Program-made: the position numbers and the translations under genes
The notes under the pieces: generated by a model
Database searches by the model: none
Seen by the model: the letters and a program-made list of their open reading frames with translations, nothing else
Told to the model about the DNA's origin: nothing
Origin: Thermodesulfobacteriota bacterium
Lineage (GTDB): Bacteria > Desulfobacterota > Desulfarculia > JACQYL01
NCBI GenBank assembly: GCA_963675595.2
Contig: CAXXLZ010000001.1
Coordinates: 1,536,001 to 1,600,000 of the forward strand
Direction of reading: 5' to 3'
Length of the DNA stretch: 64,000 nucleotides
Shown here: piece after piece, positions 1-64,000 of the stretch
How the letters are laid out: each line of letters begins with the position of its first letter
How positions within the stretch are numbered: the first letter of the stretch is position 1

Positions 1-420
1 TCGAAACTCGAACCCGCGCCCGCACGCAATCGTCCCTATGTGGCCGTGGCCACCCTCGAGGGCATGCTGATCAATCAGCATCTGGGGGAAGCGCGGCGGT
101 TCCAGATTTGGGAAAAGACCGAAACGGGCTTCCGTTTGGTGGAGGAACGGCCCGCGCCTCAGCCCGGTTCCGGAGAGCAACGATGGCGCGAAATGGCCCT
201 TACGCTCAAAGACTGTCGGGCGGTGCTCGTGAGTGCCCTGGGAGAAACGCCTCGCCGCTTTCTCCTGAAAGAAGGGATCATCCCCTTCGAAATGAGCGGC
301 CTCATCGAACGGGCCCTGTCCGCAGTGTACGACGACCGGGCCCCGGAACAGCTCAAAGGCCGCAGGAAGAGCGTGGGTCACGGGGGCGGATGCAAAGGGG
401 ACGGAGGCGGGTGCGGATGA
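1..420 (+). CDS. nifB: Nitrogenase cofactor biosynthesis protein NifB, C-terminal NifX-like domain (5' truncated by window edge)
   Basis: Frame is open from base 1 (SKLEPAPARNRPYVAVATLEGMLINQHLGEA...). The RPYVAVAxxEGxLxNQHLGEA motif and the Cys/Gly tail GGCKGDGGGCG are typical of NifB C-termini in anaerobes. The radical-SAM domain is outside the window. Confidence 0.75.
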   Translation, partial: SKLEPAPARNRPYVAVATLEGMLINQHLGEARRFQIWEKTETGFRLVEERPAPQPGSGEQRWREMALTLKDCRAVLVSALGETPRRFLLKEGIIPFEMSGLIERALSAVYDDRAPEQLKGRRKSVGHGGGCKGDGGGCG

Positions 421-575
421 TTTCTCGCCGTTGCGTCGGGCGGAGCACAGGCAACACTTTTACGTGGGATCAACACTCTGCGGCGCCCGGGTCTTGGAAT
501 CAGAACCCGGTGGACGCCGGAAAAAGGAAACAAGGGCTTTCAGACGACGTCCGGGGCTTCTCTCGGACTTCCAAG

Positions 576-662
576 AAGCCGCTCCGCCGCAGGCGGTGCG
601 GTCCCACTCCGAAGTTTTGCGGGGGGTCCGGGGGGTGCTTTTCCCAAAGCACCCCCCGGTAT
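576..662. repeat. Palindromic intergenic repeat, family A copy 1
   Basis: AAGCCGCTCCGCCGCAGGCGGTGCGG...AGTTTTGCGGGGGGTCCGGGGGGTGCTTTTCCCAAAGCACCCCCCGGTAT; similar copies at 7488 and 14229. Confidence 0.85.
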
Positions 663-709
663 ACGGAACAGCCCCATGCTGAAATCCGGTTGCTACAGGC
701 TCCCGGATT

Positions 710-2086
710 TCACGCGACGGGCAACGCGATGCGCACCTGCAACCCGCCGTCCGGTGCGTTGGAGCAGCGGATGGTTCCCTTGTGACGATGCACGGCGTCG
801 TGAGCGATGGCCAGCCCCAGTCCGGTGCCCCCGGACCTCCGATCCCTGGAATCATCCACTCGAAAGAACGGCTTGAACAGATCGTCGAGGAGCTCTTCCG
901 GTACGCCGGGCCCGTGGTCGCGGACCCGGATCACGGCCCACGGGAGGCCGTCTTGTTGGGTGGTCTCCAAAGATACCGACACGTCGGTGTGAGCCGGAGA
1001 ATGATGCACCGCGTTCCTCACCACGTTTTCCACGGCACTGAACAGCAGTTCCTCATCTCCCGCCACCTTCACGCCCTCTTCACCGGCGCATTGAATTTCA
1101 CACTCCTTATGCCGGGCTTCCAAAGCGTTCGTTTCGCAGACGCGCCTCAGGAGCGCGGACAGGTCCACCTCCGTCCCTTTTGACAGAGGCGATTCGCCCT
1201 CCAGGCGCACCAGCGTGATGAGCCTCGACGTCAATGAGTGCATGCGTTCGCTTTCCTTCCTGATCTGTTGGACATAGCGCGCATTGTCCTGGGATGGATT
1301 GTCTTCAATCAGGTCGAGGGCGATTCCCAAGCGCGCCAACGGCGAACGCAGTTCGTGGGAGATGTCTCTCAGAAGCCGGGTCTGGGCGGCCATCAAAGCC
1401 TGAATCCGATCCGCCATGCGGTCGAAGTCATCCCCCATGGCGGCGATCTCGTCTTTGCGATTCCCGAGTTCTCCTTTTGAGCGGACCGAAAAGTCGCCCC
1501 GTGCGAACCGATTGATGGTTTTCCGCAGTTTCACAATGGGTTGCGTGATGTGCCTGGCCGCAACAAGCGACAGCACACAGGTGATCAGGGCCGCCAGTGC
1601 GGCTTTTCCCAGAAATGAGGCCCGATCCCGTGAAAAGGCGTTTTCCAGAATCCCGCGCGGAGACCGTCGGACGATGACGTACTTTTTCCCGGATGCATCC
1701 GTCAGAGGCAGGGCCACGACGAATTCACCGATACCGTGATCCATCACCAGGCGCGCGCTTTGAAACGCTCTTTCCACCGGCTCCATCACCTCGGGAGGCA
1801 ACGGGCTTCCGGCCGGCTCCCCCTGCGGATCCACCACGAAGTACCATTCCGACACGGATGATGCCCTCAACCGTTCCAGGTACGCGTTCAAGGCCTTTGG
1901 ACCGTTGGTCTCGTATTCGTAGAGCGCTTCCCTGCCCGGAAGCAGCAGGTTTTCCGACAAAGCGCCACGCAGGGCGGAAAACACCGGTCCCGACCGGGCA
2001 TAGAGGGTCAGTACTGTGGTGCAGGTGGAAAACAGGATGAAGGTGAGCCAGAACCAGAGGAATACCTTAAGAAACAGGCTTCTCAT
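710..2086 (-). CDS. CpxA-like sensor histidine kinase (2 TM, HAMP, HisKA, HATPase)
   Basis: H-box RDISHELRSPLARL, N-box ENVVRNAV, G1 DHGPGV, F-box FKPFFRV, G2 GGTGLGLAI; N-terminus MRSLFLKVFLWFW resembles CpxA. Confidence 0.92.
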   Translation of the reverse strand: MRSLFLKVFLWFWLTFILFSTCTTVLTLYARSGPVFSALRGALSENLLLPGREALYEYETNGPKALNAYLERLRASSVSEWYFVVDPQGEPAGSPLPPEVMEPVERAFQSARLVMDHGIGEFVVALPLTDASGKKYVIVRRSPRGILENAFSRDRASFLGKAALAALITCVLSLVAARHITQPIVKLRKTINRFARGDFSVRSKGELGNRKDEIAAMGDDFDRMADRIQALMAAQTRLLRDISHELRSPLARLGIALDLIEDNPSQDNARYVQQIRKESERMHSLTSRLITLVRLEGESPLSKGTEVDLSALLRRVCETNALEARHKECEIQCAGEEGVKVAGDEELLFSAVENVVRNAVHHSPAHTDVSVSLETTQQDGLPWAVIRVRDHGPGVPEELLDDLFKPFFRVDDSRDRRSGGTGLGLAIAHDAVHRHKGTIRCSNAPDGGLQVRIALPVA

Positions 2087-2792
2087 GGCCGGGTTCCGAC
2101 GTTTGGGAAGGCAGTGCCAGAATATAGCCGTCTCCCCGAACGGCCTGAATGGGGGACGTCTTGTCGTTTTCTCCCCATAGTTTCTTCCTCAGGCTGGATA
2201 CATGAACATCCAGGCTTCTGTCATACGGAGCGTGAGCGCGTTTCAGCACCAGCTTGGACAGCCGTTCGCGACTGATGACCCGACCGGCCTCCCGGAGAAG
2301 GGTTTGCAGCAGCCGAAACTCCGTAGCCGTGAGCCGGACCTCGGTTCCCTCACGGGTCACCGTCCGCGTGTGCCGATCCAGCGTGATCTCCCCCACCGAC
2401 AGTGTGGACGGCGGAGGCAGGACCGGGGGGGCCGCACAACGTCTCAGGAGAGCGCGGATACGAGCGATCAATTCACGGGTGTGAAAAGGCTTGGCCAAGT
2501 AATCGTCCGCGCCCATTTCCAGACCCACGATTCTATCCACCGCGTCTCCCCGCGCGGTCAACATGATCACCGGAATCCGGGATTGGAGCCTGATTTCCCG
2601 GAGCACGTCGAACCCGTTGGTCTCAGGGAGCATCACGTCCAGTACGAGCAGGTCGTAAGCCCCGCTCAGGGCGTCGCGTATTCCCTCCCCGCCCGTGTGC
2701 ACGAAATCGTACTCAAACCCTTCCTTTCGGAGATAATCGCCCAGGAGTCCGCACAGTTCCGTATCGTCGTCTACGACCAGTATTCTTTCCAT
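2067..2792 (-). CDS. OmpR/CpxR-family response regulator
   Basis: Receiver ILVVDDD...LDVMLP...GADDYLAKPF and winged-helix DRSLDVHVSSLRKKL...VRGDGY; start placed at ATG 2792 (MERILVV); overlaps the kinase start. Confidence 0.93.
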   Translation of the reverse strand: MERILVVDDDTELCGLLGDYLRKEGFEYDFVHTGGEGIRDALSGAYDLLVLDVMLPETNGFDVLREIRLQSRIPVIMLTARGDAVDRIVGLEMGADDYLAKPFHTRELIARIRALLRRCAAPPVLPPPSTLSVGEITLDRHTRTVTREGTEVRLTATEFRLLQTLLREAGRVISRERLSKLVLKRAHAPYDRSLDVHVSSLRKKLWGENDKTSPIQAVRGDGYILALPSQTSEPGHEKPVS

Positions 2793-3271
2793 GGCCCTCA
2801 ATACGTCTTGCGGCCGGCGGAGAAGGCCGATCACAGGCTGATTGAACGCGATCATCTAAGGACACGCCGTTGGGGCACAACCAGGCGCGCGTGGAGCATG
2901 GCACACCAACGTAGCGCCGCGCATCGCGTTTTTCAACATCCTGTTGGACCATTACCGATTCAGGACGCTTTGACACGCCCGGCAAGAACCGGGCAAAGCT
3001 GCGAGCGGCCCTTCTCCTTGGAGGAAAGAAATACCTATCGTTTTGAATCACCGGGCCTGATTTCCATCGGGTCGTATGATTTCATGATGGTTGGGGGCGC
3101 TTTTGAAAAAGCTTCCGGTATAGTGGGTTATGCAATTAACCTCTCATGCTGTATCACACAAACCCCGCTGTTGTTGTTTCGTTAATGCTCTTGGAAACCC
3201 GATTCGATTCCACCCGTGTTGAGTCTTTTATGCCGGTTCTGCCTCAGCCGGCCCCCGGAAAAGACCGATTG

Positions 3272-3400
3272 CCGCAGGCTGCCGAAAAACGATGAGATGC
3301 AAGGCGCGCGAATCCCGAGGAACGAGACGTACTCAGAGTACGTCGCAGTGACGAGGGGTGAAGCGCAACGCCGCAGATCGCGTTTTCCGGCAGCCTGCGG
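3272..3400. mobile_element. MITE-like element, family C copy 1 (129 bp, 19-bp terminal inverted repeats)
   Basis: Ends CCGCAGGCTGCCGAAAAAC / GTTTTCCGGCAGCCTGCGG (18/19 complementary); central palindrome GACGTACTCAGAGTACGTC; homologous inverted copy at 27188-27310. Confidence 0.75.
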
Positions 3401-3401
3401 T

Positions 3402-6400
3402 TCAGCGCAATTCCACCGTCAGCACGGGCCTATGCTGCGGAGTCGCGCTTTCCCGTGATCCGTACCACGTTGCGGAGTAGTAGGTGTCCGAAGGCATCAC
3501 GACGGCCAGTCCGTAGTTGGGCAAATCGCCCGACAACCAGGCCCGCACCGCCTCGGTCACGTCAAAGATCACTTCACCCTCGGCCGTGGGCCGGACGTCC
3601 ACCAGTCCGTCGGTTCCCATACCGAAATCCCGGTCCGGGACCAGGTCTCCGCCCGGAACGGACCAGGGCGTCACACCGTCCGAAGTGTTCCAGGAGGCGC
3701 CGTCCACGGTGTTGCCGTAGGTCCCGGTGCCCTCCTCCCAAGGCGCGGCCAGGGCATAAACCGCGTTGTCCTTGCCGTCACTGCGAGTGCAAAACATGCG
3801 CAGTTCGGCTCTCCCCACGTCCGCGCCCGACGGCAGATCGTCGAGATCGAAAACCACGAGGGCCCGGTAGGCCGGGGAAAGGCCGTTGTAGGCGATGAGG
3901 TCGCCGGAAGCGCCGTAATTCCCGTTGGGAGCGGGCGTCGCAATGGTCGCGTCCGCGGCCGCGGACAGCTCAACGGTCCGAGATGTGTCGGACTCCAGAG
4001 TCACCGTCACATCGTCGAAAAGGGCTTCCTCCGATACGCGCCCGGATAAGGTTCGCACGGACTTCAAGAAAATCCGCAAGCGTACGGTGCCCGCGGGAAC
4101 GGGGTACGTGGCGGATCGCAGTTCCCACTGGTCTCCCTGCACCGGCGTTGTGGTCATGTAGGTATTGATCCTCTTGGGGTCGTCTTCCGTTCCCATCAGG
4201 TACCCGTACAGGTAAGGAGAACCGTCGCCGGATTCCGCCGCGGCCGACCGCATGCGGGCGCTCAGGGTGACGTTGACGCCGCCCGACGAAAAGGCGCTGA
4301 GATCGATGTCCTGGAAAACATGCCCGGCGCTCAGGGCGAATAGGGGGTTGTCGTCTTCCCACGTGACACGAATCTCGCCGAAACGGGTATCCCAGTGATT
4401 CAGACCGTCGTCGGCTTGTCCGTTGAGCACCAGGTTGTCCACCGGGGGCTCGGGGTCTTCGCCGCCACTCCCATCGTCTCCCCCATCGTCTCCGCCGTCG
4501 TCTCCGCCGTCATCTCCACCGTCATCCCCGCCTCCATCGTCACCTCCGGAGCCGTCGTCGTCTTCCCCGGCCAACGCCAGGTATTGATGGCCGAACACGG
4601 CGTGGTTCACCGCTTCCTTCACCGTGGAATAGACCAGAGGCGACCCGAAGTAGAACGGATTGTTCACACCCGTGGCGAACAGACGCGCCGCCTCTTCCAG
4701 GAAACGCTCCTCGCCGCTGAACCGATAGGCATAGGCCATGGTATCGGCCACCGTCAGCATCCAGTTGTTGACCATGTCGGCGGTCTGAGCGTTGTCTCCG
4801 TCGACCTGATAGTGGTAGTACGTGGTTCGCCGACCCTCGTAGTCGAACAGCGCGTTGTCCGCCATCCAGGTCGCATAGCGGACCAGCATGGTTTCGCACG
4901 TTTCCGCGTCCTCGACGCGGCCGGCGCTTCGACATTCATCGGCGAACCGACCCACGGCCGTGAGATACATGCAAAGCATCCACGGGGCCACATACCCTTC
5001 TTGCTCGATGGGACCGTTGATGTACGGCTGCAGCTCCGGATCGTAAAACCGGATGATCTCCATGGCCAGGTCGGCGTACTTGTCGTCCCCGGACAGAGCG
5101 AAGGCCTCGGTCAGCATGGTGATCACGTTGCCCATGGGTCGTTCGCCGGAGCCCATCAGATAGTCGCCCTCCCGACGGTCCAGATAGAAATTATAGGCAT
5201 ACTCGCCCGCTTTCTTCACAAACCGCAGACTCACGGGATCGCCGGTCAGGTAATAGTGCAGCGCGGCCCCGCGCGCGCCGTAGGCCGTGTCCGCCACAGG
5301 CCCCAGGTAATTGCGCACGCCGTTCCAGTTACCCGATTCATTGTGCTGCGAATGACCAAACAGGGCGTCCTTCCAACGATAAATGTCCCAGCCGGTTTCC
5401 GTGATCACGTCGTGGAGCATGATCTGCTCCGCGTGGCGTGAAAAGGCCAGGGCCATGTCCGACCATCGCGGGTCCCTCGTGCGGAGAAACTGAACCCAAG
5501 CGCCCCAGGTCAGGTCGTACTTGCCGTTGAAAAACCCGGCCTTGCCGCCGTCGAACATCTCGAAATCCAACGGCTGGTTCCCGTACTGGTTGTAGCCGTA
5601 GAAGTCGAAGTATTCCAAGGCGGAAGGAGCGGACGAATCGCTCACCCACAGACTGTGAAATTCATAATAATACAAGGCGGTTTGAGCCGGATCGGGAAGC
5701 AACGTGCGATCATTGAAATACTCGTATTTGCCCGCGTCATTCAGCGTGTCCGCCCCACCCAATCGGTCCTCCAGGTCGGTTTTCGGTACGCTGAAAGCCG
5801 GCAAGGCCCCGGATTCGGCGAACCATTCGGGCGGCGCCCAGGCGTACAGCGGTTCCAGGCCCGGGTCTCCCGCCGCGTCCGTGGGAGCGAAGTCCAACAC
5901 CACCTCGCTCGTAATCTCTTCCCCCACCCTGAAGTTGTAGGGAGCCGCATAACGCGCGGGGAACAGGTCCACGTCGACCCGGCCGTCGTCCGCGGCCCGC
6001 AGGCCCTTGGGATAGGTTTGCCAGAAATCGCGAATACCCACGCTCAGAGCGGTATCCCCGGTTTGGAGCGCCATCCACCCGGCATAACGGGAGCCGGACC
6101 CCACGGCCTCGTCCTCGTCGTAGACGCGGTACCCGTCAAACACGGAATAGCTGTTGGGACGAGGATGCTCCTCCTCCCCGTAACGATCCCAATAGGCGCC
6201 GCCGGAGGAATCCTGGTACACCTCCACTCCTTGCCCCTGAACCTCCCGCCCGTCCGCCAGGCGCACCGTCATGGATTCACCGGTTTGCGCCAGGTTGATG
6301 CGCCAACTCAGCCCTTCCACATTCACGCTGTTCCCGCCCTGATAATCGAACACGTCGTAACCGGTGCCGGTGGGACGCACCAGAGCCTCCCGATGGTTCC

Positions 6401-7286
6401 CCAAAGTGATGAGGGCCCGCACACGGCCGCTTCCCGCAACAAAGTACAGCACCGCGCCATAGTCCAACAAACCGGTGCCCTCCGTGTCCCGGAGCGTCCC
6501 GGAAACCCGCACGGACGCCAGGCACGGACCCTGTTCCTGAACTTCCACGGCCTCCGGCGCGGACCCATACGAAGTGTACGCGCGGCCTTCATCATCCGAG
6601 GCCGTCAGTCCGTTCAACACCGAGTCTGTAAGCGTTTCCCCGTCCGAGGTGACGGTCTGCAGGAGGCTGCCGGCCGTGCGGTTCACCACGAAACGCACCG
6701 CACCCGTATCGATTTCCACCCGATCCTCCAGTTCCGTGACCGTCACCGACGACGCTGGAATCGCGGGTTCCCCTTGCGTCAGAGAGAACGCCTGCTCAGC
6801 CTCAGCCGGAATGGAACCGATGAACCGCGCCAACAACCACTTGATGGGAGCATCGGATGGGTCCGGCCCTCCCCGCCAACGAGCCTCCACGGAAAACTGC
6901 ACCGGCACCGGATTTCCTTCTTCGTCCACCATGGACAAATTGGCCGTGTTCAGCAGGTTCAACGATTGAGGGATGGGCACCCCCACGGTGATCAGTTCAT
7001 GGCTTCGTTCCACCGCCGACGGATTGGACACGGTTAGCGGCACGGACAACGCCGCCTCACCGGAAGAAACATTGAGCAAAGAAATGACCAATGAAAGGGC
7101 TAACACAGGGAAAGATGACCGGATACAGCGGGAAATTCGGGAAAACCTTTTGAAAAAGGTTTTCCCGAACCCTTTCCCAAACTTTCTGAGTGGGTTGCTC
7201 TCTCCGGACAAGTTGCCGCGTTTGTAGACCGGGGAGAGCGCCGTTCCCCCGGAATCCCTGTAGATAGGTGTGAAAGATCCAGTCAT
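3402..7286 (-). CDS. Large secreted multidomain protein: exo-rhamnogalacturonan-lyase (PcRGLX/YetA)-like core, acidic Gly/Asp linker, CBM-like domain, C-terminal DNRLRE-like domain
   Basis: Hydrophobic signal VLALSLVISLLNVSSGEA-A; PLTVSN...VGVPIP...W..G...IKWL start typical of the PcRGLX-like N-terminal barrel; NLVLNG..W CBM-like start; DATI...NYG...RALVVFDL DNRLRE-like motif; GGGGG RBS before ATG 7286. Confidence 0.6.
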   Translation of the reverse strand: MTGSFTPIYRDSGGTALSPVYKRGNLSGESNPLRKFGKGFGKTFFKRFSRISRCIRSSFPVLALSLVISLLNVSSGEAALSVPLTVSNPSAVERSHELITVGVPIPQSLNLLNTANLSMVDEEGNPVPVQFSVEARWRGGPDPSDAPIKWLLARFIGSIPAEAEQAFSLTQGEPAIPASSVTVTELEDRVEIDTGAVRFVVNRTAGSLLQTVTSDGETLTDSVLNGLTASDDEGRAYTSYGSAPEAVEVQEQGPCLASVRVSGTLRDTEGTGLLDYGAVLYFVAGSGRVRALITLGNHREALVRPTGTGYDVFDYQGGNSVNVEGLSWRINLAQTGESMTVRLADGREVQGQGVEVYQDSSGGAYWDRYGEEEHPRPNSYSVFDGYRVYDEDEAVGSGSRYAGWMALQTGDTALSVGIRDFWQTYPKGLRAADDGRVDVDLFPARYAAPYNFRVGEEITSEVVLDFAPTDAAGDPGLEPLYAWAPPEWFAESGALPAFSVPKTDLEDRLGGADTLNDAGKYEYFNDRTLLPDPAQTALYYYEFHSLWVSDSSAPSALEYFDFYGYNQYGNQPLDFEMFDGGKAGFFNGKYDLTWGAWVQFLRTRDPRWSDMALAFSRHAEQIMLHDVITETGWDIYRWKDALFGHSQHNESGNWNGVRNYLGPVADTAYGARGAALHYYLTGDPVSLRFVKKAGEYAYNFYLDRREGDYLMGSGERPMGNVITMLTEAFALSGDDKYADLAMEIIRFYDPELQPYINGPIEQEGYVAPWMLCMYLTAVGRFADECRSAGRVEDAETCETMLVRYATWMADNALFDYEGRRTTYYHYQVDGDNAQTADMVNNWMLTVADTMAYAYRFSGEERFLEEAARLFATGVNNPFYFGSPLVYSTVKEAVNHAVFGHQYLALAGEDDDGSGGDDGGGDDGGDDGGDDGGDDGGDDGSGGEDPEPPVDNLVLNGQADDGLNHWDTRFGEIRVTWEDDNPLFALSAGHVFQDIDLSAFSSGGVNVTLSARMRSAAAESGDGSPYLYGYLMGTEDDPKRINTYMTTTPVQGDQWELRSATYPVPAGTVRLRIFLKSVRTLSGRVSEEALFDDVTVTLESDTSRTVELSAAADATIATPAPNGNYGASGDLIAYNGLSPAYRALVVFDLDDLPSGADVGRAELRMFCTRSDGKDNAVYALAAPWEEGTGTYGNTVDGASWNTSDGVTPWSVPGGDLVPDRDFGMGTDGLVDVRPTAEGEVIFDVTEAVRAWLSGDLPNYGLAVVMPSDTYYSATWYGSRESATPQHRPVLTVELR
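4470..4546 (-). repeat. 12-nt coding tandem repeat encoding a (GGDD)n linker
   Basis: CCATCGTCTCC(C/G)-like units; protein GGDDGGGDDGGDDGGDDGGDDGGDDG. Confidence 0.9.
7134..7200. repeat. Palindromic repeat, family B copy 1 (inside the 5' coding region of the 1294-aa gene)
   Basis: Reverse complement GAGCAACCCACTCAGAAAGTTTGGGAAAGGGTTCGGGAAAACCTTTTTCAAAAGGTTTTCCCG matches 9197-9259. Confidence 0.8.
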
Positions 7287-7487
7287 GATTCATCCCCCCT
7301 GTGAAAAAGGTCCATGGATATGCCCACGGGCGTCCGAGCACATCACCGCCTGTTGTGCGTGATAGGGCTGAATCATATCGGGCTTGCGGGAAATTCCGGA
7401 GTTAAGTCTCGGGCAAGAACCGTAAAGATAGGTAAAGATTCGGGGTAGGAATTCACTTTGGGCGGGGGAAGACGAGCTTGGGACGCA

Positions 7488-7575
7488 AAGCCGCTCCGCC
7501 GCAGGCGGTGCGGACGCGCTCCGGAGTTTTGCGGGGGGTCCGGGGGGCGCTTTTTCCAAAAGCGCCCCCCGGTAT
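7488..7575. repeat. Palindromic intergenic repeat, family A copy 2
   Basis: AAGCCGCTCCGCCGCAGGCGGTGCGG...AGTTTTGCGGGGGGTCCGGGGGGCGCTTTTTCCAAAAGCGCCCCCCGGTAT. Confidence 0.85.
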
Positions 7576-7602
7576 GATTGATTCATCCAGTTATTAGTCC
7601 GT

Positions 7603-8955
7603 TCAGAGGAGCCACACCGGTACCTGCTCCCGACTGAACACATCCTGGATGGTTTCCCGGCGTCGGATCAGGGCATGCCGTTCCCCATTCACCAGCACGG
7701 AGGCTGATCGCGGCATGGCGTTGGCCTGATTGGCAAAGGCCTCGTTGTACGCTCCCATGCTCAAAAACGCGATGCAGTCTCCCCGCTCAATGGGCGGCAT
7801 GAGCCGCTCCTTGGCCAGGATGTCCGCCGCGTTGCACAGGGGTCCGCAGATATCCACGGTTTGCGTGCCTTCAGCATCGGCCCGGTGCGCGATCACCGCG
7901 GGATGGTAGCCGGAAAACGGGTCGAAGGGGTCCCCCATTTCGTTGATGCTGCCGTCCACGTATACCCATTGCTTGGTGGTGAGCTTCCGGTCCCGCTTGA
8001 TGTTGCCGGCGCGGGTCACGTACACGGCGGCGTCCTCCCAGCACCACCGGCCCGGCTCCAGAACCAGGCGGGGCAAGGTCACGCCCAGGTCCTCGCAAGC
8101 CGCTCGCACGGTGGACGTGATCCCTTGGGCGTGCCGTTCCAAGGGGAAGGGGTTCTCGACGCCCACGCGGGTCTTGGGAAACCCGCCGCCCAGGTTGAGT
8201 GTCCGTGGAAACCACCCGAAACGGTTCTTCACTTCCCCGAGATACCGCATCAGTTCCTGCGTCTCTTCCAGGGAATACCCGGCTCGGCGCGGAATCCCGC
8301 CATGATAATGCACGCCCGACAGATCGATGTTCGGGGCATGTAGACCTCGTTCCACGGCCCGCAGGAACAGGTCCGGCTCCATGCCGAACTTGAACTCCCG
8401 TTCCCATTGAGACACGTCAATGCCCGGCGGCCGGTAGCGCGGATCCACAAACATTTTCCCTTGCAGGGCTTCCAGGGGCAGACGAACACGCAGACTCACG
8501 CGGGCCGTCTTCTTTTCCGCCTCGGCGAATTCCAGGACCCGCTCCAGCTCTTCAAAGTCGTCCACGTTGATCTGGGCGCCTGTATGGAGTGCGGCCGAAA
8601 GCACTTCGTCGGACTTGTTGGTGCCGTTCATCACGATGCGGTCCGCCGGAGTTCCGGCCATGAGGGCCACGTACAGCTCCCCCATGCCGAAGGCGTCCCC
8701 TCCCCCGCCCTCCGCCGTGATGACCTTGCGCAGAGCCAAGCTGGTATTGGCCTTCATACCCACGCACACCAGGAGTTCCCCGGGATAGCGGCTCTTGAAG
8801 GTATGATGGAAGGTCCGGTAGTTGTTCCGAACGGCGTTTTCCGAAGTGACGAACAACGGGGTCCCATATCGCTCCGCCAGGTCCGTCACCCGCTGTTCTT
8901 CGATCCACAGTTCCCCGCCTTTTTCGTAGATGTATTCGCCGTGCAGGTCTCGCAT
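7603..8955 (-). CDS. PLP-dependent decarboxylase, diaminopimelate decarboxylase (LysA) family, non-canonical active site
   Basis: YGTPLFV, PLP lysine GMKAN, KFGM, LNLGGGF, LEPGR, GPLC, GAY motifs; start placed at ATG 8955 behind a GGGGGAG RBS. Confidence 0.85.
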   Translation of the reverse strand: MRDLHGEYIYEKGGELWIEEQRVTDLAERYGTPLFVTSENAVRNNYRTFHHTFKSRYPGELLVCVGMKANTSLALRKVITAEGGGGDAFGMGELYVALMAGTPADRIVMNGTNKSDEVLSAALHTGAQINVDDFEELERVLEFAEAEKKTARVSLRVRLPLEALQGKMFVDPRYRPPGIDVSQWEREFKFGMEPDLFLRAVERGLHAPNIDLSGVHYHGGIPRRAGYSLEETQELMRYLGEVKNRFGWFPRTLNLGGGFPKTRVGVENPFPLERHAQGITSTVRAACEDLGVTLPRLVLEPGRWCWEDAAVYVTRAGNIKRDRKLTTKQWVYVDGSINEMGDPFDPFSGYHPAVIAHRADAEGTQTVDICGPLCNAADILAKERLMPPIERGDCIAFLSMGAYNEAFANQANAMPRSASVLVNGERHALIRRRETIQDVFSREQVPVWLL

Positions 8956-9029
8956 GGACTCCCCCGCTCTGTTGGAATGGATCGGTTGGTGGTTGCGGGC
9001 ACTTGTCCCGTACTGATTCATCAGGATCA

Positions 9030-9259
9030 CCGGGGGAACGAGGTTCCCCCGGACCCCCTCGTGCGGGCTTCGTCCCTAAAGGAACGCAGCCGGCGCTGAA
9101 AAACACGGATTTACGGGGGAGCTTCTGAAAAAGTTCCCCTACGGTCCCCCCCTGAAATGGTTCAAGCAGGCCTCATCCCGGTTGCGAAGCGAAAGCGAGC
9201 AACCCGCTTAAAAAGTTTGGGAAGGGTTGCAGGGAAACCTTTTCCAAAAGGTTTCCCTG
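9030..9259. repeat. Cluster of palindromic elements including family B copy 2 (9197-9259)
   Basis: Hairpins CGGGGGAACGAGGTTCCCCCG, GGGGAGCTTCTGAAAAAGTTCCCC, GGTTGCG...AGCAACC and CAGGGAAACCTTTTCCAAAAGGTTTCCCTG. Confidence 0.7.
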
Positions 9260-9822
9260 TCTTCTTCTATGAGATATTCCCTGCTTGCCTCTGAAGCGTG
9301 CACATACGCCGCGTCGGACGGTGCCTGCCGGGTCGGGGGTTCCGGTTTTCCGAGAAAGAGGGACACCACGGCCAGGATCGTGCCCAGGAAGAACAGGGCC
9401 CCGCCTACGGACAGGAGGCGGTGTTTGCATTTGGCCGATTTTCGGTAGAATTCCTCGATGGTGAGGGGGTCCTTTTTGTTCTTGCGGGGAGTCAGCCTAC
9501 GGGGGCAATCCTCCAGTACGTTGTAGCGGCGGGGAAACAGGGCCAGGAAGGTGAGCACGGCCGCGACCAACCAGCAAAGGAACACCACGAACAAACAGGA
9601 GGGGCAGAGCACCGCGTCCTTGCCGGCCGCCAGGGTCAGGGCCGCGGCGTAAAGGCCGGGGACGCCCAGTTCCAGTTTGAGCATCTCCCGAGCCGTGTCG
9701 TCCAGGCGTTGGACCTGGCGGACCGTTTCCTCGCGAAACGCGGCCACCAGGAATTCATCGCCGGGTGTGGGCGGTACGGTCCGGACAACGTCCGGGTCCC
9801 TGTGATTCCGTGGTTCCGTCAT
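9208..9822 (-). CDS. Three-TM membrane protein, Pycsar-effector (PycTM)-like topology; putative toxic effector
   Basis: Hydrophobic segments LGVPGLYAAALTLAA, CLFVVFLCWLVAAVLTFLALF followed by PR, and LLSVGGALFFLGTILAVVSLFLG preceded by basic residues; co-oriented downstream of the CHAT-STAND gene. Confidence 0.55.
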   Translation of the reverse strand: MTEPRNHRDPDVVRTVPPTPGDEFLVAAFREETVRQVQRLDDTAREMLKLELGVPGLYAAALTLAAGKDAVLCPSCLFVVFLCWLVAAVLTFLALFPRRYNVLEDCPRRLTPRKNKKDPLTIEEFYRKSAKCKHRLLSVGGALFFLGTILAVVSLFLGKPEPPTRQAPSDAAYVHASEASREYLIEEDRETFWKRFPCNPSQTF

Positions 9823-9921
9823 GAAAATGAAGGGCCTTGAGGGTGATAGGGTTTAAGGGCCGGTCGGGGTAAACCCGCCGGGCTCGGTGAGGCGATGCCT
9901 CCGTTCCCGAACCGGTGTGCT

Positions 9922-10209
9922 TCACTCTTTCTCCTGAGGCCGGGAGCCAAACACCCGACCGGCCAAAGCGTCCACCGGCAGGTCGTGCAGCGGAGGGAGA
10001 ACCGTCGTGCCGCCCTGATTGATGTCGAGGTACACGTCCACCCTCGCCACCTGATCCGCCGACAGTTCCACGGCGCAATTCGCCCTGCAATAGGGGCAGT
10101 CAACCAACTTGATCACTCGGTTCGACTCATCCACGTCTTGCTCCCAAATACGGAGGTGAAACGTGTGCTCGCACTTCCAACATTGTACCTTCATGGTGGG
10201 GTTGGCCAT
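9922..10209 (-). CDS. Small Zn-ribbon protein (CWKC...CPYC)
   Basis: Two CxxC pairs; GGAG RBS; starts 18 nt after the stop of the CHAT-STAND-TPR gene. Confidence 0.7.
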   Translation of the reverse strand: MANPTMKVQCWKCEHTFHLRIWEQDVDESNRVIKLVDCPYCRANCAVELSADQVARVDVYLDINQGGTTVLPPLHDLPVDALAGRVFGSRPQEKE

Positions 10210-10227
10210 GGTGTTCTCCAGCGTTGT

Positions 10228-13200
10228 TCAAAGCAGGTCGAATTTCACGCCCCGGGCTTTGGCCTGTTGCAATTGTTCCTCCCAAAAGGCCAAGCCGTTT
10301 TGTCCCATTCGGCGAGCCAGTTCATCCAGAGCCGTCAGCACCTGGGCCAGTTGGATTTTTTTGGCCAGGGCATAGGCACTCACCCAGGTCGACATGGCCT
10401 CCTCATGCTTATTCTTATGGGTGTGAATGAGCCCCATGTTGAACAAAGCATGACATAACCCAAAGACCTCACCGACCTCCCCCAGAATGGCCAGCGATTG
10501 CTTCAAATACTGCAACGCACCGTCATATTCGCCTCGCGCTTGGTAAATTTGAGAGATATTATTCAAGGAGGCTGCTTCGCCCTTTCGGTCCCCGATCTCC
10601 CTCTGAATGGCCAACGATTGGTTCAGATACTCCAACGCACTACTATAGTCCCCTAAAGCGTGCGCCGAAGTGGCCATATTGTTCAGGGCGGCGGCCTCGC
10701 CAAATCGGTATCTGATTTCTCTTTGAATGGCCAGCGATTGCTTCAGAAGCTTCAACGCAGTGCTATGGTCACCTCGGGCTTGGTGTACTTGCGAAATATT
10801 GATCAAGGAGGCTGCTGTGCCTTTTCGGTCCCCGATCTCCCTCTGAATGGCCAACGATTGATTCAAATACTCAAGTGCTGGGTCATACTCCCCCCGGGCT
10901 TCATATATTAACGAAATATTATTCAGGGTGGTGCCTTCGCCTTTTGGGTCTCCGATCTCCCTTTGAATCGCCAGCGATTGGTTCAGATACTCCAGCGCCC
11001 TTTCATTGTCCCCTCGGGCCTTATATATCTGCGAAATATTGTTCAGGGTGGCGCCTTCGCCCCTTCGGTCTCCGATTTTTCTTCTAATGGCCAGCGACTG
11101 GCTCAGATAATCTCGTGCCGTGTCGTAGTCACCTCGATCGTGCGCAACCATACCCATGCTATTGAGGCAGGTAGCTTCGCCGAATCGGTCTTGGATTTCC
11201 CTACATATGGCCATCGATTGATTCAGACACTCCAACTCCCTGTCAACGTCGCCTCGGACACCATAGATCTGCGAAATATTATTTAGGGTGGCTGCTGCGC
11301 CTTTTCGGTCCCCTATATCGCCGACTATGGCCATCGATTGATTCAGATACACTAGAGCAGTATCAAAATCTCCTCGCGCCTGGTAGATTTGGGAAATATT
11401 ATTCAGGGTGGCACACTCTCCGGCTCTTTCTCCAATGTCCCTGACTATCGCGAGCGATTGCTTTAGATACTGCAATGCTGTAGCACTGTCTCCTGTTTGA
11501 TGCGTACACATACCTTGAAAGTTGAGTGCCATGGCGCAGGTCTTTTTGGATGAAGATTCCAGCAAGGGAGGCAACCAGGTGGTGCGCAGGCTCTGATACA
11601 TGCCTCTCTTCATGAAATGGTCGGCCAAATAATCCAGGACCAGTTGATGGGCTTCCTCCATCCGCTCCGCTTTGACCAAAGCGCCGTGGCAGACAATCGC
11701 ATGCGAAATAAAGGGCTTGAGTTGCCTCAGCACCCGCAGTTGATGATCCGCCGCGCGCTCCCGAATCTCCTGTTCCGGGGCCGGCTCGACCCTATCCAAC
11801 CATTCGACCAACACGGGATTGAGGCTGTAGCAGGGCAGCATCAGGCCATCGTCCCGGCTCACGTCCAACAGGGAATAAGCCACCAAGTTTTCCAGCAGGC
11901 CTTCCGGGCCTTCCAGGTCACGAGCCATGAGGAATACCCCGTCCTCGATGACCGGCACGTCGTAGGCCCGCATGCGGGACAGCAAGGTCCGTTCCTCCGG
12001 CTGCAACCGCTCCACCAGCGATTCCAGGGCGGCATACACCCGCAGTTCCTCTTGGGCCTCGCGGACGCGCTGGAGGAGTGACCCTTCGTCCACCCCCAGG
12101 GCCCCGGCTTGCGCGAAAAACTGCAACCCTTTGAAATTGCCGCCCAACGCCCGGTACACGGCGCGAAGATGGTCCCGCGCCACTCCTCCCACGGCCGGCT
12201 CCTGGGCATACCGCACGAAGTCCCCGTAGCTCGCGGGTTCCAGGGGATGATGCCGGACCTTGGCGCCTTCCAATCCCGGGACCTGCCGACGGGAGGTGAG
12301 GAGGGTCAAGGGAGCCTGTGCCCCCATGGCCGAACACGCTTCCAGCCAAGCCTTCAATTCCGGGTCATTGATTTCCCGCGTGTCCGGGTCCTGCACCGTT
12401 TCCAGATTATCCAGGAGCAGCACCAGGCGCCCTTGGGTCTGATTCATCAACGCGCGGATGAGCAGTTGGTACTGATCCTTGCGGCTGGAGAGCCGTCCCC
12501 AGTTTTGATTGACCTGCTCCGACAGGGAGCCCTCCAGGGTCAGGTGCAGGTCCGTGACAAAGGCGTTCCAGGGGTCCTCCCGCCGGGCCGAATAGGTGAC
12601 CACCGCATGGCCCTTTTCCTCCAGAATCTTGGCCAGGCGGCAGGCCAGGGCGGTCTTGCCCATGCCCCCCATGCCGGTGAGGACCAGCAACCGGGTTGCG
12701 CCGGATTCCAATTCCTTGAGCAAGGTGCGCAGTTCCCGACGCCGTCCGATGAACCGTTCGGGGAATTCCACTCCGGCGTAGCTGTCGTACAAGGGGAGGC
12801 TTTGATGCGGCGGTTCGGGATCGAAGTCCCAGTCCAGCACGCGGGTGTCCGAAGCGCGGGCGTACAGCACGGGCAGGCACCACTGCCCCAGGCCGGTTTC
12901 GCCGCCGTTCCCACTTGCATCCGTGCCACCTCCCATCGGGAGGAACCGGGTCATGGCCTGCCGGGCCGTTTGCAGAGCCGTATCCACCCGCTCCTTCCCG
13001 CCCACGGCGTCGCAGAAGGCCCGGGCGAAGCGGATCCCGGCCAAGTCGAGCACCGGTTCGCGCATGCCGGCCACCAGAGGGATTCCCTGCCGGATCAAGC
13101 CCATGGCCAGTCCCGTGTTCAGGCTGTCCGACGCGATGCGGCCCGACTGACACGCGGAAAGCACCACGGCTCGGGTGTGGGCTTGGCCGGCGAAACACGC

Positions 13201-13902
13201 GGCGATGTCTTCCGCGCTCCTCGGGTCTCCTCGGCCGTCGTCCCTTTCGAACACAAAGAAGGATCGGGCGGGGCCGTCCCCAAAATCGTCTTGTTGGAAC
13301 ATCCCGTGGCCGCTCAGGAACACCACATGATAATCCCCGGCAGCCACCAGCTTCTGAAAGGTGTCGAAACGTCCGTCGTCGGGAGCTTCCAACGTCACCC
13401 AACCGTCCCGCACCCACGGGGTGAAGGCTTCCAGCACGTTCTCCCGTTCGCTTTCCGTGTCCAGGCGGCCCGTTTCCTCCAAATCGTCGGGAAGAGACGT
13501 GAAGAGCAGCACCCGCAAGGGTCCCTTATCCAAAGGAGCCCCGTCGGTTCGGGCCCCGCCCACCCGGCGCAGGAGGGTCACGTGGGGGCTGCACCCCAAA
13601 AAGCCCAACGTGGGGTGATGCAGGGTCTCCCAGGGCAAGGCCATGACGGCCGGGTCTTGGGAAGCGATGACCAACGGAAGAATCAGCGGCTTGGCGTCCT
13701 CCAGGGCCCGTTGGAAGTCGGCTTCCGCATCCAGGGCTTCCCAAAGAGCGCGGCCCATTTGTTCGAGGTCGTCGTCCGTGACGACTTCTTTGTACACGTA
13801 CTTCATGGATAGTTGACGGGCCAGGTGATTCAGGCGGGGGACGCGCTCCAACAGATCACGGGGCGGTTCAAGCACCAGGGGTTCGGCGGTTTCCAAAGGC
13901 AC
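10228..13902 (-). CDS. CHAT (caspase-like) protease - STAND/NB-ARC-type NTPase - TPR repeat protein
   Basis: CHAT motifs LPWETL, FLSGHG (catalytic His) and LSACQSG (catalytic Cys); FIGRRREL, Walker A GMGGMGKT, Walker B LLLDNLE; 40-aa TPR repeats (LNQSLAIQREIGDRKGEA.TLNNISQIY); GTG start with GAGGAG RBS. Confidence 0.9.
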   Translation of the reverse strand: MPLETAEPLVLEPPRDLLERVPRLNHLARQLSMKYVYKEVVTDDDLEQMGRALWEALDAEADFQRALEDAKPLILPLVIASQDPAVMALPWETLHHPTLGFLGCSPHVTLLRRVGGARTDGAPLDKGPLRVLLFTSLPDDLEETGRLDTESERENVLEAFTPWVRDGWVTLEAPDDGRFDTFQKLVAAGDYHVVFLSGHGMFQQDDFGDGPARSFFVFERDDGRGDPRSAEDIAACFAGQAHTRAVVLSACQSGRIASDSLNTGLAMGLIRQGIPLVAGMREPVLDLAGIRFARAFCDAVGGKERVDTALQTARQAMTRFLPMGGGTDASGNGGETGLGQWCLPVLYARASDTRVLDWDFDPEPPHQSLPLYDSYAGVEFPERFIGRRRELRTLLKELESGATRLLVLTGMGGMGKTALACRLAKILEEKGHAVVTYSARREDPWNAFVTDLHLTLEGSLSEQVNQNWGRLSSRKDQYQLLIRALMNQTQGRLVLLLDNLETVQDPDTREINDPELKAWLEACSAMGAQAPLTLLTSRRQVPGLEGAKVRHHPLEPASYGDFVRYAQEPAVGGVARDHLRAVYRALGGNFKGLQFFAQAGALGVDEGSLLQRVREAQEELRVYAALESLVERLQPEERTLLSRMRAYDVPVIEDGVFLMARDLEGPEGLLENLVAYSLLDVSRDDGLMLPCYSLNPVLVEWLDRVEPAPEQEIRERAADHQLRVLRQLKPFISHAIVCHGALVKAERMEEAHQLVLDYLADHFMKRGMYQSLRTTWLPPLLESSSKKTCAMALNFQGMCTHQTGDSATALQYLKQSLAIVRDIGERAGECATLNNISQIYQARGDFDTALVYLNQSMAIVGDIGDRKGAAATLNNISQIYGVRGDVDRELECLNQSMAICREIQDRFGEATCLNSMGMVAHDRGDYDTARDYLSQSLAIRRKIGDRRGEGATLNNISQIYKARGDNERALEYLNQSLAIQREIGDPKGEGTTLNNISLIYEARGEYDPALEYLNQSLAIQREIGDRKGTAASLINISQVHQARGDHSTALKLLKQSLAIQREIRYRFGEAAALNNMATSAHALGDYSSALEYLNQSLAIQREIGDRKGEAASLNNISQIYQARGEYDGALQYLKQSLAILGEVGEVFGLCHALFNMGLIHTHKNKHEEAMSTWVSAYALAKKIQLAQVLTALDELARRMGQNGLAFWEEQLQQAKARGVKFDLL
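10441..11520 (-). repeat. Nine tandem 120-nt coding repeats (40-aa TPR units)
   Basis: CCAGCGATTG-like motif recurs at 10491, 10611, 10731, 10851, 10971, 11091, 11211, 11331 and 11451, an exact 120-nt period. Confidence 0.92.
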
Positions 13903-14228
13903 GGCGGAGTCTCCTCATGTTGGAGAGAGCGCGTTCGGATGCGGGAGAAAGACTTATGAAATTTGAAGCATAGCGAAAAAACGGGTTTCAGAAAAGGGAA
14001 TTCTTCCGGGAAAGGGAGGATCACCCCGAAATCCGTCACAGGAGCGACCGTGCCTTTCCTTGCCGCCGCACCGGGTTCTTCCTCCTCGTTCCATGGAAGA
14101 ATCCATGGCGCCGGAACAGGCGGCGTCCCGACGGTTTCAGCCTGGTGTTTCGTTGCGTAACTTCTTACTACCTTTTGGCCCCGCGAAACCGGTGTATGAA
14201 CGATCCGTGAACTCCATGCTCCCTGGAG

Positions 14229-14315
14229 AGCCGCTCCGCTGTGAGCGGTGCGGCCATGCTCGAAGGTTTGGCGGGGGGTCTGGGGGGTGCTTTTTTCAAA
14301 AGCATCCCCCAGTAT
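14229..14315. repeat. Palindromic intergenic repeat, family A copy 3
   Basis: AGCCGCTCCGCTGTGAGCGGTGCGG...GGTTTGGCGGGGGGTCTGGGGGGTGCTTTTTTCAAAAGCATCCCCCAGTAT. Confidence 0.8.
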
Positions 14316-14329
14316 GGGGATCTCCGCGG

Positions 14330-15256
14330 TTAAGCACTAGTCCCCTTGCCCTTTCCCCGCCATTCTCCCAGAAACACGCCCAGGCCCAGGGGGGAAGCAG
14401 CTTTAAGCAGGGATTCCAGGGCCTCGATGAAAGGTTCCTCGCCCCGCCAGAACGGGAACGCGCCCAGGCGTCGGATGAGGGGCGCGGAAGCCGCCGGAGC
14501 TTCCGCCTCGTCCCGGAAATCCACCGGGTCCCCGGATTCCGGTCCCACGCCCCAGAACCGGATCGGGTCCGAGGGGAGGGGTTCCGGAGCGTCCCCACAT
14601 TCTTCTTCCGTCTCCGGGCAAGTTTCCTCATCTTTTACTTTAGGTTTTTGTTTTAAGTATTGACCCAACAGATGGATCAGTTCTTCCCGTTCCAGGCCGC
14701 GAAGCTTGAAGATCAAAAAGGGGTCCCGGTCGAATTCCTCGCCCAGCAGGTAGTGGACGGCCGCGATGTGTTTGCAGGGATTGGACCAGTCCGGGCAGGA
14801 ACACTCCGTGGCGATATCCGCGCTTTTGGTGGGGAACAGGGGCACCCGCGCCCGGCCGAAGACCTCCTCGATGCTTTCGGGCATTTCACCGGCCAGGAGT
14901 CTCGCGGCGAACACGGCGGTTTCCGAAAGCTTTTGGGCCACCAGGGTCCATTGGGCGTCCGTGAGGGTCTTCACCCGCATTGCCACTTTGTACGGTCGGG
15001 CTCGGGAGCCCTGGACCTGCGCGGAAACCGTGCCTTTGCCGATTTCGATGGAAATCACCTGCCCCTTGCGCGCGTAAGTTCTTCCCCGATTCAGGCGCGC
15101 ACCGATGTTGAAGCTTTCAATGATCCCGATCCACCGCTTGGCCCACCAGGATCGGCCGAACCCGCCGCGTTGGGTTTGAGCCTTGATGCCGCCCTTGGCC
15201 TCCCTGGGTTGGGACGGTGGATAGTAGTAATCGTAGTATCCGCGTCGTCGCACCAT
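14330..15256 (-). CDS. SWIM zinc-finger protein (partner of SNF2 ATPase)
   Basis: WWAKRW...RLNRGRTYAR.G.V...VQGS..PY and SWIM motif CSCPDWSNPCKHIAAV...DPFLIFKLRG; ATG 15256 lies 2 nt after the SNF2 stop. Confidence 0.88.
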   Translation of the reverse strand: MVRRRGYYDYYYPPSQPREAKGGIKAQTQRGGFGRSWWAKRWIGIIESFNIGARLNRGRTYARKGQVISIEIGKGTVSAQVQGSRARPYKVAMRVKTLTDAQWTLVAQKLSETAVFAARLLAGEMPESIEEVFGRARVPLFPTKSADIATECSCPDWSNPCKHIAAVHYLLGEEFDRDPFLIFKLRGLEREELIHLLGQYLKQKPKVKDEETCPETEEECGDAPEPLPSDPIRFWGVGPESGDPVDFRDEAEAPAASAPLIRRLGAFPFWRGEEPFIEALESLLKAASPLGLGVFLGEWRGKGKGTSA

Positions 15257-15258
15257 GA

Positions 15259-18200
15259 CTAGGCTCCCGCAAGGTCCTTGTTCAAGGAGAAGAGGTTCTT
15301 CAGTTCCTCGTTGGAAAGTTCGGTGAGCCACCCCTCCCCCGAACCCACCACGTCCTCGGCGATTCCCTTTTTGCGTTCGATCATCTCGTCGATCTTGTCT
15401 TCCAGGGTGCCCGCGCAGATGAATTTGTGCACCTGCACGTTTCGTGTCTGCCCGATGCGAAAGGCCCGGTCCGTGGCCTGGTTTTCCACCGCGGGATTCC
15501 ACCAGCGGTCGAAATGGAACACGTGATTCGCATTGGTGAGGTTCAACCCCACGCCGCCCGCCTTGAGGGACAGGATGAAGAACATGGGCGCATGGGTCGG
15601 GTCCTGAAACCGCTCGACCATGCGTTCCCGCTTTTTGGAGGGAACCCCTCCGTGCAGGAAAAGCGCCTCCATGCCGAAGGTTTCTTCAAGGTATTGACGA
15701 AGGAGTTCTCCCATTTCGGCGAACTGGCTGAAAATCAGGGAGCGTTCCCCCATGTCCACGACCTCCTCGAGCATTTCCGTGAGCCGCTCCAGTTTGCCCG
15801 AACGGCCCGGTACGGAAGAATGATCGCGCAGGAACTGGGCGGGATGATTGCACACCTGCTTGAGCTTGGAAAGGGTCGCCAGCACCAACCCCTTCCGCTG
15901 GATGCCCTCGGCGCCCTCCAACGCCTCGCGGACCTCCTTGAGCACCGCTTCGTACAGGGTGACCTGTTCCTTGGTGAGGGAGCAATAGACCTTCATCTCG
16001 TTCTTTTCCGGCAGGTCCGAAATGATGTTCCGGTCGGTCTTGAGACGGCGCAGAATGAAGGGTCCGGTGATGCGTTTGAGGCGCGACACGGCGTCGGCAT
16101 CGTTTCTCGACTGAATGGGCACGAAGAACCGTTTCTTGAATTCCGCGCGGTTGCCCAGCAGGCCCGGATTGAGGAACTCCATGACGGACCAGAGGTCTCC
16201 CACGTTGTTTTCCACCGGAGTGCCCGTCAAGGCGATGCGGTAGCCCGAGGGCAGGGAGCGCACGGCCCGCGCCTGTTTGGTCTCGGGGTTCTTGATGTTC
16301 TGGGCTTCGTCCACCACCACGCCGTCCCACAGGATTTCCTTGAGGAAACGCACGTCCCTCTGCACCAGAGCGTAGGTCGTGACCACCAGGGCCGACCGGG
16401 CGGCCCGCTTCTTGAAATCCTCCTCCTTCCTGCGGGTCAATCCGTGATGCACGTAAACGGAAAGGTCGGGCGTGAAGCGTTCCGCTTCCTTGCGCCAGTT
16501 CTGGGCCACGCTCATGGGGCAGATGAGCAGCACCGGGCCTTTGCCGTTGTCTTCCCAATCGCGCCGGATCAGGGCCAGGGTCTGAATGGTCTTTCCCAGG
16601 CCCATGTCGTCGGCAAGGCAGGCTCCCAGGCCCCATTGCCGCAGAAAGGCCAGCCAGGAATACCCCCGGACCTGGTAGGGACGAAGCGTGCCGGAAAAAC
16701 TTTCCGGGGGCGGCAGCTCCTCAAACGACCGGCGACCTTCCAGTTGTTCCAGGAACCCCTGAAGCGGGCCCTCGGCTCGAATCCCGTCGAAAGCCAGGCC
16801 GGGAGCCGCTTCCCGGGCTCCCAATTGCAGGTGAACCAGGTCCAGCAGCGTGGCCTCTCGTGCCTTGCGGCTTTTGAGAAAGTCGGCGGCCGCGGCCATC
16901 TCCGAGGCGTTCACTTCCACCCATTGACCCCGAATCTCGACCAGGGGGGCCTTCATCGCGGCCAGGGTCTGAAGTTCCGCAAAGGTCAGTTGCCTCCCGC
17001 CCAATGCCGCTTCCCAGTCGAATCGGACGATGCTGTTGAGGGACAGCAGGCCCGAGCCTTTGGTTTTCTCCGTGCGCACGGCGGCCCGAACCGAGAGCTT
17101 GGCCTTGGCGCCGCTGCGGGTCCACCAGGACGGCACCAGGACGCCGAACCCGGCCTGCTCCAGGGTCGGACTCTTGTCCGTGAGAAACTCGTGCGCGCCG
17201 GGCGTGTCCAGTTCGTATCCGGAGGGCTTTTCGGTATGGAGGCTCCGTTCGATGCGCGGACAGATTCCCGCCGCCTGTCCCAGGGACGCGAGGGCGAATT
17301 CCAGCGGGTCTTCCCCCAAGGCCGCAACCCGCTCCTTTTTTCGCTTAAGGCCGGACCACACGTCTTCCAACGGAATCAACAGGCTCGGATCGTTTCGCGG
17401 ATGAATCAGATAACGAACGAACCAGTTTTTCAGCACTCGTCTGTTGCGCCCCGTGCCCATGACGTTTCCGGGTTCTTCGAGGCGCAGACACAGCCGAAGG
17501 GAAGCGTTGGACAGGGTCTCCAGGCGGCGACGCCAGCGTTTGATCTCCCCGGTCAGTTCCGCCACCTCCCGCTTTTCCGCCTCCACCGCGCCGTCGGGCG
17601 TGGTCAAGGCGTCGAACCAGGCGTCGTGCACGCTTGGAAAGGCGGCGTCACCCCTCCGGGAACGCTTGGCGCTCGTCTTGAACGGGGGCGGAGGGGCGAG
17701 GCGCATCATGGCGTCCACGCTCTCCGCGATGAACGAATGGAGCACCGCTCGAGCCGACGTCGTGGGAGCCTCCCGCGTTCCCGGGTCCGTGAAGGCGCGC
17801 GCAGCCGGGGGCATGCGCTTCGCCAACGCGTCCAGTTGCTCCGCGTCCCTTCCCGGCATCACGGGCTCCCATACGGCCCGGGCCGGTTCTTCGTCCGGCA
17901 ACAGGCCGGGAACGATTCTTCTGCGGGCGATGAGGGAACCGGCGAAACGCAGGGCCTCGGCCCAGAAGGAAACATCGTTTCCCACGACCAGACCTCGGTC
18001 GAGGGTCCGTTTGCCCATGCACGCGCACAGCAGTTCCACGGTTTCCCGCCCGCACAAGGGATAGACCTCCACCAGGCAGGGCTTGAGGAGGGGCTCATCG
18101 TCCGGCCCGGAAAGGTCGGCAATGAGTCCGCTCGACGGCGCCGGGCCCTCCTTGGTCCAGGGAACCCAGAACAGGGCCGTGGGGGGGTTCTTTTCGTGCG

Positions 18201-18399
18201 GGTCGATCCCGATTTCCGTTCCGGCCTTGGTCAAGGCCTCGGCAAGGACCCCGATGCCGGGATCGTAGGGATACCGAACCGACTTGCGTGATTTGGAGGG
18301 TTTCCCGCCGCCGGTGCCGGACCCGACAAATTCGGGGTTCGGAGCTTCGCACCACAAGAACGGAAACCCGAGGTAGACACCCATATGAAGCACGATCAT
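15259..18399 (-). CDS. SWI2/SNF2-family helicase/ATPase with N-terminal extension
   Basis: LRPYQ, LADDMGLGKT, DEAQNIKN, LTGTPVEN, SLKAGGVGLNLT, RWWNPAVENQATDRAFRIGQ. Confidence 0.95.
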   Translation of the reverse strand: MIVLHMGVYLGFPFLWCEAPNPEFVGSGTGGGKPSKSRKSVRYPYDPGIGVLAEALTKAGTEIGIDPHEKNPPTALFWVPWTKEGPAPSSGLIADLSGPDDEPLLKPCLVEVYPLCGRETVELLCACMGKRTLDRGLVVGNDVSFWAEALRFAGSLIARRRIVPGLLPDEEPARAVWEPVMPGRDAEQLDALAKRMPPAARAFTDPGTREAPTTSARAVLHSFIAESVDAMMRLAPPPPFKTSAKRSRRGDAAFPSVHDAWFDALTTPDGAVEAEKREVAELTGEIKRWRRRLETLSNASLRLCLRLEEPGNVMGTGRNRRVLKNWFVRYLIHPRNDPSLLIPLEDVWSGLKRKKERVAALGEDPLEFALASLGQAAGICPRIERSLHTEKPSGYELDTPGAHEFLTDKSPTLEQAGFGVLVPSWWTRSGAKAKLSVRAAVRTEKTKGSGLLSLNSIVRFDWEAALGGRQLTFAELQTLAAMKAPLVEIRGQWVEVNASEMAAAADFLKSRKAREATLLDLVHLQLGAREAAPGLAFDGIRAEGPLQGFLEQLEGRRSFEELPPPESFSGTLRPYQVRGYSWLAFLRQWGLGACLADDMGLGKTIQTLALIRRDWEDNGKGPVLLICPMSVAQNWRKEAERFTPDLSVYVHHGLTRRKEEDFKKRAARSALVVTTYALVQRDVRFLKEILWDGVVVDEAQNIKNPETKQARAVRSLPSGYRIALTGTPVENNVGDLWSVMEFLNPGLLGNRAEFKKRFFVPIQSRNDADAVSRLKRITGPFILRRLKTDRNIISDLPEKNEMKVYCSLTKEQVTLYEAVLKEVREALEGAEGIQRKGLVLATLSKLKQVCNHPAQFLRDHSSVPGRSGKLERLTEMLEEVVDMGERSLIFSQFAEMGELLRQYLEETFGMEALFLHGGVPSKKRERMVERFQDPTHAPMFFILSLKAGGVGLNLTNANHVFHFDRWWNPAVENQATDRAFRIGQTRNVQVHKFICAGTLEDKIDEMIERKKGIAEDVVGSGEGWLTELSNEELKNLFSLNKDLAGA

Positions 18400-18418
18400 G
18401 GCGGACGACCTTTGCCTT

Positions 18419-19237
18419 TCAGGAACCGCTGGAGGGTGACGAACCTTTGCCGTGCCTGAGGAGCCATTCCGCCCAAAGCGGCACGCCGCCCTGGAGGGTA
18501 TCCGGGAATCGAAAACCCAAGGCTTGGCTGATGGTCGCGTTGATGTGCAGGAGGGCGTAGTTCACCTCGTCCACCGGCTCGATGATCTCCACCTTGCGGG
18601 CCGGCGTGTCGTATTGCGGATGGTCCGGGTGACACAAGGCGGGGTCCGCCAGGCTGAACACGGCCCTGCAAATGAGGGGACGAATGTCGTAAATTCCGCA
18701 GGAACCGTCCGTCGGGTTCAAAAACACGCAGGGAATGCCCAGGGACACGTAGTTCCTCAAGACCTTGGCCTGGAATTCCACGTCGGTTTCGCCGCGATTT
18801 CCTTCTGTGGACACGTTGCGGTGGAGCTGTTGGAAGGCCCGCAGAGCGCGACGCGACCCGGAAAGGATTTCCTCGAAGTCGGGCCGGGATTGGACTCGGT
18901 GGACGATCTCCATGATTTCCAGGGGCTCCACACCGGAGGGGAACTCTCGACAGCAGGTGGAACAACCTTTGTTGCAGGAAGGCGTCATACCTTCCCGAGT
19001 GAGCACCTCCCGGAGCAACCGGTCGTAGGTTTCGCGGAACTCCCGGAGGGTGAGGAAGATCGTTTCGGGAAATCGGAAGGTGGAGAGAAACGTGTCCAGG
19101 GAGAGCTCAACGTCCTCTCCCATTTCCACGGCCAGATCCACCAGGCGTTGATTCAGCAGTTTCAAATCCGGATCCTTCAAGCACGCATAGGCTTTTGCGC
19201 CGGCCCGCGCATAATCCGGAACGAGCTTTTGATTCAT
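18419..19237 (-). CDS. YkgJ-family (CxxCxxCC) cysteine-cluster protein
   Basis: SCNKGCSTCC...CVFL....CGIYDIRPLICR. Confidence 0.8.
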   Translation of the reverse strand: MNQKLVPDYARAGAKAYACLKDPDLKLLNQRLVDLAVEMGEDVELSLDTFLSTFRFPETIFLTLREFRETYDRLLREVLTREGMTPSCNKGCSTCCREFPSGVEPLEIMEIVHRVQSRPDFEEILSGSRRALRAFQQLHRNVSTEGNRGETDVEFQAKVLRNYVSLGIPCVFLNPTDGSCGIYDIRPLICRAVFSLADPALCHPDHPQYDTPARKVEIIEPVDEVNYALLHINATISQALGFRFPDTLQGGVPLWAEWLLRHGKGSSPSSGS

Positions 19238-20196
19238 GGGGATACCTCACAAATGATCTTTCCCGGAAGCTTACGCACCCTGCGCAACACACCGTGCCGG
19301 GCCTTTTTCTTCCGGGCGTCGCGCCACCGTCGTCGGACGGGGAGCCCATCGGTGAAACCAAGTTACCAGAAACGGGCGAGTTTGTGGAGACGGGTTTCCG
19401 GGTGGACCGACCAAAAAGAAAGACATGTGAAAGGTGAGCCTTCAGAGGGGCATCCGATCTCGTCGCAGGGCTCCCGATCATCGTTTCCGAAGGAGACCGG
19501 ACCGCTTTTCGTTGGGTGCGCGGAGGTTCACGGAATTTCGACTTGGAGACTCATTTGTTACAATTTGGTATCCGGAAATGCTATACCTTCGCCCGCTATT
19601 GTGATAATTATCGATATGTGAGCGGCGCAACGCCTGTGTGAAGCGCTCTGCGAGGCCGTTCCGAAGCCTCCTACAGGCACGGAAGAGCTCATCGCAGGCT
19701 GATCCCCTCCCCTTCTCCCTCATCGGGTGCCGCCGCCGAAGCAGTGACAAACGGCGCGAATCTTGCTTGGCCCGGAAGTTGCACCGGCGAGGACCGCCGA
19801 ATGCATTGAAGCGACCGCCTCGCGGAAGGCACAGGTGCGGCGGAAGCAAACGCGTCCGAACATCCTTTTGCCCTGAAAGTCCGGTTCCCCTTCACTCTCC
19901 TTACCGGACGGTGACGGTTGACGGATCGAGCTTCGAGGCGGGAGAAATCACCCGCTTCGGGACCGGAAGATGCAGACGAACAACAAAAACCCCAACTCAA
20001 GGGAGTTCGGCGGACGATGCCTGTCGGCCGTCTCCTGGTCGATGCATTGTGTAAGCTCGCGGCGAACAGCAAAACCCCAAAGTCGCCCACGATGCTCATG
20101 CACGAGCCGCCCCTCCGGTCCCTGAAAACTTGGTCGAACGGCTCGGAGCATGTTGCGGAACGTGGGATAAAACCCGCAAATCAGGGAGAAGCGTTG

Positions 20197-20697
20197 ATGG
20201 TAAGAAGAATGTTAGTGATGTTGGTATGCGGAATGATGGTCACGGCGTTTGCCTTCACGGCCCTGGCCGACGACGCTAAGGTAACTCCTCAACAGGTGAA
20301 GCAACTAGTCGAAAAAGCGGTAAATTTGATTGCGGAAAAAGGTGAAGCCGTGGCTTTTCCTCTGCTCAGCGACCCGAATGGTGAGTACGTGGAAGGCGAC
20401 CTTTATGTGTTTACCTACAACATGGACGGCACCATCGTTCAGCATCTGAAGCCCAAACTCGTGGGCATGAACATGATGAACACCATGGATAAAAAGGGCA
20501 AATGCCTCGCATGCGATTTCGTCAGAGTCGCCAAAGAGGAAGGAGCCGGATGGTCCGAGTACTGGTGGCCCAAACCCAGCACGAATGAAGTGGCCGTGAA
20601 GACCAGCTATATCATGAAGGTACCCGGCAAGGACCTCCTGGTTGGTGCCGGCGTTTACGATTTGACCAAGGAACAGGCGGAGGCGGCCGTCAAGTAG
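20197..20697 (+). CDS. Secreted stand-alone single Cache domain protein
   Basis: Signal peptide ending AFTALA; F.L.DP.G.YV.GDLYVF...H..PKLVG...D..G...GWSEYWWPKP...K.SY...VGAGVY Cache pattern; GGGAG RBS before ATG 20197. Confidence 0.85.
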   Translation: MVRRMLVMLVCGMMVTAFAFTALADDAKVTPQQVKQLVEKAVNLIAEKGEAVAFPLLSDPNGEYVEGDLYVFTYNMDGTIVQHLKPKLVGMNMMNTMDKKGKCLACDFVRVAKEEGAGWSEYWWPKPSTNEVAVKTSYIMKVPGKDLLVGAGVYDLTKEQAEAAVK

Positions 20698-21001
20698 GCT
20701 AAATGACCGCATGCAACCGCGAGCTTGCACCATGGTCGCCGTTCGTCGCCTTTCTTGCTCCGCACACCGTTCAGGAGACGCCAAGGGCCTTGTTCAGTTT
20801 GGGGGGGGCCCACTTGCGGCGCATTCTGCGTCGTTCCCGAAATGTGGAAAACAACGGCTCTTCGCAGTGAAACACCTTGGCTTTTGTGAATAGACAATCA
20901 AAGCATTCGACCCAACGGATGGAACAACCATCGCCCACCCAGGAGAGGCCGTTCACAGTCCCGGGGTCTATCGAGTTTGGAGCCTGTTAGGGAGGACTAT
21001 C

Positions 21002-22927
21002 ATGAATGACCGGAATTCAAAGGAGTGGCGTTTGGCCCTCTGGGTCAGAATCTCCATGTTGCCTTTGCTGGGCGTGCTGGCCTTGTTCGTCATCAAAGGC
21101 ATGGATCTATACATCGCATCCAAGGTGGGTCAGGCTTCCGACATGGGTCAATCCGCAAGCAATATCGCCTGGATGATGACGGAGAGGGTATTGCTGGAGA
21201 CGGAATTCCTGAGCCATGCGGATGAGGAGCTCTATGACCGGATTCGGCTGCAATCCGAAAAGATCGACCAGGCCCTGGCCGAGGCCAAGGCATTGGATGC
21301 CGACGGCGGTATGCAGGGGCTCCTTAAGCAGGTGGAAGACGCGGCGAACCGCCACCAAAAGACTTTCACCGAAGCGGCCACGGCGGTCCGCAGCCTTGGC
21401 GCCGCCAAGGCGCAGTTCAATGTCGAACTGAGCAAAGCCGACGAATTGCTGAACAACGCCGTCAATGATCTCACCACGGAGAAATCCGAGCTCATCATGT
21501 TTCAGGGCACGGACCTGCCCGAAACAAAAAAGGCCCTGCAAAGCGGGCTCATGGAAATAAAGGGATATGTGTCCTCGCTCATGCTCAATGTGAACGATCT
21601 GTTCGCTTTCTCGGACGCGGAGCGTTTCGAAAAAGCGGCGGCTGATCTTTCCAAAAAGATGCAGCTTTCCTTCAAAAACACCGACGGCAAGGTGGTTACC
21701 GTCGACGATCCCAAGTACACCGAACACTGGAAGAAAATTAAGGCACAGTTTCAAACCACTTTGGACGCCAAAACGACGCTCTACGACCAATGGAAACAGC
21801 TCCAGGTTCTCGTGGCCGAGTTGGGAGAAACCAATACGGTGCTGAAGCAGAGCCTGCACGAAACAGTCTCGGGGACCAAGCTGAGGATCGAGAAGATTCA
21901 GAGTACCGACCTTTGGCTCAGCATTCTCACCATCGGGATTACCATCGTTTTGTTGGTGCTGTTGAGCGTGGCGGTCATTCGTTCCATCACCAAGCCGATC
22001 AATCGGGTTGTTTCGGGCTTAAGCAGCGGGGCGGAGCAAGTGACGTCGGCGTTCAACCAGGTGTCCGTTTCCAGTCAGAAGCTGGCGGAAGGTTCATCCG
22101 ACCAGGCGGCCTCCATAGAGGAAACGACTTCCTCTTTGGAAGAAATGTCGGCCATGACGAAACAGAATGCGGACAACGCCGCTCAGGCGGACAGCTTGAT
22201 GAAGGAAACGAATCTGGTTGTGGACAAGGCGAACAAATCCATGGGAGAGCTGACGTCTTCCATGAAGGAAATCTCGGACGCCAGTGCCGAGATATCGAAA
22301 ATCATCAAGACGATTGATGAGATCGCTTTTCAGACAAACCTGCTGGCGTTGAACGCGGCGGTGGAGGCGGCCCGGGCGGGCGAGGCCGGAGCCGGCTTCG
22401 CGGTCGTGGCGGATGAAGTCAGAAACCTCGCCATGCGCGCCGCGGAAGCGGCGAAAAACACGTCCATGCTCATCGAAGGTACCGGGAAGAAGGTCATGAG
22501 CGGATCGTCCCTGGTCACCACCACGAATGAAGCTTTTCAAGAAGTTGCGGAAAGCGCCGGAAAAGTGGCTGTGCTCGTTTCCGAGATCGCCGAAGCGTCG
22601 AGTCACCAAGCCCAAGGGATCGAGCAAATCAACCGCGCCATGGTTGAAATGGATCGTGTGACTCAGCAGAACGCCGCAAATGCCGAAGAGTCCGCCGGCG
22701 CCTCTCAGGAGATGAAGACGCAGGCGGACCAAATCAACGTCATGGTGGACGAACTCATCGCCGTAGTGGGCCGGAAACAGTCCGACGGCCAAATGGACAA
22801 AGGAGCTCGAAACGACGCCGCTCTGGGCCGAGCCGCCGTCAAGAGACCTGATAAGAGAACCACGGCTCTGTATGGGGCGAAGGAAGTGAATCCCGAGTTC
22901 GTCATCCCCCTGGATGACGATGACTGA
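21002..22927 (+). CDS. Methyl-accepting chemotaxis protein
   Basis: Two TM helices, large helical periplasmic domain, [40 protein letters not shown]; GGAGG RBS. Confidence 0.95.
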
Positions 22928-23289
22928 CCGGGTCCCTCCGGACCGTGCCGCACCGCGGTCTTTGCACAACAACCCTCTTGAGGATCGGCGCAGAGGAAAT
23001 CCCGGCGAGGCCTGAGGGGATACGCCCTCGCTCCCCGAGCCGCCCCGGGTGAAATATAACTCCGAGAGCGAACGGAACTACTGGGGGAAAGCGTTAGACA
23101 TGCTTTCCCCCTTCCTTCTCCACGCTTTGTTCTTACGCCCCGCACCCCGTTTCATCATATCTCGCATCCCGCACGCTCAGCCCCTCCGCCGGAAGGGTGG
23201 AATGTCTTCACTCCGATCCCCGAAAGCTCCATCGCCGACCGTTCATGGTCACGCAACCTAAGAAAAAACCTCTTCCGTTTGCATCAGGA

Positions 23290-23346
23290 TTGACAGGGCC
23301 TCCGGGAAGCGATATGGTGGTGCTCAAAGAACAAACGTCCGTTCTG
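23290..23346 (+). promoter_or_regulatory. Sigma70-type promoter with adjacent imperfect dyad (possible TetR operator)
   Basis: TTGACA-17 nt-TATGGT (23290-23318), followed by GAACAAACGTCCGTTC. Confidence 0.5.
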
Positions 23347-23734
23347 TTTTTCCCCGAAACCGGGAGGTGTGCTTGTCCATCGATACCGGTCCTTTCTCTC
23401 GCTCCCATGGATTTCCGGCCGAGCCCTTCCACGGAAACCGGCGGCCGACTTACCTACGAACTACACCGTCCTTTCCAGTCGCCCCTGTTTTTTCCCATCC
23501 GTCGGCGCCGATGGAAACCATATCCGCTCGCAGCGCTCCTTTCTTCCATGGCAACGCCCTGCACGATCACTCAAGTGCTGCGGGCGGACTCCGGCCCACA
23601 CGGAGAAATCACGACGAGAATGCTTTTTACCACTCGGGAAACCCGGGGCCTGAAAGGTCGGTAACAAGGCATCAGGCGCCCCTGATAACGACCGCCTGTT
23701 CTTTGCCCCGACTCATCCCCCAGCCGAAAGGCTC

Positions 23735-24367
23735 ATGACCATGAAACAAATAGAAGCAAAGGTGGAAAACAAGGACATTATCAAGGCGAAACATAAGCAG
23801 ATCTGCGACGCCGCCTTGGAGCTTTTTTCCAAACATGGTTATCACAAAACGACCATGAGGGATATCGCGAGGACTTCAGGCATCAATCTGTCATACCTCT
23901 ACCACTATATATCCTCCAAAGACGACGTGTTGTATCTCTTCTATAATCAATTGCTCGACCTGTACAAGCCCGTCTACCTTTCTCTGAAAGAAAGCAATCG
24001 CGACAATCCTATCGATGAGCTTCGGGAATTGATTCCTACCGTGCTCCGTATCATACATGAAAATCAAAGCGCCTTTCTGACCATGTATACGGAGAGCAGA
24101 CATCTGGAACCCGACTCCTTGAGCTCGGTTCTTTCCCAAGAAACAGAAATCCTCAACTATCTGAGAGACCTCATACAACGAGGGGTGGAAAAGGGGTGCT
24201 TCAATACCGCCGAACCTCTCATCGCCGCGAACATTATCCAATACCTACTTCTACTCGAACCGCTTCGCGGATGGGGCTTCAGGAAGCATCAGAGCTTCGA
24301 CGAATTCGTAGACTACATGACCAAATTCGTCATGGCGGCGCTCGGAGCCGTTGAGGGCACGGAATGA
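23735..24367 (+). CDS. TetR/AcrR family transcriptional regulator
   Basis: ICDAALELFSKHGYHKTTMRDIARTSGINLSYLYHYISSKDDVL helix-turn-helix. Confidence 0.93.
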   Translation: MTMKQIEAKVENKDIIKAKHKQICDAALELFSKHGYHKTTMRDIARTSGINLSYLYHYISSKDDVLYLFYNQLLDLYKPVYLSLKESNRDNPIDELRELIPTVLRIIHENQSAFLTMYTESRHLEPDSLSSVLSQETEILNYLRDLIQRGVEKGCFNTAEPLIAANIIQYLLLLEPLRGWGFRKHQSFDEFVDYMTKFVMAALGAVEGTE

Positions 24368-24528
24368 GCCGCACTCGCATCTTTGTCTCACGTGCGTGCA
24401 GTGGGATTTCGCACGTGTTCACGGGGCCGCTGTGATGCCGTTTGCCTGGATTGTCGGTTCCGGGTTTGCGACGCGCGAACCGAATTTCTCACCCTCCTCT
24501 TCGCCGAAGGCGGCCGGGCATTCTTCAC

Positions 24529-24573
24529 AAGCTTTGAAGGGGGCGGGGGAAACCTCCTCGAAGGTTTCCTCCT
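24529..24573. repeat. Degenerate family B/A palindromic repeat
   Basis: AAGCTTTGAAGGGGGCGGGGGAAACCTCCTCGAAGGTTTCCTCC: same layout of AAGxTT, G-run and GAAACCT...AGGTTTC hairpin. Confidence 0.45.
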
Positions 24574-24933
24574 ATGAATGAATACGGAATTCCATCCCTG
24601 ATGCAACGGCGGATTCTTCCGTCGTCGCCCCGATCTCGACTTGTATCGGGGCGTGATCGATCCTCATGAAGTTCTTTTAGACAACAGGGTTTCCGGCGAG
24701 CCGGCGTGGCAATCGCGTTCTTCGTCGATCCGCCAAGACTCGGAAAGGAGGTCGAACCCATGGGAAATACGCCTGTAAGGAACCGCTCCCCCATCGCGCC
24801 CATGCCCGGGGCGAGCCGTCCGGCGTCCTTCCCCTCCCATCGTCCCCCCTGACGGAATCAAGGCAGGGGCCGGGGATTAGACGAACCTTGCAGCGTCACC
24901 ACCAGCTTTTAACGGGTATGGACAGGAGGGCTC

Positions 24934-26886
24934 ATGGCGTCATTAGTTTGGGGACCGCAGATACTGGTTCGCGCCCTCATGGAAGAGGGAATCCACACCA
25001 ACTTCGGCATCACCGGCGGCCATATGAACAGCTTCGACGACTATTGGAGCATTTACGGCAACCGGCTGATTCACTGTCGGCACGAAGCGGCATGCGGCTA
25101 TGCGGCCGAGGCGTATTCCAAAGTAACCGGCAAAATCGGATTATGTCAGGCAACGGTAGGCCCGGGCACCGCCAACATGGTTCCGGCCATCAACCAAGCG
25201 GCGTTGAGCAACACGCCCCTCATCTGCATCCTGGGACAAACCATTCTTTCCGATACGGATCGTTACGCGTTTCAGCACTTCAAGGGCACCGCCGTCTACG
25301 ACGTGTTCTGCAAGTGGGCCAAATTCATCGACGATCCTTCCACGTTCGCGTACTGGATCAGAAAAGCGGCACGGGATTGCACCGGCTATCCTCCCTCACC
25401 CGTGGCGCTTGAAATCGCCTTGAATTTCATCGAATTCGCGCCGCAAGCCTTGTTGGATCCCGCCATGCAGGTGAATTACCGCGTGGATATGAGGCACAAG
25501 GGCCTTTCGGAACTACCCCAACCGGTTCCCAACGATAATGAATTGGATGAAATCGTCGGCTGGCTCCTCGAGGCGGAGCGTCCGTTGGTGATCGTGGGTC
25601 ACGGTGGAAGATGGCCCGACTGCGGGGCCGCTCTCAAAGAATTCACGGAGCTGACCAATATTCCCATCCATCAACGGCGGGCCTGCCGGGGCAGCGTTCC
25701 GGAAAGCCATCCGCACCACGTGGCCGGTGAAGCGCGCGGCAAGGCCTTCGCCATGGCGGATCGCTACCTGACCCTGGGCCTGCGTTTCGACATCCTCGAG
25801 CAGTGGGGTCAATGGGGGGCCGACAAGCGGTTCGTGCAGGTGACGGAAGAACCCATGGAGCTCTGGGCTGAAATCCTCACAGACATCGAAGCCATCGGCA
25901 ACGTCAACGCCACTTTGCGGAAACTGAACAGCCTCATTCGTGAAAAATATCAGGACCGCTTCGCCGCAAAAACGGCTTGGCGCGACGAAATTCTGGAAAT
26001 CAAGAAGAAGGCCGACGAAAAGATGCGCAAACGCATCGAAGAGCTCAAAGGTCAGTTCACCCTGCCGAACCAGATGAGTCCGGACGTTTCTTCCACCATC
26101 ATCACGGACTATCTGCACCAAGCCGCACCCGAATCCACCATCATCCTCGACTCCTTCACCTTTTCTCCCTACATGAGCGAAAAGTTCGAGTCCAAGGTGA
26201 CCGGCGGCGTGTTGGACGCGGGAATTCAAGGAGGCGTGGGGCACGGTGTGGGCATGGGCATCGGCGCCCAGGTGGGACGTCCCGGAAAACCCATCGTGGT
26301 CTTTCTGGGAGACGCGGGCATCGGAGCCGCCGGGGGCGATATCGAGACCGCACTGAGGGAAAATCTGCCCGTGGTCTACGTGGTACACAACAACGGGGCC
26401 TGGATCGGCGGTTGGAACGCCATGTACGGACGGGACTGGCACGGAGCGCAGAATCCCCACGCTCGGGATACGGACCGCGGTATGGGAACCCTCGAAGGCC
26501 GAATCCCTTACGCCGAAATGTACAAAATGATGGGCTGTCACGGCGAGACGGTCAAGACCCACGACGGGATCGTGCCGGCCATGGAACGGGCCCTCAACTC
26601 GGGCAAGACCGCGGTCGTGGACTTGTGGGGCGATCCGGATTCCTACCACTCGCTTTGGGATCGAGCCACCTACGAGAACCTGTTCTTCGTCATGTTGCAC
26701 CATCTGCCGGAAGACCTGTGGACCGGAATGGAAAGCTTCAAGGAGCGCACCCGCGGCATCTTCCAGGCGTTGGGATACGAGGAATGGCCCAAGACCCCCA
26801 GACTCTTTCCGCCCTTCGACGAGGAAGAGGACTTCGACTGGGTTTCCGGTCCGCCTCCGAAATTCGTTCCCAAGAAAGAGGAATAA
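24934..26886 (+). CDS. Thiamine diphosphate-dependent enzyme (acetolactate synthase-like / 2-hydroxyacyl-CoA lyase type)
   Basis: FGITGGH, RHEAACGYAA (catalytic Glu), GPGTAN, AERPLVIVGHG, ThDP motif GDAGIG...NNGAW; AGGAGG RBS; no ilvH/ilvC neighbours. Confidence 0.85.
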   Translation: MASLVWGPQILVRALMEEGIHTNFGITGGHMNSFDDYWSIYGNRLIHCRHEAACGYAAEAYSKVTGKIGLCQATVGPGTANMVPAINQAALSNTPLICILGQTILSDTDRYAFQHFKGTAVYDVFCKWAKFIDDPSTFAYWIRKAARDCTGYPPSPVALEIALNFIEFAPQALLDPAMQVNYRVDMRHKGLSELPQPVPNDNELDEIVGWLLEAERPLVIVGHGGRWPDCGAALKEFTELTNIPIHQRRACRGSVPESHPHHVAGEARGKAFAMADRYLTLGLRFDILEQWGQWGADKRFVQVTEEPMELWAEILTDIEAIGNVNATLRKLNSLIREKYQDRFAAKTAWRDEILEIKKKADEKMRKRIEELKGQFTLPNQMSPDVSSTIITDYLHQAAPESTIILDSFTFSPYMSEKFESKVTGGVLDAGIQGGVGHGVGMGIGAQVGRPGKPIVVFLGDAGIGAAGGDIETALRENLPVVYVVHNNGAWIGGWNAMYGRDWHGAQNPHARDTDRGMGTLEGRIPYAEMYKMMGCHGETVKTHDGIVPAMERALNSGKTAVVDLWGDPDSYHSLWDRATYENLFFVMLHHLPEDLWTGMESFKERTRGIFQALGYEEWPKTPRLFPPFDEEEDFDWVSGPPPKFVPKKEE

Positions 26887-26950
26887 ACGGTTTCCAACGA
26901 CTCTGGACGTTTCGGCGCAGCGGTCCGCCGAAAAGAGAGGAGCATGATTT

Positions 26951-27178
26951 ATGCCGATGTTCCAATGTCCCAAATGCGGAATCAAGCAGGACGTGCCTTT
27001 CGGAGGATGGCACTGGGAAGGCAAAGAGGGTGGAAAGCAGCACTTCACCCATCGCGGATATCTGGTTCCCGACCCCAAGGACCCCATGAGACTGGTTTGT
27101 GCGGATGGGCATGATCCCAAGTTGCTCATGCCCATGTGTTGGGAGTGTAATGTGGTGTTCAAGTACATCCCGGATTGA
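26951..27178 (+). CDS. Small putative metal-binding protein (CPKC...CWEC)
   Basis: 75 aa, two CxxC motifs plus extra Cys/His; GAGGAG RBS; inside the operon. Confidence 0.65.
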   Translation: MPMFQCPKCGIKQDVPFGGWHWEGKEGGKQHFTHRGYLVPDPKDPMRLVCADGHDPKLLMPMCWECNVVFKYIPD

Positions 27179-27187
27179 CGGCCTGAG

Positions 27188-27310
27188 AGGTTGTTGAAGA
27201 TCGCGTTCTGCGGCTTTGCGCTTCAGCCCTCGTCTCTGAGACGTACGTTGTGTACGTCTCAGTCCTCGAGAATCGCGTGCCTCGCGTGTCGGTGTTTTTC
27301 AGCAGCCTGC
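27188..27310. mobile_element. MITE-like element, family C copy 2 (inverted relative to copy 1)
   Basis: Reverse complement GCAGGCTGCTGAAAAAC...GAGACGTACACAACGTACGTCTCAGAGACGAGGGCTGAAGCGCAAAGCCGCAG...TTCAACAACCT aligns along its length with 3274-3398. Confidence 0.72.
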
Positions 27311-27532
27311 AGCAACCGGCCTTTTTCAACGGCTGCCGGGGTAACTCGGAGGCGAACCGCCCTCCCCGAAACCGGCGCAGGGTTCGGGGAGAGCGGTCTT
27401 ACGAGTGGTAACGGGACGATTGGGTGAACAAGCGGCTCCGCGCAGGGCCGTTCCGGGGTGAGGCGTACGGAAACGCTGCGGACACCTTGGCCCTCGCCCG
27501 AACAGCGACGTTACTAAAGGAGGTTTCGACGG

Positions 27533-28384
27533 ATGAACATACGGAAAGTGGCCGTGGTGGGAGCGGGATCCATGGGCAACGGCATCGCCCAAGTCAGCGC
27601 TCAAGCCGGGTACGACGTGACCATGATCGACGTGTCTCAACAATCCCTGGACGGGGCCATGTCCAATATCCGGAAAATGCTCGACGGAGGAATCAAGAAA
27701 GGAAAGATCAGTGAAGCCGATCGAGATGCGGCGTTGTCGAGAATTACCTCTACCACGGACCTGAGCTCTACCGAAGACGCGGACCTGGTGATCGAGGCGG
27801 TCATCGAGGACCTGGAGGTCAAACTGGACCTGTTCAAACGCTTGGATGCGTCCTGCCCGTCTCACGCCCTGCTGGCCACCAACACATCTTCCCTTCCCAT
27901 CACGAGCGTGGCCGCAGTCACCAAACGGCCGGAGCAGGTACTGGGCATGCATTTCATGAATCCCGTGCCTCTCATGAAGGGAGTCGAACTGATCAAAGGG
28001 AGACTCACCTCTGCGGAGACCATGGACACCGCCAAAGCCTATATTGAATCCTTGAACAAGGTGTGGGTGGAAGCCGTGGATTACGCGGGTTTCATCACCA
28101 GCCGGATTCTGGATGCCATGCTCAATGAAGCCATATGGTGCGTGGCGGACGGCAATAAGCCCGAAGAAGTGGACAAAGCCATGAAGGTTTGCACCAACTT
28201 CCCCATGGGGCCCCTGGAGCTCATTGATCTCGCCGGAGCGGACGTGCTGCTCAAGGTGCTCGACATACTGCGTGACGAGTTTGGCGAAAAGTTCCGCCCC
28301 GCTCCTTTGCTGAGGCAAATGGTTCGAGCGGGACACGTAGGCAGAAAAGCGGGAAAAGGTTTTTATGATTACGGGAAATCATAA
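27533..28384 (+). CDS. hbd: 3-hydroxybutyryl-CoA / 3-hydroxyacyl-CoA dehydrogenase
   Basis: GAGSMGNGIAQ, DLVIEAV.E...K, TNTSS, GMHFMNPVP, PMGPLEL.D, GRKAGKGFYDY; AAGGAGG RBS. Confidence 0.92.
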   Translation: MNIRKVAVVGAGSMGNGIAQVSAQAGYDVTMIDVSQQSLDGAMSNIRKMLDGGIKKGKISEADRDAALSRITSTTDLSSTEDADLVIEAVIEDLEVKLDLFKRLDASCPSHALLATNTSSLPITSVAAVTKRPEQVLGMHFMNPVPLMKGVELIKGRLTSAETMDTAKAYIESLNKVWVEAVDYAGFITSRILDAMLNEAIWCVADGNKPEEVDKAMKVCTNFPMGPLELIDLAGADVLLKVLDILRDEFGEKFRPAPLLRQMVRAGHVGRKAGKGFYDYGKS

Positions 28385-28501
28385 GTTCCGGGAGGTTACA
28401 CCAGCCGGGAGCGAGCACCGGCTGAGTCCGGTCGCCTTTCGGGCGACACCATCAGGGATTCCGCGCATGCGGAAAGGGATGCATTACAAGGAGACCATTG
28501 A

Positions 28502-29716
28502 ATGAACAAAGATGAAATCGTCATTGCCGGCGCCTGCAGAACGCCTTTCGGTCGTTTCGGGGGCTCTTTGAAGGGCTTTGACTTGTACGATCTTGCCGCT
28601 TTCGCCATGAAGACCTGTCTCGACCGGGTTTCCGTCCCCCCCGATGCAATCGGCCACGTGTTCTGGGGCATGGGCGATACAAGCCAGTGCAAAGACGTTT
28701 ACACTCCGGTGGCCGCTCGCCAGGCGCTTATAAAAGCGGGACTGCCGGAAACCACTACCTCGCTCACCCTGGATAAGGCGTGCATTTCGGGCACGAGCGC
28801 CTGCCAAATGGGCATGTGGGCTCTGCGCCTCCAAGAGGCCCGTGCGGTTCTGTGCGGGGGAGTGACCTGCTTTTCCAGGCAGCCTTTTATTTATCGGGCT
28901 TCACGCTGGGAAAGCCATCGCTTCGGCAACGTTTCCATGGACGACCCGCTGTTCGAGCTCGGATACAAGGATTTCAATCCCGTATCCGTGGACGCGGGTG
29001 AAGTGGCCGTGGAACGCGGTGTGCTTCGTGAAGAACAGGATCTATGGGCCCTGGGCAGCCATGAGAAATACGGCAAAGCTCATGCGGAAGGTTTCTTCAA
29101 GGACGAACTGATCCCGATGGAAATCCCGAAGGGCAAAGGCGAGGTCGGGATGCTCGAGATCGACGAGCAGTACCGCCCCGACATCAGCCTGGAAAGGCTG
29201 GCCAAACTCCCCACCATCTATGGAAATCCCAGTATCACGGCGGGGAATGCACCGGGACTCAACGACGGCGCGGCCGCCGTGCTGCTTACGACGCGCGGTC
29301 AGGCGGAAGAATGGGGTCTCTCTCCTCTGGCGACGATTCTTGAGATCGCCAATGCGGCTTTGGCCCCGAGACTCATTTCCGATGTGCCGGCCTCGGCTAT
29401 CGAGAAGGTGCTGTCCGCCACCGGTAAAAAGCTCTCCGACATGAAACGCATCGAAATCAACGAGGCCTTCGCGGCGGTCCCTTTGGTATCCAGCAAGCTG
29501 CTGGCTGAACGGGGTCATGGAGACCTGGACGATATTCGCGGGCGTCTCAACGTCAACGGCGGAGCGGTGGCCATAGGCCACCCCAACACGGCCAGCGGGG
29601 CCCGTCTGGTAATGACGTTGGCCTATGAGTTGCGACGGCTGGGCGGCGGCTACGGAGTCGCGGCGATCTGCGGCGGGCTGGCTCAGGGCGATGCGGCCCT
29701 CATTCGCGTGGATTAG
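28502..29716 (+). CDS. Thiolase (acetyl-CoA C-acyltransferase family), paralog 1
   Basis: [50 protein letters not shown]. Confidence 0.92.
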
Positions 29717-29821
29717 CATTCCGTTTTTTCAGGATGATTCGAGGAACGAACCGTATAGGTCTCCCTCACCTGATATGGACCGGAAACACTAACCGACACT
29801 CCGACATCTGGGTGGAACATT

Positions 29822-31123
29822 ATGGAACAGCAACAACAGGTTGTTACCGCAGCGTCTACCAAGAGCATAGATATGGCCAAGAAAGTATGGCCGTTCATCA
29901 AGAACGACTATGCCAAAGGGCATGAGTGGAAGGCCGAAGGCAAGCCGGTGGTCTGGTCTTGTGCGCTGGTGGAAAAGGAAATCTACTATTCCATGGGAGT
30001 ATACCCATTTTTCCCGGAGCAGTTCGCCGCGTTGTGCGCGGTCCGGCGAAAGGGAGGCAGTCGCGATCCGGCGGTGGAAAAGGAAGGCGTCCGCTTGGCC
30101 CGCATTGCGGAGGAACACGGGTATCCCACCTACCTTTGCGGATATCATCGCGTGGGTATCGGCTATGTGATCAACGAGGACCTTTCCGATGCTCCGTTGG
30201 GAGGCATGCCCCGACCCGACTTTATGGTGACTTCGAGCACCGCCTGCGACGTGAGGTATAAATGGTTCGAGGACATGGCCAGGAGGCTGAAGGTTCCGCT
30301 CTTCGTCCTTGATCGGCCCGAACGCCACGAGTTCGGTTTCATCACGCGCAGACCGGAGAATAACGCCCTTCGGTACTACAAGACCCAATTGGAGGAGTGT
30401 TTCGCTTTCATCGAAGAGGTCACGGGCAACCCATACGATCCGGACAGACTCAACGAGGTCCTGGACTGGTCGTACAGGCTCAACGAACTGGCCCAGGAGA
30501 TACTCGAACTCAGAAGGGCCGTACCTTGTCCCATGAGCTGTGCCGATGAGTTCACCCTTATGTACCCCTGGATGTACAAAGCGGGAACCCGGGAAGGATA
30601 CGAGTTTTACTCCGAGCTTAGAGACGAGATACGTGACCGGGTGCACCGCAAAATCGGGGTCATTCCGGAAGAGAAGTTCCGGCTTATGTGGGTAGGCTTA
30701 CCCAACTGGTTCAACATGGCCGTCATGAACTATTTCGAGAAGTACGGCGGAATCTTCGTGCGATCGCCTGAATACCGGGCCCTGCCCTACCCCGCGCGCA
30801 CCCCGGACGACCCCGTGGGAGAGCTGGCCTACCGCTACCTGTTCGCCGGTTACGGGGCCTACGGGATGCTGAACAACATCGACGAGATTCTAAAGGACTG
30901 CGAAGATTACCTGATCGACGGAGCCGTGCTTTCTTATCTCATCACGTGTCGCCCCCATGCCTATCGCCAGGGGGAAGTGAAACACGTTTTAGAGGAACGT
31001 GGAATTCCTTGCGTCAGCGTGGAAGGCGACCTGGTGGATGAACGCACCTATGCCGAGGCCCAGGTGAGGAACCGCCTGGATGCCATGGCGGAAATGATTC
31101 TCAAGAGAAAGGGCCTTCTCTAA
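29822..31123 (+). CDS. 2-hydroxyacyl-CoA dehydratase alpha-type subunit (HgdA/FldB/BcrB family)
   Basis: PEQFAALC, YLCGY, PRPDF..S..ACD...KW, CPMS, EKFRLMWVG, TCR, EGDLVD. Confidence 0.88.
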   Translation: MEQQQQVVTAASTKSIDMAKKVWPFIKNDYAKGHEWKAEGKPVVWSCALVEKEIYYSMGVYPFFPEQFAALCAVRRKGGSRDPAVEKEGVRLARIAEEHGYPTYLCGYHRVGIGYVINEDLSDAPLGGMPRPDFMVTSSTACDVRYKWFEDMARRLKVPLFVLDRPERHEFGFITRRPENNALRYYKTQLEECFAFIEEVTGNPYDPDRLNEVLDWSYRLNELAQEILELRRAVPCPMSCADEFTLMYPWMYKAGTREGYEFYSELRDEIRDRVHRKIGVIPEEKFRLMWVGLPNWFNMAVMNYFEKYGGIFVRSPEYRALPYPARTPDDPVGELAYRYLFAGYGAYGMLNNIDEILKDCEDYLIDGAVLSYLITCRPHAYRQGEVKHVLEERGIPCVSVEGDLVDERTYAEAQVRNRLDAMAEMILKRKGLL

Positions 31124-31162
31124 ATTCGCAACCTGTCAAAGGGTTCCAAAGAGGGAAACGTC

Positions 31163-32323
31163 ATGTTTGAAGAGTTCCGCCATGCCATTGACCATCGTCA
31201 TGAGATCGCCAAAGAATGGAAAGAAAGGACCGGCAAACCGGTCATGGGTTACTTGTGCTGCGTTTTTCCCGAGGAGGTGCTTTTCGCTTGCGGAGTCCTG
31301 CCCGTAAGAATCGTTGGAGATGAAGGGACCACCCCTCACGTGGACGGACATATCACACCGTACGGGTGCACCTTCTGCAGAAAATGCGTCGATCTGGCGG
31401 CGCAGGGTGTATACGACTATCTGGATGCGGTGTTTGTCTCCAACACCTGTGATTTGGTGAGCAACCTGGATTACTGGTGGAATGAGCTCGCGCCCCGCGA
31501 GGAGCTTAAAATCGCAGGCGTGCCCGTGCGGAGCTATGTGAACTTCTTTAATTATCCACAAAGAATCACCGGACCCAATGCCCTGTCCTACACGATGAAC
31601 GAAATCCGTAAGATACAACAGGTGGCGGAACGCTACACGCGTTCGTTCATCTCGGACGAAGATCTGAAAAGGGCTTTGGAAGTGTATGACGAGCACAACC
31701 GGCTCATGAGAGAACTCCACGAAATCCGGAAGCAGTCACCGCCGCCCCTCAGCGGGTACGAAGCCTGGATGGTCGAATTCGCCGCGCACTTTTTACCGAA
31801 GGACGAACATAACCGGCTTCTGCGCAACCTGCTGGAGGCTCTCAAAGACCGAACAGACGGGCCGGAACCGGGAATTCGGCTTTACCTCTCCGCCTCCGCC
31901 ACGGACCAGGTGACGTCCAAACTGATCGACCGCATCGAAAGCTATGGAGGCGTCGTCGTTTCCGAGGATATCAGTGTGCACTCCAGCTACTATTGGAGCG
32001 ATTACTCCTTGGACCGCCCTCCCCTGGAAGCCATTGCCCGGTTCTCTCTTTCCGTGCCGTGTCCTCGATCAACCACGGCCGACCCTTACCAGGACATGCG
32101 ATACGAGCACATTAAACGAACCTTGACGGATTACGATGTTCGAGGGCTCGTTTTCTATATCCTCATGCAATGCGAATGCCGGGCGAGCGAGGTCCCCTAC
32201 TTGAGAGAAAAGATAGAGTCGGAATTGAAAATCCCGGTGCTTTTTCTGGATAGTGACTATTTCGATGTGGATTCACACAAGACGAGGACGAGAGTCGAAG
32301 CCTTCCTCGAGATGCTGAGATAG
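31163..32323 (+). CDS. 2-hydroxyacyl-CoA dehydratase beta-type subunit (HgdB/FldC/BcrC family)
   Basis: GYLCCVFPEEVLFACGVLPVR, CTFC, NTCD, CPR, QCEC, TRVEAFLEML. Confidence 0.88.
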   Translation: MFEEFRHAIDHRHEIAKEWKERTGKPVMGYLCCVFPEEVLFACGVLPVRIVGDEGTTPHVDGHITPYGCTFCRKCVDLAAQGVYDYLDAVFVSNTCDLVSNLDYWWNELAPREELKIAGVPVRSYVNFFNYPQRITGPNALSYTMNEIRKIQQVAERYTRSFISDEDLKRALEVYDEHNRLMRELHEIRKQSPPPLSGYEAWMVEFAAHFLPKDEHNRLLRNLLEALKDRTDGPEPGIRLYLSASATDQVTSKLIDRIESYGGVVVSEDISVHSSYYWSDYSLDRPPLEAIARFSLSVPCPRSTTADPYQDMRYEHIKRTLTDYDVRGLVFYILMQCECRASEVPYLREKIESELKIPVLFLDSDYFDVDSHKTRTRVEAFLEMLR

Positions 32324-32483
32324 CCCGAGATCGACACGAACGGAGTTCCGCAGTCCGGTGGCCCGGCGAAACATACTTACCATCGCCTTGCCGACCGGAA
32401 CTCGGGGTTCTATTCATCGGCGGACGACAAAGTCTCATCCGGGTCCCCAATCAAGCGTGAGACGCTGAACATGTGGAGGGATT

Positions 32484-33806
32484 ATGAACAACCCCGTAGT
32501 ATCCATCGTCCGATATGAACGGCCGCGAGAATCGGTGCGAAAGGTGTTGGAACTCGCGGGCGGGCTGGACCGAATGCCCCATAACGCCCGAGTGTTCATC
32601 AAACCGAACATCGTGCTGTGGGCAACGGCCGTGGCCTTCCCCAAATGGGGAGTCATCACCACCTCACGCGTTGTGGAAGACGTGGTGACAGTGCTCAGAG
32701 AATATGGAGTCGGGGAAATCATCATCGGCGAAGGTCCCGTTCTTTCCACTCCGAAAGACCACGACACCCCGGCTCACGCCTTCCAGTCCCTGGGATACCG
32801 GACACTCGAAGAACGTTACGGCGTAAAGGTCTTTAATGTGTTCGACAGAGTCTTCGAGAAGGTCGATTTGGGGAATGGAGTGAAGCTCAATTTCAACTCC
32901 GATATTCTCCACAGCGATTTCGTAATCAATCTGCCCGTGCTCAAAACGCACGCGGTGACCGTGGTGAGCCTCGGCATCAAGAACCTTAAAGGCACCATCG
33001 ACACCGTGTCCCGAAAGAAATGCCACAATGCGGACCCGGTTCGGAATCTCCATTACATGATCTCAAAACTGGCCGACCCCATGCCCCCCATGTTCACGCT
33101 CCTGGACGGAATCTACACCAACGAACGGGGGCCCGCATTCGATGGTCGGGCCCGTAGAAGCGATATCCTGATCGGATCGTGGGATGTTCTCGCCGGCGAC
33201 ATGGTCGGCTGCAGGGTTTTGGGATATGAACCGTCGGAGGTGCCCCATATCGAAGCCGCGGCGAATGAGCGAGGTCGCGCCATGGACCTCTCCGAAATCA
33301 CCGTGGTTGGAGAGACCATCGAATCGGCGACGTCGAAACACGAATACGATTTTCCCTTCAATGAAGATGAAAGCCTCCCTCTTCCTTTTGTCAAGATGGG
33401 AATCCGGGGTTTATCGTATCGAAAGTACGACACCACACTGTGCACTTATTGCACACCGGTGAATGGAGCAACATTGACCGCCATTGCGCGGGCTTGGACC
33501 GGGAAGCCGTGGGACGAGGTGGAGGTGCTCACGGGCAAGATCATGAAACCGACACCGGGCATGAAGAAAACCATTCTACTCGGCAAGTGCATCTATCAAG
33601 CCAACAAGGACCATCCCGACATTCAGGAGATGATCGCTGTTAAAGGATGCCCTCCTTCCACCAAGGAAATGGTCAAGGCGCTGAAGAAGGCCGGCATCGA
33701 TGTCGATCCCAAGATTTTCGAGGATATGGACAAGCTTCCCGGGCAGTTCATGAAACGCTACCAAGGGAAAGCGGAGTTTGTAGAGGAGCATTTTCGAGTC
33801 GAATAA
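32484..33806 (+). CDS. DUF362-family protein with C-terminal Cys cluster
   Basis: VFIKPN, INLPVLKTH..T.VSLGIKNLKG, DG...E.GP; C-terminal CTYC...GKC...GCPP. Confidence 0.8.
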   Translation: MNNPVVSIVRYERPRESVRKVLELAGGLDRMPHNARVFIKPNIVLWATAVAFPKWGVITTSRVVEDVVTVLREYGVGEIIIGEGPVLSTPKDHDTPAHAFQSLGYRTLEERYGVKVFNVFDRVFEKVDLGNGVKLNFNSDILHSDFVINLPVLKTHAVTVVSLGIKNLKGTIDTVSRKKCHNADPVRNLHYMISKLADPMPPMFTLLDGIYTNERGPAFDGRARRSDILIGSWDVLAGDMVGCRVLGYEPSEVPHIEAAANERGRAMDLSEITVVGETIESATSKHEYDFPFNEDESLPLPFVKMGIRGLSYRKYDTTLCTYCTPVNGATLTAIARAWTGKPWDEVEVLTGKIMKPTPGMKKTILLGKCIYQANKDHPDIQEMIAVKGCPPSTKEMVKALKKAGIDVDPKIFEDMDKLPGQFMKRYQGKAEFVEEHFRVE

Positions 33807-33849
33807 CACCGAAGCGCATTTGGCGCTGAAAAAACACAAGGGAGAATCA

Positions 33850-35097
33850 ATGACTCAATCACGTGGAAAAAGCGATCAGGATGTGGTTCTGGTAAGCGGC
33901 GTCAGGACTCCGTACGGCAGATTCGGAGGCACGCTGCGAAACATGGAGAGCGTTGAACTGGGCGGTTTGGCCATGAAGGCCGTCCTCGAACGAGTGGGCG
34001 TTCCAGGAACCGCCGTGGATGAAGTGTTCTACGGTTTTTCCATCATCGCAGAGCCGGTACAGGACGGAAAGGGCGATGTGCCGGACCGGAGAGCCGTGCT
34101 GAAAGCCGGATTGCCTCCTGAAACCGTGTCCATGGCCATCAACAAGGCTTGCTGCTCATCTCTCGTAGCCGTGCAGATGGCGGCGCGATCCCTGCGTTTG
34201 GGCGAATCCGAAGTGACCATAGCCGGCGGCGCCGACAACATGGGACGCGCGCCTTTCCTCATCTCCGCAGGCGTCCGGACCGGACATCGCATCGGCAACC
34301 TGGTGGCCAACGATCCCCTGTTCGAACTGGGTTACAAGGACTTCAATCCGGTTTCCGTGGACGCCGGAGAAGTGGCCCTCCAATACGGAGTTCCGAGAGA
34401 AGAGCAGGATGCGTGGGCTTTGAGAAGTCAGCAACGGTTCGCGGAGGCGGAAGCCGCCGGAAAGTTTAAAGACGAGATTGTACCTATCGAGGTTCCGCAA
34501 CCCAAGGGCCCCCCGATTCTATTCGAAAAAGATGAGTGCCCCAAGCCGGAAACCACGCTGGAGAAGCTGGGCAAACTCAGGACGGTGTATGGAAGTCCCA
34601 CGGTTACGGCGGGTAATGCTCCGGGTTTGGACGCGGGTGCCACGGCGCTGCTGTTCATGACCCGAAAGAAAGCCGATTCGCTGGGTCTGAAACCCTTGTG
34701 CACGGTCCTCTCGACGGCCGCTCTTACCATGGCGCCCAACATGATCGCCGCCGTGCCGGCTCCCACCGCGGAAAAAGCGTTGAAGGCCGCCGGATTGACC
34801 CTCGACGACATCGATCTGATTGAAATCAACGAAGCCTTCGCCGCCATGCCCCTGGTTTCGAGCAAGATTCTGGCTCAGAATCACTATGACGGAGATCCGG
34901 GGAAGCTTCAGGCGTTGAGGGATAAGATCAACGTCAACGGCGGGTGCATCGCATGCGGCCATCCGGTGGGTGCCAGCGGAGCCAGAATTCTCATGACCCT
35001 GGCACTCGAGTTGAAACGTCGGGGAGGTGGTCGAGGCGTCTGCACCATCTGCGGCGGATTGGCTCAAGGAACCGCGGCCGTTATCGAGGTTGAGTAG
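33850..35097 (+). CDS. Thiolase, paralog 2
   Basis: RTPYGRFGG, NKACCSS, TAGNAPG, EINEAFA, GHPVGASGAR, TICGG; start placed at ATG 33850 behind GGAG. Confidence 0.92.
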   Translation: MTQSRGKSDQDVVLVSGVRTPYGRFGGTLRNMESVELGGLAMKAVLERVGVPGTAVDEVFYGFSIIAEPVQDGKGDVPDRRAVLKAGLPPETVSMAINKACCSSLVAVQMAARSLRLGESEVTIAGGADNMGRAPFLISAGVRTGHRIGNLVANDPLFELGYKDFNPVSVDAGEVALQYGVPREEQDAWALRSQQRFAEAEAAGKFKDEIVPIEVPQPKGPPILFEKDECPKPETTLEKLGKLRTVYGSPTVTAGNAPGLDAGATALLFMTRKKADSLGLKPLCTVLSTAALTMAPNMIAAVPAPTAEKALKAAGLTLDDIDLIEINEAFAAMPLVSSKILAQNHYDGDPGKLQALRDKINVNGGCIACGHPVGASGARILMTLALELKRRGGGRGVCTICGGLAQGTAAVIEVE

Positions 35098-35273
35098 TCT
35101 AGGGAACGCGCCTGCCGGAGGGAAGGCAACCGCCTCGCAACATAAGGCCTGCATATTCGGGGAGACCCATCTACGGGGTTCCCCGAATCCTCTTTGAATG
35201 AGTCCGCCTGGTGCGTGCACGTGCGTAACGAATTCACCGACCCACCTGAATGACACCACCACAGGAGACGTGT

Positions 35274-36470
35274 ATGGATTTTCTCATATCCGAAAAGATG
35301 CAGGCGGTCACCGAGATGGCGGACGACTTCATCGATCGGGAGCTGATACCTCTGGAGCCGGAGTTTCTCAGCAGGCCTTTTCGAGAACTGCTGCCTGAAT
35401 TGGCCGAGAAACGACGCAAAGTTAAGGAGATGGAGCTGTGGGCCCCGCCCCATCCTCCGGAATATGGGGGCATGGGATTGGACTTGGTGGACTACGGTCT
35501 GATTTCTGAGTCCCTGGGCAGGTCGCCCATGGGAATCTACACGTTCGGTTGTCAGTACCCCGATGCCGGAAACGTGGAAATCCTGCACAAATACGGAACC
35601 GAGGAACAGAAGGAAACCTACCTTCGCCCTCTGGTGGAAGGCAAAATCCGGAGCTGCTTTTCCATGACGGAAGTGGAGCTGCCGGGTTCCAACCCCGTAA
35701 TGATGGATACCACCGCCGTACTCGATGGCAACGACTACGTGATCAACGGCCAGAAATGGTACACCACGGCCGCCGATGGCGCAGCCTTCGCCATCGTCAT
35801 GGCCGTAACCAACCCGGAAGCGGCTCCCCACAAGCGGGCGAGCATGATCATCGTTCCCACGGACACCCCGGGGTACAATCTGGTCCGCAATATCTCCGTG
35901 ATGGGCCACGAAGGCTCGGATTGGGAAAGCCACGGCGAGATTCTCTATCAATCCTGCCGTGTACCCAAAGAGAACCTGTTGGGGCCCGAAGGAGAAGGTT
36001 TCGTGATCGCTCAGGATCGTCTCGGCCCCGGCCGCATCCACCATTGCATGCGGTGGATGGGCATCTGCAAGCGAGCCCTCGAACTCATGTGCCGGCGAGC
36101 CCTCGAAAGGCCCATCGCTCCGGGAGAGACGCTTGCGGACAAGCAGACCATACAATTCTGGATTGCTGAAAGCGCCGCGGAAATACAGGCGGCGCGCTTG
36201 ATGATCCTGCACGCGGCATGGAAGATGGAAACCCTGGGGCACAAAGAAGCTCGGGACGAGATCTCCCAGATTAAATTCTATGGCGCCCCGATTCTCCAAC
36301 GCGTTGTGGACCGCGCCATCCAAGTGCACGGCGGTTTGGGCATGACGGACGACACCCCGCTTTCATTCTTCTATCGCAGCGAGCGCGCGGCACGCATCTA
36401 CGACGGAGTGGACGAGGTGCACAAATCGGCGGTGGCGAGACGCATCCTCCGCCAATTCAAAGCCAAATAG
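35274..36470 (+). CDS. Acyl-CoA dehydrogenase, ACAD10/11 / LvaC-like
   Basis: PDAGNVEIL, IRSCFSMTE, INGQKW, AQDRLGPGRIHHCMR, RIYDGVDEVH; start placed at ATG 35274 behind AGGAG. Confidence 0.92.
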   Translation: MDFLISEKMQAVTEMADDFIDRELIPLEPEFLSRPFRELLPELAEKRRKVKEMELWAPPHPPEYGGMGLDLVDYGLISESLGRSPMGIYTFGCQYPDAGNVEILHKYGTEEQKETYLRPLVEGKIRSCFSMTEVELPGSNPVMMDTTAVLDGNDYVINGQKWYTTAADGAAFAIVMAVTNPEAAPHKRASMIIVPTDTPGYNLVRNISVMGHEGSDWESHGEILYQSCRVPKENLLGPEGEGFVIAQDRLGPGRIHHCMRWMGICKRALELMCRRALERPIAPGETLADKQTIQFWIAESAAEIQAARLMILHAAWKMETLGHKEARDEISQIKFYGAPILQRVVDRAIQVHGGLGMTDDTPLSFFYRSERAARIYDGVDEVHKSAVARRILRQFKAK

Positions 36471-36502
36471 AGGCCCATTCGCCTAAGCTGAAAAGGAGCA
36501 TC

Positions 36503-37570
36503 ATGGAATTCTTGGATCAAGCGGGGAGCGTCAGGGAGGGGGAAGACCTCAACGCCAAGACCGTTGAAACATACCTGAAGGACTCGATCCCGGGCCTTGA
36601 AGGCGACCTTCAAATCCGCCAATTCCCGGGGGGTTACTCAAACCTGACCTATCTGCTGCATTTCGGGGACAGGGAGCTCGTGCTCAGGCGTCCGCCTTTC
36701 GGCACCAAGGCCAAGAGCGCTCACGACATGGGGAGAGAATACCGAGTCCTTTCCAAGTTGCACCAAGCGTTTCCGTATTGCCCGAAACCCCTTTTGTATA
36801 CCGAGGATGTTTCCATCACGAGCGAACCCTTCTACGTCATGGAACGGATTCAGGGAATCATTCTGCGCAGGGAAATCCCGGAAGGTCTGTCCCTGTCCGG
36901 CGACACGCTCCGCCGCCTGGGCGCGAACTTCATCCGGGTGCTGGCGGAGCTCCATGCCGTGGATTACGAATCCATCGGTTTGGGCGAACTGGGGAGACCG
37001 AAGGGATACGTCCAAAGACAGGTGGAGGGCTGGATCAAACGATACCGGAACGCACGCACTCCCGACGCCCCGGACTGCGAACGGGTCATGGAGTGGGTGA
37101 TGGAACACATGCCCCCCGACTCCGCAAAATCGGGGATCATCCACAACGATTATCGCTTCGACAATGTGATTATCGACCCTAAGTCTCCGGAACGAATTAT
37201 CGGCGTGCTGGATTGGGAAATGGCCACACTGGGTGATCCGCTGATGGATTTCGGCAACTCCGTGGCTTATTGGGTCGAACCCGGCGATCCGGAAGATTGG
37301 CACACCATGCGCTTGATGCCGGTGGAAATCTCCGGAGTTCTGAGCCGAAAAGACATCGTGAGCCTATACGAAAGAGAGTCAGGCAGATCCCTCGACAACA
37401 TGGATTTCTATCATTGTTTCGGCCTGTTCCGATTCGCCGTCATTTTCCAGCAAATCTACTACCGCTATTACCATGGTGAAACCAAAGACGAACGGTTCAA
37501 GACCTTGATTAAGAACGTACATGTATTGGATGACATCGCCCGATGGGTGATCGATCGTTCAAACCTCTAA
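36503..37570 (+). CDS. APH-family phosphotransferase, ACAD10/11 kinase / LvaA-like
   Basis: QFPGGYSNLTY, VLRRPP, AHDMGREY, HNDYRFDN, VLDWEMATLGDP. Confidence 0.9.
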   Translation: MEFLDQAGSVREGEDLNAKTVETYLKDSIPGLEGDLQIRQFPGGYSNLTYLLHFGDRELVLRRPPFGTKAKSAHDMGREYRVLSKLHQAFPYCPKPLLYTEDVSITSEPFYVMERIQGIILRREIPEGLSLSGDTLRRLGANFIRVLAELHAVDYESIGLGELGRPKGYVQRQVEGWIKRYRNARTPDAPDCERVMEWVMEHMPPDSAKSGIIHNDYRFDNVIIDPKSPERIIGVLDWEMATLGDPLMDFGNSVAYWVEPGDPEDWHTMRLMPVEISGVLSRKDIVSLYERESGRSLDNMDFYHCFGLFRFAVIFQQIYYRYYHGETKDERFKTLIKNVHVLDDIARWVIDRSNL

Positions 37571-37584
37571 TCACGCCTGAGATT

Positions 37585-38361
37585 ATGCGTATTCTCGTTT
37601 GCGTACACCAAGTACCTGAAACCGCCGCCACATCGGCCATCAACGGGATGTCTCGGGGTCCGTACAGGGACCCCGGCCTGACCTACCGCATGAACCGCTT
37701 CGATGAGTGTGCGGTGGAGGAAAGTCTCAGGATTCGCAGAACTATACCGGGTTCGCGGGTCACAGCGCTTTCCTTGGGCCCGGCCGAGGCCGGCGGTGCG
37801 ATCCGAAAGGCCTTGGCCATGGGCGTGGACGATGGAGTCCACGTGCTCCTGGAACAAGCGGAGCACGTGGAAACCCTCGCCAAGGCCACATGGGTGGCTG
37901 CTTATCTCCGGGAAAACCCGCATTTCCTTGTTCTGACCGGCCTCATGTCCGAGTCCGGCATGCACGGCATGTTGGGCCCTATGGTCGCGGAACTATTAAA
38001 CCGTCCCTGTTCCACGTCCGTGATCAAAATAGACGTAGACCTCCATAAGGCCGTTGTGGTGGTCCTGCGGGAAATCGACAACGGGGAACGGGAGCTCGTG
38101 GAGTTGGACCTGCCGGCCGTCCTATCCGTTCAAACGGGTTTGAATACTCCACGTTACCCTACCCTCTCCAACATGATGCGTGCGAAGAAACAGGTGCTGC
38201 TCACGGTTCCATCCTCGTCTCTGGATCAGCCGCCTGCGACTCTGATTGCGCGAGGACTGGCGACTCCCGTCAGAATGAGAGCCGGACGGTTCCTGAAAGG
38301 CACAACTGAGGAAAAGGCGGCGGACCTTCTTGATATCATGCGGGACAAAGGCTTTCTCTGA
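37585..38361 (+). CDS. etfB: Electron transfer flavoprotein beta subunit
   Basis: MNRFDECAVEE, ALAMGVD, REID.G, LPAVLSV, NTPRYP; start placed at ATG 37585. Confidence 0.88.
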   Translation: MRILVCVHQVPETAATSAINGMSRGPYRDPGLTYRMNRFDECAVEESLRIRRTIPGSRVTALSLGPAEAGGAIRKALAMGVDDGVHVLLEQAEHVETLAKATWVAAYLRENPHFLVLTGLMSESGMHGMLGPMVAELLNRPCSTSVIKIDVDLHKAVVVVLREIDNGERELVELDLPAVLSVQTGLNTPRYPTLSNMMRAKKQVLLTVPSSSLDQPPATLIARGLATPVRMRAGRFLKGTTEEKAADLLDIMRDKGFL

Positions 38362-38373
38362 AAGGGGGCGAGG

Positions 38374-39348
38374 GTGCCGGAGCGTCTGTTTGTCATTGCG
38401 GAACAAAGCCGAAGCGGCATTTCCCCCGTCACATTTGAACTGCTTGCCTGTGCGGAGCAAATCCGGCGAATACGTCCGGCATCCGTCGAGCTGGTGGTCC
38501 CGGGCGCGGACGTCCGATCTTTCTCATCCCACCTTTCCCAAGTCTGCGGCCTGAACGTGATCGGTATCGAACATCCCGCGTTGTCCGTTTACAACGGCGA
38601 AGTCTACAAAGCGGCATTTGCGGACTTGTTTAAAGCCCGTCCCGCTTTGGGCATGTTGGCCGCACACTCTTCGGCCGCCTGGGAATTTGTGCCGGGCTTG
38701 GCCTGCCGTCTGCGAGGCGCGTGCGTCACCGGTGTAAACGCCGTTGCCCGCGTTGGGGACGACGTCGTGTTCCAACGCCTGGTCCAGGCGGGCAGGTTCA
38801 CGGAGTCCGTGAGTCCTGCGATCTCACCGTTTCTTATCACGGTGGAACCGGGAGCGTTTCCAACTCTCACATGCGACGACACGAGTCCGGGATCGGTTGA
38901 AATCAGGCGGGTTTCTATCCCGGAAAGGAGTTCCAGAACGTTGGCCGTGCTTCCCGCCGGGGAGCGAAATCTGAGCCTGACCGAAGGCGAAGTCGTTGTC
39001 GCGGCGGGTAAAGGGATCAAGAAGAAAGAGAATCTGGACATGATCCGCCAACTGGCTTCGGTGTTTCCCAAGTCCGCTGTGGCGGGTTCCAGACCCCTGA
39101 TCGACTCGGGCTGGCTCGAATACAAAAGGCAGGTGGGACTTACGGGAGCCAAGGTTACCCCAAGACTCTATTTCGCTTGCGGCATTTCGGGTGCGCCGCA
39201 GCACATCGCAGGCATGAGGGGCGCCGACACGGTGGTCGCTTTAAATACGGACTGCGTCGCCGCCATGTTCAATCACGCGGACGTCTGCATCGTGGATGAC
39301 CTACTGCAATTCATTCCCGCATTTATTCGGCTTGCGAAACGATCGTAA
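38374..39348 (+). CDS. etfA: Electron transfer flavoprotein alpha subunit
   Basis: VVAAGKG, GSRP..D.GW, QVGLTG..V.P.LY.A.GISGAPQHIAGM. Confidence 0.92.
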   Translation: MPERLFVIAEQSRSGISPVTFELLACAEQIRRIRPASVELVVPGADVRSFSSHLSQVCGLNVIGIEHPALSVYNGEVYKAAFADLFKARPALGMLAAHSSAAWEFVPGLACRLRGACVTGVNAVARVGDDVVFQRLVQAGRFTESVSPAISPFLITVEPGAFPTLTCDDTSPGSVEIRRVSIPERSSRTLAVLPAGERNLSLTEGEVVVAAGKGIKKKENLDMIRQLASVFPKSAVAGSRPLIDSGWLEYKRQVGLTGAKVTPRLYFACGISGAPQHIAGMRGADTVVALNTDCVAAMFNHADVCIVDDLLQFIPAFIRLAKRS

Positions 39349-39401
39349 ACGGCGTTACCTGAAGTCTTCTCGTCCCGCCGGACAGGCACTGTTAATTCGG
39401 T

Positions 39402-40103
39402 TCAACCGTAGGTCACTAGGCCCGGTTCGGCCTCACCCTCCAAATGTGCCACCGAGTTAAAAGAAAATAAAGAAATCCGTTCCGCATTGTACTTGAGCAC
39501 GGTCACGGAAGTATTCCGGATCACCCAGGCGAGACGAAGCGAATTCTCGGGACTCAGTTGCAGAGCCGAGGAAAGGGCGGCGCAGATACTCCCTCCTGAG
39601 GTAAACACCGCGACCCGTTTGCTTCGGCCGTTTTTCTCTGCGACCAGGCGCAATCCTTGCCTCACTCGTCCCGCGAAGTCGTTCCACGTTTCCAGGCCCG
39701 GTGCCGAATGCGCCCCGGCGGCCCAACCCAACATGGCCCATTCCAGTACCCGCTGGAAGGATCGACGGTCCGTTCGATATTGCCGGAAATGGCTCCTCAT
39801 TTCAGGATCCGTCTCCATCACCCGAGCAGACGCTTGAATGACGGAATCCGACGGATACTCGTCGAACTGGGGCATGGCGGTGATATCGGCCGAGGAAAAA
39901 GCACCACACCTCGAGAGTACCAAACGCCCCGTATCCACCTGTCTCACCAACGTGCCTGAATAGGCGCAATCGAAATCCACGTTCAATCCGGACAGGTAGT
40001 CGCCGAGGATCAGGCTCTGCCGCCGACCGAGTTCGGAGAGCCGGTCATAATTATCCGTACCGAAAGAGGCCTGTCCGTGACGAATCAAATAAATCTCACC
40101 CAT
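39402..40103 (-). CDS. Histidine phosphatase (phosphoglycerate mutase-like) family protein
   Basis: LIRHGQASFG..YD.LS.LG..Q, VFTSGG, N.S. Confidence 0.88.
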   Translation of the reverse strand: MGEIYLIRHGQASFGTDNYDRLSELGRRQSLILGDYLSGLNVDFDCAYSGTLVRQVDTGRLVLSRCGAFSSADITAMPQFDEYPSDSVIQASARVMETDPEMRSHFRQYRTDRRSFQRVLEWAMLGWAAGAHSAPGLETWNDFAGRVRQGLRLVAEKNGRSKRVAVFTSGGSICAALSSALQLSPENSLRLAWVIRNTSVTVLKYNAERISLFSFNSVAHLEGEAEPGLVTYG

Positions 40104-40331
40104 TTACGCCAAATCCTTTCCAAAGAAGTCGCACAAGGCGACGATGCGGCCGGCGGGATACCGCGAACGCGAGTTCCGGTCCTGAGGCTGGAGGGCTCTA
40201 AGGAGGATCATGATCCCGATGGGAATCCCGGGAAGACATCGGGGGATAAAGAACATGGGGCGATCCTTGAACCGCCCCACGACGAACGTTTCCTGATCCG
40301 GAAGGACCATCTCCGGAAAAAAGTCGCTCGA

Positions 40332-41099
40332 TTATTTGGGAGACATCCTCAACGCGCCGTCGATGCGGATGGCCTCACCGTTGAGATAGCTGTTCCGAAT
40401 GATGGTAACCGCCAAGTCCGCATATTCCTCCGGCAGTCCGAGGCGGGAGGGAAAAGGCACCTGAGCGCCCAGGGAATCCTGCACGTTTTGAGGCAGACCC
40501 GCGAGCATGGGAGTGCCCATGATGCCCGGAGCGATCGTCACCACGCGCACTCCGTTCTTCGAAAGGTCTCTTGCCATGGGCAGCGTCATTCCGACGACTC
40601 CACCTTTGGAGGCCGCATACGCAACCTGTCCAATCTGGCCTTCCCAAGCGGCGATGGAAGCGGTATTGATGATCACGCCGCGTTCGCCCTTGTCGTTGGG
40701 CTCGTTGTTCACCATGGTTTCGGCGGCGAGGCGGGCCACGTTAAAGGTACCGATCAGATTCACGCCGATCACCTTGGAGAACTGATCCAGGGGATATGCA
40801 CCCGTTTTGCCCACTGTTTTTCCCGCGACGGCGATGCCGGCACAGTTTACGCACACGTTGAGGCCGCCGAAGTTCGTCTTGGCGGCTTCTATCGCTGCCC
40901 GTACTTCCGCTTCATTGGTTACATCCGCTTTGGCGAAAACAGCGGCTCCCCCCAACTCGGACACGAGTTGATTGGCGGTTTCTTCCACCATGTCCAAAAT
41001 GACCGCCTTCCCACCGTTGGCCACAAACGCACGGACAGTCGCGGCACCTAAACCCGACGCACCTCCGGTTACGATCGCTACACTTCCCTGAATGTCCAT
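40332..41099 (-). CDS. SDR, 3-hydroxyacyl-CoA dehydrogenase type II (HSD10-like)
   Basis: [46 protein letters not shown]. Confidence 0.92.
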
Positions 41100-41453
41100 A
41101 GTTACCTCTCTCAATTGAAGATTGAACGTAGCAAATAACTCTTTCTTATAACGGATGCCGCCGCCCGGATCAATGCCGAAAACGGCTCCAACGCCTGAGC
41201 AAAGCTCTTATGCGCGTCGGCATTGAAAATGCCTGTAGGATCAACCGAGTCCTTGCAGATAGATGAAATGATGAGTAGGGTGTTATTCCGTAAGTTTCAA
41301 AGGTTGACTCCACCAGCGCAATGTCGGTGCACTGCCGTCCGTCTTCATCAAGAAAGTTTGAAGTATGGCGGTGGGCTTTCGTATCGAAGGTGTCGTTCGA
41401 TGCTCTAACGGGCAACATGACCTTGCCGTTGTCGATTTGAGAAAGGGGTTCCC

Positions 41454-41975
41454 ATGCCTGCACAAGAAACAAGGGACAATCCGACCGAGGCCAGAACGGT
41501 CGATCATTCGGAAGTTCGCATGTCCATGGTTTTCTCACCTGAGCATGCAGGACCGGGAGGCGTTTTCGCTCACGGCGGCGAAATCATGAAGCTTATGGAC
41601 ACGGCCGCCGGAGTGGTCGCAGTCCGGCACTCCCATTCGCCCGTTGCAACGTTGCGCGTGGAAGCCATCAATTTCCTGAATCCCGTTCGTGTGGGCAACT
41701 TCGTTTCGGTCCATGCCCGCCTGACGTACGCAAGCCGTTCCACGATGGAGGTCCAGGTAAATGTGACTACCGAAGACCTCATTCGCGAGAAGACGTGGCA
41801 AGCGTGCACTGCGTACTTCGTCATCGTGGCCCTGAACAAGGAAGGGCGCCCGCACCCGGTGCCGACGCTTCTGACCCAAACCGAAGAGGAACGCGCTCGT
41901 TTCGAGGCGGGCAAAGACAGATTCGAAACCTGCCGGATGGACGATCATTTTCGCCGCCTGTGCGGTATCGACTGA
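41454..41975 (+). CDS. Hotdog-fold acyl-CoA thioesterase (YciA-like)
   Basis: HGGEIMKLMD.AA, F..PV.VG, SMEV-like STMEV, YFV.VAL..EGRP.PVP. Confidence 0.85.
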   Translation: MPAQETRDNPTEARTVDHSEVRMSMVFSPEHAGPGGVFAHGGEIMKLMDTAAGVVAVRHSHSPVATLRVEAINFLNPVRVGNFVSVHARLTYASRSTMEVQVNVTTEDLIREKTWQACTAYFVIVALNKEGRPHPVPTLLTQTEEERARFEAGKDRFETCRMDDHFRRLCGID

Positions 41976-42020
41976 TTCCCCGTTGCCAAACATCAAATTC
42001 TCCCGTTGAGGTGACTTTCT

Positions 42021-42920
42021 ATGAGAATACAGACTCCCGGCTTCATTCAAGATCAACTGCTTTTTCTCGGCACACGGCATAGCTGTATCTATCTTTTGAT
42101 GGGCGAATCATACGCACTCATCGGAGGCGGCGTGGCTTGGGAAGTCGCTCGATTGGAATCCCAATTGGACGAATTCGGTATCGATCGCAGCCGAATCAAA
42201 TATCTGGTTATTTCCCACGCACATCATGATCATTGTGGCGCCGTCCCCTATCTGATCCAAATGTACCCGCACATTCGGACGATCTCTTCGGACTACTGCG
42301 CCAAGATTCTGATGAAGGAAAATGCGGTGCGCCTCATGAAGGACGTCAACCGCGGAACGTTGAAGACTCTGAAACGCCCTCAAGAGCACCAGGGCATTTC
42401 CTTGGATTTTCTTCCGATCCAGGTTGACCGGCGAGTAGGCGACGACGATCGACTGGATCTCGGAGAAGGCCTTTCCATGCGTTTTTTCACGACCCCCGGT
42501 CATTCACGATGCTCCCTGACCGTCTATGTTCCCGAAATGCGGGCTTTGTTTCCCGGAGATGCGATTCCGGTTCCGGAAACCGGAAAACGTGAGCTCACGG
42601 TGACGGCAAATCACGACTACGACCACTACCTTGAAAGCCTCGGCAAGCTGGAAGAGCTCTCGGTTGCTCTGGTAGGCTACGAGCATGGGGGAGTAATCAT
42701 CGAGGAAGACGTCCAAGACATCATATCGAGAGGCATCGAGGCAACGCGTTCTCAGCGCGAACGAATTCAGACGCGTTACAAAGAGCTTGGAGATATCAAT
42801 CTCCTGATTGATGAAACCGCACAGAAGTTCCACGAACTTGAGCTCTTCAAACTGGTCCCGTGGGATATCATGAAGGCGATTATCGACAGAATGGTCAGGA
42901 GCGCTCTGGGACTGGTCTGA
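42021..42920 (+). CDS. Metallo-beta-lactamase fold hydrolase
   Basis: SHAHHDHCG, TPGHS, LFPGDA, EHG. Confidence 0.88.
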   Translation: MRIQTPGFIQDQLLFLGTRHSCIYLLMGESYALIGGGVAWEVARLESQLDEFGIDRSRIKYLVISHAHHDHCGAVPYLIQMYPHIRTISSDYCAKILMKENAVRLMKDVNRGTLKTLKRPQEHQGISLDFLPIQVDRRVGDDDRLDLGEGLSMRFFTTPGHSRCSLTVYVPEMRALFPGDAIPVPETGKRELTVTANHDYDHYLESLGKLEELSVALVGYEHGGVIIEEDVQDIISRGIEATRSQRERIQTRYKELGDINLLIDETAQKFHELELFKLVPWDIMKAIIDRMVRSALGLV

Positions 42921-42970
42921 AGGCCTGCCGAAAAGAATTCATGCCTCGACTCTTCAGGAGTATCCGCGAC

Positions 42971-44443
42971 ATGTTCCTGAAAAGACTGCCCATCAACGAC
43001 ATACGACCTTGGCCTGAATTGGAGGCGCTCCTGCCTATTCGTCGGAACGACCTCGGTTATCTCAGGGCGGATTTGGAGAAGCACGGCCCGCAACTCCCTC
43101 TGGTCGTGGATCAGACCTTTCGGCTGATCGACGGCTACAGGCGCTTGCATATCATGCTCGACCTGGGCATCGAAGAGGCTTGGTGCCTGGTCAAAGCCTT
43201 CACCGGCGACGACGAGGCCGTTGCCTTTGCCCTGACCAACAAGATATCCTCGCAGAACCTGCATCCCACCGACCGCTCCAATCTTCTCCGAATGCTGGGG
43301 GACACCGGCTCCGCCAAAACCGTCCGGAAAAAAACGCTTGAGGCTCGTACCTATGTTCCTGAGCAACTGCTGGCGCTGTACGAATCCGGAGATATCGGCG
43401 ACCAATCCATTTCAAAACTGATCCAGGAAATGAAAGCGGTGGAGAGAGCCGTGGGTAAGAAGGGCGTCGAACACGTCAAGACGCTCCTCGACGGGAGAGA
43501 GTCCCCCTGGCTCAAGCTGGCGACAATCAGAGGCTTTCTCAAGAACGACGAAATTCCGGATTCCGTAAAACAACAGGCCATGGAGGAGAGGTGGCCGCTC
43601 ACGGAAATCAGCAGCGCCACGTGGCGCATAATCAACCGGAAGACCGTCCTGGAAAACCGACTTCGAGAACGGGAGAAAGAACAGCGGCGTCGGGACTTCG
43701 AGGAGAAATACGGTCGGGTGCCGGATCATGTGGCCGAGGAGCATCATCGATGGGTGGAATCCAGGCTTCGGCAATTTTTCGACAATTGGGGTATTTCGCG
43801 GGATCGAGCTCTCTCCTCGGGTGAACTCGAGCAGGATCGACTGGTATCGGAGAGGATGAAGCGGGAGATCGAAGACTATCGCGAACAGGTCGAAGAGCGA
43901 AGAGCGGATCTCTTGGACCGGCTCAATGTTCTCACAAACAAGATTGAGCGGGTTGCCGATGCACGCTCCCGAGGCGTGGACGAATCGTCGCGTTCCGCCT
44001 GGGACATGGAAACCGTTGACGCCTCACTCCGAACGCCCCTGGACGAGAAATGGGCCGAACGTCTGCCGAGGTTGGAGGAGGAGAGAATCCGCATCGATCG
44101 GGAGGCCGGGCTGCTGCACCTCAAACTCGAAGTCCAGAAACTCCAAGGTGAATACCGGGAGCAATTGGCGATTCACGAGAAGCAGGGGGCCAATCACCGA
44201 AATCAGGAGATGGATGTTCGGATCGAGATGTTGGGGCTGCTCCCCGATACCTGGGACACCATGCCCGAGAAAGAGTGGAAACGTTTCACCAGGGCTTTTC
44301 GACATTTCCTGCATCCCGACCGATCAGGAAATATCTTCAACCACACGTCTTCCGTAGTCAACGCGCTGTTGGACTATGCCGAAACCAAAAGAGCCTTTAA
44401 CCTGCGCCGACCCTCGGCATTCGAGTCTGATCCTCAGCCTTGA
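42971..44443 (+). CDS. ParB/Srx N-terminal domain protein with coiled coil and C-terminal HPD motif
   Basis: L..DLEKHG.Q.PLVV....LIDGYRRL (ParB-N); long charged helical region; RAFRHFLHPDRSG; start placed at ATG 42971 behind AGGAG. Confidence 0.6.
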   Translation: MFLKRLPINDIRPWPELEALLPIRRNDLGYLRADLEKHGPQLPLVVDQTFRLIDGYRRLHIMLDLGIEEAWCLVKAFTGDDEAVAFALTNKISSQNLHPTDRSNLLRMLGDTGSAKTVRKKTLEARTYVPEQLLALYESGDIGDQSISKLIQEMKAVERAVGKKGVEHVKTLLDGRESPWLKLATIRGFLKNDEIPDSVKQQAMEERWPLTEISSATWRIINRKTVLENRLREREKEQRRRDFEEKYGRVPDHVAEEHHRWVESRLRQFFDNWGISRDRALSSGELEQDRLVSERMKREIEDYREQVEERRADLLDRLNVLTNKIERVADARSRGVDESSRSAWDMETVDASLRTPLDEKWAERLPRLEEERIRIDREAGLLHLKLEVQKLQGEYREQLAIHEKQGANHRNQEMDVRIEMLGLLPDTWDTMPEKEWKRFTRAFRHFLHPDRSGNIFNHTSSVVNALLDYAETKRAFNLRRPSAFESDPQP

Positions 44444-45059
44444 ATGCTGCGTATTCATCCTCCAGTTCCTGAATGGTTTCCAGGAGCATGCCTCCCCGCC
44501 ACTCTGCTGCGGCGACTTCTTCGATCAAAGACCCCGTGTCGGAATAGGCCAAACAGGAATTCAGTAGTTCCGGTCGGAAGGCGAACACGTATTTGTAGAG
44601 CTGAGACTTTGTAATGTCGGGATACATTTCATTGAGAATCCGCCGGATTCTCATCCCACGCCCCAGAAGCGCCCCTTCGACCGTGTCTTTGAACAAGGTG
44701 TTCAAATGCGTGCAGCAAACGCTCGCACCCTTTTTGAGCAGCCGCTTTACGATCCCGGGTTCCACACGCCTGCCGATCATCTCCGTCATCATCGGCAATG
44801 CGCCTAAACAGGCGTCGTGAGGATATCGAATGATCCGGGAATCCAGGGATAATATCTCGAGCTCAGGATGAGAGAACTCACCGACCATCTCGAGATGATG
44901 GTTGGGGTCCTCGAAAACCGCGTGCACCATGAGCGTTTTTCGTTGCGTAAATGATACGGACGAGTCCTTCCTTCTGCGCCCGAGCAAGGCGCCTTCCATT
45001 TCCGTCATTGCCTTCGCTTTCACCACTGCAACGCGGCACTGTGTGTGACGTAAATTCAC
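44397..45059 (-). CDS. DUF2889-like protein
   Basis: EDPNHHL, RYPH..C, CTHL, LLNSCLAY pattern; start uncertain. Confidence 0.55.
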   Translation of the reverse strand: MNLRHTQCRVAVVKAKAMTEMEGALLGRRRKDSSVSFTQRKTLMVHAVFEDPNHHLEMVGEFSHPELEILSLDSRIIRYPHDACLGALPMMTEMIGRRVEPGIVKRLLKKGASVCCTHLNTLFKDTVEGALLGRGMRIRRILNEMYPDITKSQLYKYVFAFRPELLNSCLAYSDTGSLIEEVAAAEWRGGMLLETIQELEDEYAAFKAEDQTRMPRVGAG

Positions 45060-45184
45060 GCCGCAGTGTGCGTCTTGTCCTGAAACTCAATACCTAACCG
45101 CAGAAAATCACCTTGCAGGTGCGCCCATCGAGAATTCTCCCTGCCGATCCCGACGCTGAACATCGGGAAATCCTGCAACCGAGA

Positions 45185-46270
45185 CTAGTCCACTTCGATG
45201 CGGTCAATGCTGGCTTCGGCCACCTTGCGGCTCTCCGCTTGGATCTCGCCCACCAGTGCGCTGATCTCTTTCGAGGCGTTTCCGGACTTCTGAGCGAGCG
45301 CTCTGATTTCTTGAGACACGACGGCGAACCCCGCCCCCATCTCGCCGGCACGAGCCGCCTCCACTGCGGCGTTGATGGCCAGCAGGTTTGTCTGGCGAGC
45401 GATGAGATCAATGGTCTTCACCATGTCGTCGATTCTACCCACCTTGTTGGCCAGAGAGCGGGCCGTCTCAATCTGTTCCTGGATGGCGTTGTCTTTCTTC
45501 ACTTCTTCACTGACATCACGGCCGATTTCAAGAAATCCTTCGGTTTTTCCTTCGGCATTCTTCAGTGCGGTCACGGTACAGTGCAGAGGAAAGACTTCCC
45601 CGTTCTTCCGCCGTCGTCGCATGGTGAAGAGCGCCTTCCCTTGGGACATGACTTGCTTGCTGCGCTTACGTTGGATGTCCGCCGCGCGACCGGTGTCGTC
45701 CTTGATGAAGGAGAAGGCGACGGGACGTCCAATGGCTTCGTCGTAATTCCATCCGAAGATGTTCTCGGCGCCGGTGTTCCAGCTCTTGACCTTTCCGTCC
45801 ATTCCGACCACGAGGAATGCATACAGGGACGAGCTGTCCAAGACTTTCTGAAAAAAAAGCTTCTCCTGTTCAAGCCTCGCTCTGATGTCGTTTCCTTCGT
45901 CCTGGGCCTCATGGTGCGGGAGCAGTTTCCGCTCCTCAGTCCCTTGGGCTTCCAAGTCGGTTATGCGGTGCCTCATGCTCCTGACCCGGGTGATCAGAGC
46001 CTGCTGAAGACCGCCTTCGTCCAACCCCGAAGCATCCAGCGATTCATCCGACTCTTCTTCCAGCAAATCCACCAATCCCGACCACCGAGCACGTTCCTTT
46101 CGGAACATCATGTATAGGCAGGCCTCGGTAGCCACGAAAAGCGCCGCCACCACGAGCCCGGCCGCCTGGAAAGCATCCGGAGAAAGCAAGTACCAAAGGG
46201 CACCCCAGGCGACGACAAATAACAACGCGATCAAGCCCATCGAAATCCAAGAGTTGCGACTGGTAATCAT
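45185..46270 (-). CDS. PAS-containing chemoreceptor-like protein with very short MCP signalling domain
   Basis: Two N-terminal TMs; PAS ([29 protein letters not shown]); [37 protein letters not shown]; GGAGG RBS. Confidence 0.82.
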
Positions 46271-46649
46271 GACTCCTCCCGTTTGCGCACGATTATTAGG
46301 GGATCTGGGCGTATAAAGGCGTCCGGTCCCTCCGCGACTGCCACCTGAACCATCCGACCGCGACAAAGAAAAATATTCTTCCCTCGAGGCAAGCCGGCAT
46401 TGCTGATCCGACCATGTCCGGCCTTCTCAAATCACGAAATGCTTGTGTGACGAGCGCCGTCGAAAAATCCATGTGTTCTCGCCAAGGAAAAGCCGACATT
46501 TTCAAGTATGTCTTCCCCATGGTCCGGTCGGTGTGCCCTGATTCCCGATCTTTCGGCGAGTTCATGAATAGGCAAATCAACTAGCTGATAACTCTAAGAA
46601 AACTTGACAAACGGATGCAAAACGCGAAACTCTTCTTCAGGCCTGCTGC

Positions 46650-46680
46650 TTGACTGAATACAAGAAAGCCCTTATAGAAT
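46650..46680 (+). promoter_or_regulatory. Possible sigma70 promoter for the VOC gene
   Basis: TTGACT-17 nt-TATAGA(AT) in an A/T-rich divergent intergenic region. Confidence 0.35.
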
Positions 46681-46738
46681 ATTTAAAATATTTTTTCCAC
46701 TGTGCACCTTTTCTGATCGACATTTTTTGAGGTCTCCT

Positions 46739-47161
46739 ATGAAACTGCAAGTACATCACATAGGCGTGGTGGTAAAGGACATCGACGAAGGTAAGAAGAG
46801 CTATGAAGAGGTTTTCGGGTGCAAGGAAATGGCTCGCTTCGTAGTGGACGCCTTCAACGCGGAAGTCAGCTTCCTTCCTTTCGACAACACTTACGTTGAG
46901 CTCGTCAGGCCTCTCAAGGACGACGGTTTGGGCCGGTTCTTGGAGAAGAACGGTCCGGGGACGATCCACCACATCTGTTACATCGTGGACGACATGGACG
47001 AGGCCTACCGGTATTTTACCGAAGAAAAAGGGCTTCGGGCCGTTACCGGCGTTCCTCAAAAGGTACCGTGTTTTGAGAAGGCTTTGTTCTTCCATCCGAA
47101 AGATACCGGCGGCACACTGGTTGAGCTCGTGAGCGGCGCAACCTGCCCGCTCCCGGAATAA
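46739..47161 (+). CDS. VOC-family protein, methylmalonyl-CoA epimerase-like
   Basis: HHIGVVV, VELVRP, FLEKNGPG.IHHICY.VDD, FFHPKDTGGTLVELV. Confidence 0.85.
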   Translation: MKLQVHHIGVVVKDIDEGKKSYEEVFGCKEMARFVVDAFNAEVSFLPFDNTYVELVRPLKDDGLGRFLEKNGPGTIHHICYIVDDMDEAYRYFTEEKGLRAVTGVPQKVPCFEKALFFHPKDTGGTLVELVSGATCPLPE

Positions 47162-47416
47162 TCTCCCCGCCCGATTGAGAAGCGCCTACCGCCCGGAAGG
47201 CGTCCTTTCGAAGTCGCCGTGGAGTGCAAGGGGTCGTTCTCCCGCAACCTTGGATGTGCATGATCTTCCGAACGGCCCCCGCAGTGGAAGTGCGGAGTCT
47301 TGTCCGAGGCGAAAGCGTTGTTGCGGCACATGGACACGATTCGGATCGTCGGAGGATGGAGTCGTGTCAAGGTCCCATCACTCGGCGGTGGTTCACGCCT
47401 CTTACGCCGTCTTCCA

Positions 47417-49306
47417 TTATTTTGTCGAACTCATCCCGAGTTCCGCCATCCTTGCCGAGGGCGGGCCGCCGGTTTGGCTGCTCCAGCCTCGTTCGTCGTA
47501 ATAATCCCGCACAAGCTGCTGAAATTTTTCCCTGTCCAAAGGCCCGAAACCGCTCTCCCCGGCAGGGGCCGTTTCTTTAAAGAACCTTTCGGGACAGGTG
47601 TCGTCCGCGGTCTCGGCCCCTTCACGAAGGTTGAAGGCGCGACGTACATGCCACATATTCTCCGCCGCCCGCAAAAGGTCGTCCCTCCCGGTTTCAATTC
47701 CGGTCACGGCGGTGCAGGCCTCGGCCCAAAGCTCCAAGGGAAGCCTTTGATACGGAGGAAACTGGCAGATGCCGAGGATTTCCAGAACCGACGTCACATC
47801 TTCGGTCCACTTGTTTAATCGGGCCACATTGTAACCGTCGTCCGACACGATGCGCTCGACGGCGTCCTCGGGCAAACCGATCTTGGAGCAATACCTGCGG
47901 ATTTGCTCCGCCGTTCGCTCCACCATGGCCACACTGACGTTGGATATGTATCCCCGAACGTTTGTGAACTGCGAGAAGATCTCCGTGGAGCCCAATCGCG
48001 CTCGAGGGTCATACAGCACCCCCAATCCTTTGGAATGCATGGCATAGGGAAGCGTCTCGGGCCCCAGGGCTTCGGCGGCTCTGTCCAGTCCCTCCGCCAA
48101 AACGTCTCCCAAGCCTTCGCGGTAAGCGATCTTCCTGATCCATGTCCGGACGGATGGGCCGTCGCCCCAAACGGGAAGAGTCTCCTCCGCATCTCCCCCC
48201 TTGAGTAACCCTCTCTGGTTCAGCTCCATGATAAAGGAGATCAAATTCCCCACGCTCATGAAGTCCAATCCCAAACGAGCGGCGGTTTCCGCGCATTGGA
48301 TCGTCTCGCCCCAACCGTCCACCAAGCAGAACGTGCCGAAGCTTTGCATGACCGAATTCATGCAGGAGACCGCCAGACGATTTCGCGTGCCGTTCGACGC
48401 CTGGAAATCGATGTGATGTTTGCACCCGATGGGACAGCCCTGACATGCCACGTCCCCGTTCTTGAACAGCTCGACGAATTCTTCCAGAGGGAACTTCTCC
48501 AGCAATTCTTCGCGATAGGCGGTCTGGTAGTTCTTGCTTGCGTAAAGCCCCAAACGGCTGAAGGCCTCCAGACTGATCAACGTTCCGTATTTTCGCCAGT
48601 TCAGCAGGTTGGGATCCGCACGGAGGATTCGATAGATGTTTTTGACAACTTTCAGAAAACGGTTCCGATCCGCAACACCGATGCCTCCACTCCCATAGAG
48701 GGCTACGGCTTTGAGGTTCTTGGAGCCCATGACCGCACCCATGCCGGTTCGTGCGAAGGCGGCATATTTGTTCGTGATCAAGCCGGCGTCCCGCACCAGA
48801 TGTTCGCCGGCGGGCCCGATGCAGGTGACGTGAAATCGATCCCCGAGAGCCTGCCAGAGCAGGTCCGTCGTGTCGAACACGTCCTGGCCCCAAAGGTCTC
48901 CGGCATCCAGGAACTCCACATTGCTGTTCTCGATTTTCAGTACCGTGGGTTTCGCGGCGCGACCGGTCACAATCAAATGATCGTACCCCGCGAACTTGAG
49001 CATACCGAACAATCCGTGACCCGAGATACCGATGAATTTTCGTAAAGGAGAGCGGGCGGTAACGTTCCCTTTCCCCGATCCGGGCACCATAGTGCCCACC
49101 AGAGGGCCTAAGCCGAAGATCATTTCATTGTCCGGCGCGAAAGGATCACCGAACGGTTCCAGTTCCATGAACGCCAACGCCGCGTTGATCGCGGCGCCCC
49201 CTCGGAAATGAAGCAACAACTCTTCCGGAATCCGTTCCACGTGCGCCTTCTTCCGAGTCAGATCGACCCGGAGCAATCGTCCCGTGTACCCTCCCATTGG
49301 TCCCAT
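47417..49306 (-). CDS. Aldehyde:ferredoxin oxidoreductase family (W/Mo-pterin)
   Basis: GYTGRLLRVDLT, SPL, LKFAGYD, CIGPAGE, RTGMGAVMGSKNLKAV, C.GCPIGC, YYDERGW. Confidence 0.92.
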   Translation of the reverse strand: MGPMGGYTGRLLRVDLTRKKAHVERIPEELLLHFRGGAAINAALAFMELEPFGDPFAPDNEMIFGLGPLVGTMVPGSGKGNVTARSPLRKFIGISGHGLFGMLKFAGYDHLIVTGRAAKPTVLKIENSNVEFLDAGDLWGQDVFDTTDLLWQALGDRFHVTCIGPAGEHLVRDAGLITNKYAAFARTGMGAVMGSKNLKAVALYGSGGIGVADRNRFLKVVKNIYRILRADPNLLNWRKYGTLISLEAFSRLGLYASKNYQTAYREELLEKFPLEEFVELFKNGDVACQGCPIGCKHHIDFQASNGTRNRLAVSCMNSVMQSFGTFCLVDGWGETIQCAETAARLGLDFMSVGNLISFIMELNQRGLLKGGDAEETLPVWGDGPSVRTWIRKIAYREGLGDVLAEGLDRAAEALGPETLPYAMHSKGLGVLYDPRARLGSTEIFSQFTNVRGYISNVSVAMVERTAEQIRRYCSKIGLPEDAVERIVSDDGYNVARLNKWTEDVTSVLEILGICQFPPYQRLPLELWAEACTAVTGIETGRDDLLRAAENMWHVRRAFNLREGAETADDTCPERFFKETAPAGESGFGPLDREKFQQLVRDYYDERGWSSQTGGPPSARMAELGMSSTK

Positions 49307-49315
49307 CCAATCCTC

Positions 49316-49552
49316 CTACACCTTTTCGAGTACGCCGTATTCGCAATAGGACGCGCAAGCCCCGCACTGCATACAACCGGCCAGCAGCTCCACACGGAAT
49401 CGGTTCGTGCCCTCCACTCGAGAAGGACGAATGTGCGCCGCCGAAGGCTGAAACTTCTTTTCGGGAGATTGAAAGAATGAACAGACGAGCTGACACATCA
49501 GGCATCCGGAGCACTTCTCCGGGTGCACCACCCTGGTTTGCTTTGTCTTCAT
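49316..49552 (-). CDS. Small 2x[4Fe-4S] ferredoxin-like subunit
   Basis: CSGCLMCQLVC and CMQCGACASYC; GGAGG RBS before ATG 49552. Confidence 0.85.
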   Translation of the reverse strand: MKTKQTRVVHPEKCSGCLMCQLVCSFFQSPEKKFQPSAAHIRPSRVEGTNRFRVELLAGCMQCGACASYCEYGVLEKV

Positions 49553-49628
49553 GAGCCCTCCCGAGTCCCTGCTGATCGAAGCGATCTTCTTAAATAGCCC
49601 CGTTTGCCAATCCACGTCGGACGACAGG

Positions 49629-51719
49629 CTAAGCCTTTGATATCCGACAGGCGATGGCGCGCAAGTTGGGCGTACCGAAAGCCTTGCCCAATTTGGTGCC
49701 GTCCGTCAATACATTGAAATTGGAGCGGTCCCAACTGTACAGGTTTTCAGGGCCCGTTTCCGGAAGCCACCAGCCGGGATCCGCGCAAACCACCCTCGGA
49801 TCGACTCCGTCCCATAAGACCGCTTTGAACCTTATTTGGTCCCTTCTCGTGGTCACATATACTTCATCTCCCTCAACGATTCCAGCCTCCCGCGCACAGT
49901 CGGGGTGCACCGTAAGGACCGGGTCCGGTCGACGCTTTCTGAGCGCCTCGATTCTGCGATTGGAGGAACATAGAAACTCCGCGGGCTTGGCGGAAGTAAG
50001 CACCAGGGGAAATTCATCCGTCAGTTCTTCGGGAAGGCCTTCAAACTCGGGCAGCGGCGGAAATCCCATCTTCTCGGCTTTCGACAGCACCAATTCCACC
50101 TTCCCGCTGGGGGTGGCAAAACCTCTTTCCAAGTACTTCCGGTATCGCCTTTCAGATTTCAGCATGCCCTGCTCGGCGAATTGGGCATAGCTCAGCCCGG
50201 AAGGACGCAGTATCTCCTCAGGAATCTCCTCGTAATCATCGAACCAGTATTCTCCCAGGCCCAAGGCCTTGCCCAGTTCGTTGAGAATCTTGATGTCGGG
50301 CCAACATTCAGGCGGCGGGTCCACCACACGGGGACGCGCCAGAATATAGCCGTGTCCCAGACCGTAATGGCCGATGTCATTGAATTCGAGCTCCGTGGCG
50401 GCAGGCAGCACAACGTCGGCCAACGCCGCCGTGGGCGTCATGAACAAGTCCGACACCACCAGAAAGTCTAGGTATTTCAGGGCCCTAACGACCTCACGGC
50501 TGTCCACGTAGGAAAGGACCGGATTGGCGCACTGGATATACGCTCCTCGAACGGGATAGGGATCGTCGTCGATGACCGCCCGGTAGAAATGCGCCGGCGG
50601 CACCACCATGAACCGAGGCAGGACTTTGTGCCGAAAAGAAATCATCTCGGCAAACTTCTTCGGTAAAAGATCGGCCTGGACAAAACTACGCAAAGAGGTC
50701 ACCGGAGGTTCTCCCCCGTCCAGGTTCCCTCCCGGAACATCAAGGTTCCCCGTGACGGCCATCAAGGAGACCAGAGCGCGGCACGTCTCCAAGTTGGATA
50801 CGTTCTGCTCGATTCCGTTCCCCCAATGGATCACGGCCGGTTTGGCCGTTGCATAGAGCCGGGTCGCTTCGCGCACCAGTCCCGCGTCGACCCAAGTAAT
50901 CTCCTCCAATTTCTCGGGCGCATAGCGAAGAACACTGGACGCCAATTGGTCGAACCCGTGAGTCCAGGATGACGTGAAGTCTTCGTCGTATAACCGCTCT
51001 TCCACGATGACGCTCAGCACGGACAGCGCGAGGGCCGTCTCGGAACCGGGCCGAAGTTGAAGCCAATAATCCGCTCTGGAAGCCATTTCCGTGCGACGGG
51101 GATCCACCACGATCACCCGGCTTCCCGCTTTGATTCTTTTCATGAGCTTGCGGTGAATCACTCCTTCCTCATTGGTGGCCGTGGGATTGCTGCCCCACAG
51201 AAACACGCAGGAAGTAGGCAGATCGTAGTCCACCACGGGAAAGAAGCCGCATACATGCATGCTCGTGATCTCCCGGGGCATATGACATACATCCTGGGGT
51301 CCCACCACATTGGGAGATCCGAAAGTGTTTGCCAGGCGTATCAGCACGAAGTGTTCAAGCCCTTTGGGCATTCCCTGGCAGAAAGCCACGGCACGGGCTC
51401 CATGGCGCTCTTTGATTTCATTCAAGCGATCCGCAATCAAGGCCAAGGCCTCGCTCCACGGGATGGATTCCCACCGGTTCTCTCCGCGCTCACCTCGCCT
51501 CAACAAAGGCGAACGAAGCCGATCCGGATGGGCGAGCCGCCGGGGATGGGAAAGTCCTTTAATGCAGATATGGCCTTCACTGACAGGATCTTCGGGGTCG
51601 CCTTTGATCTGAACGATACGGTTGTCTTCAACACGGCAAAGGAGACCGCACCCTCCATGGTCCATGCGACCGCAATGTGTCTTCTTCCATTGATTTGAAC
51701 TCGACACGCGTGGCTCCAT
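49629..51719 (-). CDS. Molybdopterin-binding oxidoreductase, acetylene hydratase-like subfamily
   Basis: CGRMDHGGC...C.KG, HPDRL.SPL.R.GERGE..WE.I.W.EAL, VVDPRRTE.A, RPGSE.ALAL, GNLDVPGG, ADVVLPA, GFATPSGKVEL, GWWLPE; no Tat signal. Confidence 0.85.
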   Translation of the reverse strand: MEPRVSSSNQWKKTHCGRMDHGGCGLLCRVEDNRIVQIKGDPEDPVSEGHICIKGLSHPRRLAHPDRLRSPLLRRGERGENRWESIPWSEALALIADRLNEIKERHGARAVAFCQGMPKGLEHFVLIRLANTFGSPNVVGPQDVCHMPREITSMHVCGFFPVVDYDLPTSCVFLWGSNPTATNEEGVIHRKLMKRIKAGSRVIVVDPRRTEMASRADYWLQLRPGSETALALSVLSVIVEERLYDEDFTSSWTHGFDQLASSVLRYAPEKLEEITWVDAGLVREATRLYATAKPAVIHWGNGIEQNVSNLETCRALVSLMAVTGNLDVPGGNLDGGEPPVTSLRSFVQADLLPKKFAEMISFRHKVLPRFMVVPPAHFYRAVIDDDPYPVRGAYIQCANPVLSYVDSREVVRALKYLDFLVVSDLFMTPTAALADVVLPAATELEFNDIGHYGLGHGYILARPRVVDPPPECWPDIKILNELGKALGLGEYWFDDYEEIPEEILRPSGLSYAQFAEQGMLKSERRYRKYLERGFATPSGKVELVLSKAEKMGFPPLPEFEGLPEELTDEFPLVLTSAKPAEFLCSSNRRIEALRKRRPDPVLTVHPDCAREAGIVEGDEVYVTTRRDQIRFKAVLWDGVDPRVVCADPGWWLPETGPENLYSWDRSNFNVLTDGTKLGKAFGTPNLRAIACRISKA

Positions 51720-51859
51720 GGTTTATTGTGTTTACCCACCAAAAAAAGACAGGAACACCCTATCATAAATCCAGGATAATTTCAATTTTCCTAACGTTCC
51801 TATGATTTTTCCCTTGTTACCCGATCGATAATACAAAGAACCTTCAATCGGAAAAGACG

Positions 51860-52738
51860 ATGCGTAATCATTGGTTCAGGCGCACATTGGACGTCAGGGT
51901 TCGTACGGCGGAAAATAACTCGGTGTGGGTGGAGGCCTTCTTGTCGGAAGGTCCGCGTCCCCTTCACTTGGATATTCTCGTGGCATTTCCCGATCATGTC
52001 ATCCGGGAGGCGCGGATCGAAACCTTTGTTGTGGATGAGGCCGGCGGACTCATTCCTTATATCAAAGAGACGACTGAGCTTACGGGCCTGGAGATCGGTC
52101 CCGGTTTTGTACGAAAAGCGCGCAGTGCCCTCCCCGAAGGCATCGAACAAGGTTCCGCCTTGGACGCCCTTGTCGAGTGTGCACGCATGATCGCCCAGGT
52201 GGGAACGCTGGAACCGGATGATGTCCGGCGGCTCGATATTACAGACCCGAGAGTGCTGCGGAATCTCGACCTGACGCACTGGCCTCAGCTGGAAAATGGG
52301 TGTATTCCCTACTCGGAGGAAATCGAGCGTCAATTCGACGACCGAGGCATCCGGGCGGCGAGCCGTATCGACATCTACTCACCTTTTCCGGGACAGCGTG
52401 TACGATTCAGAAGAGACAAGGTCTTCGAATGCGGCACTGACGGGAGCAACTGTTTCATGCGGGGATATTTGAGCGACGACATCCATGAGCTGGAAGTCGA
52501 GGTGACCATCGACAACGACACAAGAATCGTCGAGCACGCCGCAGCTCGCTCCATACGATCCCCGTATCCCGGAATATGCGATCAGCCCTTTCCGCGTGTT
52601 TGCGAGTTGATGGGGTCTGTCGCGGACGATTCCTTCAAGTCCCGAGTAGTTGAGACAGTGGGCCTGAACTTCGGTTGCGTCCACCTCAAGGACTTGATCC
52701 TGGATTTGGTTCGGTACGCGGACGGCAAGCGTGAATAG
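51860..52738 (+). CDS. DUF2889-like protein (apparently duplicated domain)
   Basis: WFRR / RFRR repeated halves; DDIHEL, RSPYPGIC, GCVHLKDL. Confidence 0.55.
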   Translation: MRNHWFRRTLDVRVRTAENNSVWVEAFLSEGPRPLHLDILVAFPDHVIREARIETFVVDEAGGLIPYIKETTELTGLEIGPGFVRKARSALPEGIEQGSALDALVECARMIAQVGTLEPDDVRRLDITDPRVLRNLDLTHWPQLENGCIPYSEEIERQFDDRGIRAASRIDIYSPFPGQRVRFRRDKVFECGTDGSNCFMRGYLSDDIHELEVEVTIDNDTRIVEHAAARSIRSPYPGICDQPFPRVCELMGSVADDSFKSRVVETVGLNFGCVHLKDLILDLVRYADGKRE

Positions 52739-52794
52739 ACCGTTCCCCAAACGGCGCGACATCCGAAACCGTCCGCCGAGAGCGTTGGGGAGTT

Positions 52795-53964
52795 TTAGCC
52801 CGTTTCCGCCAAGTCCCTGGATGATCGCGTCAGAATTTCATACCCCCCTTCCGTAACGTGAACCGTGTCCTCAATGAACACGGCGCCGAAATCCGGAATG
52901 ATGAATTTGCTTTCCACCGCCAGCACCATGTCTTTCAGGATGGGTGTGGAGGTTCTCGGATCGATGACCGGAGGTTCGTCCACCTCGAGACCGATACCGT
53001 GTCCGAGATATTGTCCCTGGGAGTCGCCGAACCCCTGAAAGAAATCCGCGAATCCGAGGTTTCGGACTTTTTCCATACCGATTTCGAATACCTCTTGGAC
53101 GGGGATTCCCGCACGAATCGCCCCGAGGGCCGCCGACTGGACTTCCATGAGGTCGCGATAGGTGTCGCGCCGGCGAGGGGTCGCCCGCCCCGCCACATAG
53201 GTCCGGGCGTTGTCGGCGTGGTAGCCTTTATAGTTGATGGGGGAATCGACAACGATCAAATCGTTTTCGCAAATTTCGCGATCCGAGGCTCCCCAAGGCA
53301 ATGCCGTGCTCAATCCCACACCGGTTACCGTGTGGGCGTGCCCCGAGATACGATGCAGGTTTTCTCCCGAGGCTATGGCGCCCGTGGGTTGCAGCCAATC
53401 GTCCCAACGCCGAATGAACACCCTCTGTTCCACCTGGTTTCGAATCTGCACGTCCGCCAGGACCGCGCTAAGTTCCAGTTCCGTCATACCGGCCCGGATG
53501 CTCCGTTGCGCCGCCTCGTGCATCAGGTCGAACCGGGCGCAGGCCTCCCTCAGCAGTTGAATTTCGTCCGGGTCCTTAACGGCACGCTGCTCCATAATCA
53601 ACGGCGAGACGTCCGCCAACGTGAACGCTGGAAAAGCCGCGGCCATTCTCTGAATCAAACCGTAAGGTACGGTGTCGAACTCGACGCCGAGAGTGCCGTG
53701 CGAGATGCCGAGTTCTCCGAGCTTCCGGGCCATCTGTTTGGGACTGCCCCCCATTTCGTAGGGCTCGATCCAGGTTTCCTCACGGACAAACGACTCCCCT
53801 CTCCGCACCAGCAATAAAGGAGCTCCTTTTTGAGGTACGATCAGGTTGCATGGTTGGGCGGTGCCGCTGTAATAGAAAAGATCACGGTGTTGAAGAATAA
53901 TCGCCGCATCGATGCCGTTTTCCGACAGTTTGCGCTGAAGCGAATGTATGCGATGAAGTTTCAA
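52795..53964 (-). CDS. M24 Xaa-Pro peptidase family protein
   Basis: DLFYYSGT, R.VKDPDEI, metal ligands D.P...GY.AD..RT, GHGIGLEVDE, VE, IEDT. Confidence 0.88.
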   Translation of the reverse strand: MKLHRIHSLQRKLSENGIDAAIILQHRDLFYYSGTAQPCNLIVPQKGAPLLLVRRGESFVREETWIEPYEMGGSPKQMARKLGELGISHGTLGVEFDTVPYGLIQRMAAAFPAFTLADVSPLIMEQRAVKDPDEIQLLREACARFDLMHEAAQRSIRAGMTELELSAVLADVQIRNQVEQRVFIRRWDDWLQPTGAIASGENLHRISGHAHTVTGVGLSTALPWGASDREICENDLIVVDSPINYKGYHADNARTYVAGRATPRRRDTYRDLMEVQSAALGAIRAGIPVQEVFEIGMEKVRNLGFADFFQGFGDSQGQYLGHGIGLEVDEPPVIDPRTSTPILKDMVLAVESKFIIPDFGAVFIEDTVHVTEGGYEILTRSSRDLAETG

Positions 53965-54182
53965 AGGGACCTCCTTAGGGGAATTGTTTCAGCGACCAAC
54001 ATCACTGCTTCATCGTTCAGCTTCCGTGAATGAACAGCTACATGATTTTGTTGTCGGCATCAAGAACTAAGGTTTCCGATGTATCGGTACGGCATGAATA
54101 GTGATTCCCGTTGCCGTGATCAAGGATTCGCTTGAGCTGTTTTCCGCAACAAACCCGTAAACGTTCATAGGAGGCATACACC

Positions 54183-54971
54183 ATGGAAGATTCAGTAAGA
54201 ACGGTGGCCCGAATGATAATGGAGGTGGATAAAGTGGCCGTGTTCACAGGGGCCGGAGTCAGCACGGAATCGGGCATATCCGACTTTCGCAGCCCGGACG
54301 GCATTTGGTCCCGCTACGATCCCGAAGACTTCACCATTCAACGTTTCGTTTCCAGCAAAGAGGCGCGGAAGCGCAACTGGCAACTTCGCAGGGAGCTGGT
54401 TTCGGCGGGGTATCGGCCCAATCCCGCCCACTACTGCATCCGGGAACTTGAAGAAATGGGCAAGCTGTCTTGTGTGATCACACAAAATATCGACGGCCTG
54501 CATCACCAAGCGGGGAATTCCGAAGACAAAATCATCGAGCTCCACGGTACCATCAAATTCGCCAAGTGCCTGAATTGCGGTGATCGGCTTCTCATGACCA
54601 CCGTGCTGCAGCGCATTGATGAGGGTGAGGAGGACCCTCACTGCAGGCAATGCGGCGGTCTCTTGAAAGCGGCCACCGTCTCTTTCGGGGAAGCAATGCC
54701 GCAGGCCGAGATGGAACGTGCGGAACGTTGCTGCAGAGAATGCGATCTATTCATTGTCATCGGTTCGTCCCTGGTTGTGTTTCCCGCGGCGAGCATGCCG
54801 CTCATCGCCAAGCGCGCAGGTTCCAAGCTGGTTATTATCAACTACACTCCGACGGACATGGACCGGGAGGCGGATATCGTCATTCACGACAAAGCCGGAG
54901 CCACAATGCAGGCAATCCTCCGAGAGGTCGGACTTCTTAGAGAAGAGTCCGCGGGCGACGAATCCGCATAG
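54183..54971 (+). CDS. cobB: NAD-dependent protein deacylase (sirtuin)
   Basis: TGAGVSTESGISDFR, TQNIDGLH, ELHG, two CxxC, FGE, GSSL.V.PAA. Confidence 0.92.
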   Translation: MEDSVRTVARMIMEVDKVAVFTGAGVSTESGISDFRSPDGIWSRYDPEDFTIQRFVSSKEARKRNWQLRRELVSAGYRPNPAHYCIRELEEMGKLSCVITQNIDGLHHQAGNSEDKIIELHGTIKFAKCLNCGDRLLMTTVLQRIDEGEEDPHCRQCGGLLKAATVSFGEAMPQAEMERAERCCRECDLFIVIGSSLVVFPAASMPLIAKRAGSKLVIINYTPTDMDREADIVIHDKAGATMQAILREVGLLREESAGDESA

Positions 54972-54991
54972 CGGTAGACCTGAGATGGGGC

Positions 54992-55020
54992 TTGCCGTTC
55001 GCTGTTCGTTTTATTATAAG
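54992..55020 (+). promoter_or_regulatory. Sigma70-type promoter upstream of the fadI/fadJ-like operon
   Basis: TTGCCG-17 nt-TATAAG. Confidence 0.45.
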
Positions 55021-55264
55021 AAACACCTAGGTAAAACGGTCGGGCCATGAATGTTCCTGTAACACCCCGTTAAGACACGGGATAGGCGACAGGCCTGAGG
55101 AAAGACACTGCGATTCAAGCTGCGCGAACCCAGAAAAGCCGAGCGTAAATCCGAGACGTGAAACGCATTAAGGGTGACCCAAGCAGGCTGGGGCGGTGGG
55201 ATCGCATTTCTCAAGGGCAGGTTTACCATTTTCATCAAGCAACAGCGGACACGGGAGGAGTACT

Positions 55265-56551
55265 ATGCTGCCGAAAAGAGTAGCGATCATCGATGGGTAT
55301 CGGACCCCCTTTTGCAGAGCCGGCACCGAGTTCATGGAAATGGACGCGGTTGATCTGGCAAAGGTGGCGACGGCCGAGCTCGTCAACCGGTCGGAGATCG
55401 ACGTAAAAGAGATCGATGAGGTGGCCATGGGGGTCTCCATCGGGCACCCGTCCATTACCAACCTCGCGAGAATGGTGGCTTTGGGCATCGGCCTCCGAAA
55501 AGACGTGCACGCCTATCATATGCAGATTGCCTGTGCAACAAGCCTTTTGACCGCGGCGCATGTGGCCATGAGCATCGCTTTGGGTTCGGCGGACGTGGGG
55601 ATCGCGGGCGGAGCCGAAAGTATGAGCTTTGTGCCCATCCTGGCCAACGAGCCGGTGAGGAGGGCCATTCTCGCGGCCCAGGCCCAGAAGGATCCTCAGC
55701 AGCAACTTATGACCATCGGGCAGGTGCCCCTCATGCAGTTCATTCCTCAGCCCACCCCCATTCAGGAGCCCTACACGGGTTATTCCATGGGCGAGCACAC
55801 GGAACTGATGGTCCAGGAATGGAGCGTTTCGAGGGAAGCCCAGGACGACTTTGCGTACCGTTCGCACAAGATGGCCGGCGAAGCCGTGGCGGACGGCAGA
55901 ATCCCCGCGGAAATCGTCCCGGTGTTCGCTCGTCCCGATTTCAAACCGGTGACTGCGGACAACCTGATCAGGCCCAACCCGGACCGCGCGAAAATGGCGA
56001 CTCTGCCCCCCGTTTTCGACAAGGAAGTGGGCACCATCACCGCCGCCAATTCCAGCCCATTGACGGACGGCGCCAGCGCCGTTCTGTTGATGTCGGAAGA
56101 AAAGGCCAAAGCTCTGGGCTACAAGCCCAAAGCGTTCATCAAAGGATTCGGATTTTCCGGCGTGGACCTTGATCTCGGTATGTTGTTCGGTCCGGTGTAC
56201 AGCACGCCGAAAGCCCTCAAGAATACCGGGTTGAAACTCTCCGATATCGACCTCGTGGAAATGCACGAGGCGTTCGCCGGTCAGATTCTCTGCAATCTGA
56301 AAGCCTTTACGGCAAAAGACTGGCTGAAGAAGAATCTCGGGTTGGACGAACCCATCGGCGAAGTCAACATGGACCGATTCAATTTGATGGGCGGCTCCAT
56401 TTCTCTGGGTCATCCTTTCGCGGCCACCGGCGGTAGAATGCTGATCAGCTGCGCGAACCAGCTTCCTCGGGTGGATGGAACTTTTGGGTTGGTCACGGCT
56501 TGCGCCGCCAACGGCACGGGAGGCGCCGTTATCCTGGAACGAGCCCAATAA
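55265..56551 (+). CDS. fadI: Acetyl-CoA C-acyltransferase, FadI-like (trifunctional enzyme beta)
   Basis: GYRTPF, ACATS, GGAESMS, SMGEH, TAANSSPLTDGAS, MHEAFAGQ, GHPFAATG, TACA; GGAGGAG RBS. Confidence 0.85.
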   Translation: MLPKRVAIIDGYRTPFCRAGTEFMEMDAVDLAKVATAELVNRSEIDVKEIDEVAMGVSIGHPSITNLARMVALGIGLRKDVHAYHMQIACATSLLTAAHVAMSIALGSADVGIAGGAESMSFVPILANEPVRRAILAAQAQKDPQQQLMTIGQVPLMQFIPQPTPIQEPYTGYSMGEHTELMVQEWSVSREAQDDFAYRSHKMAGEAVADGRIPAEIVPVFARPDFKPVTADNLIRPNPDRAKMATLPPVFDKEVGTITAANSSPLTDGASAVLLMSEEKAKALGYKPKAFIKGFGFSGVDLDLGMLFGPVYSTPKALKNTGLKLSDIDLVEMHEAFAGQILCNLKAFTAKDWLKKNLGLDEPIGEVNMDRFNLMGGSISLGHPFAATGGRMLISCANQLPRVDGTFGLVTACAANGTGGAVILERAQ

Positions 56552-56587
56552 AACGAGCGCACGAACAGCGTGAAAGGAGAAGCCGCA

Positions 56588-58702
56588 ATGACCGAACCGA
56601 AAATCCTGACCATGGAGAAGCTCGATACGGGCGTGGGAATCCTGACTTTCGACGCTCCCAATACCCCTATGAACACCATCAGCGATCAAGCCACGCTGGA
56701 ACTGGCGGAATGGATCGACCAGGCCGAAAAAGACAAGGACCTCAAAGCCGTCGCCCTGTTGGGCAAATCAACCAATTTCATTGCCGGTGCGGATATTTCC
56801 GAAATCCAGAAGATCACGAAAATAGAGGAAGCCGTGCAATTGAGCGCAAGGCTTCAGGGGTTGCTCAACCGCCTGGAAGCCCTGGACAAACCCGTCATTG
56901 CCGCGATACACGGACCCGCCCTGGGTGGAGGCCTCGAGCTGGCCATGGCTTGTCACTACCGAATCGTTTCATCGGCCGACGCCACGGTACTCGGACTTCC
57001 GGAGGTTAAGCTGGGGCTTCTGCCCGGAGCCGGGGGCACGCAACGCCTTATGCGTTTGATTCCCCTTCAGGACGCCATGGAGGCGGTTTTAACGGGCAAG
57101 AACATTCGGCCTCGGGAAGCCCTGAAGCTCGGTCTGGCGGATGAATTGGCCCTTCCCTATCGAATCAGGGAAACCGCCATAGAGCGCGCGACACAGATCG
57201 CCCGGGGCGAATTCGTCATCAAACGCAAATCACCACCCATGCCTCCGGCCAAGATGTTGCCGGCGCTTTACGAACAAGCCAAAGCCCGTATCGCCAAGGA
57301 GGCACGTGGAATCTTTCCCGCCCCCATGGAGATTCTCGAGTCCATGTACAAGGGACTCACGGACGGCATGAAGGCCGGTTTGGACGAGGAATCCAAGCGA
57401 TTTGGAACGGTTGTGATGTCCAAAGAAGCCTCCTCCCTGATCCATGTGTTTTTCTCGGAGCGAGGTTCCAAGAAGGATATGGGACCCGCCGCGGGAGTCA
57501 AACCGAAACCTGTTGCGAAAATCGGCGTGCTGGGCGCCGGCATCATGGGACACGGTATCGCCGCCGTCAAAGCGGATGCGGGCTACCTGGTGCGCATGAA
57601 GGACCGTGACCTCGGTGCCGTATCGGCGGGTCTGAAAGCCGCCTCCGATGTTCTTCGAAAAACCTGGATCAAACGCCCGAGAGGAGAATTCGAGTATCGC
57701 AGGCGCATGGATTTGATCAGCGCCTCTCCCGACTACAGCGGGTTCGAAAAAGCGGATGTGTGCATTGAGGCCGTGTATGAGGACATCGATCTCAAACATC
57801 GGGTCATCAAAGAAGTGGAGGAGGTGCTCCCCGACCACGCGATCTTCGCCTCCAACACCTCCGCCATCCCCATTACCCGATTGGCGGAGGCATCCAAGCG
57901 GAAAGAGCAGTTCCTGGGAATGCACTACTTCTCTCCGGTGCACAAGATGCCCCTCATTGAGATTATCGTCACCAAGGATACCTCCAAAGAGGCTTTGGCC
58001 ACTGCGTGCATGCTGTGCGCCAAGACCAAGAAGACCCCCATCATCGTCAACGACGGAGCCGGTTTCTTCACGAGCCGAGTGATCTCCCGTTACATCCAGG
58101 AAGCCATGTTCATGCTGGATGAGGGAGCCCGCATCGAGGATATAGACGCAAGCGCGGTCAAGGTCGGATTTCCCGTGGGGCCGGTCACGGTGAGCGACGA
58201 AGTCGGACTGGATACCGCGGCCAAGGTGGGACACGTACTCCTGGAGGTGTTCCAGAATCGTTTCTCACCGTCTCCTCTTCTGGACAAGCTGGCTGAAGCC
58301 GGGAGAATGGGACGCAAGAACGGTCTGGGATTCTACGAGTACGGAGACGGAAAGAAGAAGGGCCCCGACGCTTCCTCCTATGCTCTTACGGCCCAAGGGG
58401 CGGAACGCGTCTCTTTGACTCCCGATGAGATCAGTAATCGTCTTCTCCTCGCGTTCTGCCTGGAGTCCGCTCTCTGTCTCGAAGAAGACATCCTTCGAAA
58501 TCCGAGAGATGGAGACATCGGCGGGATCATGGGAATCGGTTTTCCGCCGAACCTGGGCGGTCCCTTCCACTACATGCAGACCCGCGGAATTGCGGCCGTG
58601 GCGGATGACCTGGCCAAGCTGGAGGAACGCTTCGGGGGCAGATTCCAGGTTCCGCAGATTCTGAAAGACATGGCGGGTTCGGGAAAGGTTTTCTTTCCCT
58701 GA
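56588..58702 (+). CDS. fadJ: Fatty-acid oxidation complex alpha subunit, FadJ-like
   Basis: FIAGADI, GGGLELA, GLPEVKLGLLPGAGGTQRL, GAGIMG, SNTS, GMHYFSPV.KMPL.E, GRKNGLGFY. Confidence 0.88.
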   Translation: MTEPKILTMEKLDTGVGILTFDAPNTPMNTISDQATLELAEWIDQAEKDKDLKAVALLGKSTNFIAGADISEIQKITKIEEAVQLSARLQGLLNRLEALDKPVIAAIHGPALGGGLELAMACHYRIVSSADATVLGLPEVKLGLLPGAGGTQRLMRLIPLQDAMEAVLTGKNIRPREALKLGLADELALPYRIRETAIERATQIARGEFVIKRKSPPMPPAKMLPALYEQAKARIAKEARGIFPAPMEILESMYKGLTDGMKAGLDEESKRFGTVVMSKEASSLIHVFFSERGSKKDMGPAAGVKPKPVAKIGVLGAGIMGHGIAAVKADAGYLVRMKDRDLGAVSAGLKAASDVLRKTWIKRPRGEFEYRRRMDLISASPDYSGFEKADVCIEAVYEDIDLKHRVIKEVEEVLPDHAIFASNTSAIPITRLAEASKRKEQFLGMHYFSPVHKMPLIEIIVTKDTSKEALATACMLCAKTKKTPIIVNDGAGFFTSRVISRYIQEAMFMLDEGARIEDIDASAVKVGFPVGPVTVSDEVGLDTAAKVGHVLLEVFQNRFSPSPLLDKLAEAGRMGRKNGLGFYEYGDGKKKGPDASSYALTAQGAERVSLTPDEISNRLLLAFCLESALCLEEDILRNPRDGDIGGIMGIGFPPNLGGPFHYMQTRGIAAVADDLAKLEERFGGRFQVPQILKDMAGSGKVFFP

Positions 58703-58882
58703 TCCTGCCGCCGCCAACACCCAAGGGGTCGCCGGTTCAAGCATCCGGAAACGACCCCTAAAGGGGGAAGTGCGAACGGAGAAGATTGCCGTTCAGGCGC
58801 AACAAACCGTCTATACGAAACTTGGTCCAAATACTCGGAGATGCCGTGTCCCGGCATCTCCGCATCTCTGGAAGGATAAGTC

Positions 58883-60013
58883 ATGATTGAAAAGTTCGAA
58901 CGAGCGAACCAGCCCATGACGCTCAAGAACCCTGTGGTTCAAGAGTTGAAGGCGGCCGGCAAAAAGGTTTTCGGTTACACCTGTACCAACTTTCCCGAGG
59001 AAATCCTTTACGCCGCGGGGATCATCCCCGTTCGCGCCATAGGGGCCCCGGGGCTGACCGGCGAAACCGGTCCGTTGCAGCCGGCGGCGCAATGCTTCAT
59101 CGCACGAGGCAACATGGAAATGGCTTTGGGCGAAGGTTTCTCCAACCTGGACGGTTTCGTGATCACCAACACCTGCGACATGGCCCAGAACTTCTACGGC
59201 GCCCTCGAATACTACAAGCCGTTTCCTTTCTGTTACTTTATTTCCAGACCTAACATCGCTCACTCGGAACCCGCGTTGAAGTTTTTCAGATACGAGATCG
59301 ACATGTTTATCAAGGCCGTCGAAGAATACGTGGGCAAGCCCATTTCCGAAGACGATCTTTCCGAGGCCGTTGCGACCTACAACACGAATCGTCGCCTCCT
59401 GTCGGAGCTGTATGATCTTCGAGGAAAATCGGAGCGACCCAAGATATCCGGCTCGGACTTTACCAAGGTGATGATCGCTTCGTTCTACATGGACAAGAAA
59501 GAGCACAATCAGTTGTTGGAGGGCTACCTGCAAGAACTGAAAAAAGCCCCAGGCATGGAAGGGGAACCGGTCCGAATTCATCTCTCCGGTTCTACCTACC
59601 CTGATACCGACATTTTCGGGTTGATCGAGGAAACCGGAGGTTTGGTGGTCTCCGACGATCTCTGCGTCGGCACGCGGTACTTCATGAATCCGGTGCGAGA
59701 GGACAGAAACCCCGTGGACGCTTTGACGGACCGGTATCTCAACAAACTTGCCTGTCCCTGCATGCATCAGGGGGGAAAATTGGATGAGCGCTACAACTTC
59801 ATTACGGCGCAATTGAAACAGAACCGTGGTCAGGGAGTGCTGTTCGGTCTCCAGAGATTCTGCGATACCCACCTCGTGGACTATCAGGCCCTGAGGTATC
59901 GTCTGGAACGCGACGGGATTCCTTTCCTGTATCACGAAGTGGAAACCACTATCGGCGCGGGCCAGCTCCGCACCAAACTGGAAGCATTCTATGAGATCGT
60001 GAAGGGGGCGTAA
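58883..60013 (+). CDS. 2-hydroxyacyl-CoA dehydratase beta-type subunit (BcrC/HgdB family), second copy
   Basis: GYTC..FPEEILYAAG..PVR, NTCD, DDLC.GTRY, CPC, FCD.H, TKLEAF.E. Confidence 0.88.
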   Translation: MIEKFERANQPMTLKNPVVQELKAAGKKVFGYTCTNFPEEILYAAGIIPVRAIGAPGLTGETGPLQPAAQCFIARGNMEMALGEGFSNLDGFVITNTCDMAQNFYGALEYYKPFPFCYFISRPNIAHSEPALKFFRYEIDMFIKAVEEYVGKPISEDDLSEAVATYNTNRRLLSELYDLRGKSERPKISGSDFTKVMIASFYMDKKEHNQLLEGYLQELKKAPGMEGEPVRIHLSGSTYPDTDIFGLIEETGGLVVSDDLCVGTRYFMNPVREDRNPVDALTDRYLNKLACPCMHQGGKLDERYNFITAQLKQNRGQGVLFGLQRFCDTHLVDYQALRYRLERDGIPFLYHEVETTIGAGQLRTKLEAFYEIVKGA

Positions 60014-60015
60014 CC

Positions 60016-61341
60016 ATGAGTAACTCCGATTCGAAAAAAGCCACCTCCAAGTCCATCAAGTCCCTTAAGACCGCAAATGAAGTCTTTACCAACGTCTTGG
60101 AGTATTACAAGCGAGGCTATGAAGCCAAGGCCTCGGGCAGCACCAAGATCGTGTATCATACGGGTTGGGACCCAGTGGAGATCGATTATGCCATGGGTCT
60201 GATCCCCATGTTTCCCGAGAATTTCTCGGCGGCCTGCGGCGCCACCCAGCTCTCGATTCCACTGATTGAAGTTGCGGAATCCATGAACGCCCCGGAAGAC
60301 TTGTGCTCCTATTTTAAAAATCACTACGGGTTCATGAAAGGCACCTTCCCTGAGGAGGTTCTCAAGCCTCTGTCCAGGATTCGAATCCCCGATCCCGACA
60401 TGGTGGCCTCGTGCAAGAACCTCTGCAGGCTGCACCCTCTTTGGATGCGCATCGTGGCCGAACATTACGACGTACCCTACTTCTCCATCGACAGCCCCGT
60501 CATGCCGCCGCGATATGACAAGAATCCGTTCGCTTTCGAAAAGCAGTGGGGCGGGCACATCCGTCAGCAAATCGGGAAAGAGGCCATAGAATACGGTGTT
60601 GCTCAGTTGAAGCAATATATCGCGTTTCTGGAGGAGCATTCCGGCAGGAAAATGGACTATGACCGGCTCAAAGAGTGCGCCGCTCATTCCGCGAGAATGG
60701 GCTCGCTCTACAACGAAATTTTTGAGCTGCGTAAAAACGTCCCCTGTCCCGCCGGCGGGGAAGACCTCAATACACTGGTGTTCTTCGCTGTGACCATGGC
60801 GGGCACCAAGGAGGCCGCCGACTTCTATCAGCGGGTCGTGGACGAAATGAAGGAACGTGTCGCCCAGGGTAAGGGGGTTCTTGAGAACGAACGTTTCCGA
60901 TTGGTCTTCGACGGGATTCCACCCTGGTTCAATATGGGCCTGTTCAACTACCTCCACAAGTTCGGCGCCCTCTCCGTGGAGGAGCTCTATCCCCGTCTGT
61001 GGTGCGAAACCGTTGACCCCGAAAAACCCCTCGAGAGCTTGGCGATCAAGTACATGTACAGCATGGGGCACACCACTACCTTTACGCAGTTCCTCGAATA
61101 CAACAGAGATCGGGTCAAGGATTGGAAGATCGACGGGGCCATTTTGTGGAACCTCACCACGTGTCGGCTCATGGCCGTAATTCTGAATCCCAGAGACAAG
61201 ACTTCCTTCGAAAGGGAGCTCGGGATTCCCGCTCTTATGCTCGATGCGGACCAGGTGGACCCCAGGCGGTTCGCCCATGCACAGGTCATCAGTCGAATCG
61301 ACGCCTTCATGGAGATGCTTGAACAACGAAAGTACGGTTGA
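60016..61341 (+). CDS. 2-hydroxyacyl-CoA dehydratase alpha-type subunit (BcrB/HgdA family), second copy
   Basis: PENFSAAC, DLCSY, PDPD...NLC, PCP, ERFRL.FDG.PPW, TCR, DADQVDPR, RIDAF.E. Confidence 0.88.
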   Translation: MSNSDSKKATSKSIKSLKTANEVFTNVLEYYKRGYEAKASGSTKIVYHTGWDPVEIDYAMGLIPMFPENFSAACGATQLSIPLIEVAESMNAPEDLCSYFKNHYGFMKGTFPEEVLKPLSRIRIPDPDMVASCKNLCRLHPLWMRIVAEHYDVPYFSIDSPVMPPRYDKNPFAFEKQWGGHIRQQIGKEAIEYGVAQLKQYIAFLEEHSGRKMDYDRLKECAAHSARMGSLYNEIFELRKNVPCPAGGEDLNTLVFFAVTMAGTKEAADFYQRVVDEMKERVAQGKGVLENERFRLVFDGIPPWFNMGLFNYLHKFGALSVEELYPRLWCETVDPEKPLESLAIKYMYSMGHTTTFTQFLEYNRDRVKDWKIDGAILWNLTTCRLMAVILNPRDKTSFERELGIPALMLDADQVDPRRFAHAQVISRIDAFMEMLEQRKYG

Positions 61342-61357
61342 TCCCGAACAACAATGA

Positions 61358-61389
61358 GAAACGGCCGTCTTCTGAGGGACGGCCGTTTC
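61358..61389 (+). terminator. Stem-loop after the fadIJ-dehydratase operon
   Basis: Perfect 12-bp stem GAAACGGCCGTC / GACGGCCGTTTC starting 16 nt after the stop; U-tract is short. Confidence 0.6.
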
Positions 61390-61598
61390 GCTGTTATCGG
61401 AGAAAGGATTGTTTGCTGAGTGTAATGTCCACGGTTGGGCGTCGGTGGCCGGATTTCAGCAATGGCGATAATTCCGGATCGAACATCCGGATGAAAACAA
61501 ACCCCGTCGGCAATAGACTTTCAGTTTCGGACAAGCGAAGACCGTCGACGCCCTCTCACTCGGCTAAAGCCCCTTCGGAACTGCGCGGGTGCGAGCTC

Positions 61599-61853
61599 TC
61601 AGCCTTCTTCCTGAGCGTAAGGTTTGGGACCCAGTACTTCCGCATACTTCTCAAGCATGACTTTGAAAGATACTTTGAGTCGGGTGCGGTACAGGACCCT
61701 GCCCCCCTCCTCGACCCTCACGTCCATGCGGGTTACCTCGGCCACTCTCAAATCATCGAGAGTTTTGCTGGCCACCTCGATGGCATCTTTGGCCGCGGCT
61801 TCCCAGCCGGTGTAACTCGTTCCGACCAGTTCGATGACCTTGTACGTGCTCAT
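61599..61853 (-). CDS. Dodecin family protein
   Basis: MSTYKVIELVGTS..GWE.AA..A.E.A.KTL.DLR.AEV...YR..LKVSFK; AAGGAG RBS. Confidence 0.9.
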   Translation of the reverse strand: MSTYKVIELVGTSYTGWEAAAKDAIEVASKTLDDLRVAEVTRMDVRVEEGGRVLYRTRLKVSFKVMLEKYAEVLGPKPYAQEEG

Positions 61854-61905
61854 GACCGCTCTCCTTCCGTGCTGAAGTTATCGCCTAGGGTTCTCCTTCT
61901 ATTTA

Positions 61906-61936
61906 ATTATAACTTACACCAGGTCGGATCTGTCAA
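61906..61936 (-). promoter_or_regulatory. Consensus -35/-10 hexamers with a 19-nt spacer upstream of dodecin
   Basis: Minus strand TTGACA-19 nt-TATAAT. Confidence 0.45.
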
Positions 61937-62085
61937 ATTTCACGACAAAGCCGGATCGACCTTGGAAGAACCTTTCGGCACCGAGGCGGCATATGCGCCT
62001 CGGCTATGTCCGGAGATTTTTGCGGCCGACGTCTTTCAACCGGTCGTAATGCCTTCATGCTTGCCGTAAGACGGCCGTTCACCAA

Positions 62086-62997
62086 TTACAGACGTTCACC
62101 GGGGGTCAGACCGGCGCTCTTGGCAAACTCCCCCGCCCCGCCTTTACCGGAAGCGGTTCGCACTTTGGTGATCCGAATCACTCCCCCGTCCGCGGCCACG
62201 TCCAAGCCTTGATCTTCCACGGTCACGATGGTGCCCGGGGCCTGGGCCACGGGTTCATCACGGAACTTGGCTCCGTAAAGCCGTACCTTCTCACCCCTAA
62301 TTGTTGCATACGCGCCGGGTTGAGGATCACACCCGCGAATCAGGTCATAAATTTGACGAGCGGGCCGACTCCAGTCCACGGCGGCTACCTTGTCGTCACA
62401 GGGAGGCTCATAAGTGGCGCCCGCCTCGTCCTGCACGGTGCCGGCGGCCTTCCCCTGCTTGATCATATCTACCGATTCGAGGAGGGCATCCACGCCCATG
62501 GGAAACAGTTTGTCGAAATACAGGGACCCGGTGGTATCTTCGGGTTGAATTGGGACACGCTTTTGAAGCAGGATAGGGCCGGTATCGATTCCGCCGTCCG
62601 GCCTGAATACCGTGAGCCCCGTTTCGGCATCACCCATAATGACCGCCCAGTTTATGGCACTGGCCCCCCGGTGCCTGGGCAGAATCGACGGATGGTAGCA
62701 GATGGCCCCCATGGGCGGGACATCGAAGAATTTCTCGGGGATGATATCCGTAACAAACGCCATCACCAAAAGGTCGGGATTAAGGGATTTGAACTGCTCG
62801 AATGCATCCGAAGTCTTGTAACTTTCGGGCTGGTAAACCGGGATTCCGCGCTGCACTGCGGAAGCCTTGAGCGGGTCGTCTTTCCCGCCGGGTTTATCCG
62901 CTGGGACATAGACGGCGATTACGTTGTCCCCTCGATCCGTCAACGCTTCCAGCACCTTGGCGCCAAAAGGCGCCTGACCCATTACCACGATGCGCAT
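62086..62997 (-). CDS. Formyltransferase (Fmt-like), resembling the 10-formyl-THF dehydrogenase N-terminal hydrolase domain
   Basis: ICYHPSILPRHRGASAINW, D.GIDTGPILLQ, SLYFDKLFPMGV, QDE.GATYE, IRGCDPQPGA. Confidence 0.85.
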   Translation of the reverse strand: MRIVVMGQAPFGAKVLEALTDRGDNVIAVYVPADKPGGKDDPLKASAVQRGIPVYQPESYKTSDAFEQFKSLNPDLLVMAFVTDIIPEKFFDVPPMGAICYHPSILPRHRGASAINWAVIMGDAETGLTVFRPDGGIDTGPILLQKRVPIQPEDTTGSLYFDKLFPMGVDALLESVDMIKQGKAAGTVQDEAGATYEPPCDDKVAAVDWSRPARQIYDLIRGCDPQPGAYATIRGEKVRLYGAKFRDEPVAQAPGTIVTVEDQGLDVAADGGVIRITKVRTASGKGGAGEFAKSAGLTPGERL

Positions 62998-63258
62998 CGT
63001 CCTCTCCTTTTCGGCAGGTTGTTGTCGGATTCTCCCGGGCCTTCGCCCGGCCTGCTAACAGACATGGGGAAAAACTGCATCGGTCCCGATCGTGAATTCC
63101 CGGGAACCCTGCGTCGGCACAGGGATCGGGCATTACGGAAACGCTTTACCACTCTGATATCACATCCGTTGCGGACTTCAAACCATCTTCATCGGGACGG
63201 CGTTCCCTCTCCGGCCCATTAACGTCAACATGCAACACACAATCAGAGAGACCTCACT

Positions 63259-63810
63259 ATGTACCAGAATCAGCGATATCCACGTGAAACCGTCAGAAAA
63301 TATGGGTTGGTACATGCCATATTCGGAACGGGACCCGGCAAGACCAGTCGAGCCATCGGTCTGGCAATCAGGATGGCCGGCACCGGTGGACGGGTCGTTT
63401 TCGTCCAATTCATGAAATCCGGCGATTCCTCAGAGGTCAAGCTGCTGAGCCGAATCCCCAACATTGAATACCTCTGTCCCGGAAAAATGCCTTTCATTCT
63501 ACCCAAAGGACCCAAGAAGGAGCATTACGAGCACGCGGAGCAAGCCTTGGCCTGGGCCGTGGAAAACAGCCGGAACGGGATCGATCTTCTCATATGCGAT
63601 GAGATTCTGGACGCGCTCTATTTTCGGCTTATCAGTCTCGACAACCTCCTTGATCTCATCCGAGGCAAGAACAACCGAACAGAACTCGTGATGACGGGAG
63701 CGGACCTGCCTCAGGAGATCTTTGCCGAGGCGGATTACGTGACTCAACTCATTCAGATCAAACACCCCTATTACAAGGGAGTTCACGCCCGCGAGGGAAT
63801 CGAGTATTAA
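63259..63810 (+). CDS. Cob(I)yrinic acid a,c-diamide adenosyltransferase (CobA/CobO/BtuR)
   Basis: GLVH..FG.GPGKT, VQFMK, CDEI, ELVMTG, ADYVT, KHPY..G..AREGIEY. Confidence 0.88.
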   Translation: MYQNQRYPRETVRKYGLVHAIFGTGPGKTSRAIGLAIRMAGTGGRVVFVQFMKSGDSSEVKLLSRIPNIEYLCPGKMPFILPKGPKKEHYEHAEQALAWAVENSRNGIDLLICDEILDALYFRLISLDNLLDLIRGKNNRTELVMTGADLPQEIFAEADYVTQLIQIKHPYYKGVHAREGIEY

Positions 63811-63968
63811 GACGATCGCTCAACGATAAATGGTCCGAGATTTCTTGTGATGAACCTCCGGACGGAGCCTGAACCGCACTCTCTGTACGGATGTGGACGG
63901 CCGTTTCCCATCGCGCCGACGATTGTGCTCCGTCCCCGATCATTCGTATACCGAAGGAGGAATGCCCG

Positions 63969-64000
63969 GTGCTGATCGATTCGCACGCACACCTTGATGC
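63969..64000 (+). CDS. TatD-family hydrolase, 5' end (truncated by window edge)
   Basis: AGGAGG RBS, then GTG CTG ATC GAT TCG CAC GCA CAC CTT GAT = MLIDSHAHLD. Confidence 0.65.
   Translation, partial: MLIDSHAHLD

Follow-up and report, generated by a model that had tools for sequence, protein, structure and literature searches.

A CHAT Protease-STAND-TPR Gene Linked to Zn-Ribbon and PycTM-Like Membrane Protein Genes: A Probable Undescribed Bacterial Cell-Suicide or Immunity System

Three Linked Genes Probably Form One System

Within the window, i.e., the whole stretch of 64,000 nucleotides that was analyzed from the genome of a Thermodesulfobacteriota bacterium (G000), three neighboring genes encode a large NLR-like protein with CHAT, STAND, and TPR domains (hereafter NLR), a small Zn-ribbon protein, and a membrane protein that appears to be a distant relative of PycTM. 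These genes stay linked in distantly related bacteria despite reshuffling, and therefore they probably form one undescribed cell-suicide or immunity system. We assign a probability of roughly 0.55 to the reading that the three genes make up an NLR-type module for cell death or abortive infection and that its protease acts via the Zn-ribbon protein on the membrane effector.

The earlier note on this DNA had described three co-oriented genes, the first one encoding an intact CHAT His/Cys dyad, an intact STAND P-loop, and a TPR array, and being followed 18 nt downstream by the gene of a 95-aa protein with two CxxC motifs. All of these claims were borne out by the ORFs, their translations, and Pfam searches (Table 1). 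In the Zn-ribbon protein, CWKC occupies residues 10-13 and CPYC residues 38-41, and its gene is separated from the membrane protein gene by 99 nt.

Table 1. Features of the three-gene locus and of the adjoining repeats (positions in the window).
Feature	Position	Strand	Details
CHAT-STAND-TPR (NLR-like) protein	10228..13902	minus	1224 aa, GTG start; ORF, translation, Pfam
CHAT caspase-like protease domain, aa 49-318	12949..13758	minus	Pfam PF12770, E 3.2e-31; His199, Cys251
STAND P-loop NTPase core, aa 383-523	12334..12756	minus	Walker A GMGGMGKT, Walker B LLLDNLE
TPR array, about aa 784-1200	10303..11553	minus	TPR_12, E 3.8e-72, 6 stretches
18-nt spacer with GGAG, from NLR stop to Zn-ribbon start	10210..10227	minus	sequence reading
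Zn-ribbon protein, CWKC...CPYC	9922..10209	minus	95 aa, ATG start
PycTM-like family membrane protein	9208..9822	minus	204 aa, ATG start; core about residues 1-158
REP-like dispersed repeat, 9171-9257, with 12-bp hairpin (scan span 9229-9260)	9171..9260		overlaps 3' end of membrane protein ORF
Second dispersed-repeat copy, upstream of the module	14245..14310		blastn

At its N-terminus, the NLR reads PLETAEPLVLEPP, in alignment with the conserved start MPxxxxxPLILQPP that its orthologues share. In the CHAT domain, the motifs SGHG (197-200) and SACQSG (249-254) contain His199 and Cys251, which we take to be the catalytic dyad on the basis of familiar caspase-fold motifs. The Walker motifs are located at residues 410-417 (GMGGMGKT) and 495-501 (LLLDNLE), and the NTPase core is matched by AAA_16 (44.4 bits), ATPase_2 (35.3 bits), and NACHT (28.8 bits), each exceeding its Pfam cut-off. 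His199 and Cys251, the Walker residues G412, G413, G415, K416, and T417, as well as D498 are invariant in 9/9 aligned NLR orthologues. The C-terminal part is covered by a long TPR_12/TPR_10 array, so that the predicted layout is that of a tripartite STAND/NLR-like receptor with an N-terminal CHAT domain, a P-loop NTPase, and C-terminal TPR repeats, whereby the TPR array is presumed to be the sensor or a peptide-binding arm. A PDB profile search with the NLR alignment yielded matches to TPR proteins only, the closest solved sequences being LGN/Pins and kinesin-light-chain, and a PDB sequence search with aa 1-780 yielded matches to P-loop fragments only. The GC content drops to 0.53-0.54 in the region of the TPR array.

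The Three Genes Stay Together in Distantly Related Genomes

Orthologues of all three genes are clustered in other genomes as well, and this in three gene orders. The order is NLR, Zn-ribbon, membrane protein in the window and membrane protein, Zn-ribbon, NLR in locus L010, whereas in L011 the NLR gene is divergent from a membrane protein-Zn-ribbon pair. The linkage of the three genes is non-random, and with their joint occurrence in three arrangements in distant genomes the co-occurrence check supported the proposed three-gene module as a conserved one. The 16S sequence of G000 is about 81% identical to those of G041 and G089. Compared to the other loci, the window proteins show identities of 44-50% (NLR), 30-47% (membrane protein), and 28-34% (Zn-ribbon), with 46% across 1028 aa between the window NLR and its L010 orthologue. 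The loci are sorted alike by all three identity matrices, i.e., the three divergence patterns agree.

The order to which G041 belongs (93 genomes) contains 15 NLR-orthologue loci in 12 genomes, and the Zn-ribbon gene lies beside the NLR gene at 12/14 scorable loci and is absent at two, while one further locus is situated at a contig start; the counts of co-occurrence stem mostly from related genomes within a single order and cannot be treated as independent. The Zn-ribbon gene is present in 13/93 genomes of this order. The membrane protein profile gave 14 matches in 11 of its genomes, whereby the whole gene adjoins the Zn-ribbon gene at 8/8 places (the copy in G052 has a frameshift and accounts for two of the matches) and the remaining five matches are truncated fragments. 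In the sample of the phylum of G000 (401 genomes), the membrane protein family was found in five genomes and NLR homologues in three, all of which are among those five. In one of them, G510, a Zn-ribbon homologue is located immediately upstream of the NLR homologue, and in two of the four phylum genomes besides G000 that carry the membrane protein (loci L051 and L053) no Zn-like ORF was detected beside its gene. The sequences P0005 and P0051 agree in the length of their longest contig, which is 1772 bp. Among G000 and its 40 nearest relatives, the Zn-ribbon gene occurs in 1/41 genomes, the 95-aa protein having no homologue among the 40 relatives, and in G000 itself the module is single-copy.

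The Zn-Ribbon Protein Is the Constant Partner of the NLR

A single-sequence (word-based) search with the 95-aa protein recovered only the protein itself, whereas a profile search yielded a family of 43 clusters at 90% identity; thus, the family is recoverable by profile but not by single-sequence search. The four Cys residues are invariant in 34/34 Zn-ribbon sequences, and the C-terminal tail, at about residues 74-95 of the window protein, is conserved as DLxxPxALxxxxFxGxxP. The AlphaFold2 model is of low confidence (pLDDT 61) and shows the β-strands of the ribbon and a tail that is disordered at residues 63-79. When a complex was predicted for the TPR arm (aa 700-1224, alignment of 7 rows) and the Zn-ribbon protein (34 rows), the outcome was “no answer” with a score of 0.00, which weighs neither way.

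The third position of the module is exchangeable. In five loci (L038, L040, L041, L043, and L044) the membrane protein gene is replaced by the gene of an unrelated 150-aa protein with two TM segments, which lies between the Zn-ribbon and NLR genes, and the same is the case in L091. In L040 the Zn-ribbon gene and the 2-TM gene overlap by 4 nt. Homology of the two membrane protein types was considered and rejected, since hhalign gave a probability of 0.3% for the 2-TM protein against the membrane protein family of the window. The 2-TM protein has no Pfam match; its Atlas neighbors are SLATT_4 clusters (score 0.95), and it matches NCBIfam SLATT_4 weakly (E 0.027, 14 bits versus a cut-off of 55). 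Of the partners of the NLR, the Zn-ribbon protein is hence the most constant one, and the membrane protein slot can be occupied by different proteins.

The Membrane Protein Is Probably a Distant Relative of PycTM

At 50% identity, the family of the membrane protein comprises 234 clusters, and Pfam offers no model for it. It had been claimed to contain three TM segments, and this holds in part: the AlphaFold2 model (pLDDT 88) contains helices at residues 20-66, 74-95, and 122-157, in addition to a window-specific helix at 170-195, but by Kyte-Doolittle hydropathy only two segments (about 67-99 and 134-161) are strongly hydrophobic, with a weaker signal for the first candidate helix (49-66). The last ~45 residues are missing from every homologue seen and represent a window-specific tail, the last ~17 codons of which fall within the dispersed REP-like repeat.

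Comparison by hhalign of the family profile with 15 bona fide PycTM proteins gave a probability of 89.1% (E 2.3e-6, 142 columns), compared to 0.3-0.4% in the two other TM-protein comparisons. The alignment spans nearly the full length of the family profile, and the conserved positions of both families, a Pro after TM2 and a Lys before TM3, align with each other. In the window protein the conserved residues are Pro97 and Lys133, and its predicted cytoplasmic loop spans residues 97-136. When the whole G000 genome was searched with the family profile, the second-best match was the true PycTM of G000. One homologue of the membrane protein carries a precomputed PF18967 label, and in one Atlas neighbor cluster PycTM is assigned to 16% of the members. 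At the level of single proteins, the 204-aa protein has no match to Pfam PycTM (PF18967), and 0/90 scanned family members match it at E ≤ 0.01. Foldseek searches with the model found nothing at E ≤ 0.001 in the PDB, where NINJ1 (9bia_A) was listed with a probability of 0.80 and E 1.5, and nothing significant in BFVD, where the best match was an unnamed protein (E 0.029). Thus, at the 89% probability of the profile comparison, the membrane protein appears to be a distant PycTM relative within a wider PycTM-like group. PMC11224242 describes PycTM, the Pycsar membrane effector, as a protein that disrupts membrane integrity. Because of this distant relation, the membrane-disrupting effector that the earlier note had proposed is plausible.

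Genomic Surroundings and Dispersed Repeats

The neighbors of the locus in the window are housekeeping and regulatory genes (two-component, chemotaxis, and metabolic genes) and do not constitute a defense island; the scanned ones include genes of a decarboxylase, a SWIM protein, and an SNF2 helicase. The REP-like repeat at the end of the module has a predicted fold of -27.9 kcal/mol (z -3.3), and its segment 9171-9257 is overlapped by as many as 30 blastn matches in G000, its own locus counted. With its hairpin, it is likely a terminator or an intergenic element. For the upstream copy, up to 10 overlapping blastn matches were obtained, again including its own locus. A contig joint 9257>14218, which emerged from the analysis of four metagenome-type runs and would skip the whole module, was rejected as a deletion variant because its shorter side measures 21 letters and both of its ends lie in dispersed repeats.

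Comparison With Known Systems

The earlier note had proposed the locus as a candidate for an undescribed system, and no model of PADLOC-DB v2.0.0 names it: the only strong match was to a generic TPR model (E 4.7e-54), besides weak partial matches to PDC-S39 (1.8e-6), PDC-S27 (0.003), and BovA (0.008). Pfam, NCBIfam, and PADLOC assigned no family to either small protein. In the literature searched, the three-gene combination was not found described, whereby the NLR clade could be included in the tables of STAND clades of PMC13581612 and in those of gasdermin proteases.

With Avs/bNACHT and the caspase-STAND “conflict systems” of multicellular bacteria, the NLR shares the tripartite layout of effector, NTPase, and repeat sensor, and bacterial STANDs with caspase-like N-termini are described in parts of PMC13581612, PMC7159879, and PMC10907252. 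However, no PADLOC model of either Avs or bNACHT matches the NLR of the locus, and Avs proteins are, according to an excerpt of PMC10907252, single polypeptides with fused effectors, whereas two dedicated small partner genes are present here. The membrane protein resembles the PycTM of Pycsar in size and in its layout of helix, TM, TM, Pro-loop, Lys, and TM, but it remains below the Pfam PycTM threshold, and the PycC cyclase of Pycsar is found neither among the three genes nor among the scanned neighbors. With a protease-NLR and a Zn-ribbon protein as partners, activation of the Pycsar type is impossible here. The likeness to SLATT 2-TM effectors from nucleotide-signaling conflict systems is limited to the 150-aa protein of related loci and does not extend to the window, and a nucleotide-generating enzyme is missing.

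Bacterial gasdermins adjoin CHAT or C14 proteases, some of which are fused to NACHT/TPR, and the protease cuts off a short inhibitory peptide, as stated in portions of a preprint (bioRxiv 10.1101/2021.06.07.447441). The likeness consists in a caspase-like protease with sensor domains that is encoded beside a small membrane-active protein. A gasdermin, however, is a soluble pore-former, whereas here the putative effector is helical and integral to the membrane and is accompanied by a Zn-ribbon protein as an extra component. Type III-E Craspase (Cas7-11 with the TPR-CHAT protein Csx29, which cleaves Csx30) has in common with the locus a CHAT domain, a TPR arm, and a small neighbor-encoded protein. 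Csx29, however, is a TPR-CHAT protein without an NTPase that is activated in an RNA-guided manner, whereas the order here is CHAT-NTPase-TPR, and neither CRISPR nor Cas7-11 genes were found among the scanned neighbors. In agreement with the earlier note, neither small protein looks like a gasdermin or Csx30, as no Pfam family, gasdermin included, matched either one above its cut-off.

A Proposed Mechanism and Its Alternatives

In the mechanism that we propose, the C-terminal TPR arm would bind a trigger, upon which the P-loop NTPase would oligomerize and thereby gather the N-terminal CHAT domains, so that proteolysis is turned on. The Zn-ribbon protein (~90 aa) would be a dedicated adaptor, inhibitor, or substrate of the receptor and would probably dock via its conserved C-terminal tail. 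Cleavage of the Zn-ribbon protein or of the membrane protein itself may follow, and the latter would act as the executioner, which is freed or activated by the protease-Zn-ribbon step and not by a cyclic nucleotide, and would then collapse membrane integrity, possibly as a means of phage defense. Going further, the locus might represent a gasdermin-free caspase-to-pore pathway, in which PycTM-like or SLATT-like helical effectors are switched on through proteolysis by an NLR-activated CHAT protease that works via a dedicated Zn-ribbon protein as adaptor or inhibitor. We advance this wider idea tentatively and consider it doubtful.

Alternatively, two separate units could travel together, i.e., a toxin-antitoxin-like or minimal abortive-infection-like cassette of membrane protein and Zn-ribbon genes and an independent single-gene NLR with the protease as its own effector, whereby the linkage would reflect a shared mobile island. 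A caspase-like protease of this kind, that of type IV Thoeris, is said to degrade cell proteins. Such independence is suggested by membrane protein-Zn-ribbon pairs without an NLR in L009, where the NLR gene has been deleted and the Zn-ribbon is fused to the NLR C-terminus, and in L050, where the pair lies among toxin-antitoxin genes inside a transporter operon, as well as by L012, where no NLR gene was found within 334 bp after the Zn-ribbon gene. Conversely, L089 harbors an intact lone NLR orthologue, with neither a Zn-ribbon nor a membrane protein gene in the 6.8 kb upstream or the 3.8 kb downstream of it, and in G451 and G510 the membrane protein gene and the NLR homologue are located on separate contigs. 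Toxin-antitoxin-like genes also flank the loci of G041 and its relatives, as does a transposase gene of the YhgA type. Nevertheless, we consider two separate units unlikely. One short cluster is kept through three gene orders with a common divergence pattern of the three proteins and with tight spacing, as seen in the 18-nt gap here and the 4-nt overlap in L040, and the Zn-ribbon gene, which adjoins the NLR gene at 12 of the 14 scorable loci, remains there despite the exchange of the membrane protein and, in G510, even with the membrane protein gene elsewhere. A strict dependence of a membrane toxin on a Zn-ribbon antitoxin is in addition argued against by L014, where the membrane protein gene occurs without a Zn-ribbon gene. 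That the adjacency is fortuitous, or that the small ORFs are not genes, has next to no probability: the failure to find homologues of the 95-aa protein by word-based search or in the 40 relatives might have hinted at this, but the recurring linkage and the membership of both small proteins in conserved families (43 and 234 clusters) with invariant Cys residues or motifs refute it.

Signaling could also run in the reverse direction, with the membrane protein and the Zn-ribbon protein as the input, i.e., as a sensor of membrane damage or injection and its adaptor to the TPR arm, and with the CHAT protease as the output. The constancy of the Zn-ribbon protein as NLR partner, the resemblance of its conserved tail to a peptide ligand for a TPR groove, and the peptide-binding type of the closest solved TPRs (LGN/Pins and kinesin-light-chain) would agree with this, and a variable membrane slot is often seen in sensors. 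Yet both occupants of the slot resemble effector families (PycTM-like in one case, SLATT_4 leads in the other) and are tiny proteins with nearly no extracytoplasmic part, and we regard a reversed flow as improbable. Similarly low is the chance that we would give to a regulatory proteolysis that serves physiology or development and not immunity, either of the HetF type, after which the CHAT domain is named, or by release of a membrane-tethered regulator. For this speak the two-component, chemotaxis, and metabolic genes around the window locus, the single copy in G000, and the lack of a matching defense-system model. However, the spread is patchy (Zn-ribbon in 1/41 genomes, membrane protein family in 5/401 of the phylum, Zn-ribbon in 13/93 of the other order), decay by frameshifts, deletions, and fragmentation is frequent among the module loci, toxin-antitoxin and transposase genes are neighbors in other genomes, and the membrane protein is related to an effector family. 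Patchy spread, decay, mobile-type neighbors, and effector kinship are thus more in keeping with an accessory conflict system than with a core regulator.

Significance

The building blocks of the proposed cell-death module, an NLR-like STAND, a caspase-like protease, and a PycTM-type membrane effector, are familiar, whereas neither their combination nor the conserved Zn-ribbon partner turned up in the PADLOC models or in the literature searched. For two unannotated families of 234 and 43 clusters, the locus provides a first functional context. The PycTM-like and SLATT-like effector families have otherwise been described in, or predicted for, nucleotide-signaling defense systems; if the caspase-to-pore idea were true, the Zn-ribbon protein would be a universal coupler of protease-NLRs to interchangeable membrane executioners. 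Should the proposed mechanism be true, it would mean that effector families of cyclic-nucleotide signaling can be rewired to proteolytic control and that bacteria possess a second route from a protease to membrane death besides the gasdermins, and the locus would offer a compact three-gene system for studying how a bacterial NLR hands its signal off to a separate executioner.

The Three Genes, the Large Protein, and the Surroundings of the Module

The module comprises three consecutive open reading frames on the minus strand, the first of which encodes the large CHAT-STAND-TPR protein (NLR). The motifs that the earlier note had read in this protein (SGHG, SACQSG, GMGGMGKT, and LLLDNLE) are all present verbatim in its translation, and the Pfam analysis yielded a CHAT domain at residues 49-318 (E 3e-31), AAA_16, ATPase_2, and NACHT models at residues 383-523, all over cut-off, and a very strong TPR_12/TPR_10 array at about residues 784-1200. 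The double-CxxC (Zn-ribbon) gene indeed starts 18 nt past the stop of the large gene and is preceded by GGAG, whilst a gap of 99 nt lies between the Zn-ribbon gene and the membrane-protein gene. The GC content is 0.53-0.54 at window positions 10001-12000, the TPR-coding part, compared to ~0.61-0.65 around it, which may reflect the amino-acid make-up of the repeat rather than a foreign origin. Within the genome to which the window belongs (G000), the CHAT model matches seven places (G000:C1:1121713-1125381 and L002-L008), one of which is a second CHAT-NLR-like paralogue of 1223 aa (E 1e-12 to the NLR of the window). No Zn-ribbon or membrane family gene was found elsewhere in G000, where the module is single-copy.

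Coordinates of the module genes and of nearby dispersed repeats in the window
Feature	Position	Strand	Remarks
CHAT-STAND-TPR gene	10228..13902	minus	ORF, 1224 aa, GTG start
Zn-ribbon gene	9922..10209	minus	ORF, 95 aa, CWKC + CPYC
Membrane-protein gene	9208..9822	minus	ORF, 204 aa
Dispersed REP-like repeat	9171-9257		up to ~30 overlapping blastn matches in G000, locus itself included
Dispersed REP-like repeat	14245-14310		up to ~10 overlapping blastn matches in G000, locus itself included
Dispersed REP-like repeats	7140-7200, 7492-7573		up to ~28 overlapping blastn matches in G000, locus itself included; near decarboxylase gene

The neighbours of the module are a PLP decarboxylase, a large PcRGLX/CBM96 protein, a SWIM-SNF2 pair, a two-component system, chemoreceptor genes, a TetR regulator, and metabolic genes; these genes do not constitute a defence island. 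Of the SWIM-SNF2 pair, the SWIM zinc-finger protein has 390 aa and the SNF2/DUF3670 helicase 1046 aa; both are encoded directly upstream (window 14330-18399, minus strand), and since their ORFs as called overlap by about 240 nt, the true SWIM start codon probably lies further downstream. The module is bracketed by the repeats at 9171-9257 and 14245-14310, whereby the former contributes the final ~17 codons to the membrane-protein ORF and carries within these codons a strong 12-bp hairpin (-27.9 kcal/mol, z -3.3). One metagenome contig (run X1) joins window position 9257 to 14218 and would thereby skip the whole module. The shorter side of this joint measures only 21 letters and each end falls in a repeat, so that the joint probably reflects the assembly rather than a module-free variant.

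Occurrence of the Three Genes in Other Genomes

For the 95-aa protein, no homologue was obtained by a single-sequence word-based search, nor was one found in the 40 nearest genomes. Scanning one genome per species with an alignment of the membrane-protein homologues led to two loci (L009 and L010), which are located 10 kb apart on one contig of an uncultured proteobacterium MAG. L010 is a complete module copy, consisting of the membrane gene, an 88-aa CWxC...CPYC gene, and a 1058-1080-aa CHAT-STAND-TPR gene, whose product presents 46% identity to that of the window over 1028 residues, the non-repeat part included. These are the same three genes as in the window, in reversed order. Six further loci came from a metagenome scan (L011-L016). 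L011 shows a third arrangement, with the NLR gene divergent from the membrane and Zn-ribbon pair; in L012, L013, and L016 the membrane gene is followed by the Zn-ribbon gene, in L014 it stands alone, and L015 stops at it.

Among 93 genomes of the MAG's order, which are kin so that the counts do not represent independent events, the Zn-ribbon profile was positive in 13, and in 11 of 13 newly fetched loci the gene lies beside an NLR homologue; of the remaining two, one ends at the Zn-ribbon gene and one retains a mere remnant of the NLR start. Overall, this profile detected 43 protein clusters, some of them source-labelled Candidatus Competibacter or Contendobacter. A search of the 93 genomes with NLR residues 1-780 identified 15 loci in 12 genomes. 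The Zn-ribbon gene adjoins 12 of them and is missing at two (L089, intact, and L090, frameshifted), while one locus lies at a contig start. The membrane-family profile matched 14 places in 11 genomes: whole membrane genes are next to the Zn-ribbon gene at 8/8 places, one of which (G052) gives two matches due to a frameshift, and the other five matches are truncated fragments. In the phylum of the window, the membrane family occurs in 5/401 genomes and NLR homologues (E<=1e-30) in 3/401, all three being among the five. Homologues of the small genes adjoin CHAT-STAND-TPR genes elsewhere (L010, L011, and loci of the MAG's order), in agreement with the module proposed in the earlier note.

The Membrane Protein Resembles PycTM

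The AlphaFold2 model of the 204-aa protein (pLDDT 88, alignment of 90 sequences) displays a long N-terminal helix (20-66) continuing into the first hydrophobic stretch, a second helix (74-95), a 26-residue loop, and a long third helix (122-157). By hydropathy, two of the three transmembrane segments that had been assigned to this protein are clear, whereas the first one is weaker. Residues 97-136, comprising the loop and the start of the next helix, include 13 Lys/Arg vs 5 Asp/Glu, which suggests that the loop faces the cytoplasm. The final ~45 residues are peculiar to this genome. A search with the protein itself returned seven shorter homologues (117-163 aa), and an exhaustive profile search yielded 234 clusters at E<=0.001, of which 154 reach E<=1e-10. 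Of these 234 clusters, 150 were listed, and nearly all of those are stand-alone proteins of ~100-240, mostly about 135-200 residues; the Zn-ribbon is absent from the 148 listed other than P0003 (the 204-aa protein) and P0005. None of the 90 members scanned had a Pfam family in common with any other.

Three weak pointers to PycTM (PF18967) were obtained: a precomputed label on one homologue of the 204-aa protein, an Atlas neighbour cluster in which 16% of the members carry PycTM, and the second-best match of the membrane-family profile in the whole of G000 (E 0.044), which is a true PycTM gene (L073; G000:C1:1254623-1254949, Pfam E 1.4e-22). The latter is a stand-alone gene outside the window (176 aa) without a recognisable cyclase within 1.5 kb; CobD and two small proteins lacking a Pfam match are encoded next to it. 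Profile-profile comparison of the 90-member family alignment with a profile from 15 true PycTM proteins of the phylum gave 89.1% probability (E 2.3e-6) across 142 columns, or almost the whole length; a Pro after TM2 and a Lys before TM3 are conserved in both families and mutually aligned. Two other comparisons between TM families reached 0.3-0.4% only; therefore, composition alone does not explain the PycTM score. From these alignments, the 204-aa protein appears to be a distant PycTM-like protein and not a PF18967 member. In Pycsar, PycTM is described as the receptor, one that disrupts the integrity of the membrane (PMC11224242). Since no cyclase is present among the three genes and the scanned neighbours, the locus is not a Pycsar system.

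With the PADLOC-DB v2 models, the NLR obtained no more than a generic TPR match and the small proteins remained without any match, so that this check assigned no named system to the locus, in keeping with the earlier note, which had listed it as a candidate undescribed module. In the passages of the literature covered, proteins of the caspase-STAND-repeat type already form a recognised class and PycTM belongs to Pycsar; the three-gene combination is not described in these passages (PMC7159879, PMC8195603, PMC10907252, PMC13581612, PMC13069673).

An Exchangeable Membrane Gene and the Separability of the Module

Six loci (L038, L040, L041, L043, L044, and L091) present the order Zn-ribbon, 150-aa two-TM protein, and NLR, whereby their Zn-ribbon has an extra proline-rich tail. 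The occupant of the membrane slot can thus be exchanged, unlike the Zn-ribbon. No relation of the 150-aa protein to the membrane family of the window was detectable (hhalign 0.3%), and it has no Pfam or PADLOC match. Its nearest Atlas clusters carry SLATT_4, a 2-TM effector family, on 48-58% of their members (score 0.95), and NCBIfam SLATT_4 matches it weakly (E 0.027); these matches are leads and not membership. In the Zn-ribbon family alignment, both the core of the ribbon and the DLxxPGALLxQVFxGxxP motif of the tail are kept with either membrane gene. Since both are conserved whichever membrane gene is present, we infer that they may serve the NLR, which is the constant partner. A gene for a ~620-aa HSP90/HATPase_c_3-type ATPase lies upstream of the SLATT-like variant in divergent orientation (L040:6005-7873; also L042 and L043), with weak PADLOC TmtA matches (E 1.6e-8); the genomes are close kin, and this synteny may be meaningless.

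It could also be that a two-gene cassette of membrane protein and Zn-ribbon and a single-gene NLR simply travel together, which we consider unlikely. Such a reading is allowed because the pair and the NLR are found apart. In L009, a deletion removed the NLR except for its last ~40 residues, onto which the first ~60 of the Zn-ribbon are now fused (L009:8564-8884), the fusion being followed by a YhgA-type/Transposase_31 gene (L009:8836-9828), and L089 harbors an intact NLR without an adjacent Zn-ribbon gene. In the window's own phylum, the membrane gene of L050 is followed by a 65-aa CxxxxC...CPYC ORF (hhalign 82% to the Zn-ribbon family, E 1e-5, 33 columns) without an NLR, and this pair has toxin-antitoxin-like genes around it, within the operon of a branched-chain amino-acid ABC transporter. 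The small island inserted there (L050:8458-10501) contains a 93-aa ORF, a 103-aa zinc-finger ORF (weak YokU-like match), the PycTM-like gene, the 65-aa Zn-ribbon, a 72-aa ORF, and a PIN-domain gene. A 67-aa Cys/His-rich ORF is located just upstream of the membrane gene in L052, and no such small ORF was found beside it in L051 and L053. The NLR homologue of the genome G510 has a 76-aa Zn-ribbon homologue (HMM E 8.7e-7) encoded directly upstream, and the membrane gene is on a different contig. Independent evidence for the linkage of all three genes is given by the three gene orders, by the distance between the window's genome and those of the MAG's order (about 81% 16S identity), and by the agreement between the identity matrices of the three proteins.

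Proposed Mode of Action

In STAND receptors, the sensor arm binds a trigger, the NTPase oligomerises, and the effector domains are activated by proximity. Bacterial gasdermins, as described in a preprint, are encoded beside proteases of the CHAT or C14 type, some of which are fused to NACHT or TPR, and the gasdermins become active through loss of a short peptide (10.1101/2021.06.07.447441); Csx29 is likewise described as cleaving its neighbour Csx30. By analogy, the TPR arm of the three-gene module would bind a trigger, upon which oligomerisation of the NTPase would switch on the CHAT domains by proximity. As the most economical proposal, the protease would then target either the Zn-ribbon protein or the membrane protein at its cytoplasmic loop and thereby free a PycTM-like executioner.
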